Assembly: GCA_964372375.1 (NCBI GenBank)
Contig: CAYJQF010000001.1
Coordinates: forward strand, 1-62,052
Length of the DNA: 62,052 nucleotides
From: Candidatus Woesearchaeota archaeon
GTDB taxonomy: Archaea > Nanobdellota > Nanobdellia > Pacearchaeales > GW2011-AR1
Reading direction: 5' to 3'
The first letter of the stretch is position 1; every line of letters starts with the position of its first letter. The notes under the pieces were generated by a model. That model was not told the origin of the DNA. It saw nothing but the letters and a program-made list of their open reading frames with translations, and searched no databases. The position numbers were made by a program, and so were the translations under genes. Below, piece by piece: positions 1 through 62,052 of this stretch.

Positions 1-486
1 TCTGTCTGCTTCAGGAATTTTTCCTTCAAGATTTTTTATTCTTGCTTGAATAATTATAGCACTTCTTTTTGCTTCTGCTGCCTGTTCTGGAGGCAGTTCT
101 TTTTCTGCTTCGCTGGCATATCGTTCATACCTTTTCAGAGATTTTCGTGCGGCATCCACATTTCCCTCTTGAATGCTCGACTCAAGTTCTGCAAATTTCT
201 TTTTTCTATTTTCCTCAGGGTTTCTAAATTTCTCCAAGATTCCTTTTTCAATTCCATAGAACGCGCTGTCAGGCTTGATGCCTACACCAACACCTAAATC
301 TTGCTCAGCAGCATTAGAATCGACGGAGCTTCCATCTGTTTTCACTTCTCCTGGACTGCTTGCATCTGCTGTTGAGGCAGATGTTGAACTATCAGTTGGT
401 GTTGTTTGCTCCTCTGCAAACGCAAAGCTGCTAAGAATAATAGAGAAAATAAACAAAAAGCTGAAAAAAATCAAACCTCTCTTCAT
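1..486 (-). CDS. secreted hypothetical protein, N-terminal 162 codons (gene continues past the left edge)
   Basis: ATG at 486-484 and the frame stays open to nt 1. It is absent from the ORF track because no stop lies in the window. MKRGLIFFSFLFIFSIILSSFAFA is a signal peptide, followed by an S/T/D-rich linker and a charged helical segment. Confidence 0.55.
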   Translation of the reverse strand, partial: MKRGLIFFSFLFIFSIILSSFAFAEEQTTPTDSSTSASTADASSPGEVKTDGSSVDSNAAEQDLGVGVGIKPDSAFYGIEKGILEKFRNPEENRKKKFAELESSIQEGNVDAARKSLKRYERYASEAEKELPPEQAAEAKRSAIIIQARIKNLEGKIPEADR

Positions 487-510
487 TTATCTTCAAATAG
501 ATAATAGTAT

Positions 511-700
511 TTAAGCTTTCTCTTCACCTTCTTCCATGCCTAGTACTCCTTGCTCAAATCCGGGAATGACGGTATGTTTTCCTACCTCAAATGCAAGAGG
601 GTGCGAATGATCGTCATGAGTCGAAGAATCAAATACTTCTCCTGTTTCAAGCCGTCCTTTCATACTCCACTTTAATTTTACTGCCCGGCGTAACTTTCAT
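511..700 (-). pseudogene. FKBP-type peptidyl-prolyl isomerase remnant (frameshifted, C-terminally truncated)
   Basis: The ATG at 700 (TATA-like GTTTATATATG about 27 nt upstream) reads MKVTPGSKIKVEYE and then hits a stop. Shifting +1 at the A-run near 656-661 gives GRLETGEVFDSSTHDDHSHPLAFEVGKHTVIPGFEQGVLGMEEGEEKA*. That is the N-terminal half of an FKBP/SlyD domain, ending where the IPPE..YG strand should follow. 190 nt from ATG to stop is not a multiple of 3. Confidence 0.45.
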
Positions 701-756
701 GCTTTCTCTTCTGAGAGAGCATATATAAACGTTTCCTAGATGCTCGCAAAACTAAA

Positions 757-942
757 TCATATCCAGAACATCCAGATAAACATAAAACAAGTAATAACGA
801 CCAGCCCTGCACGGAAGAGAATAGTTAAAGCAGGGTGTGTTAAGCCGAGGAGCATGCTAGCAAGCGCAAGTATAAAGAGTAAGGCTGCGGGGTCAATGCG
901 TGAACGGATACTCCCTGCACTAAAAGGCCGCATGCGGTACAA
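757..942 (-). CDS. small hydrophobic hypothetical protein (about 2 TM)
   Basis: 61-aa ORF with hydrophobic stretches (LLFILALASMLLGL, LVVITCFMFIWMFWI). A TATA-like TTTAAAAACC sits about 38 nt upstream. The overlapping plus-strand ORF 740-982 looks less protein-like. Confidence 0.3.
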   Translation of the reverse strand: MYRMRPFSAGSIRSRIDPAALLFILALASMLLGLTHPALTILFRAGLVVITCFMFIWMFWI

Positions 943-1006
943 TGCTTTTCTTATATTCTCTGCTGCACAAAACGGTTTTTAAACCCTTTCCACCAGGTAA
1001 GGATAT

Positions 1007-1079
1007 GCCTCTATAGCTCAGTTGGCAGAGTACCGGTTTCGTAAACCGGGGGTCGCGGGTTCAACTCCCGCTAGAGGCT
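1007..1079 (+). tRNA. tRNA-Thr (anticodon CGU)
   Basis: The cloverleaf can be read by eye. Acceptor GCCTCTA/TAGAGGC, D-arm AGCTCAGTTGGCAGAGT, anticodon stem CCGGT/ACCGG with loop TTCGTAA, T-arm GCGGGTTCAACTCCCGC. There is no encoded CCA, which fits the cca gene in this window. Confidence 0.9.
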
Positions 1080-1087
1080 TGTAAATC

Positions 1088-1447
1088 TTAGCTACCCATA
1101 TCATAAACTCCGCTTGTTCCAGTCCTAGAGTTATAAACAAACACCAGTCTACTCTCCTGAGAAAATCTACTCTCCTGAGAAAAACGAGTTTCTTCAGGAG
1201 TAAAGGGTCTACCCGTACACCCTTCATAAAGCTTGCCGAGCTGTGCTACGCTTAAACATTGCGTTCTTAAGCTATATTCTTCATCTCTGCTCATGCGTAC
1301 ACGACGCAGACATGAAATCTTTTTTGTTGAGGGGTGATTATGGGTGTCAGATTCCAGCAATAAGGCCTCAAGTAGATCAATATTAACGTCTCCATTAGGA
1401 AAGAATAAAATCCTCTCGTTTTCTTCTTCAATGATTGCATTGATCAT
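1088..1447 (-). CDS. hypothetical protein (possible HTH segment CLSVAQLGKLY)
   Basis: 119-aa ORF with no recognised family. Its C-terminal part contains the duplicated SRFSQE encoded by the 18-nt tandem repeat. Confidence 0.4.
   Translation of the reverse strand: MINAIIEEENERILFFPNGDVNIDLLEALLLESDTHNHPSTKKISCLRRVRMSRDEEYSLRTQCLSVAQLGKLYEGCTGRPFTPEETRFSQESRFSQESRLVFVYNSRTGTSGVYDMGS
1148..1183. repeat. perfect 18-nt tandem duplication (TCTACTCTCCTGAGAAAA x2)
   Basis: Read directly: 1148-1165 is identical to 1166-1183. It lies 69 nt downstream of the tRNA-Thr 3' end, inside the 3' part of ORF 1088-1447. Confidence 0.95.
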
Positions 1448-1603
1448 TTTCTCAGATATTACATCGAATATAAATAGATGATGGTGTTACATAGTTCTCT
1501 CAATTATCTACTTTACCAGAGGTAAATTTTACAAAGAAGACATTACAGCAATCTTTATAAAAACCAATTACACCTATCCAGCTAACTGTATAAAGAGGAA
1601 ATT

Positions 1604-1891
1604 ATGGGAAGCAATATAGACTTACGAAAATACCAGGATCCTTCATCTATACAGGAGGCGTTTTCAAAAGTGGTTTCAGGCAGATCAGGGTATAAAGCAG
1701 TCATTGAACGTAAGAAAATTCCTCCTACATGCAGTACCTGCGGCAAAGGAGGAGATGATGGACAGAAATTCTGCCCGCACTGTGGCGGCAAAATGGCGAT
1801 TCCTTTAACCAATTGCCCTGGTTGCAAAAAGCCGATTGACGAAGGGGCGAAGTTTTGTACTGAGTGTGGTCATCAGCTGCGTCAGGCATAA
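1604..1891 (+). CDS. double zinc-ribbon protein
   Basis: 95 aa with CSTCG..FCPHCG and CPGCK..FCTECG, i.e. two CxxC..CxxC knuckle pairs. A TATA-like CTTTATAAAAA lies upstream. Confidence 0.7.
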   Translation: MGSNIDLRKYQDPSSIQEAFSKVVSGRSGYKAVIERKKIPPTCSTCGKGGDDGQKFCPHCGGKMAIPLTNCPGCKKPIDEGAKFCTECGHQLRQA

Positions 1892-1952
1892 CGTATTATG
1901 CCTCTATCCTTCACAGGCATAGTTTTATTAACATTTTTTTTCTTATACTCAC

Positions 1953-3626
1953 ATGAAAGAGATTATTGCAAAAATGCTTGCTGAAGCAACAGGTCTTGCT
2001 CCAGGAAACATCATCGCTTTGCTGGAAGTGCCTAAAGATACTTCTCACGGCGATTATTCATTGCCTTGTTTCATGCTCTCAAAGATCTATCGGAAAAATC
2101 CCAAAGAGATTGCTTCAGAATTAGCGGAGAAAGTAGAACTGTCAAAAGAAATTACTAAAGTAGAAGCAGCCGGCCCCTACCTCAATTTTACTCTTAATAA
2201 GGCTCTTTTTACAGAGCAGGTGCTCAAGCAGATTGTAAAGCAAAAAGAGAAATATGGTTCGTCAAAAGAGGGGAAAGGGAAAACGATAGTTATAGAATTC
2301 TCTTCTCCTAATATAGCAAAGCCCTTTGGTATTGGCCATCTGCGTTCAACAATTATAGGCAATGCGCTGGCACGGCTTGCTTCTTTCCAAGGCTATAAAG
2401 TAAAAAAAATTAATTACCTTGGCGATTGGGGCACTCAATTTGGCAAGTTGTTGCTAGGGTATAGAAAGTGGGGAAATGAGAAAAAATTACAGGCAAATCC
2501 CACTAAACATCTGCTTGATTTATATGTAAAAGTAAGCGCAGACAAATCCCTAGAAGAGGAAGCGCGTCTCGAATTTCAGAAGCTAGAAAAAGGAGAGGCC
2601 TCTGCTTTGCGTTTATGGAGCAAGTTCAGGAAACTCAGCTTGCACGCTTTCAAAGAGATCTATCAGCAGCTAGGAGTTTCGTTTGATGTCTGGACGGGCG
2701 AGTCTGAGTACCAAAAAAGGGAAATATCTAAAGTCATGCATCTACTGAAAGAAAAAGACCTGCTTAAGGAAAGCGAAGGGGCATTGATAGTTGATCTAGA
2801 ATCACACGGTTTAGGCGTATGCTTGATTGAAAAAAGTGATGGCTCTACTCTCTATGCCACCAGAGACATTGCAGCAGCCCTTGACAGACACACAAAATAT
2901 GCTTTTGACACTATGCTCTATGAAGTAGGAGCAGAACAGAAGTTGCACTTTAAGCAAGTGTTTAAAGTTCTTACTTTGCTCGGCTTTCCCTGGGCATCTA
3001 CCTGTAGACACATTGAGCACGGATTATATTTAGACGTTGATGGAAAAAAATTTGCAACACGAAAAGGAAAAACAATGTTTATGGAAAATATTCTTGCTGA
3101 AACAAGAAGATTAGCAGAGAAAGAGATTTTGAAGAGGGAAAAAGTTAGTAGAAAAGAGCTGGAAAAAAGAGCAGCAGCAATTGCTCGCGCTGCTATTCTA
3201 TTTGGAGACTTGAAAAACTACCGAGCGCATGATATGGTTTTTGACCTGGATAGGTTCGTGCTTTTTGAAGGGGATACTGGCCCGTACCTACTCTATACCT
3301 ATGCTCGAGCTCAGAGCATACTGAAAAAAGCAAAAAAGAGTGCAAGTACAGGTACCTCAGGCATACTCTCTCAAGTTGAGCAGGCTCTTCTTGTTCAGCT
3401 TGCTCAATTTCCAGGAATAATGGAAAAAGCGCACAGAGAGCATGCGCCTAATTATATTGCACACTATGCTCTTACTTTGGCACAGTCTTTCAATTCCTTC
3501 TACCATTCAGAGCAAGTAATTGGAAGCAAACAAGAATCATTTAAAGTAGGAGTGGTAAAGGCAACAGCTCAAGTGCTTAAGAATGCTCTGAGTTTGTTGG
3601 GCATTCCCGTGCTTGAACGCATGTAA
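1953..3626 (+). CDS. argS: arginyl-tRNA synthetase
   Basis: 557 aa. Class I HIGH-region variant (PFGIGHLRS), an N-terminal Arg-tRNA-binding-like domain and a C-terminal DALR-type anticodon-binding pattern. Confidence 0.93.
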   Translation: MKEIIAKMLAEATGLAPGNIIALLEVPKDTSHGDYSLPCFMLSKIYRKNPKEIASELAEKVELSKEITKVEAAGPYLNFTLNKALFTEQVLKQIVKQKEKYGSSKEGKGKTIVIEFSSPNIAKPFGIGHLRSTIIGNALARLASFQGYKVKKINYLGDWGTQFGKLLLGYRKWGNEKKLQANPTKHLLDLYVKVSADKSLEEEARLEFQKLEKGEASALRLWSKFRKLSLHAFKEIYQQLGVSFDVWTGESEYQKREISKVMHLLKEKDLLKESEGALIVDLESHGLGVCLIEKSDGSTLYATRDIAAALDRHTKYAFDTMLYEVGAEQKLHFKQVFKVLTLLGFPWASTCRHIEHGLYLDVDGKKFATRKGKTMFMENILAETRRLAEKEILKREKVSRKELEKRAAAIARAAILFGDLKNYRAHDMVFDLDRFVLFEGDTGPYLLYTYARAQSILKKAKKSASTGTSGILSQVEQALLVQLAQFPGIMEKAHREHAPNYIAHYALTLAQSFNSFYHSEQVIGSKQESFKVGVVKATAQVLKNALSLLGIPVLERM

Positions 3627-3660
3627 TAAGATTTAAATAACTCTTATTCTCACTAAAAGT

Positions 3661-3828
3661 GTGAGTATCACTCTTGTACTTCTCAGTATGACTCTGCTGC
3701 TAATAGTAGTATTAGCGGTACTTCTCGTGCTGACTGCTTCAAACCGGCAGTCAAAGTTAAAACAGATGAAGGGTAAGCACGATTTGGTAAAGATTAAATC
3801 GCATATTACTGATTCAGAAGACTTTTGA
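3661..3828 (+). CDS. possible small single-pass membrane protein (55 aa)
   Basis: GTG at 3661 lies about 25 nt after the TATA-like ATTTAAATAA (3631-3640); an in-frame ATG is at 3688. The product reads ..MTLLLIVVLAVLLVLTASNRQSKLKQMKGKHD... It falls below the ORF-track size cutoff. Confidence 0.3.
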   Translation: MSITLVLLSMTLLLIVVLAVLLVLTASNRQSKLKQMKGKHDLVKIKSHITDSEDF

Positions 3829-3837
3829 AAACGATAC

Positions 3838-3848
3838 TCTTAAATACC
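3838..3848 (+). promoter_or_regulatory. TATA-like box for SRP RNA
   Basis: TCTTAAATACC is centred about 26 nt upstream of the predicted SRP RNA 5' end. The same motif class recurs upstream of many genes in the window. Confidence 0.55.
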
Positions 3849-3868
3849 TTACATAAACTCATTTTGTG

Positions 3869-4127
3869 GTAGACGAGTCGGCACGCTTGCCCCGTGCCAT
3901 CACACAAACGGGCATCATGGTGGACTTAAAGGAGCGCGTGACGCAGCGGCACGTCAGTCTTATGCCAGACGTTGACGTTTTGTCCTGTTCGATCGTGCTC
4001 CTGCGAATCGGGTCAGGTCAGGAATGAAGCAGCCCTAAACAGGACGCATGGTGCTTGCAGGGAAGCAAAACCGAGGAAGGTATGAGGGTTCTGTCGTACT
4101 CAAGCGAGGCAAACTCCCCGTCTACAA
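3869..4127 (+). ncRNA. ffs: signal recognition particle RNA (archaeal 7S/SRP RNA)
   Basis: The universal helix-8 signature GGTCAGGTCAGGAATGAAGCAGCC is at 4011-4034, including the GGAA tetraloop. 5' GTAGACG (3869-3875) pairs with 3' CGTCTAC (4119-4125). The region is GC-rich and has no ORF. The exact ends are uncertain by about 10 nt. Confidence 0.8.
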
Positions 4128-4143
4128 ACTCTAAAAGAGTTTG
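4125..4143 (+). other. perfect 8-bp hairpin at the SRP RNA 3' end
   Basis: CAAACTCT-AAA-AGAGTTTG. A second hairpin, CTTGAG..CTCAAG, follows. This may be a 3' end or processing structure. Confidence 0.4.
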
Positions 4144-4229
4144 TATGGCTTGAGCTTCAAAGAAACTCAAGGTCTACACTTTATTTATTTCTTAGCAACC
4201 TATAAAAACATCCAATCTCTCTTTTGTTC

Positions 4230-4766
4230 ATGAACAAAAGAGCCCAGTTTTTTCTCATTGCAGCACTGATTATTGCAATGGTTATTCTAGCGCTTGGTCA
4301 GGTATATACAAAGAGCACCATCACACAGTATCAAGAAGTAGTCTACGATCTCTCAAACGAAGTTTATTATGAAACTTCACAAGTTATTGATAATGGCATT
4401 CTCCATGAACGGCCTCATGAAAAGATTGTTGCAGACATTAAGAATTTAACTTCATATTATGCCCGTCTTAATCCAGATAGCGATATTGTGCTTTTGTATG
4501 GCGATGATACACAAGTGACTGAAATAGCATACGATGGAGCTCAGAGAGCCCTTAAAAGTAATCCAGTGCTCACGAATAGGAATTCTGGAGAAAGTGATGA
4601 AAAAAAAGTAAAGATAGATATCATTCCCATTAATACCAAGGAGGCAGATAACAGCAAAGGAAAACTAGAGCGCATCACTCGGGAGTTCACTATTAAGAAA
4701 GGCCAGAATTTCTATGTGGTTATTAGAAAAAAGATTCATAATGAACAGTTTGTGGTTACACGATAA
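4230..4766 (+). CDS. type IV pilin-like protein (class III signal peptide)
   Basis: MNKRAQFFLIAALIIAMVILALGQVY has a short basic leader, then A/Q, then a hydrophobic helix. The ATG at 4230 lies 26 nt after TATAAAAA (4201-4208). The ORF-track start at 4224 is a TTG. Confidence 0.6.
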   Translation: MNKRAQFFLIAALIIAMVILALGQVYTKSTITQYQEVVYDLSNEVYYETSQVIDNGILHERPHEKIVADIKNLTSYYARLNPDSDIVLLYGDDTQVTEIAYDGAQRALKSNPVLTNRNSGESDEKKVKIDIIPINTKEADNSKGKLERITREFTIKKGQNFYVVIRKKIHNEQFVVTR

Positions 4767-5289
4767 AAAAGCAGTAAGCGAGATGGTAAGCTACGCAGTA
4801 CTCATAATAATTGCTATTGGCTTAAGCGTTCTGGTCTATGCGTATCTACAAGTATATGTTCCTAAAGAAAAAGCAACGTGTCCAAGCGATGTTGCGCTCA
4901 TTGTACAGGAATACACGTGTACGGCAAGCAAAACAATAGGACAGGCAAATCTTACTCTTACACTGCTCAACAAGGGGTTTTTTACTCTCGATACAGTCTA
5001 TCTTCGTGTTGGTCCAGAAGAGCGACGTATTAAAGAGTTGATAAATGATCCAAATAGTGCGGTGAGTAGCTCTGCAATCGCTTATGACAATTTTTATTTG
5101 TTCTGGATTGATGAGAATAATACAAAGCGCCAAGGGCTTCCTCCAGGAAAAACATATCAGAGAACGTACCATCCAAAGCTTAATCAATCAGGCACGTACG
5201 GTCTCGAAGTCCAGCCAGCTCTGTTGAGGAAGGGCAAGCTGGTGTTGTGTGAACGGGCAGTTACGACGCAAACACTTAGCTGCTCCTGA
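4741..5289 (+). CDS. archaeal pilin N-terminal-domain protein
   Basis: MNSLWLHDKKAVSEMVSYAVLIIIAIGLSVLVY resembles the archaeal pilin/archaellin N-terminal motif (K-[GA]-VS..hydrophobic). It overlaps the preceding pilin-like gene by 26 nt. Confidence 0.6.
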   Translation: MNSLWLHDKKAVSEMVSYAVLIIIAIGLSVLVYAYLQVYVPKEKATCPSDVALIVQEYTCTASKTIGQANLTLTLLNKGFFTLDTVYLRVGPEERRIKELINDPNSAVSSSAIAYDNFYLFWIDENNTKRQGLPPGKTYQRTYHPKLNQSGTYGLEVQPALLRKGKLVLCERAVTTQTLSCS

Positions 5290-5327
5290 GCAATAATCTA
5301 TATATAACGCGCACACTCCGAGTTTCT

Positions 5328-6476
5328 ATGAAATTTGCACACATGGGAGATTGTCATTTGGGAGGCTGGAGGCAACCAGAACTAAGAGAACTAAACTTTA
5401 AATCGTTTCAGTATGCTGTAGCTGCCTGCATTCGAGAGCAGGTTGACTTTATTTTGGTTACCGGCGATCTCTTTGATTCAGCATATCCCTCTATTGACAC
5501 CTTAAAAGAAACGTTCAATGAATTCAGGAAATTAAAAGAAGTAAAGATTCCGGTATTTCTCATTGCAGGCAGTCATGATTATTCTGCTTCAGGAAAAACC
5601 TTTCTTGACGTTCTGGAACATGCCGGTTTTTGTAAAAATGTAGCTGTTTTTGAGGAGCACAAGGGAACTCTTATGTTGCATCCAACTTTGTATAAAAACA
5701 TAGCAATCTATGGCTATCCAGGCAAGAAGTCTGGACTTGAGGTTGAGGAGATTGCTCGAATAAAATTGCACGATGCTCCTGGCATGTTTAAAATCTTAAT
5801 GTTGCATACAGCTCTGCGGGACGCAGTAGGCAGTTTGCCTATTCCTGCGGTTGATGAGCAAAAGTTGCCGAAGGTCGACTACTTGGCACTTTCACATCTT
5901 CATGTGACCTATCAGAGGGAAAACAGAGTGTATTCAGGTCCTCTGTTTCCAAACAATCTCCTTGAACTTGAAGAGCTGCAAGGAGGTTCTTTCTACATTA
6001 TTGACAACGGCCGGATTAGAAGAGAAACAATAAAGCTTAAAGAGATAGTATCAGTTCACGTAGAAATAACAGATGCTTTAACTGCTGTCTCACAGATTCT
6101 CTCTGTTTTAGAGAAGCAGGCGTTTAAAGATAAAATCGTTATTCTTCACATTTCCGGAATTCTCGCAAAGGGAAGATTGGCAGATATTGATTTTTCAAAG
6201 ATAGAACAAGCGATCAGAAAAAAGGGAGCGTTTTCATTTATTAAGAGCACTACAAAGCTTCATCATTCGGATGCAGTTATAGAATTTGAGGCATCTGATA
6301 CGGGAAACCTCGAGATAGAGATTATCAATAAATTTACTAGTACGTATCCAAGCAAATACAATGTTCTTATTCCCGAGCTTCTGAAAGCGCTACAACTTGA
6401 GCAAATGGTCGAAGAAAAGGCCACGACCTTTGAAGAACGCTTATATGGAGAAGTAAAGAGGACGCTCGAACTATGA
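5328..6476 (+). CDS. mre11: DNA double-strand break repair nuclease Mre11
   Basis: Calcineurin-like phosphoesterase motifs GDCHLG, VTGDLFD, GSHD and HLH. It is followed by rad50 with a 4-nt overlap. TATA TATATATAA lies 25 nt upstream. Confidence 0.9.
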   Translation: MKFAHMGDCHLGGWRQPELRELNFKSFQYAVAACIREQVDFILVTGDLFDSAYPSIDTLKETFNEFRKLKEVKIPVFLIAGSHDYSASGKTFLDVLEHAGFCKNVAVFEEHKGTLMLHPTLYKNIAIYGYPGKKSGLEVEEIARIKLHDAPGMFKILMLHTALRDAVGSLPIPAVDEQKLPKVDYLALSHLHVTYQRENRVYSGPLFPNNLLELEELQGGSFYIIDNGRIRRETIKLKEIVSVHVEITDALTAVSQILSVLEKQAFKDKIVILHISGILAKGRLADIDFSKIEQAIRKKGAFSFIKSTTKLHHSDAVIEFEASDTGNLEIEIINKFTSTYPSKYNVLIPELLKALQLEQMVEEKATTFEERLYGEVKRTLEL

Positions 6477-8542
6477 AAATAAAAAAGATTATCCTTAAGA
6501 ATATTCGTAGTTATGAGGACCAGGAAGTGACATTTCCGGAAGGAACAGTATTACTCTCAGGCACAGTGGGTTCAGGAAAAACTTCGCTCTTGCTGGCAGT
6601 AGAGTACGCTTTGTTTGGTTTGCAAGCAGGACAGAAGGGATCCGCACTCATAAGAAATGAGGCTGAAGATGCTGCAGTTACGCTTGAGTGCGAAATTGAA
6701 GGTCAGGAAATAATCGTTGAAAGAGGTTTGAAAAGAGATGTAAAATCAGTTACAAGCGACTTTGCAGCAATTACTCACAAGGGGAAACGAATTGAATGTT
6801 CTACTACAGAATTGAAAACACGCATATTAGATATTCTCGGGTATCCTTCAGAGTTTGTTAAAAGAAACAATCTACTCTATAAATATACAGTATATACACC
6901 ACAAGAGCAGATGAAACAGATTATCTTGGAAGACAGCGACACGCGATTTTCAGTATTAAGGCATATCTTCGGGATTGATAAATATAAAGTCATTCATGAG
7001 AATGCTCTGCGCATTAGCGCGCAGCTGAAAGATGAAATAAAGACAGTACAAGCAGAAGTACGACTTATTGAACAGGATAAAGCGCTTTATGAATCGGTAC
7101 AGCAGCGAATAAAGATAGTTGCTGAAAGCAAAATAATAACTGAGAAGAAGCTAGAGGAGAAAATGCTTATACGAAAAAAGCTTGAGCAGGAGGCAAAAGA
7201 GATAGAAAAGCAGATTCGTGAAAAAGAGAGACTTGAAAAAGAGATAGAAAAGACAAAGATTCTTACTTCTTCGAAAAGAGAAGCACTTGCCATACTCGAG
7301 AAAGAAGAGTATGAGCTCAAAAAGAATCTTTCAGAAGCAAACGTTTCTTTCGATGAAAAAAAGCACACTTCTTTGCTTGACGCTCTTAAAGAAAGAAAGC
7401 ACACGCTTGAGATACTCAATGAAGACTACATTAAAATGGTAAGTTCTTTGCACACGCTTGATTCTTTCTTTAATGAGCTGGTAGATAAGAAAGAACGTAT
7501 TTTTATGATTCAAATCTGTCCAACGTGTTTGCAGGATGTACCGCCAGCACACAAGCATAACATACTCAACGATACGGAGAAAAGACTCGCTGAACTCAAG
7601 AAGCAGCACACAGTTTTAGAAGCAAAGCGTACAAAGATTCAGGCAGAGCTCTCAAAAGAGAGAGACCTGCTCAGTAAGCTTGAGCAAGAGAGCACGGCCT
7701 ATGAGATTATACGCTCGAAGCAGACTTTTCTTATGCAGACAAGCAAGAAAATTGAGGAAGTTATGAAGCTACAGAAGACTCTTACCCAGGATCTTGATCT
7801 TTTACAAAAACACTTGCTTTCTTTGAAGGAACAAATATTCAAGCTTGCTCCTTTTGACATTCGCTATAAGCGTAAAGCTGAGGAACTCAAGAAATCATTC
7901 GTGGAAGAGAAACATGCAGAAATCGAACGTGCTGAGCTTAATACAGAGGTTATGCTGTTACAGCAGGAAGCGGTGAGACTTCAGGAACTTCTCAGGACGA
8001 GAGAAGAAGCACGGAAACAGCTTACTAAACTTACTGATTTGAATGACTGGCTTTCAAATCAGTTTCTTGTCTTAGTTAGTTTTATAGAGAAGCAAGTTAT
8101 GTTAAAGCTAAGGGTAGAGTTCTCTCGTCTTTTTAGCACGTGGTTTACCATGATTGGAGGAGATGCATTCATAGTTCAGTTAGATGAGAATTTTACGCCG
8201 ATTATCATTCAAGGGGGTGTTGAAATGGAGTATGCCTTTCTCTCAGGAGGTGAGCGCACCGCAGTTGCGTTGGCGTATAGACTTGCCTTAAACCAAACGA
8301 TCAATTCTGTTCATAGTAGTATAAGGACAAAAGATATTATCATTCTCGATGAACCGACGGAAGGTTTTTCCGAAGCACAAATTGACAAGATGCGAGACAT
8401 TCTAGAGCAATTAAAAGTCAAACAGCTCATCCTCGTCAGCCATGAGCCAAAAATAGAAAGCTTTGTTGATCATATCTTACGCGTTAAGAAGGAAGGAAAT
8501 ACTTCACATATTGAGCTCATACAAGCAAACCACAAACCTTAA
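6473..8542 (+). CDS. rad50: DNA repair ATPase Rad50 (short coiled-coil form, 689 aa)
   Basis: Walker A GTVGSGKTS, central CPTC zinc hook, signature LSGGERTAVALAYRLAL, Walker B IIILDEPT. The middle is a long K/E-rich coiled coil. Confidence 0.9.
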   Translation: MKIKKIILKNIRSYEDQEVTFPEGTVLLSGTVGSGKTSLLLAVEYALFGLQAGQKGSALIRNEAEDAAVTLECEIEGQEIIVERGLKRDVKSVTSDFAAITHKGKRIECSTTELKTRILDILGYPSEFVKRNNLLYKYTVYTPQEQMKQIILEDSDTRFSVLRHIFGIDKYKVIHENALRISAQLKDEIKTVQAEVRLIEQDKALYESVQQRIKIVAESKIITEKKLEEKMLIRKKLEQEAKEIEKQIREKERLEKEIEKTKILTSSKREALAILEKEEYELKKNLSEANVSFDEKKHTSLLDALKERKHTLEILNEDYIKMVSSLHTLDSFFNELVDKKERIFMIQICPTCLQDVPPAHKHNILNDTEKRLAELKKQHTVLEAKRTKIQAELSKERDLLSKLEQESTAYEIIRSKQTFLMQTSKKIEEVMKLQKTLTQDLDLLQKHLLSLKEQIFKLAPFDIRYKRKAEELKKSFVEEKHAEIERAELNTEVMLLQQEAVRLQELLRTREEARKQLTKLTDLNDWLSNQFLVLVSFIEKQVMLKLRVEFSRLFSTWFTMIGGDAFIVQLDENFTPIIIQGGVEMEYAFLSGGERTAVALAYRLALNQTINSVHSSIRTKDIIILDEPTEGFSEAQIDKMRDILEQLKVKQLILVSHEPKIESFVDHILRVKKEGNTSHIELIQANHKP

Positions 8543-8587
8543 ATACTTCTCTTCTAGCTGTATTACGTACTAGAGGCTTTCTCTTCT

Positions 8588-9241
8588 ATGCATCCTGAAA
8601 TTCAACAAAATATTCTGAAGTCAAATACAAGCATAGTAGGCATTGTATGTAAAGATGGAATTGTCATGGCAGCAGACCGGAGGGCAACTGCAGGCACTTT
8701 AATCATGAACAAAGACGCATTAAAGGTGCACAAGGTAAATGACTATCTTCTTGCTTCTTGGACAGGAGGAGTTGCAGATGCACAATTAACTCATAAAATA
8801 TTAGCTGCAGAGCTGAAACTTAAAGAGCTCAAAGCAAAAGTGCGTCCTACTATAAAAGAAGCAGCAAACTTGCTTGCGAACTTAATTTTTAGAAATATAC
8901 GAACACCATCAATGATTCCAAGTATCGTTGGAATGATTGTAGGCGGAGTAAATGAAGATGGAACAGCAGAATTATTCTCAATTGAGCCGGCGGGTAGCGT
9001 CATGAAAGTCAAGGATTATGATGCAAACTTCTCTTCAGGCATGCCCTATATCCTTGGTTTGCTTGAAAGAACATATAAGAAAGACCTCTCAGTAAAGGAA
9101 GGTGTTGAACTTGCAAAAGAATGTATCAAAGCTTCAACACAGCGCGATGTTGGTTCTGGCAATGGCATTGATGTATTTTCAATTACCAAAGAGGGCATTA
9201 AGCATGTCATCTCTGAAGAAATTGTAGCCGAATACAAGTAA
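8588..9241 (+). CDS. psmB: proteasome beta subunit
   Basis: A propeptide is followed by TSIVGIVCKDGIVMAADRRATAG (Ntn-hydrolase Thr1 context). Confidence 0.9.
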   Translation: MHPEIQQNILKSNTSIVGIVCKDGIVMAADRRATAGTLIMNKDALKVHKVNDYLLASWTGGVADAQLTHKILAAELKLKELKAKVRPTIKEAANLLANLIFRNIRTPSMIPSIVGMIVGGVNEDGTAELFSIEPAGSVMKVKDYDANFSSGMPYILGLLERTYKKDLSVKEGVELAKECIKASTQRDVGSGNGIDVFSITKEGIKHVISEEIVAEYK

Positions 9242-9257
9242 ATAGTTTATTGCAACA

Positions 9258-11138
9258 ATGGCAGATATTTTAAAAAGTATTAAAGAAGAATTACCTAAAA
9301 GTATAAGCGATGCTATGTTTGAAGGAGCAAATATCGTCCTTTACACTAGCGATAAAGAATTCTTTAAGACAGGAGAGCCAAAAGTCAAGCAAATTGTTGA
9401 TAAGATAAAGAAACGTATTGAATTACGGGCTGATAAAGAGGTACTTGCTTCAGAGGAAGAAACTGAGAAAACAGTTCGCGCTCTTGTTCCAGAAGAGGCA
9501 GGCATCACCAATATTATCTTTGATGTGCAACGCAGTACAGTGATTGTTGAAGCAAAGAAACCAGGGATAGTAATAGGAAAGCAAGGAGCGGTACTGTCAG
9601 ATATTAAGCGGGCGACATTATGGTCTCCAGTAGTCCAACGCAGCCCTGCTATTCCAAGCAAGATTACTGAGAAGATTCGTTCAGTGCTCTATGCGAATAA
9701 TAATTATCGAAGAAAATTCTTGAATGATATTGGCAAGAAGATTTACAACGATTGGAGCCCTGAAAAGATGGATATGTGGGTGCGGCTTACCTATCTTGGT
9801 GGAGGAAGGCAAGTGGGAAGATCTTGTTTACTCTTGCATACTCCAAACTCGAAAGTGCTCTTAGACTGTGGTATTAATCCGGCGTATGCAGAAGGCCAGG
9901 AACGTTTTCCCTACTTGAACGTATGCGAAATTGGAGATTTAAATTCAGTTGATGCAATTATTCTCTCGCATGCTCATCTTGACCATTCAGGCCTTATTCC
10001 TTATTTGTACAAAATGGGCTATAAAGGGCCGGTATATTTAACAGCGCCAACAAGGGATATTGCAGCCCTCCTTACTTTAGACTTTGTTGGTGTAGCGTAT
10101 AAGCAAGCAGCTTCTCCTCTCTATCGTGCAGAAGATATTAAGGAAATGGTACGACACTCAATTTGCCTTGAATATGGAGAAGTGACAGATATAACACCCG
10201 ATATTCGTATCACGCTCTATAATGCCGGCCATGTTCTGGGCTCAGCACAGGTGCACGTTAATATAGGTAATGGACTGCATAATTTTGTCTACGGAGCAGA
10301 TACGAACTATCGAAAAACAAGGCTCTTAGATCCTGCCGCAAATCATTTTCCGAGAGTAGAAACGCTTACTATCGAAGCAACATACGGTGGGAAAGAAAAT
10401 ACAATTCCACCGCGTCAAGAGTCAGAACAGCGCTTTCTGGAGTTGGTCAAAAAAACAATTGCACGTAACGGAAAGATTTTACTGCCTGAACTTGGATTAG
10501 GGCACGCACAGGAAACTCTCTTGCGTGTTGAAGAAGCAATTCGGTTTGGAGAACTGCCGCCAGTGCCCGTCTATCTTGACGGCATGCTTTGGGATATCAA
10601 CGCAATTCATACCGTTTATCCCGATTTTCTTTCCGCAAGCGTACGGAATCAAATTTTTCAGGATAATAACCCCTTTGTTTCCGATGTCTGCAAACGTGTG
10701 GGAAGTCCGGCAGAACGCAAAGAGGTGATTGAAGGAGGTCCCTGTATTATCATTGCGACATCAGGCATGTTAGTAGGCGGAGCGTCTGTTGAATATTTCA
10801 AAAATCTTGCAGGTAGTCAAGCAAACCTCATTGTCTTTGGTTGTTATCAGGCGCTCGGTTCATTAGGAAGACAGGTGCAAGAGGGAGGCAGGGACTTTTT
10901 TATTGATGGAGAGAAAGTGCAGGTTGCTATGGAAGTAGAAACCATCAGCGGATTCTCAGCACACTCAGGTCGCAATGAACTACTCCAATACGTGAGCAGA
11001 ATGCTGCCCAAACCTAAGAAAATTGTCGTGAATCATGGAGAAGTTTCCAGATGCCTTGACCTCGCTTCAAGCCTCTATAAACTCAACCGTGTAGAAACAC
11101 TAGTGCCGAGAAACCTGGAAACCATCAGGTTAAAGTAA
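9258..11138 (+). CDS. aCPSF1-type KH / metallo-beta-lactamase / beta-CASP ribonuclease
   Basis: 626 aa with an N-terminal KH-like region (VIVEAKKPGIVIGKQGA), the HAHLDHSG motif and a beta-CASP C-terminal region. Confidence 0.9.
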   Translation: MADILKSIKEELPKSISDAMFEGANIVLYTSDKEFFKTGEPKVKQIVDKIKKRIELRADKEVLASEEETEKTVRALVPEEAGITNIIFDVQRSTVIVEAKKPGIVIGKQGAVLSDIKRATLWSPVVQRSPAIPSKITEKIRSVLYANNNYRRKFLNDIGKKIYNDWSPEKMDMWVRLTYLGGGRQVGRSCLLLHTPNSKVLLDCGINPAYAEGQERFPYLNVCEIGDLNSVDAIILSHAHLDHSGLIPYLYKMGYKGPVYLTAPTRDIAALLTLDFVGVAYKQAASPLYRAEDIKEMVRHSICLEYGEVTDITPDIRITLYNAGHVLGSAQVHVNIGNGLHNFVYGADTNYRKTRLLDPAANHFPRVETLTIEATYGGKENTIPPRQESEQRFLELVKKTIARNGKILLPELGLGHAQETLLRVEEAIRFGELPPVPVYLDGMLWDINAIHTVYPDFLSASVRNQIFQDNNPFVSDVCKRVGSPAERKEVIEGGPCIIIATSGMLVGGASVEYFKNLAGSQANLIVFGCYQALGSLGRQVQEGGRDFFIDGEKVQVAMEVETISGFSAHSGRNELLQYVSRMLPKPKKIVVNHGEVSRCLDLASSLYKLNRVETLVPRNLETIRLK

Positions 11139-11170
11139 AGAGTTAAAAACCTCTTTGGCATTTGAAAAGT

Positions 11171-12091
11171 ATGAAACATTCTTGGAAAATAATAGCCCTT
11201 TTGCTGGGCATGTTCTTGCTTGCACAACTCATAGGCCTTGGCGTTATTCATGCATATAAACCGATCTTACAGAGCACTATTGTAAACGGAACACAGGTTA
11301 ATACTACTCTCTATCATTTACCCTATGGCTTTGAACCGCCACAAAATACGTCGCCTCGGACAAATACGCTTTCTATTATTATTGCATTTGTTATCGCTGT
11401 AGTGTTAATACTTGTTTTAATTACAGTTCGCGCTGAGCTAGTGTTGCGATTCTGGTTCTTTACTGTAGTTGTCATAGCGTTGAGTATTACGTTAAATGCT
11501 TTCTTAAAAGAATATACTCCTTTCTCTGCTCTTGTTTCTTTTATACTTGTACTTCCCTTAGGATTTTTAAAAGTCTTTAAGCGCAATATTCTGATACACA
11601 ATATCACTGAAGTCTTTATCTATCCAGGGTTAGCAGCGGTTTTTGTCCCGCTTCTAAGCGTTTGGACTACCGGTTTGCTCTTAATTTTTATTTCAGTGTA
11701 TGATGTCTATGCGGTCTGGCATGCTACATTTATGTTAAAAATGGCAAAATATCAGATTCAAAAACTGAAGGTATTTTCCGGATTCCTTGTTCCTTACTTG
11801 AGTAAAAAAGAGAGGAGACTCTTTGAGCAGACTAGAAGTCTCAAAGCAAAGAATAAAAAAGTTAAAGTAAGCGTTGCTATCTTAGGAGGAGGAGATGTCG
11901 TCTTTCCTCTTATACTTGCAGGTGTCGTTCTCAATACCTTCTCGCTACTACCTGCATCTATCATTGTTTTAGGGGCAACCATCGCGCTGGGAACACTCTT
12001 TTACTTCTCGGAAAAAGGCAAGGCATACCCTGCCATGCCCTTTATTACTGCGGGATGTTTTATTGCTCTCGGCATTGTATATCTTATTTAA
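11171..12091 (+). CDS. presenilin / signal-peptide-peptidase-like intramembrane aspartyl protease
   Basis: Polytopic membrane protein with YD (SVYDVYAVW), GxGD (LGGGDVVFP) and a PAL-like motif (YPAMPF). The ATG at 11171 is preferred over the TTG at 11162. Confidence 0.8.
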   Translation: MKHSWKIIALLLGMFLLAQLIGLGVIHAYKPILQSTIVNGTQVNTTLYHLPYGFEPPQNTSPRTNTLSIIIAFVIAVVLILVLITVRAELVLRFWFFTVVVIALSITLNAFLKEYTPFSALVSFILVLPLGFLKVFKRNILIHNITEVFIYPGLAAVFVPLLSVWTTGLLLIFISVYDVYAVWHATFMLKMAKYQIQKLKVFSGFLVPYLSKKERRLFEQTRSLKAKNKKVKVSVAILGGGDVVFPLILAGVVLNTFSLLPASIIVLGATIALGTLFYFSEKGKAYPAMPFITAGCFIALGIVYLI

Positions 12092-12243
12092 GAACTTGTT
12101 ACACTAGCAACAATAGAGCCAATCACTTGTTTCTCTGCTTTACCAAGAGTTTCTTTTATTGCAGTGCCGCGCTCCTGCCAGGATTCTCGTGTTCCTGCTA
12201 AGTCAGATGCGAGGACGACTCCAGGCGTACCTTTTTGAGCCAT
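12088..12243 (-). CDS. possible 51-aa protein
   Basis: MAQKGTPGVVLASDLAGTRESWQERGTAIKETLGKAEKQVIGSIVASVTSS, verified codon by codon. A TATA-like ATTTAAAAGG lies about 40 nt upstream. It is below the ORF-track cutoff and no family was recognised. Confidence 0.3.
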   Translation of the reverse strand: MAQKGTPGVVLASDLAGTRESWQERGTAIKETLGKAEKQVIGSIVASVTSS

Positions 12244-12357
12244 TATTCCTATAATCGTAGTTAGTTGCAGGACCCCTTTTAAATCTTATCATTTTGTTGT
12301 AACTATATCATAGCAACAAGGAGAAAGGTTTATATACCCTGTATTTATCACTGGAAC

Positions 12358-13155
12358 ATGATAATTAAACTTGAATTGGTCAAAAGAATCAAGGAATACT
12401 TCAATTTGAATATTTATGAAACCAAAGTCTGGCTGGCTCTGCTTTCAAAAGGCATTGCTTCTGCTGGTGAGGTAGCAGAAATATCAAACGTGCCTCGTTC
12501 ACGAACATATGATGTCCTGGAAAGCTTGGAAAAGCGAGGATTTGCTATCGTTAAGATTGGCAAGCCGGTCAAGTACATTTCAATTAAGCCTACTGAAGTG
12601 ATTGAGAAGATGAAGAGTGAAACCATGCAGGAAGCGCATGAAAAAGTAAAATCACTTACAACGTTAAAGGAAACTTCTGAATATACCGAACTCGAACAAT
12701 TACATACCTCTGGTATTTCCCCGATCAGGTCACAAGAGATTACCGGCTCATTAAAAGGCCGTTCTAATGTGCTCTCAAAAATCCGCGATTTGATTGAAAA
12801 TTCAGAAAAAGAAGTCTTAATCTGTACTTCTGCTTTGGACTTTGAAGATAAGAGCAGAGTGCTGGTACCAGCAATTGAAAAGCTGAACAAGAATAATATT
12901 AGAGTGAAGATTGCTCTTGCAGGCGAGCCTGATAAGATTAAGAAAGTCTGCAACAAATACAATATCAAGGCACGATCAGTAGACGCAAAAGCGCGGTTTT
13001 TCATTGCTGATAAGAAGCAAACCTTGCTGATGATTACTCCAGAACATGCGGAAGAGGAAATAGGTATCTGGCTCAATTCAGAGTTTTTCACTGAGTCTTT
13101 AGCAAGTATTATCGAGAGGACATTAAAGACTACTGCCCTGGAAATTAAGAGTTAG
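12358..13155 (+). CDS. TrmB-family transcriptional regulator
   Basis: N-terminal winged-helix pattern YETKVWLALLSKGIASAGEVAEISNVPRSRTYDVLESLEKRGF, plus a TrmB-type C-terminal domain. Confidence 0.8.
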   Translation: MIIKLELVKRIKEYFNLNIYETKVWLALLSKGIASAGEVAEISNVPRSRTYDVLESLEKRGFAIVKIGKPVKYISIKPTEVIEKMKSETMQEAHEKVKSLTTLKETSEYTELEQLHTSGISPIRSQEITGSLKGRSNVLSKIRDLIENSEKEVLICTSALDFEDKSRVLVPAIEKLNKNNIRVKIALAGEPDKIKKVCNKYNIKARSVDAKARFFIADKKQTLLMITPEHAEEEIGIWLNSEFFTESLASIIERTLKTTALEIKS

Positions 13156-13157
13156 GA

Positions 13158-14432
13158 TTATTCTACTTGCGCGTGCATACAGCCCATCGCTTCTAGTTGT
13201 TTTTTATGTTCGATAAGAAATTGTTTAATAAAAGTACGAGAGGGGAGAAGAAGTACGTGAGCGTATACTCTCCCTCTTTTTACAAATATGTTTTTATTCT
13301 TTTTTTTAAAGAGAGCAGCGTGTTTTTTCATTGAAAGAGGAGGGCCAGTATGCAGAACATTTTTTTTGGGAGTAAGCAAAAGATAGTACAAAGCACTTTG
13401 CTTGCCATCATATACAAATACTGATTTAGCAAGGGTATAATTCCGTGTACTTCCCTGTGCTATAAAGTCAGTCGCTTTCTTCAGCTTCGTTCCAGCAATA
13501 TCCCCTTCCTGCCGGTCAGTTTGAAGCCGAAGCATGACAAGATTCGCCTTCCTGCGTTTTGCTTCTTTTTCTAGTTCTTCTTTAGTTACCTCTTGTCTAA
13601 TAAAGAAAGAAAGAGACGGTTTTTTCAAATATGCTTGTATTGTCCTTTGCAGCTTCTGAAAGGTTTCTTGAGAGAGGGCACTTGCTACATTTCGATCCTT
13701 GCAGGTAGGATCAACCAGGACAAGCGGTCCTTGTATTTTACTTTCATTTAATTCCAAGAGCGCTGCATGTGGTGAAGTATAGTGCTTGTTAGGGTCTATA
13801 ACAAGTTTTTCTTTTGTCTGTGCAAGCGTCCGTACAAGTGCAGCAAAATTTTTATACTTAATGATAAGACATTCGAGCGCATATCCTGAAAGACCCTGAA
13901 TCCAGCTTTCTGCCCCATATGCTCCCTGTGCTTCGCAAAACGCTTTCGCGAGCACTACTTCCCTCGCTAATGCTTGAGTAAGCAGCTTTTTTACATATCG
14001 TACATGAAAATAGCTCAAGTCAGTTACATTTTCTGCTTTATCAGGCCGAGTAATATTAAGCACCGGAATAAGCTCAAATATAAGATTTTGATTCTGAATA
14101 AGCTGAAAATAGTCTCTGCTTCCATGAATACGTTTGCTCGGGATATGTAGTCGCTTTGAAACTTTCTGGACGAGGCGAGCGCATTGTTCAGTCAGAAAGT
14201 GTCCGGTGCGGAACCTGAGATAAATATCAATATCATACTGCTTCTTTTTCATCATTGTTCGTTTTGCGAAGCTTCCTCCTACAAAGACCTTTGCAGGTAT
14301 TTTTGTTTTTTTCAGCTCTTTGTTAAAGGCGTTTACAAGACGAGCAGTTTCCTGCGCAAGGTACTGATATTCCTGATGAGAGGGAGCGAGCGCTAACTTC
14401 TCAACTATGTTTATTCTTTCTACCATATACAA
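13158..14432 (-). CDS. cca: archaeal (class I) CCA-adding tRNA nucleotidyltransferase
   Basis: VGGSFAKRTMMKKKQYDIDIYLRF is the G-S..DxD nucleotidyltransferase motif. Size about 420 aa. The TATA ATTTAAATA at about 14454 favours a start at 14432 or 14426. Confidence 0.75.
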   Translation of the reverse strand: MYMVERINIVEKLALAPSHQEYQYLAQETARLVNAFNKELKKTKIPAKVFVGGSFAKRTMMKKKQYDIDIYLRFRTGHFLTEQCARLVQKVSKRLHIPSKRIHGSRDYFQLIQNQNLIFELIPVLNITRPDKAENVTDLSYFHVRYVKKLLTQALAREVVLAKAFCEAQGAYGAESWIQGLSGYALECLIIKYKNFAALVRTLAQTKEKLVIDPNKHYTSPHAALLELNESKIQGPLVLVDPTCKDRNVASALSQETFQKLQRTIQAYLKKPSLSFFIRQEVTKEELEKEAKRRKANLVMLRLQTDRQEGDIAGTKLKKATDFIAQGSTRNYTLAKSVFVYDGKQSALYYLLLTPKKNVLHTGPPLSMKKHAALFKKKNKNIFVKRGRVYAHVLLLPSRTFIKQFLIEHKKQLEAMGCMHAQVE

Positions 14433-14462
14433 GTAAAGCAGAAACGCTATTTAAATTAATCT

Positions 14463-14834
14463 TTAAGCATCGGGTATCTGTATATCAACAATATATTTAC
14501 CATCTTCAAGCTGGTAGATTTTTGGTTTTGCTTTTGAAAACAATTTAGGCAGGTCAATGGCATACTTTCCTGGCTTCATGACACGGACACTTTCAAAATC
14601 AAGGAATACCGGAGTCTCCTCGTCTTCAATGCCGGTAAGCTCTCGCACTTCTTCTTCGATCTGGACTTTCTCAGCTTCGCTTAAAGGAACTTCGTGCTGC
14701 ATTTGTTGCAGAATTTCCTTTACCTTCTCTTCTTTCATATAAAAGAAGAACTTGCTGCCGCATCTGCAGCCATCAAGGACTTGCTGGGCCTCATCAGCAT
14801 ACAAAGCGGAGCAATGGACACAACGGTAGGGCAT
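14463..14834 (-). CDS. Zn-ribbon protein of the archaeal GTPase-associated trio
   Basis: MPYRCVHCSALY..CRCGSKFF (CxxC..CxC), followed by an acidic region. It is co-directional with the two genes upstream of it. Confidence 0.6.
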   Translation of the reverse strand: MPYRCVHCSALYADEAQQVLDGCRCGSKFFFYMKEEKVKEILQQMQHEVPLSEAEKVQIEEEVRELTGIEDEETPVFLDFESVRVMKPGKYAIDLPKLFSKAKPKIYQLEDGKYIVDIQIPDA

Positions 14835-14874
14835 GCTTTAAAGAGAGGAGAGGGCTTAATAAACTTTTATTTAC

Positions 14875-15261
14875 TCAACTTAGCAATAATTCAATTTTCT
14901 TAGGATCTCGCTTAATATCTTTAATGACTGCAGCAGGGCCGATTACAGTAATAGCATTGCTGTCTCCGACTAGTCGTTTCGCAATCCTATATTTCATTTT
15001 ACCAAGCAAAGACTCATGCTTCATATCAGGTTCAATAACGGCCAGCTCAATACCTTTAAACTTCTTTACATGATCAACCAGCGCCATGGTATCTTCAATC
15101 AATCTGGCTTCCTCTTCCGCCCGCAACCTTCCATGTAAAATCACAATTTTGTTGCTTAAGATGAGGTTAAGAATTTTTTTTACACGTTCTGAGATGCCGA
15201 GCTCTTTAACTTCGGAAAAAGGGATTACCTGTAGACTCAATCCTTTAATTTTTTTTGTCAT
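14875..15261 (-). CDS. conserved archaeal protein (DUF2073-like, by recall)
   Basis: 128 aa with HGRLRAEEEARLIEDTMALVD..FKGIE. There is a 1-nt gap to the GTPase gene upstream. Confidence 0.5.
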   Translation of the reverse strand: MTKKIKGLSLQVIPFSEVKELGISERVKKILNLILSNKIVILHGRLRAEEEARLIEDTMALVDHVKKFKGIELAVIEPDMKHESLLGKMKYRIAKRLVGDSNAITVIGPAAVIKDIKRDPKKIELLLS

Positions 15262-15262
15262 G

Positions 15263-15901
15263 TTATACTTTTTTTGCGAGTCTAAATAGTGACTCGTAAA
15301 AATCTGCCATATACAGTCCTTCTTTAGCTGAGATTCCTATAACTTCATATTCAGGAAATGCAGTCTCGACTTTCTTCACATCTGCTTTTCTCAGGTCAAT
15401 CTTATTGGCAGCAATAAGCACAGGTATACTCCGTGCTACTAAATTGCCGATAATAGTGATATTTACCTGCGAATATGGATTTTCAGTTGCATCAAGCACA
15501 ATGACCACTGCATCCATATCATCGAGCCACTGGATAGACTCAATAATCCCTTGTGTCGCTTCTTTGGCGCGTTTTTTAGCTTCTCCTTTTTTAACTCCAT
15601 ACTTGAGAAAATCTTCATAGTCAATTTTAGTGGCAATACCTGGTGTATCTACCATCTTGAAAACAAGCGTTTTTCCTTTGTGCTTGATTTCTACTCGTTC
15701 TTTAAACTGCACATGTCTTGTTTCATGGGGAATCCTGCTTACAACACCAATTTCCTCCCCAGTCCAGTCTTTACAGATTCTATTTGCAAGACTTGTCTTT
15801 CCTGCATTTGGCGGTCCATAGAAACCAATCTTAATTGCCTGCTTGCGGCCAAATATTCTGGCGAGCATGCGCCTTGAGAAATTCTTGATTATTTTAAACA
15901 T
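15263..15901 (-). CDS. small GTP-binding protein
   Basis: G1 GPPNAGKTS, G3 DTPG, G4 NKID, G5 SAK. 212 aa. Confidence 0.85.
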   Translation of the reverse strand: MFKIIKNFSRRMLARIFGRKQAIKIGFYGPPNAGKTSLANRICKDWTGEEIGVVSRIPHETRHVQFKERVEIKHKGKTLVFKMVDTPGIATKIDYEDFLKYGVKKGEAKKRAKEATQGIIESIQWLDDMDAVVIVLDATENPYSQVNITIIGNLVARSIPVLIAANKIDLRKADVKKVETAFPEYEVIGISAKEGLYMADFYESLFRLAKKV

Positions 15902-15906
15902 AGGTG

Positions 15907-18576
15907 TTAGACTCCTGGTCTTTTAATAAATCTTCCGTCGCCCCCTTTTTGCTGCCTTTTTGCAATTTCTGCCTGAATTTTTTCTTGTTCTCTCTTCCTA
16001 AAGAGGGGAATTTCATACATTCCTGTCCGCTTTCCGTCAAGCTTATTGAAAGCATATATTATTTGTTCACTTCTCCATCCTGTTTCGCTCAGCTTTCTGC
16101 GTATTACAGCATCCGATAAGGTTGCAATTCTTGAATTATGTATAAACGTGATGCTATTATACAAATCATCTGGATTTTTGAATAAGTATGCTTCATAATG
16201 TTTCTTGTACCATTCTTGTAATACAATATATAACGTAAAAATAAGGATAAGTGCAAGGGAACTCCATAAAAGAATCCATTCAAGAGGCAAGCGAGGGTTA
16301 GTAGTTTCTTGCGTGCTGTATGTTCCTAGGACTGGAATGAGTGGAGAAAGGTACATCCCTAACTGCGTAATGTCTTGTTCTCCAGCAATGAAGAAGCTGA
16401 CACTGCTTTCATTCGTTAAAAGAGCAGTGCCAGACGAAGAGTCTCCCGCAAGTGCTCGTTGTCCATAGTTTTTCATAAAAGTAATCTCATCTGCAGGATA
16501 ATCAATGATGAAATATGCCTCGCTTGTATTTTGCGCCTGTTTGTTGAAAGTAACAGTAAAAAAAGTGAGTAAGGGAGTATCTTGACTAAGAGCATCTCTA
16601 AGGGTAATGACTTCGAAATCAATACGAGGAGCATAATTTTGCTGTATCCAGTAAATGATGTTCGACTTGAGTTCATCGCGTTTATTATTAGAAATATTGT
16701 ATTGAGAAAGTGCTTCTATATATGATATATCAATTCCTTCAAGGCCAAGTGCCAAAGGAAGGGTACCCTTTCGCTCGCTCGCTAATCCTTCAGGAATCCG
16801 TAACGCGAGCAAAGAGGTTATCAGTTCACTGTATTGAGCATCGCTTGCGTTGCTTGCAACAGTAAGAGTAGCAAGTTCGGCATGTAATTGAGAACTATTA
16901 ATATTCTGTTTGAGGAGCGGCTGTATCCAACGAGGGTAACTTTCAATTTGAAAGCTGAGATTAGCGACGCGCGTGTTTAAAAGTGCAAGCAGTCGCTCTG
17001 CTGACTCGCGTGCATTTCCAGCATAGAGTGTAAACTTTTGTGTGATACTTAAACCTCTATCACTAGTAAGCGTAACTTCTATCGTATAGTTGCTCGTGTT
17101 TGTATACGTATGGCTTACTATCTTTCCTTGTGTAACTAGTTGAGAGCCATCGCCAAACTTCCAGATAGCAGCGGTAATGTTTTCATTGGTTAGCGCAACA
17201 AATGTGGTTGGAGTGCCTAAGAACGCGAATCGCGGTGTAATCGTGAAATTAAATCCAGGGGAAATGGTTAATGCTAAAGAGGTGTTAAAAATACGTTTGC
17301 CTTGCAAATACAGGTCAAACTTTTTTTGTGAGGTAGTCAAAGGAATAGTAAACTGTGCTGGTGCAAGGTCTATAGTTACACGCGGTGCAGAAATACTTGC
17401 ATTGGTTACATAGATCTTGTTGAGCTTCCGGTAGGTTTTTACGTTGCCCGGAGTTGCTTCATATACAATCGACGCATTAGTAAAAGTGAGCGTCTGGTGG
17501 ATTCCGGTAAAAGTAAAGGGCAGTATGCAGCCACCAGTACAATTGCGTCCGTAGGTTTGTTCTATATAGTCATCAAGATAGGATCCGAAATCTTCATGTT
17601 CAATATTTTGATACGCTTGCTTGATACTTAAGTCGTGGAGAGTACTGTACGGCAACGGGCGGGTAAAGAGCTCATAGTCAAAAACGGCTTCCTGTGATCC
17701 GAGCAGATTTGCTGTTCCACAGATTGCTCCTGACTCTTCAGCGCGAATTTGATACGTTGCACTATTTGAACTTGAAGAGAGACAAACAAAGTAATTTCCT
17801 GAATGAGTCACGGATCGATTTACAACACAGCTTACTTCTTGCATTTCCTGTTGTAACAGCGGCAAGGTACAATCGCCTACATAGGCAGTTTCATTATCAT
17901 AGAGCTCCATTTTCAGGACGGCGAGGTTTGTGGTAGTATTTTTTACCAGTGCACCAAGTTCATATGCAGGCGCTGGTTCAAGATGAACGCGTTCACATAA
18001 ACCTTGTTCGGTTACTTTCAGGGAAGAATAGCTATTTTCTGGTAAGGAAGGACTGAAACAACCATAGTTTTTTGCTTTGGTGCAAAGGTAGCCAGCACTA
18101 AACTGTGTATTCTGAACGTAGGTCTTTCCTTGGTCAAGCAAATCAATGAGTAGTTGTCGAGTACAAGAAACACCGCTATCACTGTTAATGAGAAAATCAG
18201 CATCCTGAATGTATACTTCTCTTCCGGTGATATTGAAACCAATAAGCTGCGCATTATCGATGCTCGTGCTTGTGATTTCTCCTTCCCGCATCCCATAGGT
18301 ACGTTGGCAGCCAGGTACACTACAGGTATAATCACTCCCTTCTACAAGGTTATTGCGTTTCAAGAGTTCCAATAACGTTATAGAGCCATTAAAGGTGCTC
18401 GTGAGTACTGAAGAAGCGGGTTCATGGTTTAATTGTAACTCTAGAGAACCCTTGATACTGCTTCCTCCCCCATAATCACGATCTATATGCTCATCAAGAA
18501 AAGTAAATGTTGCAGCTACCTCAGGCAGTAAGAAAAGACAGCAAACTAAGAAACAGAGCACACTTGCTTTTTTCAT
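15907..18576 (-). CDS. large membrane-anchored surface protein with PKD-like domain
   Basis: Signal peptide MKKASVLCFLVCCLFLLPEVAA. PKD-like WKFGDGSQLVTQGKIVSHTYTNTSNYTIEVTLTSD (about 17020-17180). Many NxS/T sequons. C-terminal TM LLWSSLALILIFTLYIVL followed by a cytoplasmic tail. The TATA lies about 24 nt upstream. Confidence 0.75.
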   Translation of the reverse strand: MKKASVLCFLVCCLFLLPEVAATFTFLDEHIDRDYGGGSSIKGSLELQLNHEPASSVLTSTFNGSITLLELLKRNNLVEGSDYTCSVPGCQRTYGMREGEITSTSIDNAQLIGFNITGREVYIQDADFLINSDSGVSCTRQLLIDLLDQGKTYVQNTQFSAGYLCTKAKNYGCFSPSLPENSYSSLKVTEQGLCERVHLEPAPAYELGALVKNTTTNLAVLKMELYDNETAYVGDCTLPLLQQEMQEVSCVVNRSVTHSGNYFVCLSSSSNSATYQIRAEESGAICGTANLLGSQEAVFDYELFTRPLPYSTLHDLSIKQAYQNIEHEDFGSYLDDYIEQTYGRNCTGGCILPFTFTGIHQTLTFTNASIVYEATPGNVKTYRKLNKIYVTNASISAPRVTIDLAPAQFTIPLTTSQKKFDLYLQGKRIFNTSLALTISPGFNFTITPRFAFLGTPTTFVALTNENITAAIWKFGDGSQLVTQGKIVSHTYTNTSNYTIEVTLTSDRGLSITQKFTLYAGNARESAERLLALLNTRVANLSFQIESYPRWIQPLLKQNINSSQLHAELATLTVASNASDAQYSELITSLLALRIPEGLASERKGTLPLALGLEGIDISYIEALSQYNISNNKRDELKSNIIYWIQQNYAPRIDFEVITLRDALSQDTPLLTFFTVTFNKQAQNTSEAYFIIDYPADEITFMKNYGQRALAGDSSSGTALLTNESSVSFFIAGEQDITQLGMYLSPLIPVLGTYSTQETTNPRLPLEWILLWSSLALILIFTLYIVLQEWYKKHYEAYLFKNPDDLYNSITFIHNSRIATLSDAVIRRKLSETGWRSEQIIYAFNKLDGKRTGMYEIPLFRKREQEKIQAEIAKRQQKGGDGRFIKRPGV

Positions 18577-18614
18577 ACTTCCTTGAATAACCAGTTCTTT
18601 AAAAAGATACCGTA

Positions 18615-21600
18615 CTAGCTGGCACTGCTTCTCCGGGTAGCAAAGAAGTAAAACAAGGCAAGTATTCCTAGTGCTGCTATAAACTGTACTGAGCCAAAGA
18701 ACGGCAGTTCAAATGCAGGTCGCCCACAAGGTATGGGATACTCTCCAGGAGTGCAGCTGAAGCAGGCTAAAGAACCTTCAGGAGATGCATCTACATGAAC
18801 GCGATAATATCCATTCACACATGAACTGATATTGGTAGCATGTTCATAGCAGCTTCCCATACTAACGCCAGCACTCGTCTGGATAGTCGTGTTTAAGACA
18901 CATTGAGCGTCTTTCCAGGCGCAGCTTGCAACAACAATGCCAGCACTACAACTATTTTCCTGGGAACTTTGTTGGTATTGCCATAATCCGTACGCATCAC
19001 GCTCACACTCAGACTTTGTCCCATAGTTTTCACAGCGTATTGGTGCGTTGTCTGGCTTGGGCACACAACCAGAGGTTTCACTGCATACATAGTTTGCTGG
19101 ACAGCACTCATCACTGGTGCCCGCATTCCCATCTCTTCCTTTACAGGCATTGCTGTTATAGTTTTGTATCGAGCTTGAATAATTAGTAGTCCCCTGAATA
19201 GCGACGATACCTCCTTGGTTATTTATTACGGTGAAGTTATAGCCGCGATTGATACATTCTCCAAGAGTAAAGTTGCGGGTAAAGCTTCCCTGCAAGTTCA
19301 TACTTCCTGAAGTATAAGTAGCAACAACCTTGAAGGCTTTATCGAATAAAATGGAAGAATGTTCACTTCTGCTAAAAGTTCTGCTTCCTTGTACTTCGCC
19401 AAGACCAGAGAGAAAAGCAGGAAGTTCAGTTCCCTGATTGAACGTGCTCCAGGTAAAGTTGATAGCTGCAAAGCCAGGACTGGGATTTGCATTACTCACA
19501 CTGACATTATTGGAACAGCCAGGAGGCGCATTTGCCGTTTGTCCAGGACAAGTACCTGCAAGACAGGTAATGGTTCCCGAACAGCTTGCATTGTAACTGC
19601 TGTTAATAATATAAGTATCTTGAGCGCTGAAAGGCACGCTTACTGAGCTGAGGTTAGCAAGAGGAATGCTCTCATCTTGTTTAGGCTTATCAATAAATAC
19701 AGAGAGATCAGCATTCATACTTATAACAAGCAGCGCAATCTGTGCTTCTACTGATACACAACCAGGAATAGTTGCTTGTAAGGTAATCGTTTTCTGCCCA
19801 GAAGTAGCAAGGAGATACGTGAAGGTATCTTCATTTCGTATAATGGCATCTTCAGCAATGCTCCAGCGCACGCTGCTTCCTGAGGGGAGTGCAGTGTGTG
19901 CAAAGATAACGGAGGTATTTGCAAAGTAAATGCCTTTATGGACTGGCGAAGCAATACTCACTTCACAGCCGCTGCCAGCAATAACTCCCGCAGTTTTACT
20001 AGTAGTTAAAATACCAGAGCCAATTGCTTTGCCTGAGACGCTCGCGTTGAAATAAAATTCAAGATACTGATCGCTTGAACCGTAGTCTTCATCAAAGAAT
20101 CCCTGTCCAACGCCCGCAGCAATATCACTGTCAGTAATGGTCCAATTGGCACGCGCAATACCCTGCACATCAACTACTCCAGTCAAGTTTGCATTTCCTG
20201 TTCGTATAGGATCATCAACTGATGCATCTTTCTCCCAAATCTCAAAGGTGACTGCTGTACCTGGAGTAAAATTGGTTTCTGCATACAAAACAACTGAGGA
20301 ATACCTGCTTGCACTGCTTACAGAAAGTGCGGTAGTTCTATCGCGCCAACTTGCTCCATTGAATCCCAGAACTCTAAATCCCTGGGCAAGACAGCACACT
20401 TTTTGAGGGTAAGAATAAGAAGCAACAGCAAGATGCGCATTTGTCTGCGAGGAGAGAGTAAGAATCGCTTGTTCACCAGCGCTACAAGTGCTCTTGAGAG
20501 TGCAAGAAAGAACACCATAACACACCGTTATAGGGTAATGTGATAAAGTAGCATCTTCAGCATGCGCATTGCTTACTGATGAGAGTTTCACAATGCTATT
20601 GCTCCCCGTACACGTCCAAGGATTGTTGCTGCCAGTATAGTTACTTCCAAAAATCTTGTCATAACATATTGAATATTGTGCATTTACATCTTTATTAGTT
20701 ACATTAAAGACTGCCGTATGAGAATTATTTTGGCTGTATAAAGAAAGTATTGTTTGATTCTCTGCTGAGCACATGTTTGTTCCTGATTGTGAAACAGATT
20801 GTGCAATTGTATAATTGATGATGACTAGACCATTAGCTCCTGCAGCTCCACCGGTTGTAGTAGGAACTCCAAACTGACTAGACCTATGCATCCCACCTCC
20901 CCCTCCTCCTCCAGGAGCCTTACCCTGATTAGCAGGTGTTGGTACATTACTTATCGTGCAATCTAGACCATTACCGCCGTCCCCAACTCTTGAACCAACG
21001 AGGAATGTAAGCACTCCATTAGCAAAAATAGCTCCGCCTCCACTTACACCTCCCCCTCCTCCGCTATTCATACTACCATCACCGCCACGAATAGATGTAT
21101 AATTACCTCCAATTCCTCCAATTCCACATCCATCTGGACGTCCCGCACTCCAGAATCCATATCCTCCAATTCCCGCCCATCCTCCAGGGATAGACCTCTG
21201 AACCGCATTACTTGTTCCTCCATTTCCAGCAAAAGCACCACCTATTTGATAGCTTCCTTCTCCCCCTCCCCCACCGCCAGTTGCATTAAGTGCCACACCA
21301 TTTCCTGAAAATGTAGTTGTTCCTCCATTCAATCCTTTCGAGGCACCAACACTTCCTCCATTACCTCCACTACCCACCACGATAGTATAAGTAGTGCCCG
21401 GTAGTACATTTATTGTTTGGAGACCATAGCCTCCTCCCCCACCTCCTCCCCCACCACTAGTAAAGAAATCTCGAATACCTGGTTCCACATAATATTTTGC
21501 AGCACCAGGACCGCCACCTCCTCCCCCACCCCAAAGTTCAACACTAATTGAGTAAACATTAGCAGGAACAGTCCACGTAGATGGATTAAAAGAGCTATCA

Positions 21601-21686
21601 AAAACAACTTGCTCAGCGCGCGCATATCCAAGAAAAAGGATAAAAAAAATTATTGAGAATACTACCAGGAAATGAAATCGCCTCAT
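18615..21686 (-). CDS. giant surface protein with N-terminal glycine-rich domain, Cys-rich repeats and C-terminal TM anchor
   Basis: The start is moved to MRRFHFLVVFSIIFFILFLGYARA (ATG 21686), which lies 26 nt after TTTATAAATA. It carries TVPANVYSISVELWGGGGGGGPG..GGGGGGGGGYG and several further poly-G blocks (about 20830-21560). There are three C..ILxLSSxxNAH repeats (about 20400-20780). The C-terminal anchor is FIAALGILALFYFFATRR. Confidence 0.8.
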   Translation of the reverse strand: MRRFHFLVVFSIIFFILFLGYARAEQVVFDSSFNPSTWTVPANVYSISVELWGGGGGGGPGAAKYYVEPGIRDFFTSGGGGGGGGGYGLQTINVLPGTTYTIVVGSGGNGGSVGASKGLNGGTTTFSGNGVALNATGGGGGGEGSYQIGGAFAGNGGTSNAVQRSIPGGWAGIGGYGFWSAGRPDGCGIGGIGGNYTSIRGGDGSMNSGGGGGVSGGGAIFANGVLTFLVGSRVGDGGNGLDCTISNVPTPANQGKAPGGGGGGGMHRSSQFGVPTTTGGAAGANGLVIINYTIAQSVSQSGTNMCSAENQTILSLYSQNNSHTAVFNVTNKDVNAQYSICYDKIFGSNYTGSNNPWTCTGSNSIVKLSSVSNAHAEDATLSHYPITVCYGVLSCTLKSTCSAGEQAILTLSSQTNAHLAVASYSYPQKVCCLAQGFRVLGFNGASWRDRTTALSVSSASRYSSVVLYAETNFTPGTAVTFEIWEKDASVDDPIRTGNANLTGVVDVQGIARANWTITDSDIAAGVGQGFFDEDYGSSDQYLEFYFNASVSGKAIGSGILTTSKTAGVIAGSGCEVSIASPVHKGIYFANTSVIFAHTALPSGSSVRWSIAEDAIIRNEDTFTYLLATSGQKTITLQATIPGCVSVEAQIALLVISMNADLSVFIDKPKQDESIPLANLSSVSVPFSAQDTYIINSSYNASCSGTITCLAGTCPGQTANAPPGCSNNVSVSNANPSPGFAAINFTWSTFNQGTELPAFLSGLGEVQGSRTFSRSEHSSILFDKAFKVVATYTSGSMNLQGSFTRNFTLGECINRGYNFTVINNQGGIVAIQGTTNYSSSIQNYNSNACKGRDGNAGTSDECCPANYVCSETSGCVPKPDNAPIRCENYGTKSECERDAYGLWQYQQSSQENSCSAGIVVASCAWKDAQCVLNTTIQTSAGVSMGSCYEHATNISSCVNGYYRVHVDASPEGSLACFSCTPGEYPIPCGRPAFELPFFGSVQFIAALGILALFYFFATRRSSAS

Positions 21687-21707
21687 AGCTCCTGAAGCTT
21701 CTTTCTC

Positions 21708-21717
21708 TTTATAAATA
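21708..21717 (-). promoter_or_regulatory. TATA-like box for the glycine-rich protein gene
   Basis: TATTTATAAA on the minus strand is centred 26 nt upstream of ATG 21686. It lies at the upstream edge of the 31-nt spacer before ATG 21686, abutting the stop codon of the preceding pilin-like gene (21718-21720). Confidence 0.5.
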
Positions 21718-22140
21718 TTATCGGGCTTGCGCACGGAACAAGAACACCTTTACCCGCTGAGGATTGATCGTTTCCTGAGCAGGAAGGGCACTAATAAGGC
21801 GCTCACCGGCGCAAATATCAAGGTTATCAAGCCCGCTTTCATTCAAAGCACAGCCAATCTCATCTACAGGGCCGCAAACACTAACCCTCGATGCGATACC
21901 TGGATTGGCAATCCGTGCATCAACAAATATCTTAATCACGGTGGTCTGATGAGAGAGGGCGTTTTCACGCAATGAATTATTCTTTGCAATCTCATCTAAC
22001 AAACCAGGAATGAGCGAGCAGAGACTATTTATAGGCGATTCTGCTTGACGGTATGAAAGTACAACTAATACTGCTCCAATAATGATGAGAATAGACACCA
22101 GCGCTTCAACGATTCTAAGCCATCCTTGTTTATTTACCAT
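21718..22140 (-). CDS. pilin-like protein (class III signal peptide)
   Basis: MVNKQGWLRIVEALVSILIIIGAVLVVLSY has a basic leader, Gly, then a hydrophobic helix with Glu near +6. It overlaps the upstream gene by 7 nt. Confidence 0.55.
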   Translation of the reverse strand: MVNKQGWLRIVEALVSILIIIGAVLVVLSYRQAESPINSLCSLIPGLLDEIAKNNSLRENALSHQTTVIKIFVDARIANPGIASRVSVCGPVDEIGCALNESGLDNLDICAGERLISALPAQETINPQRVKVFLFRAQAR

Positions 22141-22874
22141 ATTTTTACCTCTACATCGCCAAAGACAAACCGCCCATCTGTTCTAAGAATTTCAACTCGT
22201 TTTGTCTTTGCATACACGGTGGTTTTGAGAAGCAGAGGCTTTTCCATGAGTATCCTGTCTCCTTCTGAGAAACTGACAGCGATACCGAGCTCATAGCCGG
22301 CGCCAAGACCAAGGGCTGCTTTTGTCTGTTCGTACTCTTTCGTATAGGTAGTATTCAGAGCAAGCAGCCGCTGCTCTGAAAGTAACGTTATGTTTGTCTT
22401 TGAGGCAAGAGCATACAAGTGCTCTTGAACCTGCCCCTTTGAATGTACGGTCCCATATGCAGTACGTAAGTCAGGACTGACTCTCACAAATACCAGTTTC
22501 TCATTTCCTTGGCGCTCAAAGTAGATGATATCGTGCTCCAGGGACGAAGGTAATATCGCTCCCGTATAGTTGACTACTTGGACACCAACGCCTGCAAAGG
22601 TTCGAGAAAGATTAACTGCAAGAAAGGTAGTGCTCTCTGGTGCGCTTAGGGCAAGGCTATACTGCTCTACTCCAACACTGGTATTTCTACTAAGTTGTTC
22701 TAGTAGGTATGGAGTGAAGCTTGGGTCCTCAGAAGTATGTTTTGTAGTAAAAAAGTATAAAGCGAAAAGCACTGCCCCTATGAAGAGGACGGAAGCAAGG
22801 ATTATTTCTACATGACTCATTCCTCTTTGGTACATACACATGCCACTCTCGAATCTTTTATATACTTTCTGCAT
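22134..22874 (-). CDS. pilin-like protein (class III signal peptide, Glu+5)
   Basis: ..MYQRG/MSHVEIILASVLFIGAVLFALYFF has Glu at +5 after the putative cleavage Gly. The true start may be the internal ATG at 22841 or 22835. Confidence 0.55.
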   Translation of the reverse strand: MQKVYKRFESGMCMYQRGMSHVEIILASVLFIGAVLFALYFFTTKHTSEDPSFTPYLLEQLSRNTSVGVEQYSLALSAPESTTFLAVNLSRTFAGVGVQVVNYTGAILPSSLEHDIIYFERQGNEKLVFVRVSPDLRTAYGTVHSKGQVQEHLYALASKTNITLLSEQRLLALNTTYTKEYEQTKAALGLGAGYELGIAVSFSEGDRILMEKPLLLKTTVYAKTKRVEILRTDGRFVFGDVEVKIW

Positions 22875-22912
22875 GCAAACAGCTTTTTATAATCGTCTTT
22901 GTTCAATACTAA

Positions 22913-23689
22913 GTGACGCTCTTACAGGAATTGACTACGTTGCTGAAGCAGAAGCGAGAACTTCAGGATATTGCAGAGAGCGTAGTGCAAACAACACTTG
23001 AAGAGCAGTTACGAAAAAACAAGCTCTCGACAACAGCGAATCTAACTGCCAAGGAGAAAAAAATACTGGTAAAGGAAGCGCGCGCAGTACTGAGACAGTC
23101 AGCTGGCCAGTATCATGCTCCCTTATCAAAAGCAGCAACTGTACCGGAATTGCTCAAAAGCCACACCTCTACAAGGGAGAGACAGGCACTATATCCCTTG
23201 CTTAAGCGGAAAATACACGAGCTTAAGGTTACTTCTGTTCTTGACCTTGGCTGTGGGTTGAATCCTCTTGCATTAGCGGAGCCCTCTGTGAGATATTATG
23301 CAGCAGATATTCGCCAGGATGATCTTGCACGAGTGGATGCTTTCTTCAAGAAACACAATATCAAAGGCAAAGCATTTGTGTATGATGCTAAAAGGATAGA
23401 TACTTCATTGCCACCTGTTGATCTTTGTCTTTTGATGCAACTAGTCGACGTTCTGGAAAAGCGAGGACACAAACTTGCAGAAAAGATTCTCACTACGGTA
23501 TCTGCCCGTTATTTTTGTATTAGTTTTGCAACAAAAACGATTTCAGGGAGACCTATGAATCATCCGCAGCGAGGGTGGATTGAGCGCCTCTTACTCCGTC
23601 TCGGGTATCCCTTTGAATGCATAAAGACCAAAAAGGAGATTTTCTACTTTGCTGAGAAGCCTAAAGTAATTTCACCCCAGTCGCGATGA
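22913..23689 (+). CDS. Arm/Rmt (FmrO)-family 16S rRNA methyltransferase homolog
   Basis: 258 aa with SHTSTRERQ, VLDLGCGLNPLAL (SAM motif I), QLVDVLEKR and ISFATKTISGR. By eye these align with the conserved blocks of RmtB/ArmA-type m7G1405 methyltransferases. The GTG start lies about 24 nt after TTTTTATAA. Confidence 0.65.
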   Translation: MTLLQELTTLLKQKRELQDIAESVVQTTLEEQLRKNKLSTTANLTAKEKKILVKEARAVLRQSAGQYHAPLSKAATVPELLKSHTSTRERQALYPLLKRKIHELKVTSVLDLGCGLNPLALAEPSVRYYAADIRQDDLARVDAFFKKHNIKGKAFVYDAKRIDTSLPPVDLCLLMQLVDVLEKRGHKLAEKILTTVSARYFCISFATKTISGRPMNHPQRGWIERLLLRLGYPFECIKTKKEIFYFAEKPKVISPQSR

Positions 23690-24518
23690 GATATGCCGAT
23701 ACCACAAGGAAGAATGAATGTTTAATGCCTGCTTTAAGTGATCCTTCAGTGAGTTTTCCAATTGCAAAACCAGTAAAGAATCCCTGTGCCATGAGCAGAT
23801 ATAAAAAAAGATTAGTAAGCTCATCTACTGTAAAAACAGGGGTATTTGTGCTTACTGCTTCAAGGGCTGATGCGCTTGCTCCAACTCCTTTAAAGGAAGT
23901 AATCTGGACCGCAAGCGGCAGAATTTTAAACTCCATAACAAGCATAATGCCAATAAAAATAAAGAAGATAATGTATCCCTGTACAACTAAATTCGATATT
24001 GCTGCTTTGCGTTCTTTCTTCAGCTTTTCAACTTCGGAAATAGACTTGGCAACTGAATCAAGAATGTAGTCAATCTCTCCACCTGCTCGCTCAGCTTCGC
24101 TAATAAGTCCTACCGCTCGGGTGATTACTGGATTGTCAACATCTCGGGCAAAGTTCTGAAGCGCCTGATTTACTGGAATTCCCAGAGCTATTTGATTCGC
24201 TAACTTACTAACTGAGGGGCTCAGCGGTCCATAATTCTTCTTGCTAATGTTTACTATACTCTTGCTAATGGGTGTCCCGGTAATAACGCTTTCTGCGAGA
24301 TTCCTAGAAAATTCAAGAAACAGAGCATTAATTTCTTCTTCACGCTTGCTTTCACTCACAAGGCTTACGATAAAAGGCAATGCGATAACAACTATTCCTA
24401 TGCCTGCTATAAAGTAGAAAAGGTTCTTCTGCTCCTGTACAAAAAAGAAGATACTTCCAATTACTATAAGAACAATACCAGCAACAATGCCTATCCAATG
24501 TGTCTTTTTAAGTTTCAT
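23661..24518 (-). CDS. type IV pilus platform protein, single T2SSF domain (FlaJ/TadC-like)
   Basis: 285 aa. N-terminal TMs, then a T2SSF-like cytoplasmic domain (LFLEFSRNLAESVITGTPISKSI..GIPVNQALQNFARDV), then C-terminal TMs. Confidence 0.8.
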   Translation of the reverse strand: MKLKKTHWIGIVAGIVLIVIGSIFFFVQEQKNLFYFIAGIGIVVIALPFIVSLVSESKREEEINALFLEFSRNLAESVITGTPISKSIVNISKKNYGPLSPSVSKLANQIALGIPVNQALQNFARDVDNPVITRAVGLISEAERAGGEIDYILDSVAKSISEVEKLKKERKAAISNLVVQGYIIFFIFIGIMLVMEFKILPLAVQITSFKGVGASASALEAVSTNTPVFTVDELTNLFLYLLMAQGFFTGFAIGKLTEGSLKAGIKHSFFLVVSAYLIATGVKLL

Positions 24519-25795
24519 TAGTATGAAGGTTGTTTTATATGGAGAATAGTAAGAAAGATAAGATTGATAATGGCAATGAGCGCAATAATAGCCGCAGTCA
24601 TGCTCGCAGGAGTGATACCTACATTAAAGTCGCCAATAGAAAGCAGGATAAAGAGTAAGAGGAGGATCATGGGCGCAGCAATTACTACCGTAATATAAAT
24701 ATCCATAAAGGTCTCTGCAATCTTAGTGAATTGCTCTCGCTCCAACCGGTAGCTGACGAGTAACGTCTCAGCACGCTTTTCAAAGAAACTTTGAAGGCTG
24801 CCTCCTGAAGTGATAGTTGTTGAGAGGCCAAGAAAGAGCTCAGCCAGCTTCGGGCTTGATGAATTCTGTGCCGCATTGTTGAGTGCAGTTACTAAGTCAT
24901 AACCATAGAGATTAATTTGGTTGAGAAGCTTTCTGATCTCTTTTCGTAAAAACGGATATTCAGTGCTTAAAACAATAATTTTAAAGATATTTGTCGGCTC
25001 AAGGCCCGCTCCAGAAATTGCATTCATATGAATAACTGCAAAAGGTAATTCACGATCAATTCTCTTTGCAAGCGATCCAATTTCTGTTGAAGGGTAGGCA
25101 TATAAAATAAGATAAGAAGCAAGCGCAAAAAAAGGAGGAATCCAAATGCTCCAGGCAATTTTTAGTAGAATACTTCCTTGGATCAAGAAGAAAACACCTA
25201 AGGCAAGTATAGTTCCTGCAATCAAACCGATAAACGAAGTGAAAAACATGAGTGAAATATAGCTTTCAGGCAGGATAGAAAGGTTTGCTTTTCGTAAGTC
25301 AGTGCGCAATTTAGCAAAATGTCCTGCTTGTAACAGGCGCTGTGCAGGCGAAAAGAAGAAACGATTTGAGAGTTTGACATATCCACGCGAGTGCTGAAAC
25401 GAGTCTTCCATTTCTTTTATTTTTCCATAGTGTTGTTTCTTGATAGCAGCGAGCGCTTTCTCACTAATCTGGAGCTCATGTAGGAACTTTTCTTTGTCTT
25501 TTGCATGCACAGTAACACTCATACTCTCCCCTGATGGCTTGGAAAAGGAGAAGCGTTCAAGTGAAGTGCGTCGTTCTTGCTGTTTTCCCGGAAGCCGCTG
25601 TGAGATGCTTATTCCAGCGACCAGCGCAGGAACAGAAGCATTTAAGAGTTTCATCTGCGCTTGTAGGGCAAGCAGCGCCTCACGAAGCATCTTCTCTTCG
25701 GTAGGTGTTGCTAAAGCAAGGCGCTGGCTATAGCTTGCAATTTCACGCAACATGCTAACTTCACTGTCTACGTTTTTAGTTAGCTCTTGTATCAT
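24518..25795 (-). CDS. type IV pilus platform protein, single T2SSF domain (FlaJ/TadB-like)
   Basis: 425 aa with a T2SSF-like region ELPFAVIHMNAISGAGLEPTNIFKII..GYDLVTALNNAA flanked by TMs. Its stop shares 1 nt with the next start. Confidence 0.8.
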   Translation of the reverse strand: MIQELTKNVDSEVSMLREIASYSQRLALATPTEEKMLREALLALQAQMKLLNASVPALVAGISISQRLPGKQQERRTSLERFSFSKPSGESMSVTVHAKDKEKFLHELQISEKALAAIKKQHYGKIKEMEDSFQHSRGYVKLSNRFFFSPAQRLLQAGHFAKLRTDLRKANLSILPESYISLMFFTSFIGLIAGTILALGVFFLIQGSILLKIAWSIWIPPFFALASYLILYAYPSTEIGSLAKRIDRELPFAVIHMNAISGAGLEPTNIFKIIVLSTEYPFLRKEIRKLLNQINLYGYDLVTALNNAAQNSSSPKLAELFLGLSTTITSGGSLQSFFEKRAETLLVSYRLEREQFTKIAETFMDIYITVVIAAPMILLLLFILLSIGDFNVGITPASMTAAIIALIAIINLIFLTILHIKQPSY

Positions 25796-25953
25796 ACTAG
25801 CTCGTTGATTTGCATGTGCAAATGCAGAATTTCCTTTTTAGCGAGGGCAACTTGTTCACTATCTTTATGTTTAACTGCCGTATCTAGTTTCTGTACCACT
25901 TCTTTCATGGTAGCAAGAAGATGGGCAAGTGCAGTTACCGCCTCTTTGTCCAT
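25792..25953 (-). CDS. 53-aa helical miniprotein coupled to the platform gene
   Basis: MDKEAVTALAHLLATMKEVVQKLDTAVKHKDSEQVALAKKEILHLHMQINELV, verified codon by codon. Its TGA overlaps the ATG of the 425-aa gene (ATGA). It is below the ORF-track cutoff. Confidence 0.45.
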   Translation of the reverse strand: MDKEAVTALAHLLATMKEVVQKLDTAVKHKDSEQVALAKKEILHLHMQINELV

Positions 25954-25989
25954 AGCGGGAAAAACAGAGCCTTGTTTAAATATCTTTCA

Positions 25990-27513
25990 TTACTCGCTAA
26001 TATCGAATCTATTCAGTACCGCGATAGGATTCTTATGGTATTCATTAATAATATTGCCCACTTCGTGGAAACCGAAAATGCCTCGCTTGAACAGTTCATA
26101 CAGGAGTTTAGAGCGAGTGGCGAACTCTTTTTGGAGTTGTTCAAGCGAGAGACCTTGTCGCGTTGCTATTTTTTCGAAGACTTTACTCTGTTTCTTAAAG
26201 TAAAAGTTGTCGGTTGAAGGATTCCAGATTAAAGGCGTATTAATTAAAGCAGTGCCATCTTTGTTTACATTTATAATTTCTACAACTTCACGGACGCGCC
26301 TTGTCTCATGCTGTTGAATAGTGGCATGGGTCGCAATAACAACACAGTCTAATGAATTGACAAGACTTGGCGAGAGCTCAATGGGCGGTGTCTGCAGTCT
26401 TCGGATGAGCGTATCAACCGAGTCTGCATGCATCGTGCTGAGAGAAGGGTGTCCAGAAGCCATTCCCTGGAAAAGCACAAATGCCTCTTTGCCTCGTACT
26501 TCTCCCACAATCAAATAGTCAGGCATTTGTCTGAACGAGCTTTTAAGAAGGGCGAATAAATCGACTTCACCAACTTTTCCGATTCCAATAGACGGGCGGG
26601 CTACTGCCGGGAGCCAGTTTTCTCTAGGCAGGTTAATTTCTCTGGTATCTTCAATGCTCACCACTCTCGCTTCAGGAGGGATAAAAAAAGCAAGCGCATT
26701 TAAGAGAGTGGTTTTGCCTGAGCCCGTTCCTCCCGAGATAAGGATATTTGACTTATACTGAATCAGGATCCAAAAGTAAGCAAGCATTTCTGGGCTGAGG
26801 GTATTAAAGGCGATAAGCTGTGTCGGAGTCCAAGGAGTCTTAGTAAATTTACGTATGGTGAACGTGGGTCCATTTGAGGTTACATCTTTAGTATAAGAAG
26901 CATTGACTCTGCTCCCGTCAGGCAGGCTTCCATCAAGCAAGGGCTGCGCATAAGAGATATAGCGGCCAGTGCGCTGTGCGAGTTTCTCAACAAAGCTTGC
27001 GAGCACATCAATATCTTTGAACAGTAAGTTAGTCCTCATATTTCTGTACGTGCGATGGATGATATACAAGGGAGTCTCTATACCATTACACTCAATATCT
27101 TCGATGAAATAGTCGCGCATAAGCGGATCAATGGAGCTTAAACCGATAAAATCGCGAAAGAGATAGTAAAAAAGTTTATTGTAGGTCTCATCAGAAAGGG
27201 CCATATTCAGCTCTTCAATAAGCAGCCGCGCTGTTTTATCGATGTAGGTTGTCGTAGCTTCTAATGTTCTGTCAACGGCCACATTAACATTAATGAGTTC
27301 GAACATTGCCTGTTCAAGTCTCTCTAAAACAACGCGCTCATCATCGCTTAGCATAGGCTCCTCTATGTCATATACTAACTCATTTGCTTGTGTATCCCAA
27401 TAAATATGAGCAGAAGCATACGGGGGAATGAGCATATAGCGCACATCAACTTTTGTTTTATCGTCAATCTTAGGGAGCACCGGTATAGTGGGATTGAGAT
27501 TAAGTGCTTGCAT
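25990..27513 (-). CDS. FlaI/PilB-type (type II/IV secretion family) assembly ATPase
   Basis: 507 aa. Archaeal FlaI-like N-terminus (YMLIPPYASAHIYWD..LVYDIEEP), Walker A SGGTGSGKTTLLNAL, Asp/His boxes. TATA TTTTATATA lies 23 nt upstream. Confidence 0.9.
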   Translation of the reverse strand: MQALNLNPTIPVLPKIDDKTKVDVRYMLIPPYASAHIYWDTQANELVYDIEEPMLSDDERVVLERLEQAMFELINVNVAVDRTLEATTTYIDKTARLLIEELNMALSDETYNKLFYYLFRDFIGLSSIDPLMRDYFIEDIECNGIETPLYIIHRTYRNMRTNLLFKDIDVLASFVEKLAQRTGRYISYAQPLLDGSLPDGSRVNASYTKDVTSNGPTFTIRKFTKTPWTPTQLIAFNTLSPEMLAYFWILIQYKSNILISGGTGSGKTTLLNALAFFIPPEARVVSIEDTREINLPRENWLPAVARPSIGIGKVGEVDLFALLKSSFRQMPDYLIVGEVRGKEAFVLFQGMASGHPSLSTMHADSVDTLIRRLQTPPIELSPSLVNSLDCVVIATHATIQQHETRRVREVVEIINVNKDGTALINTPLIWNPSTDNFYFKKQSKVFEKIATRQGLSLEQLQKEFATRSKLLYELFKRGIFGFHEVGNIINEYHKNPIAVLNRFDISE

Positions 27514-27559
27514 AGGGTAAAAACTCCTCTGAGCTATATAAAACTATCTCGAATTCTAT

Positions 27560-28096
27560 TTAAGAACCAATTCGTATATCTATTACTGGAAGATTTCCAT
27601 TTGCACCTTGATTGCTTACAAAGAAGTGATAGGGAGTAGGCGTCTGAGAGAGTTTCTGTACCGTATCCTTACCCATAGAGGTAATGTTCGCATAGTCTTT
27701 GTATGAAATACTTAAAGCAACTCCCGGTCCGGTGGTATCAGTAAATGAGAGTATCTCAACTCTCCCGTCTGTAACAGGATAGCCGGGCTCCGAGTAGTTC
27801 TCTTGTAAACCGGTGATTTTAAATCGTATTCTATCTTCTGTTCCATTAATGTATAGTTCACCGCGCTTAAAGGCGAGGTCATATGAACGGATATTATCAG
27901 GTCCTAGTTCGACTACTGAAGTGATTGTCTGATCGAGCACTTTAAGTGCACTAATACTCTGCTGAATTAATGCCTGTTCCTGCGCATTGGTAATCTTAGG
28001 GAGGGCATATCCTAAAACTAAGCCGATCAGTGCTAATCCCATTAAAGTATACAGTACTGTTTCTATCCATATTTGTGCTGTTTTATTTAAGTACAT
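27560..28096 (-). CDS. pilin-like protein (class III signal peptide, Glu+5)
   Basis: MYLNKTA/QIWIETVLYTLMGLALIGLVLGY. Confidence 0.6.
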   Translation of the reverse strand: MYLNKTAQIWIETVLYTLMGLALIGLVLGYALPKITNAQEQALIQQSISALKVLDQTITSVVELGPDNIRSYDLAFKRGELYINGTEDRIRFKITGLQENYSEPGYPVTDGRVEILSFTDTTGPGVALSISYKDYANITSMGKDTVQKLSQTPTPYHFFVSNQGANGNLPVIDIRIGS

Positions 28097-28599
28097 AGTG
28101 AGAGGGTATGTGTATCTGTGCGTTGGTCGCAGATTCTTTCAGCTGGTCCCGAAGCAATGATTGTGTATACATCAACGCTTGAATACAGTTCGGGAGAAGT
28201 ATAGGTATACGTGCGTGTTTCTCCTGGTTCAGGAAGGTGAACAACAGGTTGGGAGCTGTTGAACGGAGCTAGTTTTCCGGAGCTGGTATTTTCATGTACT
28301 GCAAAAGTAGTCGAATTTCCCGAGCTTTTAAAGACCAGCTGAAATCCTTTTACCTTCCCTGCACCCTCATTGTTATTTGTTTGTATTGATAAAATATAGA
28401 GCCCTGAAGGAGTGCGGCAGTTATAGGAGAAACGATCATCAAAGCTAAAATGCGTTTGGTACGGGGTACATTCAGTGCTTCTTTGCAAACTAGTCTTTAC
28501 AAAAGGTATAAGTATCTGTGCAACGATACTTGCAGCAACCAAGGTAAGTAAAATGAGCGCAATTGTCGCAACGGCGGTAGAGACCCCTTTTTTGTTCAT
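28087..28599 (-). CDS. archaeal type IV pilin (pilin N-terminal motif)
   Basis: MNKKG/VSTAVATIALILLTLVAASIVAQIL. Confidence 0.7.
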   Translation of the reverse strand: MNKKGVSTAVATIALILLTLVAASIVAQILIPFVKTSLQRSTECTPYQTHFSFDDRFSYNCRTPSGLYILSIQTNNNEGAGKVKGFQLVFKSSGNSTTFAVHENTSSGKLAPFNSSQPVVHLPEPGETRTYTYTSPELYSSVDVYTIIASGPAERICDQRTDTHTLSLCT

Positions 28600-28601
28600 G
28601 A

Positions 28602-29057
28602 TTACATTTCAACCGTGATTGTTTTGCTCATTCCATCACAAAAATACTGTTTACTCTCGCTTCCAATGCTTCCTAAAATAATAGGCGTAACAATGATCTC
28701 TTCACTAGTCTGTATACTAGTGCCAATAAGAGAGATGCTTCCTGTTTCACCATTTCGGATCGTAGAGCCTTCAGAACCGCCAACAGTTTCAACTTTTTCG
28801 ATAGTGCCTGAACTTTTCTTTTTAATCTCGAAGCTGTAGAGAGGTACATTGCCGCGGTTGACAATGTGTACTTCAGCACCGTATGCTTCCGCTTCGAACT
28901 GAATACTTCCACACGAATTTTCAGCAGGTTCACCTTCTTTTTGTGCTTTTTCTATGAGAAAACTTCGTGCCCAAAGAAAGATGATAGATGCAAGGATAAG
29001 CGCCAAAACAATGAGGAGAACGGTTGCAATTACTGGTGAGAGGCCCTTTCGCTCCAT
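28602..29057 (-). CDS. archaeal type IV pilin (pilin N-terminal motif)
   Basis: The start is moved to MERKG/LSPVIATVLLIVLALILASIIF (ATG 29057), 26 nt after the TATA. The ORF-track start at 29159 would overlap the VKOR gene. Confidence 0.75.
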   Translation of the reverse strand: MERKGLSPVIATVLLIVLALILASIIFLWARSFLIEKAQKEGEPAENSCGSIQFEAEAYGAEVHIVNRGNVPLYSFEIKKKSSGTIEKVETVGGSEGSTIRNGETGSISLIGTSIQTSEEIIVTPIILGSIGSESKQYFCDGMSKTITVEM

Positions 29058-29076
29058 TCTGCTCAGAACACTTACT

Positions 29077-29088
29077 CCTTTAAAAATC
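29077..29088 (-). promoter_or_regulatory. TATA-like box for the three-gene pilin operon
   Basis: GATTTTTAAAGG on the minus strand is centred 26 nt upstream of ATG 29057. Confidence 0.5.
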
Positions 29089-29098
29089 TTCGTAGCTT

Positions 29099-29485
29099 TC
29101 AGATCATCTTCCAGGAAAAAAAGAACAGAAGGAGGTTTATGATGTAGATGCAAGTGCATATGATGCAGAAATTGCGTAGACGGACATACGAAATATATCC
29201 AAGATAGAAAGAGAATAACACACCAAGCGAGCTGAGGAGAAATACTGCGCGATATGCCTCTGTTTGTATCAGATAGATAAGAACAAGATAAGCCACAATA
29301 CCAATAAGAGGATTTGGAAATCCAAAGAGACGGCCATACGGGCTTAAGAAGGCCTTACTACATGAAACGAGTTCTGAAATATCACAAAGCGGCGTATATT
29401 CTTTATTTTTTAACCGCAGCTCAACAATCAATGCATATAAAGAGAGAAATACCCCTAAAATTGTCAGCAGCAAGAGTATACTCAT
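29099..29485 (-). CDS. vitamin K epoxide reductase (VKOR) family membrane oxidoreductase
   Basis: 128 aa, 4 TM. The loop Cys pair is CDISELVSC and the CxxC (CIIC) sits in the last TM. Confidence 0.75.
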   Translation of the reverse strand: MSILLLLTILGVFLSLYALIVELRLKNKEYTPLCDISELVSCSKAFLSPYGRLFGFPNPLIGIVAYLVLIYLIQTEAYRAVFLLSSLGVLFSFYLGYISYVRLRNFCIICTCIYIINLLLFFFSWKMI

Positions 29486-29486
29486 G

Positions 29487-30455
29487 TTAGGTAGGTACGA
29501 TCTTTTGTTTGGTTAGGTATTCATACGCTGAGTACGCGGCAGTACATCCTTCTGCAACGCCCGTTATTGCCTGCTTGAATGGCTTGTCAGCTACATCACC
29601 TGAAGCAAATACTCCTGGAACATTAGTTTCCGAGGTCTTATGATTTAGTACAATTTCTTTCTTTTCGTTTACTTGCACTCCTAGACCTTGAGCAACTTCT
29701 GAGAGCACCAGATGTCCGATAGCAACAAAAACACCTTGTACAACAAGCTCCTTGTTTCCCTGGTATGCTCGATCAAGCAGTACACTGGTAACTACCTGAT
29801 TGCCTTTGACTGCAATGACATTTGTCTTGTTAATAACTTCAATCTTTTTTTGCGCTTGTACTCGTTTCAGATTAATAGGCTCAGGATGAATCTGCTCTCC
29901 CCTATAAATAAAATATACTTTCTTTGCATGTTCTGCCAGTACAAGCGCGTCTTTTGCCGCAGAGTCAGAACCTCCTACAATGCAAACAACTTTATTCTTG
30001 AAGAGAGGAGCATCGCAAAGTGCACAGTAAGCTACTCCTTTGTTCTCAAACTCTTTTGAACCAGGAACATCTAAAGTCTTCCATTTGGTTCCTGTTGCAA
30101 ACAATATCGTCTTTGCAAGATACCTGCTGTTATGCGTATCAACTTCAAACAGGGTTTCTTTTTTTCGCACATGTTCAACTTTCTCTTCTTTAATAGTAAC
30201 TAAATCGTACGATTCTGCATGCGTGCGTATTGCTTCCGCAAGTTCGGTGCCGGTCACCCTGATAAATCCAGGATAGTTTTCAACCACATTTGTTGTGGTA
30301 ATAACACCGCCAATAGGCAACTCGGCGCTTGACATGACTCCTAAACAAAGCGTCTTCATTCCCAATCGAGCACCATACATAGCAGCAGCCAAACCGCTCA
30401 CCCCTGCGCCTATGATGAGAAAGTCATATGCATTTTTATTTGATTCTTTAGGCAT
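29487..30455 (-). CDS. trxB: thioredoxin reductase-like flavoprotein
   Basis: FAD motif IIGAGVSGLAAA. The redox CxxC is YCALCDAPLF (canonical CATC/CAVC). NADPH motif IVGGSDSA and C-terminal GDV. Confidence 0.88.
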   Translation of the reverse strand: MPKESNKNAYDFLIIGAGVSGLAAAMYGARLGMKTLCLGVMSSAELPIGGVITTTNVVENYPGFIRVTGTELAEAIRTHAESYDLVTIKEEKVEHVRKKETLFEVDTHNSRYLAKTILFATGTKWKTLDVPGSKEFENKGVAYCALCDAPLFKNKVVCIVGGSDSAAKDALVLAEHAKKVYFIYRGEQIHPEPINLKRVQAQKKIEVINKTNVIAVKGNQVVTSVLLDRAYQGNKELVVQGVFVAIGHLVLSEVAQGLGVQVNEKKEIVLNHKTSETNVPGVFASGDVADKPFKQAITGVAEGCTAAYSAYEYLTKQKIVPT

Positions 30456-30528
30456 ATCTGTAGTTCGTATAATTATTTATAAATGATTCGTTTAGTTAAT
30501 TATATTAAGTAAGGAGAAAAATAAAGCT
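30456..30528. promoter_or_regulatory. divergent promoter region (trxB / ybaK-like)
   Basis: The AT-rich spacer has TATTTATAAAT about 23 nt from the trxB ATG and TTATATTAAG about 25 nt from the 30529 ATG. Confidence 0.5.
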
Positions 30529-31005
30529 ATGGACTCGGCGCTTGAGAGATATCTTAAAAAAAAGGGAATTGCATACGCTTTATACAATCACCTCCCCGTC
30601 TTTACAGTCGCGCAGGCGTCAAAGCTTAAAACCGTTATCCCAGGCATGCGTACCAAAAGTCTTTTCTTAAAGGATGACCAGGAAAGGCTGTATCTTGTTT
30701 GCATGCGTGGAGAGAAGCGCTTGGACATGAAAGCTTTAGCGAGCTATTTAAGCGTTAAACACTTAGAATTTGCCTCTTCAGAGGAATTGAAAAAAGAATT
30801 ACACGTCACTCCAGGCTCTGTTTCTCTTTTCTGTATGATTCACGCGAAACAAACAAAGCTTATTCTAGATAAAGAAGTGTGGGATGCTGCAGAAGCAGGC
30901 TTTCATCCAAACATAAACACTGCAACCCTCGTTGTTCCACACGAATCTCTTGCTCGTTTGTACACTTCTCTACAATGTAAAAAGGAGATCAAGGACCTTG
31001 CGTAA
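30529..31005 (+). CDS. YbaK/ProX-type aminoacyl-tRNA trans-editing deacylase
   Basis: 158 aa with TKSLFLKD..LYLVCMRGEKRLDMKALA..PGSVSLF, the YbaK/EbsC family pattern. Confidence 0.8.
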   Translation: MDSALERYLKKKGIAYALYNHLPVFTVAQASKLKTVIPGMRTKSLFLKDDQERLYLVCMRGEKRLDMKALASYLSVKHLEFASSEELKKELHVTPGSVSLFCMIHAKQTKLILDKEVWDAAEAGFHPNINTATLVVPHESLARLYTSLQCKKEIKDLA

Positions 31006-31735
31006 AAAAATCGCTTTTATTTTTGCCCTGCTTATGACGGGACTCATTGCAAATACAGTATATCTCTTCTCTCAGAGTCAGGAACAAACAAAGCAAGAGA
31101 TTCTAGTAGCGAGAGTAATAGACGGCGATACCCTCGTGGACGCTGAAGGAAGGATTATTCGTCTTGCTAATATCAATGCCCCCGAGAAGGGGACTCCAGC
31201 AGCAGCATACGCAAAAGAGTTTCTCAGTGCATATACTAATAAAACCATAGGCTTGGAAATTCTAGGCACTGAGAAGTATGGCAGATTGCTTGGTAAACTC
31301 TATGCTGAAAGGTATATCAATCTTGAGATTGTTGAGAAAGGATTTGCTTCAAAATTCTTAGTTGCTGATGCGGAAAAGAAAGTTTTTGCAGACGCTGAAG
31401 AAGAAGCAATCTCCACTGAGCAGGGCATATGGAAGCAATCCTCTCACGCTTCTTGCCTTGCACTCCTTGTTGATTCCAAGAAAGAGCAGGCAGTACTCAC
31501 CAATACGTGTGAGGCAATTAACCTTACTGGTTGGATACTGAAAGATGAGAGTAGAAAACAATATAAGTTTCATACACTTCTCAAACATGAGCTCACCATA
31601 GAGAGCACATCAGGAAATGATAATGAAACGCAGGTCTTCTGGAATGCAGGAAATGTCTGGAATGATGATAGAGATACAGCCTATCTCTTTGATGCCGACA
31701 ACAGGCTTGCAGCGCACTATAGGTATGGTTATTAA
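30998..31735 (+). CDS. membrane-anchored thermonuclease (SNase) fused to a lamin-tail domain
   Basis: A TTG start at 30998 follows AAAGGAG. It has an N-terminal TM and an SNase pattern, ARVIDGDTLVD..IRLANINAPEKG..EKYGRLLGKLY..EIVEKGFA. The C-terminal LTD-like segment reads INLTGWILKDESRKQYKF. Confidence 0.8.
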   Translation: MRKKIAFIFALLMTGLIANTVYLFSQSQEQTKQEILVARVIDGDTLVDAEGRIIRLANINAPEKGTPAAAYAKEFLSAYTNKTIGLEILGTEKYGRLLGKLYAERYINLEIVEKGFASKFLVADAEKKVFADAEEEAISTEQGIWKQSSHASCLALLVDSKKEQAVLTNTCEAINLTGWILKDESRKQYKFHTLLKHELTIESTSGNDNETQVFWNAGNVWNDDRDTAYLFDADNRLAAHYRYGY

Positions 31736-32438
31736 TCTGCTTGCTTGTATTTTCTTGCTTATCCCCCTTACCCACGCTTTCGAGATTACCGAAGTTGAGC
31801 TCAATCCATTAGGAAATGATGCCGGTGCAGAATGGATAGAGCTGTATGCCAATCAGGAAACAGCACTCAATGATCTTACCTTTGAGAATGGAGATAATGA
31901 AACATACCAAGTGAACGGAAGTTTTAACGGATATCATGTCCTTCAGTTTGCAAAGCAATGGCTTGATAATACGAACGAGACAATCAAAGTTAAACGAGGG
32001 TCTTTACTTTTGACCAGTGTAGGTCCATTTAAAGATGACAAGAACTCCTTGCTTTCGTGGAGTATTTGTAATGATGTCTGGAAATTCAGTGCTGCAACAA
32101 AAGGGGCAGCAAACACCTGTGAACCGCCTACTCAGCAAACTTCTTCAATATCAGAAAACAACAATAAAACGCCGGTACTTGCAAGTAAACAAGAGAACAA
32201 GAAAAGCGGAGCAAACAAAAGCAGGGACGAACGTATAAATTCATCAGAGCATGCTCTCTCTGCTGGAAAAGAAGAAAACTCACAGGAAAACACAGTTATT
32301 AGGCTTACCAATCATGCAACGCAGACACCAATCACATTCACTTCAAAAGAAGGGAACATACGGCTTTGGATTTCTTACACTTTTACTTTTCTTTGTATCG
32401 GTATTATCTTTTTCCTTCTGAGTACACGGAATCTTTAA
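31725..32438 (+). CDS. lamin-tail-domain surface protein with C-terminal TM
   Basis: The start is moved to MVINLLACIFLLIPLTHA (signal peptide). LTD pattern ITEVELNPLGNDAGAEWIELYAN, then a polar low-complexity linker and TM WISYTFTFLCIGIIFFLL. It overlaps the nuclease gene by 11 nt. Confidence 0.65.
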   Translation: MVINLLACIFLLIPLTHAFEITEVELNPLGNDAGAEWIELYANQETALNDLTFENGDNETYQVNGSFNGYHVLQFAKQWLDNTNETIKVKRGSLLLTSVGPFKDDKNSLLSWSICNDVWKFSAATKGAANTCEPPTQQTSSISENNNKTPVLASKQENKKSGANKSRDERINSSEHALSAGKEENSQENTVIRLTNHATQTPITFTSKEGNIRLWISYTFTFLCIGIIFFLLSTRNL

Positions 32439-32462
32439 AAACGGCTCTTTCTCAGTACACCT

Positions 32463-32948
32463 ATGGAGAAGCTGCAGGTACGCATGATTCTTGAAATTCT
32501 AGGCAGGCCGCCTGAAAACGTTGTTCAGGCACTTGTAATGTTGGTTACTAATTTACAACACGAGCCCGGTGCAAAAGTAGTCGAGAGTACGCAACATAAG
32601 CCTCTTCCTGTCAAAGAATCGCAGAGCTTGTACACTGCATTCGTCGAATTAAGTCTTGAAGTTGACTCTCTATACCATCTTTTTACGATACTCTATAAAT
32701 ATATGCCTGCAAATATTGAAATAAGCTACCCAGAAACCAGCGAGTTAAAGAGCCAGGACTTAAACGTTGCTTTAAATCAGTTGCTACAGCGACTGCATAA
32801 TTATGATGCGATTACAAAACGTGCGTTGGCCGAACGAGACTTGATACTGGAACAGCTTAAAGTAGAAGCGCCCCAAGCCTATAAGAAACTCATTCAAGTA
32901 CCTCAGGCATCAAAGCAAGCAAAGAAAAAGAAGCCGAAGAAGCGTTAA
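32463..32948 (+). CDS. hypothetical protein with Lys-rich tail
   Basis: 161-aa ORF with no recognised family. It ends in KQAKKKKPKKR. Confidence 0.5.
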   Translation: MEKLQVRMILEILGRPPENVVQALVMLVTNLQHEPGAKVVESTQHKPLPVKESQSLYTAFVELSLEVDSLYHLFTILYKYMPANIEISYPETSELKSQDLNVALNQLLQRLHNYDAITKRALAERDLILEQLKVEAPQAYKKLIQVPQASKQAKKKKPKKR

Positions 32949-34138
32949 GGAATTCGCCTTTTCTCTTTACTCTCACTCTCTTTTACTACGAGCCCTTCAG
33001 GTTTCGTTCGTTTATAGCGAATAAAGACAAAGCCGATAATAAGGAGCGCAATAAGTCCTAAGGCATATCCTATCCAGGCGTTGCTGCTGTTTTTTTCTAC
33101 ATCTGTCTTACATACTCCAATACAACATGTTCCATCTAAGGCAGACTTGAGTTGTCCAGAACAGGTCATACTTCCATTGCATGCGCTGCCTCCTAACTCA
33201 GCACAGTAATACTGAAAGACCGCGCTCTGATTAGAAACATTTCCATTTTCAGTACTGCTCAGTTCTATCGGAAGAGTAATGCTCTGATCACCAATAGTAA
33301 GACTAAGATGCTCTTCTAATGAAGTGCCAAACAGTTTTCTAAGGGTTACGTTCACTATATGTACGCCACCCGGCAGTAAAGCGAAGGGAGTATCAGGCTC
33401 AATCACAAAAACAGTTTCATCAAAAGCAAATACCAGGTCACGATACGTCTGATTTGTTGGGTTTCTAACACTAATGCGGTAGGTAGCGAGCTGGTTATGA
33501 GCAATAGTTCTGCTGATGTGTGCAGGCTCAAAGTATACAAAAGTTGTTATTTCGGGAGAAGCATTTCCCGTCAAATGAGCAGGTACACGATAGACGCCAA
33601 ACGGCAGCGTGGTAACTATATTTCCTCGAACACTAGTAACGGGGAACGTGAAGACATTTTTGCCAGGTTTTAAGAGCAGGTTCTGCTCATACGGGAAAGT
33701 AGTAGAGATGATTATATCTTGATCAGCGAACGAAGTAATCTCTATGTTGAAGGGAGCGCGTGCGCTGATCACTCCTGGTTTGAGGTTATACACAGTATGG
33801 TTGCCTGCTACACTAAAATTCTGTTCATAGCGAAGGGTTTCTTGTACGCCTTCTCTAGTGGTTGCGACATCTTTGAGTACCAGAGTGTAATTATCTTGAT
33901 GAGCAGGCGCGAGTGCCCAGATAAAATACTGGTTGTTAATCTGCTTAACTTCATACTCAACAGGAATGAGCACGTTGGCTCTTCTAAATTCAACATTCGC
34001 TGCTTGGATTGGCTCAAGTATGTTTCCCTGCAGAGCAATAATCATGGTTTCTTGCGGGGCATATTGTTGCTTTAAATCAGTAGAAAAAGAATTCACCAAG
34101 GGTAGGAGAAAGAGAAAGATAAGGAATAATCGCTTCAT
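32945..34138 (-). CDS. anchored surface protein with Cys-rich juxtamembrane module
   Basis: Signal peptide MKRLFLIFLFLLPLVNS, beta-rich body, CNGSMTCSGQLKSALDGTCCIGVC, then TM IGYALGLIALLIIGFVFI. The TATA lies 25 nt upstream. Confidence 0.6.
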   Translation of the reverse strand: MKRLFLIFLFLLPLVNSFSTDLKQQYAPQETMIIALQGNILEPIQAANVEFRRANVLIPVEYEVKQINNQYFIWALAPAHQDNYTLVLKDVATTREGVQETLRYEQNFSVAGNHTVYNLKPGVISARAPFNIEITSFADQDIIISTTFPYEQNLLLKPGKNVFTFPVTSVRGNIVTTLPFGVYRVPAHLTGNASPEITTFVYFEPAHISRTIAHNQLATYRISVRNPTNQTYRDLVFAFDETVFVIEPDTPFALLPGGVHIVNVTLRKLFGTSLEEHLSLTIGDQSITLPIELSSTENGNVSNQSAVFQYYCAELGGSACNGSMTCSGQLKSALDGTCCIGVCKTDVEKNSSNAWIGYALGLIALLIIGFVFIRYKRTKPEGLVVKESESKEKRRIP

Positions 34139-34172
34139 ACACTAAGCTAGACTGTAGATTATTTAAATTGTA

Positions 34173-36047
34173 TTATTTGCTCATGTCTCGTAATTTTTTG
34201 AGCGTCTCTTCTATTTCACGGTCTTTCGCCTGGACAGGTCTCTGGGTTCCAGGTCGCATCATTCGCTGCGTGAAGGGTTGGCGAAGGGCAGGTCGTTGTA
34301 GTGCAACTCGTCCTGCGCTCGGAGGAGAACCCGGTCGAGTTATCGGAGTACTTTTCACATTGCCTCGAAGGCTAAACCACCAGAGTTGAAGCTTGTGCCT
34401 AAAGAAGATAGCGAGAAGTACTATAAGGATTAAGATAACTAAAAGTATGATGCCCCATGAGCTACTTCCTGTTGAAGCAGTACGAGCACAACATATTCCA
34501 CTCTTGGTACCACAACGAGCGCTTGTTTGCGTTTCTCCACTGTCGCAGCTTGTCTTACAGGTAGCATCAGGTGCTTGCTCACACACATTCGTTGCGGGAA
34601 TAGGAATACATGAGCCAAGGCAGCAGGCACCTTCTGCCGTTTCAACACTCTCCCCACTACATTGTGTTTGTAATGAACAGAGTTTGCCTTGTTTTTGTTC
34701 GCAGCTAGGCTGTGCTACTTTAACTGAGCAGCAAATACCAACTCCTTGACATTCAAATCCCTCTTTCACGAGGCCGCCCGCCGTTTTACAGTCGCTTAGT
34801 CGCTCGCATGAAAATCCTGCTTCTTCACAGAATGTGCTTCCAGCACCGATACCGCCGCCGCTTAAGCTCGCAGCACCTCGGCGTTCCCAGCCAGCATATA
34901 AAATAAAAGCAGTATCAAAAATACGATTATTATTCCAACATCCTTCCTTCGTGCGAATGCCCATCAAATATTCTTGGGTGGGAGTTAGTTCTGTCTTTCC
35001 AGCAGGACTGCTTCCTAACGCCAACATTCCAAGGCTTGTATCATAATAGCGGTTGTAAGGGCTGTTTCTAAGCTCCCAGAACTGACTCTGTTGTCGTAAT
35101 TGAATAAGTCTTGAATATTGATCATCATCGCTTGTTAAGAGATACAGGAATGCCTCTGGAAAGTAGCGTGCATAGTCTTCTGCTAAGGCAAGCACATAGG
35201 GAATACTGCTAGAGACATTGCTGTTTGCACCAAGCTTAGTTAATGCAAGGCTTGCCCAAAGGCTCCCCTCATAGTCGCAGGTGCTTCCTGATTTAAAGCA
35301 GCGCGCATTTACTTTTTCCTGCGTGGTGCCTAAAGAAGAAGCAGAATGAGTATCTGCTGAAACATAACAAGTCACATTATTCTGATCGAGGCAGTCCCCT
35401 GTGCTTCTGCTTTTTTGATACACGAGTGTCGAAACAAAACTTTGGTTACAGCTAATTTCAAATGTCCTTTCAAGACAGCTGTCTCTAATTTTTAAGAGAT
35501 AACCAGAACTAGAAATGTCTAAACAGGGTCCTGTAGTACCAGAAAGTTGCATAGCTTCCTTGATATCCATACGATACTCTCTGCCATCATACCGAATCGT
35601 GCACGAGCTTGGCTGATGGTTCTCGATATCAGTTTCTATATACCACGCTAAGTCTGATGTGGTTCCGGTCTTAGAGAGTAGCCAGCGCTTAATCCCCTCA
35701 GTATTTCTACCCATCTTTTGATAAGCCAATCCAACTTGTGCGGTTTCTTTTACCTTGCATCCTGCACGAGGCCAGCAGTCTTCTTGCGCGCTTTTCTCTC
35801 TATCAAGCACATCAGTCGCATTTTTGGTACTGCCCAAAGCAAGAGAAGTGAAAATAGCTTCTTGCAATGAAAGGCTTCCTTTCCTTGCTTGCTTTTCTAG
35901 GCACTGATATGATTTGCTTACTTCATCATCAGTAACAGAAGTGCCTGAAGCTTTAGTGAGTGGTGCACTCTCATTAAGAGCAGCTACTGAAGCAGCAGAT
36001 AAACATAAAAGAAGGAGAATAAAAAAGACAGCTACTCTTTGTTTCAT
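34173..36047 (-). CDS. anchored surface protein, possible alpha/alpha-toroid (prenyltransferase/terpene-cyclase-like) repeats plus four Cys-rich modules
   Basis: Signal peptide, then repeated helical motifs (AIFTSLALGS, GSLWASLALTKLG, DTSLGMLALGS, KEGCWNN). Cys-rich modules lie before TM WGIILLVILILIVLLAIFF, and the cytoplasmic tail is P/R-rich. The fold call is weak. Confidence 0.55.
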   Translation of the reverse strand: MKQRVAVFFILLLLCLSAASVAALNESAPLTKASGTSVTDDEVSKSYQCLEKQARKGSLSLQEAIFTSLALGSTKNATDVLDREKSAQEDCWPRAGCKVKETAQVGLAYQKMGRNTEGIKRWLLSKTGTTSDLAWYIETDIENHQPSSCTIRYDGREYRMDIKEAMQLSGTTGPCLDISSSGYLLKIRDSCLERTFEISCNQSFVSTLVYQKSRSTGDCLDQNNVTCYVSADTHSASSLGTTQEKVNARCFKSGSTCDYEGSLWASLALTKLGANSNVSSSIPYVLALAEDYARYFPEAFLYLLTSDDDQYSRLIQLRQQSQFWELRNSPYNRYYDTSLGMLALGSSPAGKTELTPTQEYLMGIRTKEGCWNNNRIFDTAFILYAGWERRGAASLSGGGIGAGSTFCEEAGFSCERLSDCKTAGGLVKEGFECQGVGICCSVKVAQPSCEQKQGKLCSLQTQCSGESVETAEGACCLGSCIPIPATNVCEQAPDATCKTSCDSGETQTSARCGTKSGICCARTASTGSSSWGIILLVILILIVLLAIFFRHKLQLWWFSLRGNVKSTPITRPGSPPSAGRVALQRPALRQPFTQRMMRPGTQRPVQAKDREIEETLKKLRDMSK

Positions 36048-36101
36048 GCAAAAAGAATGTATTACTTATTTAAAAATGTTCGTTCACCGACAAAAAAGAG
36101 A

Positions 36102-37631
36102 CTATTTTTTTAACTTTCGCATTACTTCAACAAGAGGATTTTTTGCTTCCGGCTTCTTGCTGAGCAAATTGAGGTCTTTATAGAAACTCTGGTTATCATA
36201 GTTAGGTGGGAGAATCTTTTTCTTCTGTCGTAAGTGCCAAGTTAGCTGACTTTTGATATACCCTTCTTTTAAGGGTGGCTCGTTTTTTGTATTCCACTCA
36301 TATACGGCTTGTTCGATATACGCTGGGGAGAACTGAAGGCTTTTTAGGAAAGTGATGAGAATAAACAATCCTCGCTTCTTTCCATCTTTCAGTCCTTGTA
36401 AGAGTTTCTTAATTGATTCAGGAAACATCACTTCAGTTACTCCCGTGAGAGGCACATCATAGTGTTCATATGTTTTCTTTTCATATTTTTGTTCATACTT
36501 TTCTTGTGCTTTCTTCCATTCAAGTGCTTCACTAAGTAAACGCCTTGCTTCTCCTTGCACTTCTTCAGGCAAATAGGGTTTAATCTGGACAGTTAAAGGG
36601 TGTGCGTCCCTTGGAGAAAATGATTCCAATTCGCTTTTGGTAAGAACAACACTTGCCAATGCAGTCTTCTCGTGTAATGAATAAGGCATGCGAAAGAGAT
36701 GGCGCGGTGCGACTAACACAAGATCGAGGGAAGCAATCTTTGATGCACTTACTGCTGCCTTCTTATCAAAGTTTTCAGGGTGTTTTTCAGAGCTCAAAGG
36801 TAATTTTTCATTTTCAGGGTCTGTATCATTTTCACAATAATAGTATTCTCGCTCTTCTACTAATTCAGGGATACCTGAACACTGTTCGCGTAAGCAGCGC
36901 AGTTTTCTTTGTATCACGGTGCTGTCTCTGCGCTCCAAGCTGCTTGAGCACACGGGACAAGTAAAAACGCGGATGGTTCCTTTTTTGGCTGGTGTGTTAC
37001 AGATGAGGCAATATCGTTCGGTGAGTTCTTCTTGGGAAACGCTTGTTCGTTGCTCAATAGCGTCTGTGTTAGCGAGAATTGCTGCTGCTCGTACATTATA
37101 CTCCTGTCGAATGTAATGCATTAAATATGCCACCATGGCGCGAGGCCATTCAGGAAACATTTCTTTCATTGTTTTTCCATCATACATCTCAGGAAATGCA
37201 TTGCCTGGAACGAGGATATGAAAGCCTTTACTTCCTGAGAATTTAATGCCGTAATGCTTTACACCATGTTGTTCTAATGCTTTGATAATGAGCTCAGCTG
37301 CAATTTTTGAGCAATCCAAGAAAGGAGAGTCAATATCCAGCAAGAGATCCCAGGATTTTCTCTGCTGTGAAAGTTCTTCAGGACTCATCTCAGCATTAAT
37401 AGCTAAAGGATCATGCCATATCTCTTCTGAGGCATGGAAGCTCGTTGCTCCCCTATTGACCAATCCACTAATATCAGATACATATTGGAGCGTATCAGGA
37501 CGTTTGCCAAATCCCTCAAAATACCGGGGAACAACTTCCCTCTCTTTGGAGAAGGCGAGCAGCGCTTCTTGCACTTTCGGGTTTGCATAATACAGTTTTG
37601 TAATGGCGCGGACCCGTTCCTCTTTTCCCAT
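36102..37631 (-). CDS. priS: DNA primase catalytic subunit (PriS) with C-terminal helical extension
   Basis: AEP motifs LLLDIDSPF (DxD), SGSKGFHILVP and RMPYSLHEKT. Zn knuckles CLICN..CPVCSS. The start is moved to MGKEERV (ATG 37631), about 25 nt after ATATAAAAT. The last 130 aa or so form a Cys-free helical module. Confidence 0.8.
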   Translation of the reverse strand: MGKEERVRAITKLYYANPKVQEALLAFSKEREVVPRYFEGFGKRPDTLQYVSDISGLVNRGATSFHASEEIWHDPLAINAEMSPEELSQQRKSWDLLLDIDSPFLDCSKIAAELIIKALEQHGVKHYGIKFSGSKGFHILVPGNAFPEMYDGKTMKEMFPEWPRAMVAYLMHYIRQEYNVRAAAILANTDAIEQRTSVSQEELTERYCLICNTPAKKGTIRVFTCPVCSSSLERRDSTVIQRKLRCLREQCSGIPELVEEREYYYCENDTDPENEKLPLSSEKHPENFDKKAAVSASKIASLDLVLVAPRHLFRMPYSLHEKTALASVVLTKSELESFSPRDAHPLTVQIKPYLPEEVQGEARRLLSEALEWKKAQEKYEQKYEKKTYEHYDVPLTGVTEVMFPESIKKLLQGLKDGKKRGLFILITFLKSLQFSPAYIEQAVYEWNTKNEPPLKEGYIKSQLTWHLRQKKKILPPNYDNQSFYKDLNLLSKKPEAKNPLVEVMRKLKK

Positions 37632-37669
37632 ACTTTTACCATACCCTCTCATTTTATATGGTTTGTTAT

Positions 37670-37684
37670 GTCAAGGAACTTGAC
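37670..37684. repeat. inverted repeat / hairpin GTCAAG-GAA-CTTGAC
   Basis: Read directly in the primase-PCNA spacer. Confidence 0.8.
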
Positions 37685-37689
37685 AGAAA

Positions 37690-37711
37690 ACAGCACCTTT
37701 TAAGGTGCTGT
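37690..37711. repeat. perfect 22-nt palindrome ACAGCACCTT-TT-AAGGTGCTGT
   Basis: Read directly. It has 10-bp arms and a TATA-like centre (CTTTTAAG). Confidence 0.9.
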
Positions 37712-37727
37712 AGTTCTTTGAACATCC

Positions 37728-37766
37728 AAAGCACGGCTTAAAAGCCGTGGTGGCACATCGTGCTTT
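37728..37766. repeat. nested / mutually exclusive inverted repeats
   Basis: The inner palindrome is CACGGCTT-AA-AAGCCGTG (37732-37749). The outer arms AAAGCACG (37728-37735) and CGTGCTTT (37759-37766) share 4 nt with the inner 5' arm. Confidence 0.85.
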
Positions 37767-37817
37767 TGATACTTAGAGTACAACAAAACTTAAAAGCCCT
37801 TGTATACCTCTCTGAGC

Positions 37818-38543
37818 ATGCATCTTAAACTGGAAAATCCACGCTTATTCTCTGATTTGATAAGCATTATCTCCGAGCTGGTAACTGAGGTGAAGCTTAA
37901 AGTGAGCAAAGAAGGTCTTTCATTAACAGCGATTGATCCGGCAAATGTGGCCATGGTCTATTTTAAAATGCCTGCCGAGCTCTTTGCCCAATTTGAGCTC
38001 GATAAGGAGCATATACTTGGTCTTAATTTGGAGAATGTGAAGGCAGTCTTACGCAGATGTAAGCCTGGCGCGTCACTTACACTTTCCAAGGAAGATAATT
38101 TGCTTAAGCTCGGCATTCAGGATAAGATTAAGCGCGATTTTACCCTAGCCTTGCTGGACATTGACACGGAAGATAAAACGATGCCGCAATGGGAGTTCAA
38201 ATCAGTTATCAAAATGGATGCAAATGCTTTTGCAGAAGTAGTTGAAGATTGCTTAGTAGTCTCAGATGCCTGCACATTTTATGCAGAGCCCAATCGGTTT
38301 ACCGTTGAGGCTTCAGGCCTTAACTCAGCACGGGCGGAATTTTCTGCTGAGGAAATCGAAATATACTCGGATGCAAGCAAAGCCCGCTTCTCCCTGGAAT
38401 ACTTAAATAAATTTACAAAAGGATGCAAGATAGCAGACAGAGTCACTTTGAGCTTCTCAGATAATCATCCGATGCGTATTGATTTTCCATCAGGCAATGT
38501 CATGCTCTCATTTGTCCTAGCTCCCCGAATTGAACAGGAGTAA
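37818..38543 (+). CDS. pcn: DNA polymerase sliding clamp PCNA
   Basis: MHLKLENPRLFSDLISIISELVTEVKLKVSKEGLSLTAIDPANVAMV, about 242 aa. The ATG at 37818 lies about 25 nt after CTTAAAAGCC. Confidence 0.9.
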   Translation: MHLKLENPRLFSDLISIISELVTEVKLKVSKEGLSLTAIDPANVAMVYFKMPAELFAQFELDKEHILGLNLENVKAVLRRCKPGASLTLSKEDNLLKLGIQDKIKRDFTLALLDIDTEDKTMPQWEFKSVIKMDANAFAEVVEDCLVVSDACTFYAEPNRFTVEASGLNSARAEFSAEEIEIYSDASKARFSLEYLNKFTKGCKIADRVTLSFSDNHPMRIDFPSGNVMLSFVLAPRIEQE

Positions 38544-38624
38544 AGCATGTGGTCTATTCTTGGAGAAGGAGTAAAGAAAGCGGCTCCTGCGCTAGGGATT
38601 GCACAGACGCCTGAGTGAGGATAA

Positions 38625-38636
38625 CCTTTAAATACC
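38625..38636 (+). promoter_or_regulatory. TATA-like box of the ribosomal protein superoperon
   Basis: CCTTTAAATACC belongs to the same motif class as the SRP RNA promoter. It lies 100 nt upstream of the rpl3 ATG, which implies an unusual leader of about 75-80 nt. Confidence 0.5.
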
Positions 38637-38735
38637 TTCTTTTCTAGCAGAATAGAGAATCTGCTTGGTCTGCTGCTGATAACACAGGCTGAGTGAGTTG
38701 AGTTGGACTCTTTATGAAATTACACGCTTTAGCAA

Positions 38736-39680
38736 ATGGCAAAATTGTCAAAACCGCGAGAAGGAAGCCTGCAATTCTGGCCGCGTAGTCGTGCTTCCAA
38801 AGTTCTGCCAAGAGTTAACTGGTCTCCCATTAAAACAGACCCCAAACAGGAGAGCATCCTTGGATTCATTACTTACAAAGTAGGCATGGCTACTGTATTA
38901 GTGAAAGACGTGACTGATAAGTCCATGACCGCAGGAAAGAAAATATTTCTTCCGGTAACTATTCTTGAAGCGCCGAACATGAAAGTCTACGCCATCCGCT
39001 TTTATCAGGCAGGAGTGCCCGTGAAGGATGTTGTTGTCTCTTCCGATAAAGAACTGAAGAAACTGGTGCATCTGCCCAAAGAACCGCAGAAACTGGAACC
39101 ACCAGCAGCATATGACGATATACGGATTCTAGTTTATTCTTTAGTTAAACAGACAAATATCAAGAAAACACCCGATATGACTGAACTTGCTATTAATGCA
39201 GCAGACAAGCTTGCATTTGCTAAGAGTTTGCTGGGCAGAGAGCTTTCTCTTGCTGACTTTCTTAAATCCTCCTTAGTAGATGTGCGTGGCCTTACGTCTG
39301 GAAAAGGTTTCTCCGGTGCAGTAAAGAGGTACGGCATTTCATTAAAGCAACACAAGTCTGAGAAAGGAAGAAGGAGACCGGGTAGCCTTGGTCCTTGGCA
39401 TCCGGCACGAGTTACGTTCCGCGTCCCTATGGCAGGACAGCTGGGCATGTTTACGAGAGTGCACTATAATCAGAAAGTTATTACCTCTGCTACTATCGCT
39501 GAAAAGAATATCAACAAGAGCGGTGGCTTTATGCACTATGGGTTAGTCAAAAGCGCGTATCTGCTCGTGCACGGAAGTGTGCAGGGACCAGCAAAGCGGC
39601 AGCTCTTGCTTACTCATCCGCTGCGTCCAACAAAGAAACAATCAAAGCGCAAATACGAATTCCAGGAGATTGTAGCATGA
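38736..39680 (+). CDS. rpl3: 50S ribosomal protein uL3
   Basis: MAKLSKPREGSLQFWPRSRA.., first gene of the canonical block. Confidence 0.93.
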   Translation: MAKLSKPREGSLQFWPRSRASKVLPRVNWSPIKTDPKQESILGFITYKVGMATVLVKDVTDKSMTAGKKIFLPVTILEAPNMKVYAIRFYQAGVPVKDVVVSSDKELKKLVHLPKEPQKLEPPAAYDDIRILVYSLVKQTNIKKTPDMTELAINAADKLAFAKSLLGRELSLADFLKSSLVDVRGLTSGKGFSGAVKRYGISLKQHKSEKGRRRPGSLGPWHPARVTFRVPMAGQLGMFTRVHYNQKVITSATIAEKNINKSGGFMHYGLVKSAYLLVHGSVQGPAKRQLLLTHPLRPTKKQSKRKYEFQEIVA

Positions 39681-40438
39681 AAGCAGCACTATTTGACAGC
39701 AAAGGAGCAAGCACTGCAGACATTGAATTGCCTGCTTTGTTTGCCAGACCAATTCGTGAAGATCTCGTTGCAAAATACGTTGAAGCAACAAAGTTTGCTT
39801 CACGCCAGCCGTATGCCACCTATAAAGAGGCGGGCAAGCGGCATTCAGCTTCCGGGACGATTAGTCATAAGCGCCATGAGTGGAAAGGCCATTATGGTAA
39901 AGGGATTGCCCGGCTTCCTAGAAAATCAATGTGGCGCCGTGGCACGCAGTTTTACTGGGTGGGTGCTGAAGTTTCAAATACGCGTGGCGGCAGAGTTGCG
40001 CATCCTCCTTCGGGTCTAACTGCTTTCAGAAAGATAAACAAGAAAGAGCAGGAACAAGCATTTCATGGTGCACTGGCTGCGACTATGTCATCTTTATATA
40101 TTAAAAAAAGATATGCTACGCTTACAACTCCACGCATGTCTGCCGTTATTGAGTCTTTGCCGGGAAAAACAAAGGAACTTTTTGCTACACTTAAAAACAT
40201 TTTCGGGAATGCTTTTTCTCTGGTTATCAAGCAAAAAGCAGTGCGGGCAGGAAAGGGTAAACGCAGAGGTAGAAAATACAAGGCAAATGCTGGACTTTTA
40301 CTCGTGACAGGCACTAATGAGAGTAAGCCCTTTAAGGGAATAGATTTAGTACAAGCAAAAGAACTTGCCATTACTGATCTCTCTCCCTTGGGCAGGCTCA
40401 CCTTATTCACCAAGCAAGCCTTGAAGGAGTTAGCATGA
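39677..40438 (+). CDS. rpl4: 50S ribosomal protein uL4
   Basis: Archaeal L4 pattern plus position; 4-nt overlap with rpl3. Confidence 0.9.
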   Translation: MKAALFDSKGASTADIELPALFARPIREDLVAKYVEATKFASRQPYATYKEAGKRHSASGTISHKRHEWKGHYGKGIARLPRKSMWRRGTQFYWVGAEVSNTRGGRVAHPPSGLTAFRKINKKEQEQAFHGALAATMSSLYIKKRYATLTTPRMSAVIESLPGKTKELFATLKNIFGNAFSLVIKQKAVRAGKGKRRGRKYKANAGLLLVTGTNESKPFKGIDLVQAKELAITDLSPLGRLTLFTKQALKELA

Positions 40439-40677
40439 TACTAAAGCCAGTCACCTCAGAAAAAGCAGTAAAACTGATTGATACACAGAACACGCTCTTA
40501 TTCCAAGTTGAAAGACAAAATACCAAGGCAGAGATTCAGAAGGAAGTAGAAACCATCTTCAGCGTGAAAGTACGCGGAGTGAGAACTCTTGTCCACCAGA
40601 ATAAAAAGTTCGCCTATGTCAAACTCGATACGAAATATCCCGCTATTGACATAGCTACTAAGGTAGGGATGATGTAA
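40435..40677 (+). CDS. rpl23: 50S ribosomal protein uL23
   Basis: 80 aa, ILKPVTSEKAVKLID..NTLLFQV. Confidence 0.9.
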   Translation: MILKPVTSEKAVKLIDTQNTLLFQVERQNTKAEIQKEVETIFSVKVRGVRTLVHQNKKFAYVKLDTKYPAIDIATKVGMM

Positions 40678-40678
40678 T

Positions 40679-41068
40679 ATGAAAAGAACAATGTTTATCC
40701 GATGGCAAATATATGAATTGGATTTTCCAAGCAGAGTAGCAGGGCTTAATGAGTTAGTAACTTACTTCGGTGTTTCCCCAGAAGATGTCCAAACACATGT
40801 TTTTTTTAGATTGCCAGGTTTTCAAGACGGGACATACCAAATCGGTTTACAGAAACTTGAGTTACGTCAAGAACAATGTTTATCCGATGGAACCAAGATA
40901 GCAATGATTGGAACACACAAGCCAAAAGTATCGCTTATACCTATCAAAACGCCTGAAGCAGAAGAAATTTATGAAAAAATAGCAAGATTATCTTTAGATT
41001 ATATGCTTGGTTTTGTAGAAGGACCACCTATTCCTGAATTTACAAGGATGGCTGGACAGCATGGGTAA
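40679..41068 (+). CDS. hypothetical protein inserted between rpl23 and rpl2
   Basis: 129-aa ORF, 1 nt after the rpl23 stop and overlapping the rpl2 start by 8 nt. It is not r-protein-like, is AT-richer than its flanks and contains a 22-nt direct repeat read in two frames. Confidence 0.55.
   Translation: MKRTMFIRWQIYELDFPSRVAGLNELVTYFGVSPEDVQTHVFFRLPGFQDGTYQIGLQKLELRQEQCLSDGTKIAMIGTHKPKVSLIPIKTPEAEEIYEKIARLSLDYMLGFVEGPPIPEFTRMAGQHG
40684..40705. repeat. 22-nt direct repeat, copy 1 (AAGAACAATGTTTATCCGATGG)
   Basis: Exact match to 40869-40890. Confidence 0.95.
40869..40890. repeat. 22-nt direct repeat, copy 2
   Basis: Exact match to 40684-40705. The 185-nt offset puts the copies in different reading frames. 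Confidence 0.95.
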
Positions 41069-41759
41069 GCGTATCATTTCCCAGGCACGAGGTCATGGTT
41101 CTCTCTCATATCAGGCAAAGAAGCGCGCGTTTATCTACAAAGTAAAGTATCCAATGCATCAAGGTGCTGCTGAGGTGCTTACCGTATTCCATTCTGCAGC
41201 ACATTCAGCACCACTCCTCAAGGTCAGAGCAGGAAAAGAAATCTTCTACAACCCCGCATTCAATGGTGCAGTTTCTGGGCAGACTATTCTCATTTTAGGG
41301 ACGCAGGCACAGCCAGGAAACATTCTTATGCTCAAAGATATTCCGGCAGGTTCAGCAGTCTACAATATAGAAAACAATCCGGGTGATGGTGGAAAAATGA
41401 TTCGTGCAGCAGGTTCATCTGCACTATTGGTAAAGAAACACGAGCACAATAAAGTATCTCTGCTCATGCCTCATAAGAAGGAGATTATTGTCTCAGGTGA
41501 TTGCAGGGCAACCATGGGAGTAATTGCAGGTGCCGGCCGTATTCTCAAACCATTTATAAAGGCGGGGCCGAAGTGGTATAAAATGAAAGCACGTAATAAA
41601 CTCTGGCCTCGGACATCTGCAGTTAAGATGAACGCAGTAGATCATCCGTTCGGCTCTGGTCGGGGAAAGAGAATCAAGTCAAAGATTGCAAAGCGCAATG
41701 CACCACCAGGAACACGAGTAGGTCATATTCGCCCGAGCAGAACAGGGAGGAGAAGATAA
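41061..41759 (+). CDS. rpl2: 50S ribosomal protein uL2
   Basis: MGKRIISQARGHGS.., C-terminal VDHPFGSGRG. Confidence 0.93.
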   Translation: MGKRIISQARGHGSLSYQAKKRAFIYKVKYPMHQGAAEVLTVFHSAAHSAPLLKVRAGKEIFYNPAFNGAVSGQTILILGTQAQPGNILMLKDIPAGSAVYNIENNPGDGGKMIRAAGSSALLVKKHEHNKVSLLMPHKKEIIVSGDCRATMGVIAGAGRILKPFIKAGPKWYKMKARNKLWPRTSAVKMNAVDHPFGSGRGKRIKSKIAKRNAPPGTRVGHIRPSRTGRRR

Positions 41760-42163
41760 TGGTAGAAGAAGTGCTTGTCAGGTCAAAGGAAGTATTTTAC
41801 CGGGGTAAGAACCTGAATGAATTGAAAAATCTTGATGTTCGTGAAGTTGCGAAATACCTGCCCTCTCGAAGCCGTCGTTCAGTATTACGAAATTTCCAGG
41901 TCATAGAAAAGTTTGTAAAGCGCTGTGAGACGGCACTTGCAAACAATAAACGGATTCGAACTCATTTGCGTGACTTAGTGATTGTGCCTAAGCTGGTAGG
42001 TATGCACATTGCAGTCCATAGTGGCAAGGCGTTCAATGAAGTACAAATTAAACACACGATGATAGGTCATCGTCTGGGCGAATTTGCCTTAACGCGGGGC
42101 AGAGTCACTCATGGTAAACCAGGTCTGGGAGCAACGAAGAGCTCCTCGACGGAGAAGAAGTAA
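41759..42163 (+). CDS. rps19: 30S ribosomal protein uS19
   Basis: Archaeal S19 pattern (HSGKAFNEVQIKHTMIGHRLGEFALTR). Confidence 0.9.
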   Translation: MVEEVLVRSKEVFYRGKNLNELKNLDVREVAKYLPSRSRRSVLRNFQVIEKFVKRCETALANNKRIRTHLRDLVIVPKLVGMHIAVHSGKAFNEVQIKHTMIGHRLGEFALTRGRVTHGKPGLGATKSSSTEKK

Positions 42164-42164
42164 C

Positions 42165-42791
42165 ATGGAAAAGCAATATGCGCCAACAAATGCAGAGAAG
42201 AAGCAGCCACAGAAGATTAAGCAGAGCCAGCAATTGTCAAAGCAAAATACAAATGTCAAGTCAGAGAGAGGAGAGGAAAAACAGGAAGAAAAAAAGATAG
42301 ATGTTGTACCAGATACTACGAAAGGTCCAGAGATAAGAGAAACAAAAGAGAAAGAACAGAAACAAGAGACGAAGCAGGAAGCAAAGCCTCAGAAGGTCAA
42401 GAAAGAAGAAGCGATAGCTCGCGGAGATTCACTCTCCATGTCAAAGAAACACGGCATGTACTTGTGTTCATTCATCAAGCAGAAGAGTGTGGATACAGCA
42501 CTTGCAGAACTGGAGGAAGTGATAAAATTGAAGAGAGCCATACCCTTTAAGGGAGAGATCCCGCATCGCCATAATCCAGGCATGATGTCAGGAAGGTATC
42601 CGGTAAATGCTTCAAAATGCATGATTCAGGTTCTGAAAGGCTTGCGGGGAAATATACTTGCAAATGGACTTTCCGTGGATAAGGCAAAGATTTATTGGGC
42701 ATCAGCTTCCTGGGCATCACGCCCTGCACGACGAGGTGGCACGAGGTTTAAAAGAGCACACATCATCCTCAAAGCTAAGGAGTTTACCTAA
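42165..42791 (+). CDS. rpl22: 50S ribosomal protein uL22 with an N-terminal K/E/Q-rich extension of about 95 aa
   Basis: The core starts near ARGDSLSMSKKHGMYLCSFIKQKSVDTALAELEEVI. ATG 42165 lies just after the rps19 stop, so the ORF-track start at 42111 was rejected. Confidence 0.88.
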   Translation: MEKQYAPTNAEKKQPQKIKQSQQLSKQNTNVKSERGEEKQEEKKIDVVPDTTKGPEIRETKEKEQKQETKQEAKPQKVKKEEAIARGDSLSMSKKHGMYLCSFIKQKSVDTALAELEEVIKLKRAIPFKGEIPHRHNPGMMSGRYPVNASKCMIQVLKGLRGNILANGLSVDKAKIYWASASWASRPARRGGTRFKRAHIILKAKEFT

Positions 42792-43462
42792 TGGAAGAGA
42801 AAAAATTTGTCATCTTTAAGAAAGAAGAACTGGGCGTAAAAGAATATATAAAGAAAGAGTTGGGCAAAGGGCGTATTAGCGCAGTTACCATCGAGTACAC
42901 ACCCATTGGAGAAAAGATAGTGATTGCGACAAGCAAGCCGGGCCTGGTTATTGGAAGGAGGGGAGAGAAAATTGATGAGCTCACTCGTGTATTGAAGAAG
43001 CGCTTTAAGCTTGACAATCCTCATATTGAAATTCGTGAGATTTTGGAGCCGCGATTGGATGCGCAGCTTGTTGCTGATGAAATTGCTTTAAGCTTGGAAC
43101 GCCAAGGCTCACTCAAATTCAAAGTGGTTGCATATAAAATGCTTCAGGAAATTATGCGTGCCAGCGCCCTAGGAGCAGAAATTGTACTATCAGGCAGATT
43201 ACCGAGTGAGCGGGCAAAGTCTTGGCGGTTTGCGCAAGGGTATCTAAAGAAAACAGGCGATCCGGCAAAAGTAGTGGACAAGGCAACAGCGCAGGCAATT
43301 AATATAGCCGGGGTTACTGGTATTAAAGTAAGCATTCTGCCGCCACATGCACTCATTCATGACCGGATTGTTGTTGATGATGCATTCAAAGCAAAGCTCA
43401 CACAGCATTCGTTGGTTGTTGAAGAACCAGCCGTAAAGAAAAAGCGGGGAGGCAAGAAGTAA
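42791..43462 (+). CDS. rps3: 30S ribosomal protein uS3
   Basis: KH domain (KPGLVIGRRGEKIDEL) and position. Confidence 0.92.
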   Translation: MEEKKFVIFKKEELGVKEYIKKELGKGRISAVTIEYTPIGEKIVIATSKPGLVIGRRGEKIDELTRVLKKRFKLDNPHIEIREILEPRLDAQLVADEIALSLERQGSLKFKVVAYKMLQEIMRASALGAEIVLSGRLPSERAKSWRFAQGYLKKTGDPAKVVDKATAQAINIAGVTGIKVSILPPHALIHDRIVVDDAFKAKLTQHSLVVEEPAVKKKRGGKK

Positions 43463-43663
43463 ATGGCCTTAATAAAAGCAAAAGATGCAGCAAAAATGAA
43501 CAAGGAAGAGCTGGAAGCAAAGATGAAAGATGTGCGCTTTGAGTTGGTAAAGGCGAATGTTACCGCACATAAAGCTTCAGCAAAGACTAAAGAAATAAAA
43601 AAAACAATTGCCCGTCTATTCACGTTCCAAAAAATGAAAACGGAGGTGTCGGCAAAGAATTGA
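43463..43663 (+). CDS. rpl29: 50S ribosomal protein uL29
   Basis: 66 aa, MNKEELEAKMKDVRFELVKA. Confidence 0.9.
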   Translation: MALIKAKDAAKMNKEELEAKMKDVRFELVKANVTAHKASAKTKEIKKTIARLFTFQKMKTEVSAKN

Positions 43664-43664
43664 T

Positions 43665-43973
43665 ATGGAAAGCGATCCTGATCCACGGCTCGGACTACCA
43701 ACGGGCGCTGATATATTCGAGGAGATTGCCAAGAGCGAGCAGAAAATAAGCATCACTACCGTTTCACGGCGATACGGCAAGATTACTACGCTTGTTCAAG
43801 GATTTGAGAAGACAGTTGATATCAAAGGCACTGCAAAAAAGCTTAAAGAGCGGCTTGCATGTGGGGGAACAGTCAAAGAAAATATTATTGAACTTCAGGG
43901 AAATCACAAGAAACAAGTCAAACCAATTTTGGTCAAGCTTGGATTCCCTGAGGCATCCATAACCGACTCATAA
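43665..43973 (+). CDS. sui1: translation initiation factor aSUI1/eIF1
   Basis: RRYGKITTLVQGFE..LKERLACGGTVKENIIELQGNHK. Confidence 0.88.
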   Translation: MESDPDPRLGLPTGADIFEEIAKSEQKISITTVSRRYGKITTLVQGFEKTVDIKGTAKKLKERLACGGTVKENIIELQGNHKKQVKPILVKLGFPEASITDS

Positions 43974-43974
43974 C

Positions 43975-44319
43975 ATGGCACCAAAAACAAAGGAAACAAA
44001 CAGCAAGAAAACGCAAGAAAGGAAGGAAGTAGCAGTGCCTACACGTGGGAGAATCTTCGAAGGCACGATTACAAAGAAATTCGCCACCCGCGCAGTCCTT
44101 GAATTTGAGCGCACGATATATATGAAAAAGTTTGAGCGTTTCTACAAGAAGAAAACAAGGATTCATGCGCGCATTCCTGCAGGCATGCAGGTTGAGGTAG
44201 GAGAGTACGTACGTGTTCAGGAATGCAGGCCGTTAAGCAAGATTATTCATCATGTAGTTATTGAGAAACTAAGGTCAGTTGAGCAAAAAAGTAAGCAGGA
44301 AACGGGAGATAAAAAATGA
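43975..44319 (+). CDS. rps17: 30S ribosomal protein uS17
   Basis: GRIFEGTITKKFATRAVLEFER..VRVQECRPLSK. Confidence 0.9.
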   Translation: MAPKTKETNSKKTQERKEVAVPTRGRIFEGTITKKFATRAVLEFERTIYMKKFERFYKKKTRIHARIPAGMQVEVGEYVRVQECRPLSKIIHHVVIEKLRSVEQKSKQETGDKK

Positions 44320-44600
44320 GTACTATAACTATTTATGATGTTGATAGAAAATACTGGCAGGCATTAGAGGGAATTAATGCATGTATGGAGATTGTAGAAG
44401 GAAATGGTTCAAGTCAAGAATTTTTAAGAGAATTTAGATCTGTTGCCGAGGAATACCCATCTGCAGAACTTCTGAGGGGTAATAGCAATATCTTCGTCTG
44501 GGACAAGGTTCTTTCAGAAAAGGTTTCTTCTTTCAGGGATAAATTAGTAGAAGTATTTGGGACTAAGGATGCACTATTAGCAGAGGCACTGACGCAATGA
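44316..44600 (+). CDS. hypothetical acidic protein inserted between rps17 and rpl14
   Basis: 94-aa ORF with ATGA overlaps at both ends. About 16 acidic against 10 basic residues, AT-richer than its flanks, no recognised family. It is not the Rpp29 expected near here in many archaea. Confidence 0.55.
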   Translation: MSTITIYDVDRKYWQALEGINACMEIVEGNGSSQEFLREFRSVAEEYPSAELLRGNSNIFVWDKVLSEKVSSFRDKLVEVFGTKDALLAEALTQ

Positions 44601-44998
44601 AAGCAGTATCTGCTCTCGTTACTCGAGGCCTGAACATAGGAAGTAAAGTCGTTGCCGCTGACAATTCAGGAGCCCGCATTGTTAGAATTACTTCAGTCGT
44701 TCATGGCAAATCCAGGAAAGGCAGGCAGCAGTTTGCAAAAGTAGCGGATTGGGTAAAGGTATCAGTGCGTGCAGGTAAGCCGGAGATGAAAGGGCAGGTC
44801 TTTGATGCAGTGATTATCAGGCAACGTATGCCCTATCGGAGAAGGACGGGAGAGCGAGTTTGCTTTGAAGATAATGCGGTTGCCCTGCTCAAGGATGAAA
44901 AAGGCAATCCCAAAGGCACGTTCATTAAAGGACCGGTAGCCAGGGAAATACATGAACGTTGGAAGGAGGTCGCCAAACTGGCGCAATATGTGCTATGA
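44597..44998 (+). CDS. rpl14: 50S ribosomal protein uL14
   Basis: ADNSGARIVRITSV..; 133 aa. Confidence 0.93.
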   Translation: MKAVSALVTRGLNIGSKVVAADNSGARIVRITSVVHGKSRKGRQQFAKVADWVKVSVRAGKPEMKGQVFDAVIIRQRMPYRRRTGERVCFEDNAVALLKDEKGNPKGTFIKGPVAREIHERWKEVAKLAQYVL

Positions 44999-45357
44999 GT
45001 AATTCAAAAATTTCTGATGAGAGAAGAGTAGAACTTTTGAGAGAAATTGCAGCAGGAAATGAAAATTTGCTTGAATTTATAGCATGCGAGAAAGATGCAA
45101 AAGATTTTCAAGAATTTCTAGAGTTTGTACACAATGTTGAAGTAGGGTCTTTGGAGGCAGCTCGTAAAATAGCCGATAAATATCAACCTATAGTCGTAAA
45201 CTTACTTGTCATGCCTTCTGCAGATTATCAATGTCCAAGACAGGAATACCGACAATTGAATAGATTTGCAGTAGAGAGGGCCCAGATAAAAGTTCAAGAG
45301 TATCTCGCAGCAAGGCAGATAATAGCGCATATTGGAATGGTAGGAGGCGAGCAATGA
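44995..45357 (+). CDS. hypothetical acidic protein inserted between rpl14 and rpl24
   Basis: 120 aa from ATG 44995, with ATGA overlaps at the rpl14 stop and the rpl24 start. Sampled GC is about 32 %. No recognised family. Confidence 0.55.
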   Translation: MSNSKISDERRVELLREIAAGNENLLEFIACEKDAKDFQEFLEFVHNVEVGSLEAARKIADKYQPIVVNLLVMPSADYQCPRQEYRQLNRFAVERAQIKVQEYLAARQIIAHIGMVGGEQ

Positions 45358-45746
45358 AATCCTCATTTTCCTCTTCTTGGAATGCGAGCAGGCAGCGCAG
45401 GAAGCAGCATAAATACCGCTTGCAAGCGCCCTTACATACAAAGCATAAGTTTTTAAGCGCTCATCTTTCTAAAGAATTACGAAAGAAGTATGGCAAGAGA
45501 AGTCTTCCCCTCCGGAAAGGGGATGAGGTGCTTGTCATGCGCGGCAGCTTCACTAAGAAGCGCGCCAAAGTCGTTTCTGTTAATCTCACTGCAGGCATAG
45601 TTGCGTTGGAAGGGATCCAGCGTACAAAACGTGACGGTACAAAAGTGCAAGTACCATTTAATCCGCGTGCACTTCAGATCAGCACGCTCTTTTTAGAAGA
45701 TAAGGAACGACTTGCAATTTTTACAAGGAAACAAGGAAGAACATAA
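45354..45746 (+). CDS. rpl24: 50S ribosomal protein uL24
   Basis: SRQRRKQHKYRLQAPLHTKHKFLSAHLSKELRKKYGKRSLPLRKGDEVLVMRG. Confidence 0.92.
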   Translation: MKSSFSSSWNASRQRRKQHKYRLQAPLHTKHKFLSAHLSKELRKKYGKRSLPLRKGDEVLVMRGSFTKKRAKVVSVNLTAGIVALEGIQRTKRDGTKVQVPFNPRALQISTLFLEDKERLAIFTRKQGRT

Positions 45747-46363
45747 TGCATCTTACCAGAAAAGAAACATCAGTACTCCTCCCAATACGGCGGAAGGGGA
45801 CAAAATACATAGCGCGAGCTGCATCTCATGTCTTTACAGCAGTGCCGGTGCTGATCGCGGTACGTGACATGTTAAAGATAGCACGCACTGCTGCTGAAGT
45901 GAAACACCTTATTCATAATAAGCTGCTCAAGATTAATGGGAAGCTGGTTCGAGATATGCATGAAAGCATCAAGTTATTCAATCTTTTCGAGGCCGATAAG
46001 AACTATCTGCTCACTCTTTCCTCTACAGGTAGATTTATTTTTAAGGAGACCAAGCTGCATGAACGGCTCTGTAAGGTAGTGAATCGTAGGTTGATTGAAC
46101 AAGGAAAGACACAATTAAATTTGCATGATGGTTCAAATCTAATAACGAAAGGAGATATAGCAATTGGAGACTCGGTATATCTTGACTTTGCTGGTAAGAT
46201 GGTAAAACACAAAGCGCTGGCAAAGGGCGCTTCCGTGTTTGTTATCGCCGGCAAGTATGCCGGCCTTGATTCAAAACTCATTGATGTGGTAGCCAAGAAA
46301 GTAACGATTAAACAAGAAGGAGGGACTGCCGTGCTTAATCAAAGAGCAGTTATTGCAGTATGA
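45746..46363 (+). CDS. rps4e: 30S ribosomal protein eS4
   Basis: Archaeal S4e pattern and position. Confidence 0.9.
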   Translation: MHLTRKETSVLLPIRRKGTKYIARAASHVFTAVPVLIAVRDMLKIARTAAEVKHLIHNKLLKINGKLVRDMHESIKLFNLFEADKNYLLTLSSTGRFIFKETKLHERLCKVVNRRLIEQGKTQLNLHDGSNLITKGDIAIGDSVYLDFAGKMVKHKALAKGASVFVIAGKYAGLDSKLIDVVAKKVTIKQEGGTAVLNQRAVIAV

Positions 46364-46860
46364 GTAACAGTATGCGTACGGTAAAGATTGAAAAAGTTAT
46401 TTTGAGCGCCGGCAGTACAGCAGATAATTTAGCAAAAGCAAAAAAACTGCTTGAGTTTGTTACCAAGAAGAAAGCGCAGATTGTTGCCTCGAGAAAACGT
46501 ATCCCTGATTTTGGAGTACGTCCCGGGCTTGAAGTAGGAACACGGGTTACTCTAAGAGGAAAAGAGGCAATTGCTTTACTAAGGAGATTGCTTGGAGCAA
46601 TAGATAATACACTCACCAAGAAGCAGGTTACTGATAATCACTTTTCTTTTGGAATTAAAGAATATATCGAAATACCAGAGATAGAATATCAACGCGATAT
46701 AGGCATTCGTGGATTTAATACAACCGTAGTATTTGCACGAGCAGGTTTACGCGTACAAAGGAAGAAGATCAAGGCAGGCCAGATCCCCAGACGGCAGCAT
46801 GTTTCCCAGGAAGAAATCATCAAGTATATGGAGGACGTCTTTAAGACGAACATTAAATGA
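46360..46860 (+). CDS. rpl5: 50S ribosomal protein uL5
   Basis: Pattern and position. Confidence 0.9.
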   Translation: MSNSMRTVKIEKVILSAGSTADNLAKAKKLLEFVTKKKAQIVASRKRIPDFGVRPGLEVGTRVTLRGKEAIALLRRLLGAIDNTLTKKQVTDNHFSFGIKEYIEIPEIEYQRDIGIRGFNTTVVFARAGLRVQRKKIKAGQIPRRQHVSQEEIIKYMEDVFKTNIK

Positions 46861-47087
46861 CAGCGAGCGATTGGAGCAAGTCTCTAACCCAGCTGAAGAT
46901 GAAGCCAGCAGTCATGCAGAAATTCATTAAACATTGCAAGCCAAAAGAGCGTAAAACAGGCATTGCGTCAAAGAAGTGTGAACGTTGTGGCCGTTTTGGC
47001 GCCCATCTTAGTCAATATAATCTAAACCTTTGCCGACAGTGCTTCCGCGAAATTGCGGAACAAATCGGTTTTCACAAATACAACTAA
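46857..47087 (+). CDS. rps14: 30S ribosomal protein uS14 (zinc type)
   Basis: CERCGR..LCRQCFRE. The N-terminus is about 20 aa longer than usual, so the start is uncertain. Confidence 0.85.
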   Translation: MTASDWSKSLTQLKMKPAVMQKFIKHCKPKERKTGIASKKCERCGRFGAHLSQYNLNLCRQCFREIAEQIGFHKYN

Positions 47088-47088
47088 C

Positions 47089-47463
47089 ATGAGCCAGGAT
47101 ATTGTAGCAGACGCGTTAAATCAGATCATGAATGCAAAGCGTGCGCGCCACACATCAGTAAAAGTAAAGCATCATTCAAAGCTTTTACTTTCTATCTTAG
47201 CAATTGCTAAGCTTAAAGGATATGTTAAAGCATATATACAGGATCAGGAAGGGCTGCGTATAGAATTCGCAAAACTAAATGGGTGTAATGCCATCAAACC
47301 AAGGTTCATAGTACAGGCAGGTGACTACGAGGTCTATGTGAAGAGATACCTGCCAGCAAAACACATCGGTGTTTTAGTTGTTTCAACCCCGGAAGGAATT
47401 ATGACTCATCAAACTGCACAAGAAAAGAACAAAGGAGGGAGCCTTTTGGCGTATTTCTACTAA
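47089..47463 (+). CDS. rps8: 30S ribosomal protein uS8
   Basis: MSQDIVADALNQIMNAKRA; ATG 47089 follows the rps14 stop. Confidence 0.9.
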   Translation: MSQDIVADALNQIMNAKRARHTSVKVKHHSKLLLSILAIAKLKGYVKAYIQDQEGLRIEFAKLNGCNAIKPRFIVQAGDYEVYVKRYLPAKHIGVLVVSTPEGIMTHQTAQEKNKGGSLLAYFY

Positions 47464-47464
47464 T

Positions 47465-48010
47465 ATGAAAAAGAATATGACTGAAACTATCACAATTCCG
47501 GAGGACATAACTTGCACATTGGAAGGTACACAGCTCCACTGTACCAAGGGTGCTGGAAAGCTGACAAAACAGCTTGCAGAACCTTCGATTATAATGCAGC
47601 ATGATGCAAAAAATATAACGCTTTCTTGTAAGAAGGGAAACAAACACCAGTTTAAGATTCTCAAATCGTACGCAGCACACATCAGAAACATGATTCGTGG
47701 TTTGAACAAGGAATATGAGTATGTGTTGGAAGCATGCAATGTGCACTTCCCCATGACGCTTAAGGTAGATAAAGATAAACTCATGATTGCCAATTTTTTG
47801 GGAGAGAAAGAGCCGCGCATAGCTAAGATTGTGCCTGGTGTCAAAGTTGAGATAAAAGGTCAGCGTATTACTATAACTTCAAGTAACAAAGACGCTGCAG
47901 GCCAGACTGTTTCTTATATTGAACGTGCAACAAAGATACGGAATCGGGATCGCCGAGTTTTTCAGGATGGTATTTTTCTGGTTGAGCGTCCAGGAAGGGA
48001 GCAAGCATGA
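47465..48010 (+). CDS. rpl6: 50S ribosomal protein uL6
   Basis: Pattern and position. Confidence 0.9.
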   Translation: MKKNMTETITIPEDITCTLEGTQLHCTKGAGKLTKQLAEPSIIMQHDAKNITLSCKKGNKHQFKILKSYAAHIRNMIRGLNKEYEYVLEACNVHFPMTLKVDKDKLMIANFLGEKEPRIAKIVPGVKVEIKGQRITITSSNKDAAGQTVSYIERATKIRNRDRRVFQDGIFLVERPGREQA

Positions 48011-48351
48011 CTTCATTTTTGAGATCTGATACGCGCAGGCATCTCCGCCTCGGTAAGCGCCGCAGGAAGCTGCAAAAATGGAGACGGCCGCGTGGGCGTC
48101 ATAGCAAGATTAGGAGAAAGCGGTTTGGTTATCCAAAAAAGCCCGAGAGAGGGTATGGAACACCGAGAAAAGAATCAGGCTTACTGCACGGCCTTAAGCC
48201 TGTGCTCGTTCATAATATGAAAGAATTAGAATTAGTGCCTAAAGAAAGTATTGCTTGTATTGCACGTGTGGGAGCAAAAAAGAAGATCGCTCTGTTAAAA
48301 TATGCCCAAGAGCACAGCACTAAGATTATGAATGTAGGGAGGATACTATGA
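48007..48351 (+). CDS. rpl32e: 50S ribosomal protein eL32
   Basis: RRKLQKWRRPRGRHSKIRRK. Confidence 0.88.
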   Translation: MTSFLRSDTRRHLRLGKRRRKLQKWRRPRGRHSKIRRKRFGYPKKPERGYGTPRKESGLLHGLKPVLVHNMKELELVPKESIACIARVGAKKKIALLKYAQEHSTKIMNVGRIL

Positions 48352-48758
48352 ATCTTGCAAAAAAGAAAGCTTTAGCAGTAGCAACTCTTGGTGTGGGCAA
48401 AGCAAGAATTGTTTTTAATACGCAACGCCTTGATGAGCTTAAAGAGGCAATTACTAAGCAGGATATTCGTGACTTAGTTGCTTCGGGTGCTATTTCTATT
48501 CGGGAGATCATAGGAAAAAAGAAAGTAGAGAGGCGCAAAACAAGGCGGCGCGCAGGGAGTATAAAGCAGAGAGTGAAGCCAGGCAAGCGAGGGTATATTA
48601 TTCTAACAAGAAAATTGAGGAACTATCTTGCAGAGATGAGAATGCAGAATAAACTGGCACGAGAGCACCATCTTAAGCTGAGGAAGGAAATCAGAGCACA
48701 TACATTCAAAAGCAAGGCACATCTGAAGGAGCGGATGGCGCACCTGCAGGCGCAATGA
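48348..48758 (+). CDS. rpl19e: 50S ribosomal protein eL19
   Basis: Pattern (KRRAGSIKQRVKPGKRGY) and position. Confidence 0.88.
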   Translation: MNLAKKKALAVATLGVGKARIVFNTQRLDELKEAITKQDIRDLVASGAISIREIIGKKKVERRKTRRRAGSIKQRVKPGKRGYIILTRKLRNYLAEMRMQNKLAREHHLKLRKEIRAHTFKSKAHLKERMAHLQAQ

Positions 48759-49222
48759 GAACAGTACGGAGACGCAGGCATGAAGCAAAAACAGATTATA
48801 AAGCACGACTTACTTTATTGAAAGCAGGCAGGCCTCGCTTGGTTGTCAGAAAGACGAATAGGTATATAATTGCTCAATTTGTGGTAAGTGAACAAGCGCA
48901 AGATACCGTGATAGTTGGTGTTTTCTCTAAATTATTATTGCAGAAAGGATGGCCTGAAGCGCATGCAGGCAGCCTCAAAAGTCTTCCTGCTGCGTATCTC
49001 ACCGGACTCTTGCTTGGCAAGCTCGCGAAAGGCAAAGTTACTAATGCAATTCTTGACTTGGGCATGTACCGCAATGTGCATAAGTCACGAGTGTATGCTG
49101 TGCTGAAAGGAGTACTTGATGCAGGCATTCTTATTACTCATGATCCTGCAGCACTTCCCGGAGAGCAGGAATTTGCAAAGAATAAAGAATTAAACGCGCT
49201 GATAACCAAGGTAAAACTATAA
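48755..49222 (+). CDS. rpl18: 50S ribosomal protein uL18
   Basis: RRRRHEAKTDYKARLTLLKAGRPRLVVRKTNRYIIAQ. Confidence 0.9.
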   Translation: MRTVRRRRHEAKTDYKARLTLLKAGRPRLVVRKTNRYIIAQFVVSEQAQDTVIVGVFSKLLLQKGWPEAHAGSLKSLPAAYLTGLLLGKLAKGKVTNAILDLGMYRNVHKSRVYAVLKGVLDAGILITHDPAALPGEQEFAKNKELNALITKVKL

Positions 49223-50022
49223 TGGCAGAGAAAGAATCAATTAACAAGCCTAAGGATATGATCGAAGCAACGCCAGAAGAATTGGTAAAGCTTGAGCAGG
49301 AAGCACAAGCTACCGTAGCAGAGGCAGTCGTCCTAACAAGAGCTGAGCAGACAGCAGCACGCGAGAAAGAAGCGGAGCGGCAGGCCTTGGATTCTTGGGT
49401 GCCTAAGACGGCATTAGGTAGAAGAGTCAAGGCAAAAGAGAATACTGATATTGATGCTGTTCTTTCTTCGGGCAAGAAGATTCTTGAGCCGCAGATTATT
49501 GATTCACTCTTGAAAGTAGAGTATGATCTTTTATTAATAGGTCAGGCTAAGGGTAAGTTTGGTGGTGGGAAGCGCAGGGCCTGGCGACAAACCCAGAAAA
49601 AGACTATGGAGGGGAACGTGGTTACCTTTTCCTGTATGGCGGTCGTTGGTGACAAGAAAGGCCACGTGGGTGTTGGCTATGGCAGAGCAAAAGAAACCCT
49701 GCCTTCGCGGGCAAAAGCGATTCGTAAGGCAAAGCTTAATCTATTTAAGATTACCCGAGGGTTCGAATCTCCTACTGATACGATTCGTGAGCCCCACACC
49801 GTTCCATTCGTTGTTCAAGGCAAGTGTGGTTCTATTAGGATTAAATTAATTCCAGCACCGCGAGGGACTGGTTTGGTTATTGGTGACCAAGGCAAGAAGA
49901 TTTTACGGCTTGCAGGAATTCATGACGTGTATGCAGTCACTAAAGGGCAAACCAGGACAACTTTCAATGTTGCGAAAGCGCTCATAGATGCGTTACAAAA
50001 AACAAATCTCATACTCTTATGA
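49222..50022 (+). CDS. rps5: 30S ribosomal protein uS5 with an N-terminal charged extension of about 55 aa
   Basis: The core runs from WVPKTALGRRV..; the extension is acidic and helical (ELVKLEQEAQATVAEA..). Confidence 0.9.
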   Translation: MAEKESINKPKDMIEATPEELVKLEQEAQATVAEAVVLTRAEQTAAREKEAERQALDSWVPKTALGRRVKAKENTDIDAVLSSGKKILEPQIIDSLLKVEYDLLLIGQAKGKFGGGKRRAWRQTQKKTMEGNVVTFSCMAVVGDKKGHVGVGYGRAKETLPSRAKAIRKAKLNLFKITRGFESPTDTIREPHTVPFVVQGKCGSIRIKLIPAPRGTGLVIGDQGKKILRLAGIHDVYAVTKGQTRTTFNVAKALIDALQKTNLILL

Positions 50023-50435
50023 TACTTATAATTAGAATAAAAGGATTAGTAGAAATATCTCAGCAGGCGCAAGAAACTTTGTTCAGGCTTCATCTGCAGA
50101 GAAAGTATACTGCCACGCTGATTAAAGAAACTCCAGAAAATCTAAAGCTCCTTCAGAAGATACGGAATTATGTAGCATACGGCACACTTACGAAGGAAGA
50201 TCTTATTCTCCTGCTTGAGCAACGAGGCAAAGCATTCAAAGGCAAGAAAGTTGAGGTAAAAGCAGCGATAGACCAGCTCGACAAAAAGTCTTTAGAGGAT
50301 CTTAATATGAAGCCATTCTTCAGGCTGCATCCTCCTCGTGGCGGCATAGACAGCAGATTGCATTATGGCGTTAAGAAAGGTGTCCTTGGCAATCACAAAG
50401 ATAAAATCAATTTGCTGATGCGGAGGATGCTATGA
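50019..50435 (+). CDS. rpl30: 50S ribosomal protein uL30
   Basis: Pattern and position. Confidence 0.88.
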   Translation: MILIIRIKGLVEISQQAQETLFRLHLQRKYTATLIKETPENLKLLQKIRNYVAYGTLTKEDLILLLEQRGKAFKGKKVEVKAAIDQLDKKSLEDLNMKPFFRLHPPRGGIDSRLHYGVKKGVLGNHKDKINLLMRRML

Positions 50436-50860
50436 AATTCAAGAAGCGTAAAAAGTCAAGCAGAAGGTTTGGCAATCAAACTGCTTTCCGAGGAGCAAAA
50501 GAGCGTACCAGACATTCAGGCAACCGGGGAGGGTATGGCATGGCAGGCACTGGAAAGAGAGCAGATCAGAAGAAAACGCTAGTCATTAAACTTACCGGAG
50601 GCAATAATTATTTTGGGAAATCAAAAACACTCAGGCGGGGCAACAAGCCTGCAAAGTACAAAGTTATGAATCTGCAGGATATACAATTGCAGCACGCTGA
50701 CAAAAAGGAAATAGATTTGACCGGCTATAAAATATTGGGAGCAGGAGAATTAAAAGTAAAAATAAAGATCATTGCTTCTGCTGCCTCTGCCACCGCTAGG
50801 GAAAAAGTGCAGGCAGCAGGCGGGGAATTGATTCTAAAAAAAGCCGGAATAAAAATATAA
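50432..50860 (+). CDS. rpl15: 50S ribosomal protein uL15
   Basis: Pattern (GNRGGYGMAGTGKR) and position. Confidence 0.9.
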   Translation: MKFKKRKKSSRRFGNQTAFRGAKERTRHSGNRGGYGMAGTGKRADQKKTLVIKLTGGNNYFGKSKTLRRGNKPAKYKVMNLQDIQLQHADKKEIDLTGYKILGAGELKVKIKIIASAASATAREKVQAAGGELILKKAGIKI

Positions 50861-50901
50861 GGCAGCAACATCTTTAAAAACTGCTTCTTACACGTAAGGA
50901 A

Positions 50902-52287
50902 ATGAACCTTAAATCTGCATTGTACAATCTTCCTGAGGTGAAGCATCCGCAGGAAAAGAAGCTTTCCTTCAATATTAAATTGAAATGGACGCTTATCATT
51001 TTAGCCGTATTCTTTATTCTTGCCAACATTCCTGTCTATGGTCTTTCTGCAAATTCCTTGCAGCGATTTGAATTTCTGGCTATTATTTTGGGAACTGAAT
51101 TTGGCTCTATCATTAGTTTGGGTATTGGCCCAATTGTGATGGCATCGATTATTTTGCAATTGCTCGTTGGCTCAGGCATTCTAAAAATTGACTTGAATAG
51201 TTCCGAAGGCAAGCGTTATTTTCAAGGCTTGCAGAAGCTCGGAGTCTTCTTTTTCATTCTCTTTGAATCTGCCGTCTACGTACTCATGGGAGGGTTGCAG
51301 GCAGTACCAGGTCTAACAGGCATAGTCATCTTCCAGCTAATTCTTGGCGGCTTAGCTATCATGCTCATGGATGAGGTGACTACGAAATGGGGCTTCGGCT
51401 CAGGCGTGTCCTTATTCATTCTCGCTGGTGTTGCCTGGCGTCTGTTCGCAGGATTATTCCAATTCATCGGCCCGTCAGGAGAGAATTGTTTGATTGACTT
51501 TTCTAATACGCCTTGTGCAGGAAAAGTATTCGTGATTATCCAATCTCTGATCAATGGTGCGCCTAAGGAATTACTCCTTGCAATACTTGCTTTGCTTATT
51601 ACTGCAGGTGTTTTTCTGGCGGTAGTCTGGGCACAGAGTTTGAAAGTAGAGATTCCGTTAAGTTTTGACCGATTGCGTGGCTATACGGTAAAATGGCCGC
51701 TCTCATTTTTCTATGCCTCTGTTATTCCTGTCATTTTAGCCGCGGCCCTTGTTGCTAACATTCAACTATTAGGAGGTCTGCTTGAAAACTATATTGGCAA
51801 GGCAACTCTGCTTGGCGGTTTCTCTCAAGGATCCCCCATATCAGGTCTTGCGTACTGGCTCGGTTTTTCGAATATTGTTGAAGCAGTCGTGCGCGGCAGC
51901 CTCCAAAGTACACAAGTTATCCAGCTCTTTACCCATCTCATCTTTTTCATGGCATTTTCAGCACTCTTTGCAGTATTCTGGGTAAAGACATCAGGCATGG
52001 ATGAGGCAAGCCAAGCAAAAAAGATTATGTCTTCAGGTCTGCAAATTCCTGGTTTTCGGAAAGATCAGCGCGTCCTGGAATCCATTTTGGGAAGATACAT
52101 TCTTCCTTTGACGATTATGGGCGGCCTCGCTGTCGGCCTTTTAGCAGCTCTCACCGATTCTCTCGGAGCGCTCACTTCAGGCACCGCTATCCTGCTTGCT
52201 GTCATGATTGCCTATCAGTTCTATCAAAATATCGCGCAGCAGCACGCCGTAGATATGCATCCAGCGATGCGTAATTTTATGAGGTAG
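50902..52287 (+). CDS. secY: preprotein translocase subunit SecY
   Basis: 461 aa, 10-TM SecY pattern. It has its own TATA (CTTTAAAAA) 26 nt upstream. Confidence 0.93.
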   Translation: MNLKSALYNLPEVKHPQEKKLSFNIKLKWTLIILAVFFILANIPVYGLSANSLQRFEFLAIILGTEFGSIISLGIGPIVMASIILQLLVGSGILKIDLNSSEGKRYFQGLQKLGVFFFILFESAVYVLMGGLQAVPGLTGIVIFQLILGGLAIMLMDEVTTKWGFGSGVSLFILAGVAWRLFAGLFQFIGPSGENCLIDFSNTPCAGKVFVIIQSLINGAPKELLLAILALLITAGVFLAVVWAQSLKVEIPLSFDRLRGYTVKWPLSFFYASVIPVILAAALVANIQLLGGLLENYIGKATLLGGFSQGSPISGLAYWLGFSNIVEAVVRGSLQSTQVIQLFTHLIFFMAFSALFAVFWVKTSGMDEASQAKKIMSSGLQIPGFRKDQRVLESILGRYILPLTIMGGLAVGLLAALTDSLGALTSGTAILLAVMIAYQFYQNIAQQHAVDMHPAMRNFMR

Positions 52288-52336
52288 TAATGGACGAGTG
52301 CACAGGCTTTAAATAGCATTCATCTCTATTTCTTAT

Positions 52337-52738
52337 ATGATTGCAGAATTTATTCAATCCTACCCAAAAGTAGGCATCATGTGTTTCGCCTTACTAGTTT
52401 CTTTTTTCATCTCTTTAGTGAATTATTTTGTCTTAGACAAGGAAAAGATGCGGGAAATTAAGGAAAAGCAGAAAGCTTTGCAGGAAGAAATGAAGAAACA
52501 TAAGGGCAATCCGGAAAAGATGATGGAGCTCAACAAGCAATTGTTTTCACATATGGGGGAGATGATGCGCCATTCATTCAAGCCCATGCTCATTACTTTG
52601 ATTCCGCTCTTGCTTTTTTTCAACTACCTCAGAGAAACCTTTGCCGCAACCGCTCTCGCAAAATCATGGATATGGTACTATATTGGCTCTTCAATTGTAG
52701 GAAGCATTATCTTTAGAAAGATATTCAAGCTACCATAA
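52337..52738 (+). CDS. DUF106 / EMC3-TMCO1-like membrane protein (archaeal YidC/Oxa1-like insertase family)
   Basis: TM, then coiled coil KEKMREIKEKQKALQEEMKK..NPEKMMELNKQ, then TMs. This is the usual position near secY. TATA 26 nt upstream. Confidence 0.75.
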   Translation: MIAEFIQSYPKVGIMCFALLVSFFISLVNYFVLDKEKMREIKEKQKALQEEMKKHKGNPEKMMELNKQLFSHMGEMMRHSFKPMLITLIPLLLFFNYLRETFAATALAKSWIWYYIGSSIVGSIIFRKIFKLP

Positions 52739-52772
52739 TCCTTTTATACATACTGTAAGAGAGATACACAGC

Positions 52773-53402
52773 ATGAGCAAGCGAACGAGACTAATGATGC
52801 TCCTCGATGAGGATGCCGCACAGCGGGAATTGGCAGAAATGAACCGTGGATTTAAAAAGCAAGCACCGTGGAAATCAGTGTCTGATTTTTTGCTTGAACA
52901 ATGCACAGGCCAGTATACAGCGCTCTGGATGGTCGCACGCACCTTGAAAGTAGAAAGGCCGGAAGATTTTGGAAAACATGCTATTTCTGACTTGCAGCAA
53001 GCGGGAGCCAATCGTCAAGCACTCAGCGCGCTTGAAGGAGCACTTGCCTCTCTCGGCGTTCTCTTAAAAGAAAAGTCTAATGTAGAAATTGTTGAAGTAG
53101 AAGGGAGGACATATGAACCATTTAAAACAAGAAGATTTTATCGGTTGCAAGAATTTACGGTTGAGCTTGTGAGGAATAAAGGTGAACCGTATGTTCTTGT
53201 TAATAATACAACAAAAGTACCAGTGTCTCGTACAGGCAATAAGAGATGCACAGCAGATAAACTTTACACCATGTTTTCTATGTTTGCTCGCGGCGAAGAT
53301 ACAGCAGTAATTGCTTTTGATGTTGCTCGCACCGAAGATTCTGTGCGCAGCCATTTAATGAGGGGCGGAGTCCTTAAAAGAGCGGAAGAATTAGACCTGT
53401 AA
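52773..53402 (+). CDS. hypothetical protein, possible C-terminal HTH
   Basis: 209 aa. The C-terminal KLYTMFSMFARGEDTAVIAFDVARTEDSVRSHLMRGG resembles a LuxR/sigma-r4-like HTH (weak). Confidence 0.5.
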   Translation: MSKRTRLMMLLDEDAAQRELAEMNRGFKKQAPWKSVSDFLLEQCTGQYTALWMVARTLKVERPEDFGKHAISDLQQAGANRQALSALEGALASLGVLLKEKSNVEIVEVEGRTYEPFKTRRFYRLQEFTVELVRNKGEPYVLVNNTTKVPVSRTGNKRCTADKLYTMFSMFARGEDTAVIAFDVARTEDSVRSHLMRGGVLKRAEELDL

Positions 53403-53413
53403 AATCTGAAAAG

Positions 53414-53953
53414 TTATAATAATTGGAATTGCGCTGCTTCTCTTTTCTGTAATTCAGCAAAATACGTTTGAGTATGTGCACGCACTTGTTTAAGCAAGCT
53501 CATATGATGTTGTGGAACGTCACCTACTTCATCATATAATCCGGTATGAAAACACATTCCACGGTAAGTTACCTTATGGTCTTCGTCCCTTTCTCCTTCA
53601 AATTTCAATTCAAGTGCGCCATTAACGACACTTTGTGCATAAAGATTTCCACGTACATCAACCAGTACTTCTTTTCTCGGCACTGGTTGTCCTTTGACTA
53701 CTTTATCAACAATGCCATATCCAATAGTTATCTGGTTAGAAACAGCAAGTTCAACACGGCAAGGAATCTCTTGTGCAAGATACGTCAAATAGGTTTCGAG
53801 CTCTTCTCCAGTAAAAGGTCGTGGAAAGGCTATGCTCTCCAATTCAGATAGAGAAGGTTCTTCTCTCCTTGGCAAAATGCTAGTGCCTTCATCTCCACTC
53901 ATGTACCTGCATCCAAGAGGTAGGTTATAAACTTTATGGTGTTTCATTGCCAA
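53414..53953 (-). CDS. hypothetical protein
   Basis: 179-aa ORF with native composition and no recognised family. Confidence 0.5.
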   Translation of the reverse strand: MAMKHHKVYNLPLGCRYMSGDEGTSILPRREEPSLSELESIAFPRPFTGEELETYLTYLAQEIPCRVELAVSNQITIGYGIVDKVVKGQPVPRKEVLVDVRGNLYAQSVVNGALELKFEGERDEDHKVTYRGMCFHTGLYDEVGDVPQHHMSLLKQVRAHTQTYFAELQKREAAQFQLL

Positions 53954-53986
53954 TAAGCATTAATACCTTTCTTTCTCTCAAAGAGT

Positions 53987-54349
53987 ATGGCTCGGAAGAG
54001 CAGAAGAGAAAAGCATCAAAGACAGCAGAAGAGTGAACAGCTAGCCTTGCTTGAAGAAACGCTTACTGACGCAATGCTTACCACCTTGCAAGCAGCAGAA
54101 CGGCACGGAAGGATTGAAGGAATGCTTGTTCTGGGAAGCCTGACTGCACTTGGAAGCGGATTATTCTATCTATCCAGTACACCAAATTTTGTAGACTATA
54201 GCTTTGCATTGGGCACTACCTTGTTAGGTGTAGCAGTAGGCATGTCGCAGGGAGCATCTACTGCACAGAGAGAAATAATACGAATAATGCAAAGAAAACA
54301 TCCTTCCTATGCTGCTGCACTAAGTGCCTATCAAAGTCAAAGAGACTAG
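53987..54349 (+). CDS. hypothetical membrane protein (2 TM)
   Basis: A basic N-terminus, then GMLVLGSLTALGSGLFYL and ALGTTLLGVAVGM. Confidence 0.5.
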   Translation: MARKSRREKHQRQQKSEQLALLEETLTDAMLTTLQAAERHGRIEGMLVLGSLTALGSGLFYLSSTPNFVDYSFALGTTLLGVAVGMSQGASTAQREIIRIMQRKHPSYAAALSAYQSQRD

Positions 54350-54354
54350 AAAAA

Positions 54355-55080
54355 TTACTTTACAAATTTTTTCAATTCATCGCCATGCAGGCGGATAAGC
54401 TTTTCATCCTTGCTGGTGATATATCCAACATCAAATCTGCTCAGATCAAAGTTCTTCTCAAGCAGTTCTTTGAATATCTTAAGTGCAAATCGAATGCCCT
54501 CTTCAATAGTCATGTCATCTTTGAAATCTTTTCGCAGCATTTCTTTGATTTTCTCATCATTTTCTCCAATAGCATTTGCTTTGTAGGCAAAATAATTACC
54601 AGTCACGTCTGACGTATACAAGTGGACCTTGCCTTTTGCCACGCCGGCAATTAAGAAGGCAACTCCATACGGTCGAGCACCTCCATACTGGGTGAACATC
54701 TGCTTTCTGTCAGCAATCATTCGGATAATTAAAATAGGGTCAACAGGACTATCGTATGTGACGCGGTGCTGCTGTGCTAATACCTGAGCCTGATCGATAA
54801 GGATGCGCGCATCGCTCAAAATGCCGGCAGAGCTTGCAATAATATGCTCATCAATCTCATAAATCTTGTTCATGCTTTCCGGAGCAACCAGTTTGTCACG
54901 GATTCTTCGGTCAGCGATAATAACCACGCCATCTTTGCATGCGAGGCCGATGCTCGAGCTGCCTAATCGTACGGTTTTCTCTGCATACTCAACCTGCAGC
55001 AAATGGCCGTCAGGCGAGAACATAGTTGCAGCTCGGTCATAGCCCATTGCCTGATGCTGCATTTCAGTCGGTATTTCCAT
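54355..55080 (-). CDS. psmA: proteasome alpha subunit
   Basis: YDRAATMFSPDGHLLQVEYA. Confidence 0.93.
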   Translation of the reverse strand: MEIPTEMQHQAMGYDRAATMFSPDGHLLQVEYAEKTVRLGSSSIGLACKDGVVIIADRRIRDKLVAPESMNKIYEIDEHIIASSAGILSDARILIDQAQVLAQQHRVTYDSPVDPILIIRMIADRKQMFTQYGGARPYGVAFLIAGVAKGKVHLYTSDVTGNYFAYKANAIGENDEKIKEMLRKDFKDDMTIEEGIRFALKIFKELLEKNFDLSRFDVGYITSKDEKLIRLHGDELKKFVK

Positions 55081-55151
55081 AGAAGTATTATCCTCTCCGG
55101 CTCTGAAAAATCAGCGCTATTTAAGCTTTATGATGCTTGCTCATTACCGAA

Positions 55152-55865
55152 ATGTATTTAATGACCTCTCTTGATGAAGACCATATGGGAGAAAAAGTGA
55201 CTGCGCGCGCTAAAGTAAAAGGTAAACACTATGAGATTCATGTTGACTTAGACGAAGCACTGAAAATAAAAGGAGGGAAGGGCGATATCATGGCTGCTCT
55301 TGACATGCCTAAAGTCTTCTCAGATATGAAGAAAGGGCAGCTTGCTGCGACTGCAGACCTCATGGATGCATTTGGCACTTCCGATGCATATGAAATTGCA
55401 AAGCAGATTATCTTGAAAGGAGAAGTACAAAAGACTCAGGAATTCAGAGATACTGAACGGGAGATGAAAATTAAACAAGTCATTGCATTAATCATTAAGA
55501 ATACAGTGGACCAGCATGGCAGACCGTATACTGAAGAGAGAATTAAGCGCGCCCTAGAAGAGGCTCATGTTTTTTTTGACAGCAAATCCGCTGAGCAGCA
55601 GCTTTCTGCCGCTGTTGAGAAGCTAAAAACAGTTATTCCTATCAAGCTTGAAACGAAGCGCATTAAACTGACTATTCCTGCTCAGTATACCGGGCAAGTC
55701 TATGGTATCGTGAAAGAATTCAAGGAAAGCGAAGAGTGGCTGGCAAACGGCTCTTTGCAAGCGGTAATTCAGATTCCCGCAGGCATGCAGCTTGATTTCT
55801 ATGAAAAGCTGAATCACATCACGCATGGAGCAGTTCATGCTGAAGAATTGCCAGAAAAAACGTAA
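55152..55865 (+). CDS. SBDS-family ribosome maturation protein
   Basis: VTARAKVKGKHYEIHVDLDEALKIK..; the start is uncertain (ATG 55152, 55160 or 55185; the ORF track gives TTG 55137). Confidence 0.85.
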   Translation: MYLMTSLDEDHMGEKVTARAKVKGKHYEIHVDLDEALKIKGGKGDIMAALDMPKVFSDMKKGQLAATADLMDAFGTSDAYEIAKQIILKGEVQKTQEFRDTEREMKIKQVIALIIKNTVDQHGRPYTEERIKRALEEAHVFFDSKSAEQQLSAAVEKLKTVIPIKLETKRIKLTIPAQYTGQVYGIVKEFKESEEWLANGSLQAVIQIPAGMQLDFYEKLNHITHGAVHAEELPEKT

Positions 55866-56007
55866 AGGCGAGTACTTTTGATCTTGCTGGATTTTCAAGA
55901 CCCTCAAGATAAGTGCAAACCGCAATCTTTTTAAACACCTTTCTTTCTTTAATATAAGATAACACGAACAGGAGAACTGTCACAATGTCTTGTTATGATA
56001 ATACGAT

Positions 56008-56751
56008 ATGCGAAAACAAGTAGAACAGGAAAAATCTAAAGAATCTGAACAAACAGGTATGCAGGATGCAACAAAATCTGCTGACGTAGTAAAGAAACGA
56101 AAGGCAGTAGTTCCCGGGGAAGTTATCATTTCAGGTGAAGATTATTTGCCCAGCGAAGGTACTCGCAGGCAGGGCAACGATGTGCTGGCAAGCAGGTTTG
56201 GATTAGCAGAAGAAGCAGGCCGCGTTATCAAAGTAATTCCGATTACGGGAGCATTTATTCCTCATCGGGGCAATTCAGTTGTTGGAAGAGTAACGAATAT
56301 CACTTTGAATGGATGGGTTGTTGACATTGACTGGGCATGTTCTGCTTTCTTGCCCATTGATGAATCTCCTCGCTTTATCAACAAGCACGAAATGGATCAA
56401 TTCCTGGCAATTGGTGATACGGTAGCAGCAAAAATCTGGTCAATCAATCAACGGGGCATCGACTTATCTCTGAATGGTCCAGGAGTAGGTAAGTTAGAAG
56501 GGGGATTTATCTTCAAAGTGAATTCAAACCGGGTGCCTCGAGTTATTGGCAGGGAAGGGAGCATGATCAACCTCATTAAAGAACATACGGGATGCCAAAT
56601 TACGGTCGGTCAAAACGGATGGATTTGGATTAAAGGCCAGAGTATTGACCATGAATTAAAGGCACGCAAGGCGATAGAACTCATTACCGAAAAACCCTAT
56701 GTTGAGGGCTTGACGGAAAAAATGGATGCCTGGTTCCAGGAGAATAGATAA
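56008..56751 (+). CDS. rrp4: exosome RNA-binding subunit Rrp4 (S1 + KH)
   Basis: VVPGEVI..GNSVVGRVTNITLNGWVVDI.. plus KH (VIGREGSMINLIK). Confidence 0.88.
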   Translation: MRKQVEQEKSKESEQTGMQDATKSADVVKKRKAVVPGEVIISGEDYLPSEGTRRQGNDVLASRFGLAEEAGRVIKVIPITGAFIPHRGNSVVGRVTNITLNGWVVDIDWACSAFLPIDESPRFINKHEMDQFLAIGDTVAAKIWSINQRGIDLSLNGPGVGKLEGGFIFKVNSNRVPRVIGREGSMINLIKEHTGCQITVGQNGWIWIKGQSIDHELKARKAIELITEKPYVEGLTEKMDAWFQENR

Positions 56752-57455
56752 TGGTAGCACATAAAAGACCCGATGGCAGGAAAGTAACGCAACTGAGACC
56801 AATGCTAGCAAAAGTGGGAGTGGTGCCGAATGCGGATGGTTCAGCCTTATTTGCCTTTGGCGATACAATTGCAATTGCAGCCGTTTATGGACCAAGGCTG
56901 TTGCATCCACAGCACATGCAAGACCCTGAGCAGGCAGTGTTGCGCGTGAATTATGATTTATTAAGCTTCTCAGTCTACGATCGTAAAAGACCAGGACCTT
57001 CTCGCCGTTCTCAGGAAATTTCCAAGATGACTGAGTACGCGTTATCTCCTGTGTTAGATTTGAAAGATTTTCCTAATACGGTTATCGATGTGCAGATTTA
57101 TATCATTCAAGCAGATGCAGGCACACGCACAGCAGGCATTAATGCTGCTTCTATGGCTTTGGCGCATGCAGGCATTCCTATGAAGAATCTCGTTTGTTCT
57201 GTAGCGATAGGCAAGCAAGATCAAACTCTCGTTGTTGATTTAACGAAAGAGGAAGAAGATTTCAAGGAAGGAGAAGGCGCAACCGACTTTCCTCTCGCGA
57301 AAGTGGCTGGCTCTGATGAGTACACCTTAGTGCAGTTAGATGGCCACATTGACCCCGCTCTCGTGCCTGAGGTGCTTAAGCTCGCTGATGCATCATGTGA
57401 TGAAATCTATGAAGTGCAGAAGAAGGCGCTGAAAGAGGTGGTTAGCAATGAGTAG
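56751..57455 (+). CDS. rrp41: exosome RNase PH subunit Rrp41
   Basis: RPDGRKVTQLRP..ADGSALFAFGDTIAIAAVYGPR. Confidence 0.9.
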   Translation: MVAHKRPDGRKVTQLRPMLAKVGVVPNADGSALFAFGDTIAIAAVYGPRLLHPQHMQDPEQAVLRVNYDLLSFSVYDRKRPGPSRRSQEISKMTEYALSPVLDLKDFPNTVIDVQIYIIQADAGTRTAGINAASMALAHAGIPMKNLVCSVAIGKQDQTLVVDLTKEEEDFKEGEGATDFPLAKVAGSDEYTLVQLDGHIDPALVPEVLKLADASCDEIYEVQKKALKEVVSNE

Positions 57456-58260
57456 CATGGAAGTAGCAGCAAATACGCTTGAGATGTTCAAGAAATGTTT
57501 TACTGCAGGCAAGCGCATCGATGGGCGAGGTCTCGAACAATACCGGGACATAACCTTAGAGTATGACATTTCAAAAGCGGCAGAAGGCTCGGTGCGGGTT
57601 CGTTTAGGAAAGACGGAAGTATTGGTAGGAATAAAATTAACTTTGGACAAACCATATCCAGACTCACTTGATAAAGGCAACTTGATGGTGTCTGGCGATT
57701 TGCTGCCTCTGGCCTCTCCTCGCTTTGAAGCCGGACCGCCTAAATTTGACGCTATTGAGTTACCACGGCTGGTCGATCGGGCTATTCGGGAATCTCATGT
57801 TATTGCATTCGATAAGCTAGTAGTGAAGCCAGGTGAAAAAGTCTGGACAGTTATTATTGATGTCTATCCCATTAATGACGATGGCAATTTAGTTGATGCA
57901 AGCATTATCGGTGCTATCGCTGCCCTTAGAACAGCAGTACTTCCCGGTATTGATGAAGCAGGTAACGTTGATTACAAGCACCGCACCAAGCAGAAACTAC
58001 CGCTTACCGATGCTATTCCTCTCGGGATTACCGCGTACAAGCTTGGTTCAGTTATCTTTTTCGATCCAGTGCGTGAAGAAGAAGAAGCTGCCGAGGTGAA
58101 AATAAACTTTGGTATTACCAAAGCAGGCAAAAAATATGCAATGCATAGCTGCCAGAAGACCGGCGCTACACCGCTTACCAAGAAAGAGTTAGAATATCTA
58201 AGTACACTCATACCTAAAAAATATGACGAGTTGAGAGAAAAGCTTAAAAAGTTTTTATAA
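57448..58260 (+). CDS. rrp42: exosome subunit Rrp42
   Basis: GKRIDGRGLEQYRDITLEY..AEGSVRVRLGKTEVL. Confidence 0.9.
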   Translation: MSSMEVAANTLEMFKKCFTAGKRIDGRGLEQYRDITLEYDISKAAEGSVRVRLGKTEVLVGIKLTLDKPYPDSLDKGNLMVSGDLLPLASPRFEAGPPKFDAIELPRLVDRAIRESHVIAFDKLVVKPGEKVWTVIIDVYPINDDGNLVDASIIGAIAALRTAVLPGIDEAGNVDYKHRTKQKLPLTDAIPLGITAYKLGSVIFFDPVREEEEAAEVKINFGITKAGKKYAMHSCQKTGATPLTKKELEYLSTLIPKKYDELREKLKKFL

Positions 58261-58271
58261 ACTATAGCATC

Positions 58272-58643
58272 ATGAACGAACAATTTACTAAATATGAGAC
58301 TGCACGCATTATCGGAGCGCGTGCACTGCAGATAGCAATGGATGCTCCCATGCTCATTAAGATTTCTAATGAAGAGTTGAAGGCAATGCGTTACGATCCT
58401 TTAAAGATTGCTGAGCATGAGTTCATTGCAGGCGCACTGCCTATTTCTATACACCGACCGTTTCCGAAGCGCCATAAAGACAAGCTTACTGCAATCAAGG
58501 AAGAGCAGATTTCTGACGAGGAACTAGCTGCCAAAGAACAAGAAGTTGAGAAGGAGATTGTTGAAGATGCACACGAGCTTGGCTTGGTAGAGAGTGATGA
58601 GACAGAGGCAGAAATAGAAGCATCAGGAACAGAAGAGCAGTAA
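58272..58643 (+). CDS. rpoK: RNA polymerase subunit Rpo6/RpoK with acidic C-terminal extension
   Basis: FTKYETARIIGARALQIAMDAP; the last 50 aa or so are strongly acidic. Confidence 0.85.
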   Translation: MNEQFTKYETARIIGARALQIAMDAPMLIKISNEELKAMRYDPLKIAEHEFIAGALPISIHRPFPKRHKDKLTAIKEEQISDEELAAKEQEVEKEIVEDAHELGLVESDETEAEIEASGTEEQ

Positions 58644-58682
58644 ACACGAAAGCATTATAAATCTCTCCGCCTCTGGTAACGT

Positions 58683-60146
58683 ATGAAGAAAGGTATTCTC
58701 TGTTTTTTGCTGGTTGCTCTGGTAGTTGCTCTCGTGCCCGGCATACATGCCCAAGCAAATCAAAATGAGTGCCGGTCATTCATATTTGCTTCGCCAGAAA
58801 AAGCAACTGCCAGCGACATTTTAGGCAATTATAAGCCGAGACTCGCCCTTGATAACGATGTGAATACACACTGGTTTGGTGATCCTCGTGCACCGTTCCC
58901 GAAACAGTTTATTGCAGACCTTGGCACAGAAAGGTGTATCAACGCAACTGAACTTACTCTTTTCGTATGGGATGTTCCTGCACTGATTACCTTGGAAGCG
59001 TCTGAAGATGGCGTTACTTGGTATGCCCTGGTTAATGAAACAGAGATTGTTACAGGAGGTGTCTCTCAACTTCTAACGTTTGATCAAACAGTCGGCAGGT
59101 TTATCCGAGTTTCAGAGGTAAGCACCGCTCGTCAGTATGGTTCACTCTCTGAACTACGAGTGCAAAGTGCAGCAAAGGTTCCAAGCAATGCCACTCAGAC
59201 TCTCCTCTTTGAAGTTGTTGATGCGCAAACTCATATGCGATTGACAAACGTTTCATACTCATTGCATGCGCATAACGAACTTCTCGAAGAAGGTATGACT
59301 TCTCAGACAAGCAAAGTTTCATTTACCAAATTAAGTACTGAAGATCATGAACTTACAGTACGTTGTCCGGTTGAAGTCCAAGTACAGTCGAGTGTGCTCG
59401 GTTTCTTAGCGCGCTTATTCTCAGCTCTTACGCTTTTCTCGGATAAGGCGCGCATCAGCGGGTATCAAACAGGCTATTCTCAAACACAAGGGCAAACTAT
59501 CGTACCATCAGGGGCAGGATGCGGCACGTTCTCTTTGCGTTCTCCTCAAAATGCAATAGCTTCCAGTATATTCGAAGATTTTATTGCAAAACGCAGTATT
59601 GATAATAATCCTGAAACAGCATGGTATGGTGATCCGCAGGATGCATATCCGAAATGGGTGTATGGTGATTTAGGTGAAAGCAATTGTGTGAATGCGGTCC
59701 AGCTGCAACTAGCGAGACTTGATGTACCCATGTACCTGAACATTGAAGTTTCTGAGGATGAGGGTACGTGGACACCCGTTGTTTCTCAGGCAGTAGTAAT
59801 CGATGGCGCTGTTCCGGTGAGGTTTGATTTTAATACTACCAGAGCACGGTATGTGCGTGTGTATGAAACAGCCGGAGAACGAACCTACGGAGGGCTTGCG
59901 GAGCTTAAGGTAAACACTGCTTCACTCATTCAAGGACAGTCCGCTCAGCTCTCACAGCATCCAGCCCTCATTCTTCATGCAGAAAGCAGTACGGGAAGAC
60001 CTTTGAAGAGTGTTCGTGCCCTGTTAACTGTTACAGGAGAAGATGCGCGCAGCCTGCGTACCGATGCTTCAGGGAATCTGGTATTTACCCACGCACTTGC
60101 TTCAGATGCCCAGGTAAAAGTGTATTGCCCGAGCAACAACATTTAA
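58683..60146 (+). CDS. secreted protein with two F5/8 type C (discoidin)-like domains
   Basis: Signal peptide LLVALVVALVPGIHA. Two modules, LDNDVNTHWFGDPRAPFPKQFIADLG..FIRVSEV..SLSELRV and IDNNPETAWYGDPQDAYPKWVYGDLG..YVRVYET..GLAELKV. Each is followed by a small beta-domain ending in V(R/Y)CP. Confidence 0.65.
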   Translation: MKKGILCFLLVALVVALVPGIHAQANQNECRSFIFASPEKATASDILGNYKPRLALDNDVNTHWFGDPRAPFPKQFIADLGTERCINATELTLFVWDVPALITLEASEDGVTWYALVNETEIVTGGVSQLLTFDQTVGRFIRVSEVSTARQYGSLSELRVQSAAKVPSNATQTLLFEVVDAQTHMRLTNVSYSLHAHNELLEEGMTSQTSKVSFTKLSTEDHELTVRCPVEVQVQSSVLGFLARLFSALTLFSDKARISGYQTGYSQTQGQTIVPSGAGCGTFSLRSPQNAIASSIFEDFIAKRSIDNNPETAWYGDPQDAYPKWVYGDLGESNCVNAVQLQLARLDVPMYLNIEVSEDEGTWTPVVSQAVVIDGAVPVRFDFNTTRARYVRVYETAGERTYGGLAELKVNTASLIQGQSAQLSQHPALILHAESSTGRPLKSVRALLTVTGEDARSLRTDASGNLVFTHALASDAQVKVYCPSNNI

Positions 60147-60233
60147 AAAGCTCATTCTTTATGCAAGTATCAGATAGCAGGTACCAGCTGCAATAACCCT
60201 GGAAACACCCCTGCGCTCTTTATATACTCTTTT

Positions 60234-61043
60234 ATGGCAAAAACAAAGAAGACAGAAGTATCTGAATCTGTAGAAGAAAAAGAACAGGACGTAAAGACGA
60301 ATAAGATAGTAGACACTGAGGAAGAAAGGAAAGCAAAATTTGCTAAACTACTGGAGAAGGCAAAACAGCTCGAGAAAAGCGTTACTGAAGCAAAGCCCAT
60401 AGACCTCAAGAAAAAAGTCAAGCAGGAAGAAGACAAGAAAGAAGATACCTTAGTTCCCATGGAAGATTATCTAAAGTCCTCAATTCATTTAGGAACCAGA
60501 GTTATTACACCTGATATGCGTTCGTATGTCTACCGCAGACGGGCAGACGGGCTTGCTGTATTTAATACAGCTTTGCTTGATGATAAAGTACGGGAAGGCG
60601 CCGCCTATCTTGCCCAATTTTCGCCTGATCAGTTTATAATTGTCTGCAAGCGAGAAGCAGGCTGGAAAGCAGTCAAAAAATTTGCTGAAACTATCGGTGT
60701 TCGCTCGTTTACGAAGAAATATCCCTCAGGCATTTTAACTAATACGCAGCTATCCAATTTCTTTGAAACTGACATGGTTTTCATCTGTGATCCTTGGCTC
60801 GATAAAAATGCCTTGGAAGATGCAAACAGAATTAACATTCCTGTTCTGTCTGTGTGCGACACCAATAACTTTACCCGCGGGATAGCTAAGATCATTCCCG
60901 GCAATAATAAATCTGCAAAATCGCTTGGCATGATATTCTATCTCTTGACCAAATTGTATGTGGAAGCCCGTGGCCTTAACGTGCAGGTGCCTGACATCAA
61001 GGAATTTGTCGAAGACTGGGATATGCTGGTGCCGCCGAAATAA
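60234..61043 (+). CDS. rps2: 30S ribosomal protein uS2 with an N-terminal K/E-rich extension of about 70 aa
   Basis: The core runs from LVPMEDYLKSSIHLGTRVITPDMRSYVYRRRADGLAVFN. Confidence 0.9.
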   Translation: MAKTKKTEVSESVEEKEQDVKTNKIVDTEEERKAKFAKLLEKAKQLEKSVTEAKPIDLKKKVKQEEDKKEDTLVPMEDYLKSSIHLGTRVITPDMRSYVYRRRADGLAVFNTALLDDKVREGAAYLAQFSPDQFIIVCKREAGWKAVKKFAETIGVRSFTKKYPSGILTNTQLSNFFETDMVFICDPWLDKNALEDANRINIPVLSVCDTNNFTRGIAKIIPGNNKSAKSLGMIFYLLTKLYVEARGLNVQVPDIKEFVEDWDMLVPPK

Positions 61044-61099
61044 TCCGTTTCTATCCTTAAATAGTAATCCATGTTTTTATAGTTTAATTGTATTTTTAT

Positions 61100-61195
61100 A
61101 TGATGAAATTTGAAGGCAATAAAATAATTTCAGAAAAAGTAATAAACAGGCTGGACAGGTTTGTTATAGATTTTATAAATGAATTAAGTATTTAA
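61100..61195 (+). CDS. 31-codon ORF, possibly a gene fragment
   Basis: MMKFEGNKIISEKVINRLDRFVIDFINELSI*, in the AT-rich terminal segment. Very uncertain. Confidence 0.15.
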   Translation: MMKFEGNKIISEKVINRLDRFVIDFINELSI

Positions 61196-61253
61196 ACCTT
61201 TCGGTTAGTAACATAGTAAAACTTATATACTAAAGAGGATATAACTATTCAAT

Positions 61254-61406
61254 ATGGGAAAGATTAAATTAGAAGGCTATGTTTGCGAGCGTTGCAGTCA
61301 TAAATGGGTTCCTCGAGAAACAACAACAGAAGAGCCGAAAGTCTGCCCTAAGTGCAAAAGCCCTTATTGGAATACGCCGAGAAAAAGTAAGGTTAAGAAG
61401 GGATAA
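61254..61406 (+). CDS. zinc-ribbon miniprotein (50 aa)
   Basis: MGKIKLEGYVCERCSHKWVPRETTTEEPKVCPKCKSPYWNTPRKSKVKKG has CxxC..CxxC followed by the SPYWN.PR motif common in small archaeal Zn-ribbon proteins. It is below the ORF-track cutoff. Confidence 0.6.
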   Translation: MGKIKLEGYVCERCSHKWVPRETTTEEPKVCPKCKSPYWNTPRKSKVKKG

Positions 61407-61439
61407 GGTGGTCGTTAAAAAAATTAAGGTGATTAACTA

Positions 61440-62052
61440 ATGATAAACAAAAGAGGCTTGACTTCAAAAGAGACTGCAGAAAAATTAACAGATTATGGAT
61501 ATAATGAAATAAAAGAGCTTCTTCGCATATCACCATTTCAGATTCTTTTAAGGCAAATAAAGAAGAATTTTATAGTATATTTATTACTTGTTGCAGTCTT
61601 ATTGTCCTTTATTGTAGGCAAAACAATAACTGCATATACAATTTTAGGGGTTATTGTTATTGTAATCGCTGTTGGATTTTTTCAGGAATATAAGGCAGAA
61701 AGAGCAATTAAGGCATTAAAACAGATACTTGTTCCTATTTCTATTGTCATAAGGGATGGAAAAGAAGTAGAAGTTTCTTCAAAAGAAATAGTGCCTGATG
61801 ATGTGGTTGTCTTGAGAACAGGAGAAAAGGTTCCAGCTGATTGCCTTGTTTTAGAAGAAAAAGAATTGCAAGTAGACGAGTCAATATTGACTGGAGAATC
61901 TCAAGCAGTAAGAAAGTTTGCAGCAAAAAATGAGAAAAACTATGATAAGAAAAATTTAGTTTATATGGGCACCTATGTTATTAGCGGAAGATGTATCGCT
62001 AAAGTTTTACACACTGGTATGAATACAGAATTTGGCAAAATCGCAGGGATGA
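61440..62052 (+). CDS. cation-transporting P-type ATPase, N-terminal part (continues past the right edge)
   Basis: The ATG at 61440 follows AAGGTGAT. GLTSKETAEKLTDYGYNEI is the cation-ATPase N-terminal motif; two TMs follow, then the actuator-domain motif DESILTGES. There is no stop in the window. Confidence 0.85.
   Translation, partial: MINKRGLTSKETAEKLTDYGYNEIKELLRISPFQILLRQIKKNFIVYLLLVAVLLSFIVGKTITAYTILGVIVIVIAVGFFQEYKAERAIKALKQILVPISIVIRDGKEVEVSSKEIVPDDVVVLRTGEKVPADCLVLEEKELQVDESILTGESQAVRKFAAKNEKNYDKKNLVYMGTYVISGRCIAKVLHTGMNTEFGKIAGM

Follow-up and report, generated by a model that had tools for sequence, protein, structure and literature searches.

A small acidic ORF at the uS17-uL14 junction of a DPANN ribosomal protein operon is probably an accessory cassette

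No part of a prokaryotic genome is regarded as more stable than the S10-spc operon, whose genes form the core of the marker sets on which genome phylogeny and binning quality control rely. What, then, is an orphan reading frame doing between two of its ribosomal protein genes? The question is raised by a 62,052-nt stretch of DNA from a Candidatus Woesearchaeota archaeon (GCA_964372375.1, CAYJQF010000001.1:1-62052; hereafter the window), in which the S10-spc ribosomal protein operon occupies 38.7-52.3 kb on the + strand. Its genes are arranged in the order uL3, uL4, uL23, insert 1, uL2, uS19, uL22, uS3, uL29, SUI1, uS17, ORF94, uL14, insert 3, uL24, eS4, uL5, uS14, uS8, uL6, eL32, eL19, uL18, uS5, uL30, uL15 and SecY. 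ORF94, referred to below as X together with its relatives, lies at 44316-44600 (+), runs from an ATG start to a TGA stop and encodes an acidic protein of 94 aa, a shortened member of a uS17-uL14 junction family. It is flanked upstream by uS17 (43975-44319, +; Pfam PF00366, E = 2.2e-13) and downstream by uL14 (44597-44998, +; Pfam PF00238, E = 2.6e-32). An initial annotation, made by reading the sequence, had placed a 94-aa ORF between rps17 and rpl14 on this strand with ATGA overlaps at both ends, about 16 acidic against 10 basic residues and about 37 % GC, and each of these points is borne out. The start codon (ATG, 44316-18) shares nucleotides with the uS17 stop (44317-19), as does the uL14 ATG (44597-99) with the ORF94 stop (44598-600). 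The composition is D+E 16, K+R 10, pI 4.57, GC 0.375 (37.5 %) and GC3 0.284. A second, independent assembly (run ERR3478686) is identical to the window over 43316-45544 (2.2 kb). Because homologues with 34-56 % identity to the window copy occur at the same junction in other contigs, the ORF is more than a chance open frame. ORF94 is a real protein-coding gene, its function unassigned by sequence or fold.

We sought an identity for the protein among known families. Neither ORF94 nor any of 11 X members matched Pfam or NCBIfam, and none of the 11 matched PHROGs or PADLOC. A sequence-profile search of the PDB with X returned noise throughout (best E = 0.041, unrelated). Foldseek searches with the X model found generic helical bundles in the PDB (best E = 0.5) and, over the PDB and BFVD, generic three-helix bundles alone (E >= 0.3). 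Archaeal S10-spc operons are known to carry non-ribosomal passengers, SUI1/aIF1 and the RNase P gene Rpp29, before uS17. In the window, SUI1/aIF1 (43665-43973, +) stands alone between uL29 and uS17, and an Rpp29 gene is absent from that interval (43463-44319). The initial annotation had seen no Rpp29-like pattern in ORF94 itself, and Pfam and NCBIfam agree; Rpp29/Pop4 (UPF0086, an Sm-like barrel) was rejected on these searches and on the predicted X fold, which is all-helical. More generally, no RNase P or ribosome-biogenesis subunit, the kind of match that the initial annotation thought would count against a novel protein, was found by Pfam, NCBIfam or PDB profile, and similarity to any known ribosomal or ribosome-biogenesis family was absent in these searches and in Foldseek. 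A helix-turn-helix reading of the conserved 'LARWLYGSSQEFL' motif was dropped because the model gives one continuous helix there. A viral or anti-phage defence protein was likewise rejected: X has no PHROG or PADLOC match, no copy on IMG/VR contigs, which also leaves a viral origin without a match, and nothing but generic helical bundles as BFVD fold matches. A non-coding RNA element found no Rfam match at ORF94, and a repeat-bounded element found no flanking repeats. Self-mobility machinery (integrase, transposase, terminal repeats or an Rfam element) was not detected near ORF94, and no nuclease domain or motif was detected in the 11 members by Pfam, PADLOC or PHROG, nor a nuclease fold match. 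The one suggestion of the initial annotation that failed was distant paralogy between ORF94 and the third insert of the operon. BLASTP gives E = 8.7 and hhalign a probability of 0.1 % for this pair; paralogy with insert 1 fares no better (hhalign 0.3 %), and no significant pairwise or profile similarity links the three insert proteins.

Eleven X protein clusters were recovered among billions by word-indexed and exhaustive HMMER searches followed by a profile search; two long repetitive proteins among the matches are spurious. Full-length members have about 110-120 aa and no database annotation, and nine of the 11 are acidic, with pI 4.6-5.2. The AlphaFold2 model of one full-length member, P0019, built on the 11-sequence alignment, reaches pLDDT 91.7 and pTM 0.83 and has helices at 4-26, 42-65 and 72-100, a short C-terminal helix at 105-112 and a conserved loop at 27-41. 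In this confident model full-length X (about 113 residues, acidic) is predicted to be a three-helix bundle, and ORF94 is predicted to be a helical bundle too. Going beyond the initial annotation, the alignments indicate that the window copy is a deletion variant of this longer family. They place an in-frame deletion between codons N30 and G31 (44403-44408, +), where the window protein lacks 22-23 residues, RDNPxDxxxYAPWIxIPTLARWLY, that are present in all other members and are the best-conserved stretch of the family. The missing segment corresponds to the loop and the first turns of helix 2 in the P0019 model. Modelled on the same alignment, window X retains the helix order with pLDDT 67.5 and pTM 0.43. 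Outside the deletion it retains all 8 invariant columns of the family and the nearly invariant GSSQE.L, I59, G82, D85, E90 and L92. Judged from alignment and model, the window protein is probably weakened.

The joints between ORF94 and its neighbours suggest how an extra gene might be accommodated here. The -4 (ATGA) stop/start overlap of co-directed genes is the sequence hallmark of a translationally coupled pair. In archaea, ATGA overlaps mediate termination-reinitiation coupling, as described for overlapping gene pairs (Huber et al. 2019, PMC6728339; PMC10666635). A Shine-Dalgarno-like GGGAGA for ORF94 can be read at 44304-44309 (+) in the 3' end of uS17, and a Shine-Dalgarno-like AGAGG for uL14 lies at 44582-44586 (+), where ORF94 encodes its conserved C-terminal A-E-A-L. 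Across nearly all X loci GGAGG or GGAG precedes the X start by 8-12 nt, inside the uS17 tail. The motif for uL14 stands 11-15 nt before its ATG, within the X codons for (M/A)-E-A-L (..GGAGGC..), and 12 of the 14 other X loci shown have GGAGG or GAGG at the same distance. Where relatives lack an insert, it is the uS17 tail that supplies this motif to uL14. Since the insert-free uS17 tail holds the uL14 motif and X brings its own, the cassette replaces the signal that it displaces. Inserted ORFs in related operons are joined similarly: 75 of 193 have a 4-nt upstream overlap and 75 of 193 a 4-nt downstream overlap, and most of those without one are spaced +1 or -1. We infer that ribosomes finishing uS17 would re-initiate on X and that those finishing X would re-initiate on uL14, both by termination-reinitiation; the cassette would carry the signals needed to stay silent to its neighbours. 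A frameshift or nonsense mutation in X would then be polar on uL14, and X would therefore be expected to decay mainly by in-frame deletion. The in-frame deletion of the window copy is consistent with decay under such polarity.

Is X a regular component of this operon? X was found at about 20 loci, and every retrievable contig reads uS17-X-uL14 with tight overlaps; these are contigs recovered with the family (L001, L002, L010-L018), species representatives (L021, L023, L025, L026) and metagenome contigs (L099-L102). Tested against 302 junction ORFs from 98 operon loci, the X profile matches uS17-uL14 ORFs solely. A scan of the genome collection with X peptide patterns gave no match, the patterns being too narrow. 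A neighbour-joining tree built from ten concatenated ribosomal proteins places the genomes with X in a single subclade of Pacearchaeota/Woesearchaeota-type DPANN, where they are interleaved with genomes lacking X and with genomes having other occupants. The sister of the window on this tree (L019) has an unrelated 132-aa ORF at uS17-uL14. The window uL14 shares a 90 % cluster with proteins of 'Nanoarchaeota' MAGs (L003-L009) that join uS17/uL14, uL14/uL24 and uL23/uL2 directly, uS17/uL14 by ATGA. The initial annotation was thus right in taking a direct rps17-rpl14 junction as the normal state: in relatives whose uL14 is about 90 % identical, nothing separates the two genes, and because these close relatives join uS17 and uL14 directly, X is an insertion. 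Its proviso that ORF94 might not be conserved in relatives does not apply, as homologues are conserved; across related MAGs X is present in some, and the junction is direct or differently occupied in others. A single gain with many subsequent losses or replacements would account for the tree pattern. dN/dS of X is 0.16-0.48 versus 0.03-0.07 for uL14, and selection on X is accordingly purifying but relaxed.

Composition and divergence bear on whether X was inherited together with its neighbours. GC3 of X is 0.22-0.30 in 12 of 12 loci, and that of the flanks spans 0.22-0.50. In the window, GC3 is 0.284 for X, 0.254 for insert 1 and 0.256 for insert 3, with 0.44-0.45 in the flanks of X; the ribosomal genes (0.36-0.48) all lie above the three inserts. 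The 49 long ORFs of the window average 0.383 +/- 0.040. By a binomial estimate, X and inserts 1 and 3 pooled fall about 4.6 sampling SDs below this mean; X alone, with its 94 codons, falls about 2 SD below it when sampling error is allowed for. The low GC3 of X could reflect weak codon selection instead of foreign origin.

A more direct signal comes from three X-bearing contigs, L001, L002 and L015. Between L001 and L002, X has a dS of 0.17, compared with 1.8 in uS17 and 0.84 in uL14; between L002 and L015 the corresponding values are 0.11, 0.90 and 1.1. Over the trio, X (0.11-0.17) is several-fold less diverged at synonymous sites than uS17 (0.28-1.8) and uL14 (0.33-1.1), a difference that we give as 4-5x. 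Informative sites group L015 with L001 upstream of the cassette region (127:7) and with L002 in the 3' half of uS17 (34:20). Across X (12:15:8) and the first 95 nt of uL14 the contigs differ little and lie equally far from one another, and downstream L015 again groups with L001, in the rest of uL14 (38:6) and in uL24 (30:0). The first ~95 nt of uL14 thus travel with the cassette in these contigs, and the history of the X cargo is discordant with that of the flanks. Sliding identity and informative sites, taken at face value, show the trio as a mosaic with recombination breakpoints inside uS17 and uL14, near positions 2140 and 2790 of L001. The three are short metagenome contigs from one project, and the signal may come from chimeric assembly, though three equidistant X alleles would then stay unexplained. 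A converse case is L025, in which a very divergent X stands beside a uL14 nearly identical to that of L010; X is more diverged than the flanks against both L010 and L016. Saturation at synonymous sites affects most other X pairs. The divergence of most other multi-genome insert families follows that of the flanks, so an insert younger than its flanks is not the general rule, and we claim exchange for the X trio and one uL23-uL2 pair only.

Taken together, the GC3 of X, the dS values of the trio and its mosaic structure point to exchange. X is best explained as an optional cassette, patchy in its distribution and horizontally exchanged in at least some lineages, which the initial annotation had not considered. 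We propose that the cassette would move between lineages by homologous recombination, with the conserved flanking ribosomal genes as arms. uL14, whose protein is 80-96 % identical across the X-bearing clade, is a probable homology arm. Exchange through uS17 and uL14 arms would explain why X has been seen nowhere else.

The uS17-uL14 junction is one of several at which related operons vary. We scanned a species-representative collection with uL14, which gave 80 Pacearchaeota/Woesearchaeota/Nanoarchaeota MAG loci, and mapped 24 operon genes on all 98 loci by tblastn, a heuristic in which start codons are approximate. At some junctions the gap between mapped operon genes often exceeded 150 bp. 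This holds for 32 of 95 loci at uS17-uL14 (22 of ~78 species representatives), 33/92 at uL14-uL24, 29/76 at uL23-uL2 and 23/69 at uL3-uL4; the figures are 0/91 at SUI1-uS17, 1/66 at uS3-uL29 and 1/68 at uL29-SUI1. The number of occupied junctions per genome ranges from 0 to 11 of 21. The gaps are filled by ORFs, and the 302 junction ORFs form 241 BLAST clusters, 213 of them singletons. At uS17-uL14 the occupants are the X family, one NUDIX hydrolase and more than 12 unrelated orphans; X accounts for only 4 of the 22 species representatives with an insert there. Only about 20 of the 150 largest inserts have a Pfam match and about 130 have none; the matched families include RNase T-like exonucleases, NUDIX, MazG, HD nucleotidases and reverse transcriptases. 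PADLOC recognised two homing-endonuclease-like ORFs among the inserts. ORF94 is therefore one case of a clade-wide class of variable small ORFs at ribosomal-operon junctions, a wider setting than the initial annotation gave it. Literature searches found no earlier description of inserts in DPANN ribosomal operons, and the clade-wide pattern is apparently undescribed so far.

Several individual loci illustrate the range of this cargo. A few insert families sit at different junctions in different genomes. The NUDIX family occurs at uS17-uL14 in L087 (7624-8001) and at uL30-uL15 in L063, and some cargo genes thus move between junctions. L015, a single 9-kb contig (1-9188), has 8 extra ORFs at 7 operon junctions, including a 201-aa RNase T-like DEDDh exonuclease at uL4-uL23 whose family recurs at uL4-uL23 in four further genomes and occupies eL32-eL19 in one. 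L042 and L043 have kilobase-sized inserts in the ribosomal operon (uL4-uL23 and uL24-eS4 junctions); the reverse-transcriptase and homing-endonuclease-like ORFs of the survey probably come from these, which suggests that bona fide mobile elements also target ribosomal-operon junctions. The uS17-uL14 ORF of L062 (7808-8011) opens with a duplicated uL14 N-terminus (MKAISA...) and then diverges, as if an insertion event had duplicated the uL14 start. L089 and L097 share a 109-112-aa insert at uL23-uL2 with pS 0.29 versus 0.6-0.67 in the flanks; this insert, younger than its flanks, has a near-neutral pN/pS of ~0.9 and is a possible example of an ORF held open by coupling alone. Over the 98 loci, 53 % of inserted ORFs have pI < 7 versus 27 % of ORFs outside the operon, a crude background set.

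With a probability of roughly 0.6, we favour ORF94 as an accessory cassette in a coupled S10-spc junction, and not a core ribosomal or RNase P component. As for what the protein does, a small acidic protein-protein adaptor is our best guess, held with low confidence. Much of the same evidence can be read differently. uL14 is the docking site of RsfS, eIF6/aIF6 and MALSU1, and Bcp1 is a dedicated uL14 chaperone in yeast, so X might be a lineage-specific protein of the translation apparatus, an acidic chaperone or subunit anti-association factor for uL14 or uS17, that was gained once, inherited vertically and lost repeatedly and whose position is fixed by co-translation beside its client. That X is found at uS17-uL14 only, is coupled to both neighbours, occurs in a single subclade, is under purifying selection and is acidic in nine members of 11 (pI 4.6-5.2) agrees with such a role, as does the record of uL14 as a factor docking site; its single-site fidelity, its selection and its acidity would be equally expected of a vertically inherited uL14- or uS17-linked factor. 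We nevertheless find this unlikely. Many close relatives do without X, unrelated ORFs take its place at the junction, the window copy is missing the segment that the family conserves best, the divergence of X is decoupled from that of the flanks in both directions, and X resembles no known ribosomal protein or factor in sequence or fold.

The damage to the window copy admits a further interpretation, that it is a decaying relic whose frame stays open only since a stop or frameshift would uncouple uL14 translation. The 22-23-residue loss takes out the best-conserved motif, the model falls from pLDDT 91.7 to 67.5 and from pTM 0.83 to 0.43 on the same alignment, very short ORFs occur at other junctions, and one insert pair has pN/pS ~0.9. 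We regard a relic as improbable in view of the 8 invariant and the nearly invariant columns that are kept outside the deletion and of the helix order that is kept in the prediction. Presence/absence polymorphism confined to one site, together with co-converted flanks, as found here, is also the classic footprint of homing, and homing-endonuclease-like and reverse-transcriptase ORFs do occur at other junctions in other genomes. X would then be a free-standing endonuclease gene whose product cleaves unoccupied uS17-uL14 junctions, into which the gene is copied. A three-helix bundle without a nuclease motif, without a nuclease match in 11 members (Pfam, PADLOC, PHROG) and without a fold match to a nuclease makes this very hard to credit. 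The accessory cassette that we prefer can also be extended to the whole clade, in what we offer as a speculation with the odds against it. DPANN operon junctions would be landing pads for a pool of coupling cassettes, each consisting of an ORF, a Shine-Dalgarno-like motif and an ATGA overlap, that pass from species to species as the ultra-conserved ribosomal genes recombine. Any mutation that broke the frame would cut off the supply of the ribosomal protein encoded next, and the cassettes would for that reason be hard to lose, a genetic addiction that parasitises translational coupling. X would be one successful cassette lineage, perhaps with a ribosome-directed role (uL14 or uS17 escort, or ribosome protection).

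The accessory-cassette reading has partial precedents. Hotspots of horizontal gene transfer (HGT) flanked by core genes have been described for bacteria (Oliveira et al. 2017, PMC5635113) and are the closest known concept for the uS17-uL14 junction. As in those hotspots (PMC5635113), genes turn over fast in an interval whose two conserved neighbours stay constant, integrases and repeats are not seen, and there is evidence of exchange by homologous recombination in the flanking core genes; what marks hotspot cargo, namely unrelated occupants, a discordant history (in the trio) and lack of self-mobility machinery, is found at this junction. Unlike in the hotspots, the site here is a single gene-gene junction, within an operon that no other in the cell exceeds in conservation or expression, the usual cargo is one small orphan ORF, the inserts are stitched in by stop/start overlap with their own Shine-Dalgarno-like motif for the next gene, and the hosts are DPANN archaea instead of bacteria. 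T4-like phages have free-standing homing endonuclease genes between conserved genes ('intronless homing'). X resembles these in being small, optional and polymorphic among close relatives, with co-converted flanks, but has no nuclease domain or fold and resides in a cellular genome. Like the SUI1 and Rpp29 passengers, X is non-ribosomal, embedded in the operon and, from its position, presumably co-expressed with it; those passengers, however, are ancient, widely conserved and known in function, whereas X is clade-restricted, patchy and placed at a normally direct junction. X shares with the coupled overlapping pairs an ATGA at both ends, each after a GGAG-type motif, yet such pairs often encode subunits of one complex, and here the gene in the middle can be missing or, in other species, give way to unrelated ones. 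It shares with the Bcp1, RsfS and eIF6 class the property of being a small acidic protein made beside a very basic ribosomal protein, but not sequence or fold similarity, and it is optional among close relatives.

The clade-wide junction pattern is more surprising than the single gene ORF94, which is itself of moderate interest. In one large archaeal radiation, up to half of the operon junctions carry optional orphans that are sometimes horizontally exchanged, and at least once the exchange took in parts of uS17 and uL14 as well as the insert. Ribosomal marker genes adjoining such cassettes can therefore be mosaic. The inserts may be a neglected reservoir of highly expressed dark-matter proteins, and they offer a simple natural system for how translationally coupled operons accommodate new genes. 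X contributes a confident new fold-level model and a candidate for uL14/uS17 binding.

The other two inserts of the window are the same class of feature as ORF94 and unrelated to it in sequence. Insert 1 (40679-41068, +) is a 129-aa orphan ORF between uL23 and uL2 with pI 5.9 and GC3 0.254. It matches no Pfam or NCBIfam family and is the sole member of its protein cluster. Within it, 22 nt recur as a perfect direct repeat (40684-40705 and 40869-40890), read in two frames as MKRTMFIRW and EQCLSDG, which may be a recombination or duplication scar. Insert 3 (44995-45357, +), at the uL14-uL24 junction, encodes an acidic orphan protein of 120 aa. Its GC3 is 0.256, and it overlaps both neighbours by ATGA. 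It has zero homologues among 5.8 billion protein clusters and no Pfam or NCBIfam match; in the absence of a homologue no profile could be built for it. L001, L002, L015 and L018 have at uL14-uL24, instead of insert 3, a weakly winged-helix-like family of 86-119 aa. uL22 of the window (42111-42791) has a Lys/Glu-rich N-terminal extension of ~95 residues, and its true start is likely the ATG at 42165, just past the uS19 stop; a comparable extra stretch precedes the uL22 core in 54 of 78 related loci. A 177-aa ORF on the opposite strand (53414-53947, -) has a GC3 of 0.27, the lowest among the long ORFs of the window and near that of the three operon inserts.

Follow-up and report, generated by a model that had tools for sequence, protein, structure and literature searches.

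The S10-spc cluster is the textbook case of a frozen gene order, and it forms the backbone of marker-gene phylogenies and metagenome binning. Several once-unknown ORFs of the archaeal S10/spc operons were later recognised as eS4, eL32, eL19, SUI1 and the RNase P subunit Rpp29, and in eukaryotes uL14 has a dedicated chaperone, Bcp1. The extra ORFs of the archaeal operons, first noticed in Methanococcus, are co-oriented with the universal ribosomal protein genes between which they lie, are translationally coupled, and are conserved across archaea at fixed positions. Small genes lodged among conserved ones are also known from other systems. Phage morons are small, diverse and mostly domain-less genes of deviant composition, which sit at the gene boundaries of a conserved module, are present in one phage and absent from a close relative, and usually have their own promoter and terminator. 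The seg/mob homing endonuclease genes of T4-like phages are intergenic between conserved genes, with a patchy distribution and hints of flank exchange, and integrons are platforms that collect unrelated, small, promoter-less ORFs in a single orientation. As regards translation, archaeal ATGA overlaps show a strict coupling of termination and reinitiation, to which the SD motif contributes differently from gene to gene; an SD in the upstream ORF modulates reinitiation, and the coupled pairs often encode subunits of one complex (PMC6728339).

The window (the whole stretch of DNA analysed here, 62,052 nucleotides from a Candidatus Woesearchaeota archaeon) contains a ribosomal protein operon of the archaeal S10-spc type, with the order uL3-uL4-uL23-ins1-uL2-uS19-uL22-uS3-uL29-SUI1-uS17-ins2-uL14-ins3-uL24, followed by eS4-uL5-uS14-uS8-uL6-eL32-eL19-uL18-uS5-uL30-uL15-SecY. 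The three inserted ORFs, ins1, ins2 and ins3, had been described in an earlier reading of the DNA sequence alone (the sequence-only reading), and their positions and lengths, the ATGA overlaps at both ends of ins3 and the peptide quoted for ins3 all agreed with the sequence (Table 1). On the evidence given below, ins3 is probably a translationally coupled and dispensable passenger gene of the operon, coding for an accessory, non-ribosomal factor, and it belongs to the junction ORFs, a class of great diversity that is spread over this clade of DPANN archaea.

Table 1. Inserted ORFs, flanking genes and translation signals around ins3, with their positions in the window.
Feature	Positions	Strand	Details
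ins1, candidate passenger ORF at uL23-uL2, singleton	40679..41068	+	129 aa; no Pfam match
ins2, candidate passenger ORF at uS17-uL14, internally deleted	44316..44600	+	94 aa; family F0/A4
uL14 (rpl14), upstream flank	44597..44998	+	Pfam Ribosomal_L14, E 2.6e-32; 69-91% identity to relatives
ins3, candidate passenger ORF, family F6, alignment A1	44995..45357	+	120 aa; ATG at 44995, TGA 45355-45357
ATGA, uL14 stop/ins3 start overlap, putative termination-reinitiation site	44995..44998	+	direct sequence reading
AGGAGG, SD-like, in the last ins3 codons	45342..45347	+	sequence; 6 nt before the uL24 ATG
ATGA, ins3 stop/uL24 start overlap	45354..45357	+	direct sequence reading
uL24 (rpl24), downstream flank	45354..45746	+	Pfam Ribosomal_L26, E 5.3e-26

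The intergenic space is 0 nt on both sides of ins3, each end being a 4-nt stop/start overlap of co-directed genes, the same arrangement as in the ATGA-coupled pairs (PMC6728339). The GC content of ins3 had been put at about 32% and called the lowest in the operon. The computed value is 37.7%, and ins3 is not the single lowest but is among the three lowest, which are the three inserts (37.2, 37.5 and 37.7%, as compared to 38-49% in the other genes of the operon). GC3 was observed to be a clearer compositional signal than GC for the three inserts. It amounts to 0.25-0.28 (26% in ins3), with respect to about 0.42 in the ribosomal protein genes and 0.376 in the other genes of the window, and values as low as those of the inserts occur in only 2.5% of 120-codon windows taken from other genes. 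The acidic and helical character attributed to the product was borne out: the protein is mildly acidic (pI 5.23, 19 D/E vs. 15 K/R), between uL14 and uL24 with pI values of 10.7 and 11.6, and helices make up most of its predicted model, which also has two short strands. An acidic charge beside the very basic uL14 and uL24 would also fit a ribosome-related role, counter to the reading of ins3 as a passenger.

At the base composition of ins3, the probability that a 120-codon frame stays open by chance is about 5e-5. A protein identical to ins3 is encoded at the same position in the Logan assemblies of two other runs (ERR3478686 and ERR4904391), and all three inserts are also found in the ERR3478686 assembly. 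The presence of an identical gene in the same place in two independent assemblies excludes a chimeric assembly. The inserts are co-oriented, tightly coupled and reproduced in other assemblies, so that the earlier argument that they are neither annotation noise nor an assembly artefact is upheld.

An exhaustive HMMER search of 1.84e9 representative proteins returned an ins3 family of four members, ins3 and three true relatives at 38-47% identity; an ankyrin-repeat match in the same search was dismissed as spurious. All four members are located at uL14-uL24, the three homologues being in three other genomes. The same four members, and no others, were found in a profile search of a word-indexed set of 5.8e9 protein entries, in which a single-sequence search retrieved ins3 itself and nothing further. 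No match to ins3 was found in Pfam, PHROGs, PADLOC, NCBIfam or the PDB sequences, a scan of viral contigs gave no relatives, and when the family was compared by HHalign to 39 other junction-ORF families every probability was below 1%.

The alignment of the four members has 27 invariant columns, gathered in two blocks, GN-x2-LLEFI-x2-EKD-x2-DF and EY-x2-L-x2-FA-x2-RA. The AlphaFold2 model of ins3, built from only these 4 sequences, has a pLDDT of 86 and a pTM of 0.76, and its predicted topology is helix-helix-long helix-strand-helix-strand. The C-terminal tail (…GMVGGEQ), within which the AGGAGG is encoded, is predicted to be disordered. Foldseek searches with this model gave best E-values of 0.29 in the PDB and 0.19 in BFVD, none being below 0.1; partial matches to RuvC/TnpB-like structures (TM 0.3-0.4) were considered noise, given that the protein has two strands. 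In all six family pairs the pN of ins3 was 1.6-2.2 times the pooled pN of the flanks, and in the five computable pairs the dN/dS was 0.35-0.48, values that represent an upper bound because dS is saturated in these comparisons. The conserved blocks, the confident predicted fold, the dN/dS and the pN ratio together indicate that ins3 is, as judged from the alignments, a real and moderately constrained protein, inherited together with its flanks within a small subclade. Its product is predicted to be a small alpha/beta domain, mildly acidic and moderately constrained by purifying selection.

Metagenome-assembled genomes with the labels Pacearchaeota, Woesearchaeota or Nanoarchaeota (DPANN) contain the closest uL14 genes, the window being of the Pacearchaeota/Woesearchaeota type, and a metagenome scan for nearer relatives of the window found none above 76% uL24 identity. 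The sequence-only reading had named an absence of the ORFs from close relatives as a finding that would speak against it. Such an absence was observed: in the closest relatives ins3 is missing or replaced by unrelated ORFs, with the flanks intact. The nearest full-length relative (L003), which groups with the window in a neighbour-joining (NJ) tree of four proteins, has an unrelated 83-aa ORF at uL14-uL24; the two loci nearest by uL24 identity (L133 and L088) have a 35-codon mini-ORF there with the same coupling, and in L104 the site is empty. Unrelated ORF families fill most of the occupied uL14-uL24 sites, uL14 being 69-91% identical throughout, and three of these families (F1, F5 and F8) turn up on branches far apart in the NJ tree, which is based on four short proteins, is poorly resolved at depth and does not rigorously separate replacement from horizontal exchange. 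The finding of an empty site or of an unrelated ORF in close relatives indicates that ins3 is dispensable for the ribosome.

We surveyed the junctions of the ribosomal protein operon in 80 species-representative loci (obtained via uL14), 80 metagenome loci (obtained via uL24) and a few contigs reached through homologues, and a junction was called interrupted when the gap measured 120 nt or more. The uL14-uL24 junction was interrupted in 71 and empty in 87 of 158 loci. Interruptions were also counted at uL23-uL2 (50/104), uS17-uL14 (48/139), uL3-uL4 (25/92), uL2-uS19 (21/107), uL5-uS14 (23/134) and eL19-uL18 (4/118), and the occupancy was just 1-5% at uS3-uL29 (5/99), uL29-SUI1 (1/103), SUI1-uS17 (4/128) and uL24-eS4 (6/154). 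The idea that the hot spots are the junctions with the most conserved flanks was dropped, as uS3 is highly conserved and uS3-uL29 is almost never occupied. At least 15 junctions could be scored in 100 loci, where the median number of interrupted junctions was two and the maximum 13; 26 loci had none and 46 had three or more, which makes the three inserts of the window (3 of 19 junctions) an ordinary number in this clade.

The 385 inserted ORFs (343 non-redundant) were distributed among 277 BLASTP clusters, 215 of which were singletons. In iterative profile searches a few families grew to 12-17 members and the set stayed unmerged. The clusters with more than one member are mostly confined to one junction; seven occur at different junctions, including paralogue pairs inside one genome. 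In 180 gaps the longest ORF had the orientation of the operon and in 13 the reverse one, and it filled over 80% of the gap in 168 of 202 cases. In 152 of 198 inserted ORFs the start was at -4 (ATGA), +1 or -1 nt relative to the stop of the upstream gene, the -4 overlap being the commonest arrangement (74/198), and the ends showed a similar distribution with respect to the downstream start (about 75% at -4, +1 or -1). The inserted ORFs typically have 80-140 codons (median length 99 aa), 82% of them have a lower GC3 than the adjoining ribosomal protein genes, and their pI is bimodal; at uL14-uL24 only 39% are acidic. ORFs of this sort, unknown and lying between ribosomal protein genes, were also predicted on other contigs by an independent gene caller. 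The distribution of gap sizes at uL14-uL24 has two modes (78 sites with at most 10 nt, 59 with 180-420 nt), which speaks for the gain and loss of entire units and against a gradual growth or decay. A Pfam domain was recognised in only 4 of 149 scanned junction ORFs (two DEDD exonucleases, one MazG and one TPR); for the same 149 ORFs PHROGs and NCBIfam added nothing and PADLOC reported just two DEDDh exonucleases.

In genome pairs with unsaturated dS, the dN/dS of junction ORFs ranged from 0.24 to 0.87, as compared to 0.00-0.20 for ribosomal protein genes of the same pairs, and some of these ORFs thus appear to be nearly neutral and others moderately constrained. The synonymous divergence was 0.24-0.31 in the insert vs. 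0.076 in the flanks for one pair (L136/L143), and 0.39, with indels, vs. 0.001 in the flanks for another (L132/L135), in which 3263 flanking codons are identical. From the sequence comparison, the excess divergence of these inserts suggests either allele replacement or local hypermutation. The pS of saturated pairs had also been considered as an argument for horizontal transfer and was dropped, because the saturation plateau is lower when third positions are AT-skewed.

At empty uL14-uL24 sites, uL24 starts at an ATGA overlap, and an SD-like motif is found upstream of it in just 5 of 70 cases. When the site is occupied, a GGAGG-like motif is present 5-12 nt before the uL24 ATG in 43 of 61 (Fisher p = 1e-14). 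A higher frequency of SD motifs before the downstream gene of occupied junctions was also found at uL23-uL2 (27/45 vs. 4/43 at empty ones) and at uL5-uS14 (18/22 vs. 25/90), with Fisher p of 5e-7 and 5e-6, respectively. Ahead of the inserted ORFs there is no such excess, a stricter five-base SD match being found in 24% as compared to a background of 21% at empty junctions, and no SD-like motif is present upstream of the ins3 start. A mechanism can be proposed from these signals. ins3 would be co-transcribed with the ribosomal protein operon; ribosomes that end uL14 would reinitiate at the overlapping AUGA and translate ins3, probably at a reduced level, and the AGGAGG in the last ins3 codons would restore efficient initiation of uL24. 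We propose that the insert is tolerated because it rebuilds both coupling signals, and that its stepwise loss is difficult, since any nonsense or frameshift mutation in it would affect an essential gene downstream.

With respect to the systems described above, the junction ORFs resemble the extra ORFs of the archaeal S10/spc operons in orientation, position and coupling, but they are patchy, mutually unrelated and dispensable, and ins3 lacks the lineage-wide presence and the neighbour-like conservation of a universal ribosomal component. They have in common with morons the small size, the diversity, the scarcity of domains, the deviant composition, the location at gene boundaries of a conserved module and the presence or absence between close relatives, and the MazG and DEDD exonuclease found among them are typical phage accessory functions. 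Unlike morons, they reside in an essential cellular operon and their expression appears to depend on the start/stop overlap and on an SD inside the ORF; ins3, with 0 nt of intergenic space on either side, lies in a cellular ribosomal protein operon, and the viral contigs scanned contained no relatives. The site of ins3 is occupied sporadically, at a fixed place between conserved genes, as the sites of seg/mob genes are, but the class lacks GIY-YIG, HNH, LAGLIDADG and PD-(D/E)XK domains and its members have half the size usual for such genes; in ins3, none of these domains nor EDxHD was found. Like integrons, the junctions collect unrelated small promoter-less ORFs in one orientation, but they are many and scattered instead of forming a single array, and have no integrase, attI or attC-like repeat; in particular, no imperfect inverted repeat was found at the 3' end of ins3. 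As for IS elements and MITEs, no flanking repeats other than the 4-nt ATGA and no transposase domain were found at ins3. The absence of terminal repeats beyond ATGA and of nuclease, transposase or integrase sets ins3 apart from the known classes of mobile elements. While ATGA-coupled pairs often encode subunits of one complex (PMC6728339), ins3 would be an unrelated passenger inside such a pair. PADLOC had no match for ins1, ins2 or ins3 as anti-phage defence genes. A structured RNA is unlikely at this site, since Rfam had no match up to E = 1 over positions 40000-46500 and the predicted RNA/DNA fold at ins3 is not more stable than that of shuffled sequence (z = +1.39).

Several other explanations of ins3 were weighed against these data. 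It might be a lineage-specific ribosome-associated protein, that is, a new ribosomal protein, an assembly factor or a chaperone of uL14/uL24 made in step with them. Its place in the operon, the tight coupling on both sides, the contrast between its acidic pI and those of its basic neighbours, the purifying selection with a confidently predicted fold, and a divergence that scales with that of the flanks all agree with this possibility, for which the archaeal S10/spc ORFs and Bcp1 offer a precedent. However, the family has only four members, the site is empty in 55% of the relatives and filled by unrelated families in most of the others, acidic ORFs are a minority at this very junction, the HHalign comparison to other junction families gave nothing, and no structural match to a ribosomal or assembly protein was obtained. 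Both the dispensability and the absence of a common property among the ORFs of one junction weaken this explanation, which we regard as unlikely. As one of hundreds of unrelated, dispensable small junction genes, ins3 is probably no new part of the ribosome. It is quite unlikely, in turn, that the protein has no function at all and that ins3 is a spacer kept open and in frame to hand ribosomes over to uL24, its disruption being polar. The low GC3, the few domains and the extreme diversity of the class would be expected of such spacers, as would the dN/dS of 0.78-0.87 in several close pairs of junction ORFs, the coupling of ins2 despite the loss of its most conserved block, and the mini-ORF that occupies the same site in L133 and L088. 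On the other hand, the conservation of ins3 is strongly blocky, its fold is predicted with confidence, its dN/dS is at most 0.35-0.48 (and as low as 0.24-0.33 in other junction ORFs), and an SD in the 3' end of the ORF should lessen the dependence of uL24 on read-through of the insert.

That ins3 is the cargo or the agent of a selfish mobile cassette, targeting the junction and spreading by recombination through the conserved flanks, seems very improbable to us. The scattered distribution of F1, F5 and F8, the seven families found at more than one junction (with paralogue pairs within a genome), the synonymous divergence of the inserts far above that of their flanks in L132/L135 and L136/L143, the bimodal gaps, suggestive of gain and loss of whole units, and the foreign-like codon usage of the inserts could all be produced by such a cassette. 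Against it stand the lack of any nuclease, integrase or transposase domain or fold, of terminal inverted or direct repeats beyond ATGA and of relatives in viral contigs, and the fact that ins3 is found at one junction only, with a divergence that tracks its flanks. An artefact (a chimera in the contig, a chance ORF, or uL14 or uL24 extended by a frameshift) has nothing in its favour except the deviant composition and is refuted by the two further independent assemblies with the identical sequence, by the end of uL14 and the start of uL24 at positions conserved in relatives, by the low chance probability of the open frame and by the homologues that three other genomes have at this junction.

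The S10-spc junctions of Pacearchaeota-like DPANN archaea may have a more general role. Tentatively, and with more doubt than confidence, we suggest that they form a platform at which small genes from a hyperdiverse, exchangeable pool dock and are expressed, the entry and retention of these genes depending on rebuilt coupling signals. The AUGA overlaps and the SD inside the ORF, rather than promoters or recombination sites, would then be decisive; such a platform might in addition give rise to new genes, and ins3 would count among its fixed functional products. Were this so, it would represent an undescribed route by which cells with tiny genomes acquire, express and turn over accessory proteins within the operon that is their most conserved. 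A full-text literature search of limited coverage, which included papers on DPANN and archaeal ribosomal clusters, retrieved no prior description of the clade-wide pattern. What is of interest here is this class of junction ORFs together with the SD compensation, ins3 alone being an orphan accessory gene. In this clade the S10-spc operon tolerates far more than had been assumed, certain junctions being occupied in up to half of the cases, and the junction ORFs offer a natural system for the study of insertion, expression and loss of new genes under strong polar constraint. They also flag hundreds of orphan proteins that are probably highly expressed in DPANN cells, and they warn against reading a single junction ORF as a new ribosomal component.

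The three inserts of the window were finally compared with each other. The sequence-only reading had asked whether they co-occur phylogenetically, and they do not: the ins2 family is present in 13 loci, in none of which the ins3 family is found, and ins1 is a singleton, with no relative among the 385 junction ORFs. In addition, one locus with an ins3 homologue (L084) has no insert at uL23-uL2 and an unrelated ORF at uS17-uL14. The three ORFs thus appear to have separate histories. Given this and the large share of loci with at least three interrupted junctions, the implied view that three coupled inserts in one operon are a rare, coordinated novelty is not supported. The ins2 family comprises about 20 clusters, and the surveyed members, as well as one with contigs that were looked up, are located at uS17-uL14. 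ins2 lacks the most conserved 22-aa block of its family and is nevertheless in frame and coupled, which indicates that losing the conserved core of its family need not remove an ORF from the operon and fits with a lock-in by polar effects; the predicted structure of the family, a generic three-helix bundle, is uninformative. The sequence-only reading had also asked whether the codon usage of the three inserts matches the AT-rich end of the window. The answer was positive: their RSCU correlates more closely with that of the AT-rich P-type ATPase fragment at 61.4-62.05 kb (r = 0.80) than with that of the other parts of the window (r = 0.6). This codon usage is compatible with a foreign origin and may reflect just a shared AT3 bias. 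We also observed that ins1 contains a perfect 22-nt direct repeat.

The insert between uL23 and uL2 in the window's ribosomal protein operon (ins1) contains a perfect 22-nt direct repeat, AAGAACAATGTTTATCCGATGG, for which about 5e-6 occurrences are expected by chance in 13 kb. The two copies are spaced 185 nt apart and are therefore read in different frames within one ORF, giving the peptides KRTMFIRW and QEQCLSDG. This repeat may be a trace of the process that produced the insert sequence. The insert between uS17 and uL14 (ins2) is a family member with an internal deletion: it lacks the block DNP…W-x7-RWL-x-GS, which is nearly invariant and present in all 19 other members found. Despite this loss, both the reading frame and the ATGA coupling (four-nucleotide stop-start overlap) are kept.

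Variation is also seen in related operons. In the sister metagenome contigs L132 and L135, whose 3263 ribosomal protein codons are identical, a short repetitive insert at the uL24-eS4 junction differs by about 8% plus several indels, which reflects either a strain-level hypervariable spot or an allele replacement. The closest relatives by uL24 identity (L133 and L088) have at uL14-uL24 a mini-ORF of 35 codons that starts in an ATGA overlap with uL14, and AGAGG precedes uL24; very short coupled passengers are therefore possible. Recognisable enzymes are found among the junction genes of other relatives, namely a family of DEDD (RNase T/DnaQ-like) exonucleases of about 200 aa, which lie within the operon at two junctions, differing by genome, and a MazG-like pyrophosphatase at a further junction.

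With GC at 32%, the window's AT-rich end contains an intergenic stretch, a small zinc-ribbon ORF and the 5' portion of a putative P-type ATPase gene, and in codon usage it correlates with the three inserts (r = 0.80). The sole gene outside the operon with insert-like composition in the window encodes a 179-aa protein, for which no Pfam match was obtained.

In most archaea, the gene for the RNase P protein Rpp29 lies between SUI1 and uS17. The window has no Rpp29 ORF between these two genes, which are spaced by 1 nt. The uL22-containing ORF begins far ahead of its segment alignable with uL22 from other genomes, its start region overlapping the end of uS19, and carries a long N-terminal extension rich in lysine and glutamate. 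Since the length of this N-terminal region differs among relatives, the apparent uS19-uL22 gaps are inflated.

Pfam matches identify the origin-associated proteins OapC and OapB in the window, adjoined by a putative P-loop ORF and a 424-aa ORF. The replication origin is probably located in this neighbourhood, at around 13-16 kb.

Coordinates of the features in the window and in related operon loci
Feature	Locus	Position	Strand	Remark
ins1 repeat, copy 1	window	40684-40705		
ins1 repeat, copy 2	window	40869-40890		
ins2	window	44316-44600		
uL24-eS4 insert	L132	7420-7681		
uL24-eS4 insert	L135	7420-7709		
Mini-ORF	L133	931-1035		
Mini-ORF	L088	110-214		
DEDD exonuclease/MazG junction genes	L010, L027, L024, L071, L149/L150	uL4-uL23 and eL32-eL19 junctions (DEDD exonucleases)		MazG-like pyrophosphatase at another junction
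AT-rich end	window	61050-62052		
Small zinc-ribbon ORF	window	61254-61406		
Putative P-type ATPase	window	from 61440		5' part only; GC3 (third-position GC) 0.235; judged by eye
179-aa ORF	window	53414-53953	-	GC3 0.27
SUI1-uS17 region	window	43665-44319		
uL22-containing ORF, region of the N-terminal extension	window	42111-42300		
424-aa ORF	window	13158-14432		adjoins OapC/OapB
OapC	window	14463-14834	-	Pfam match
OapB	window	14875-15261	-	Pfam match
Putative P-loop ORF	window	15263-15901		adjoins OapC/OapB
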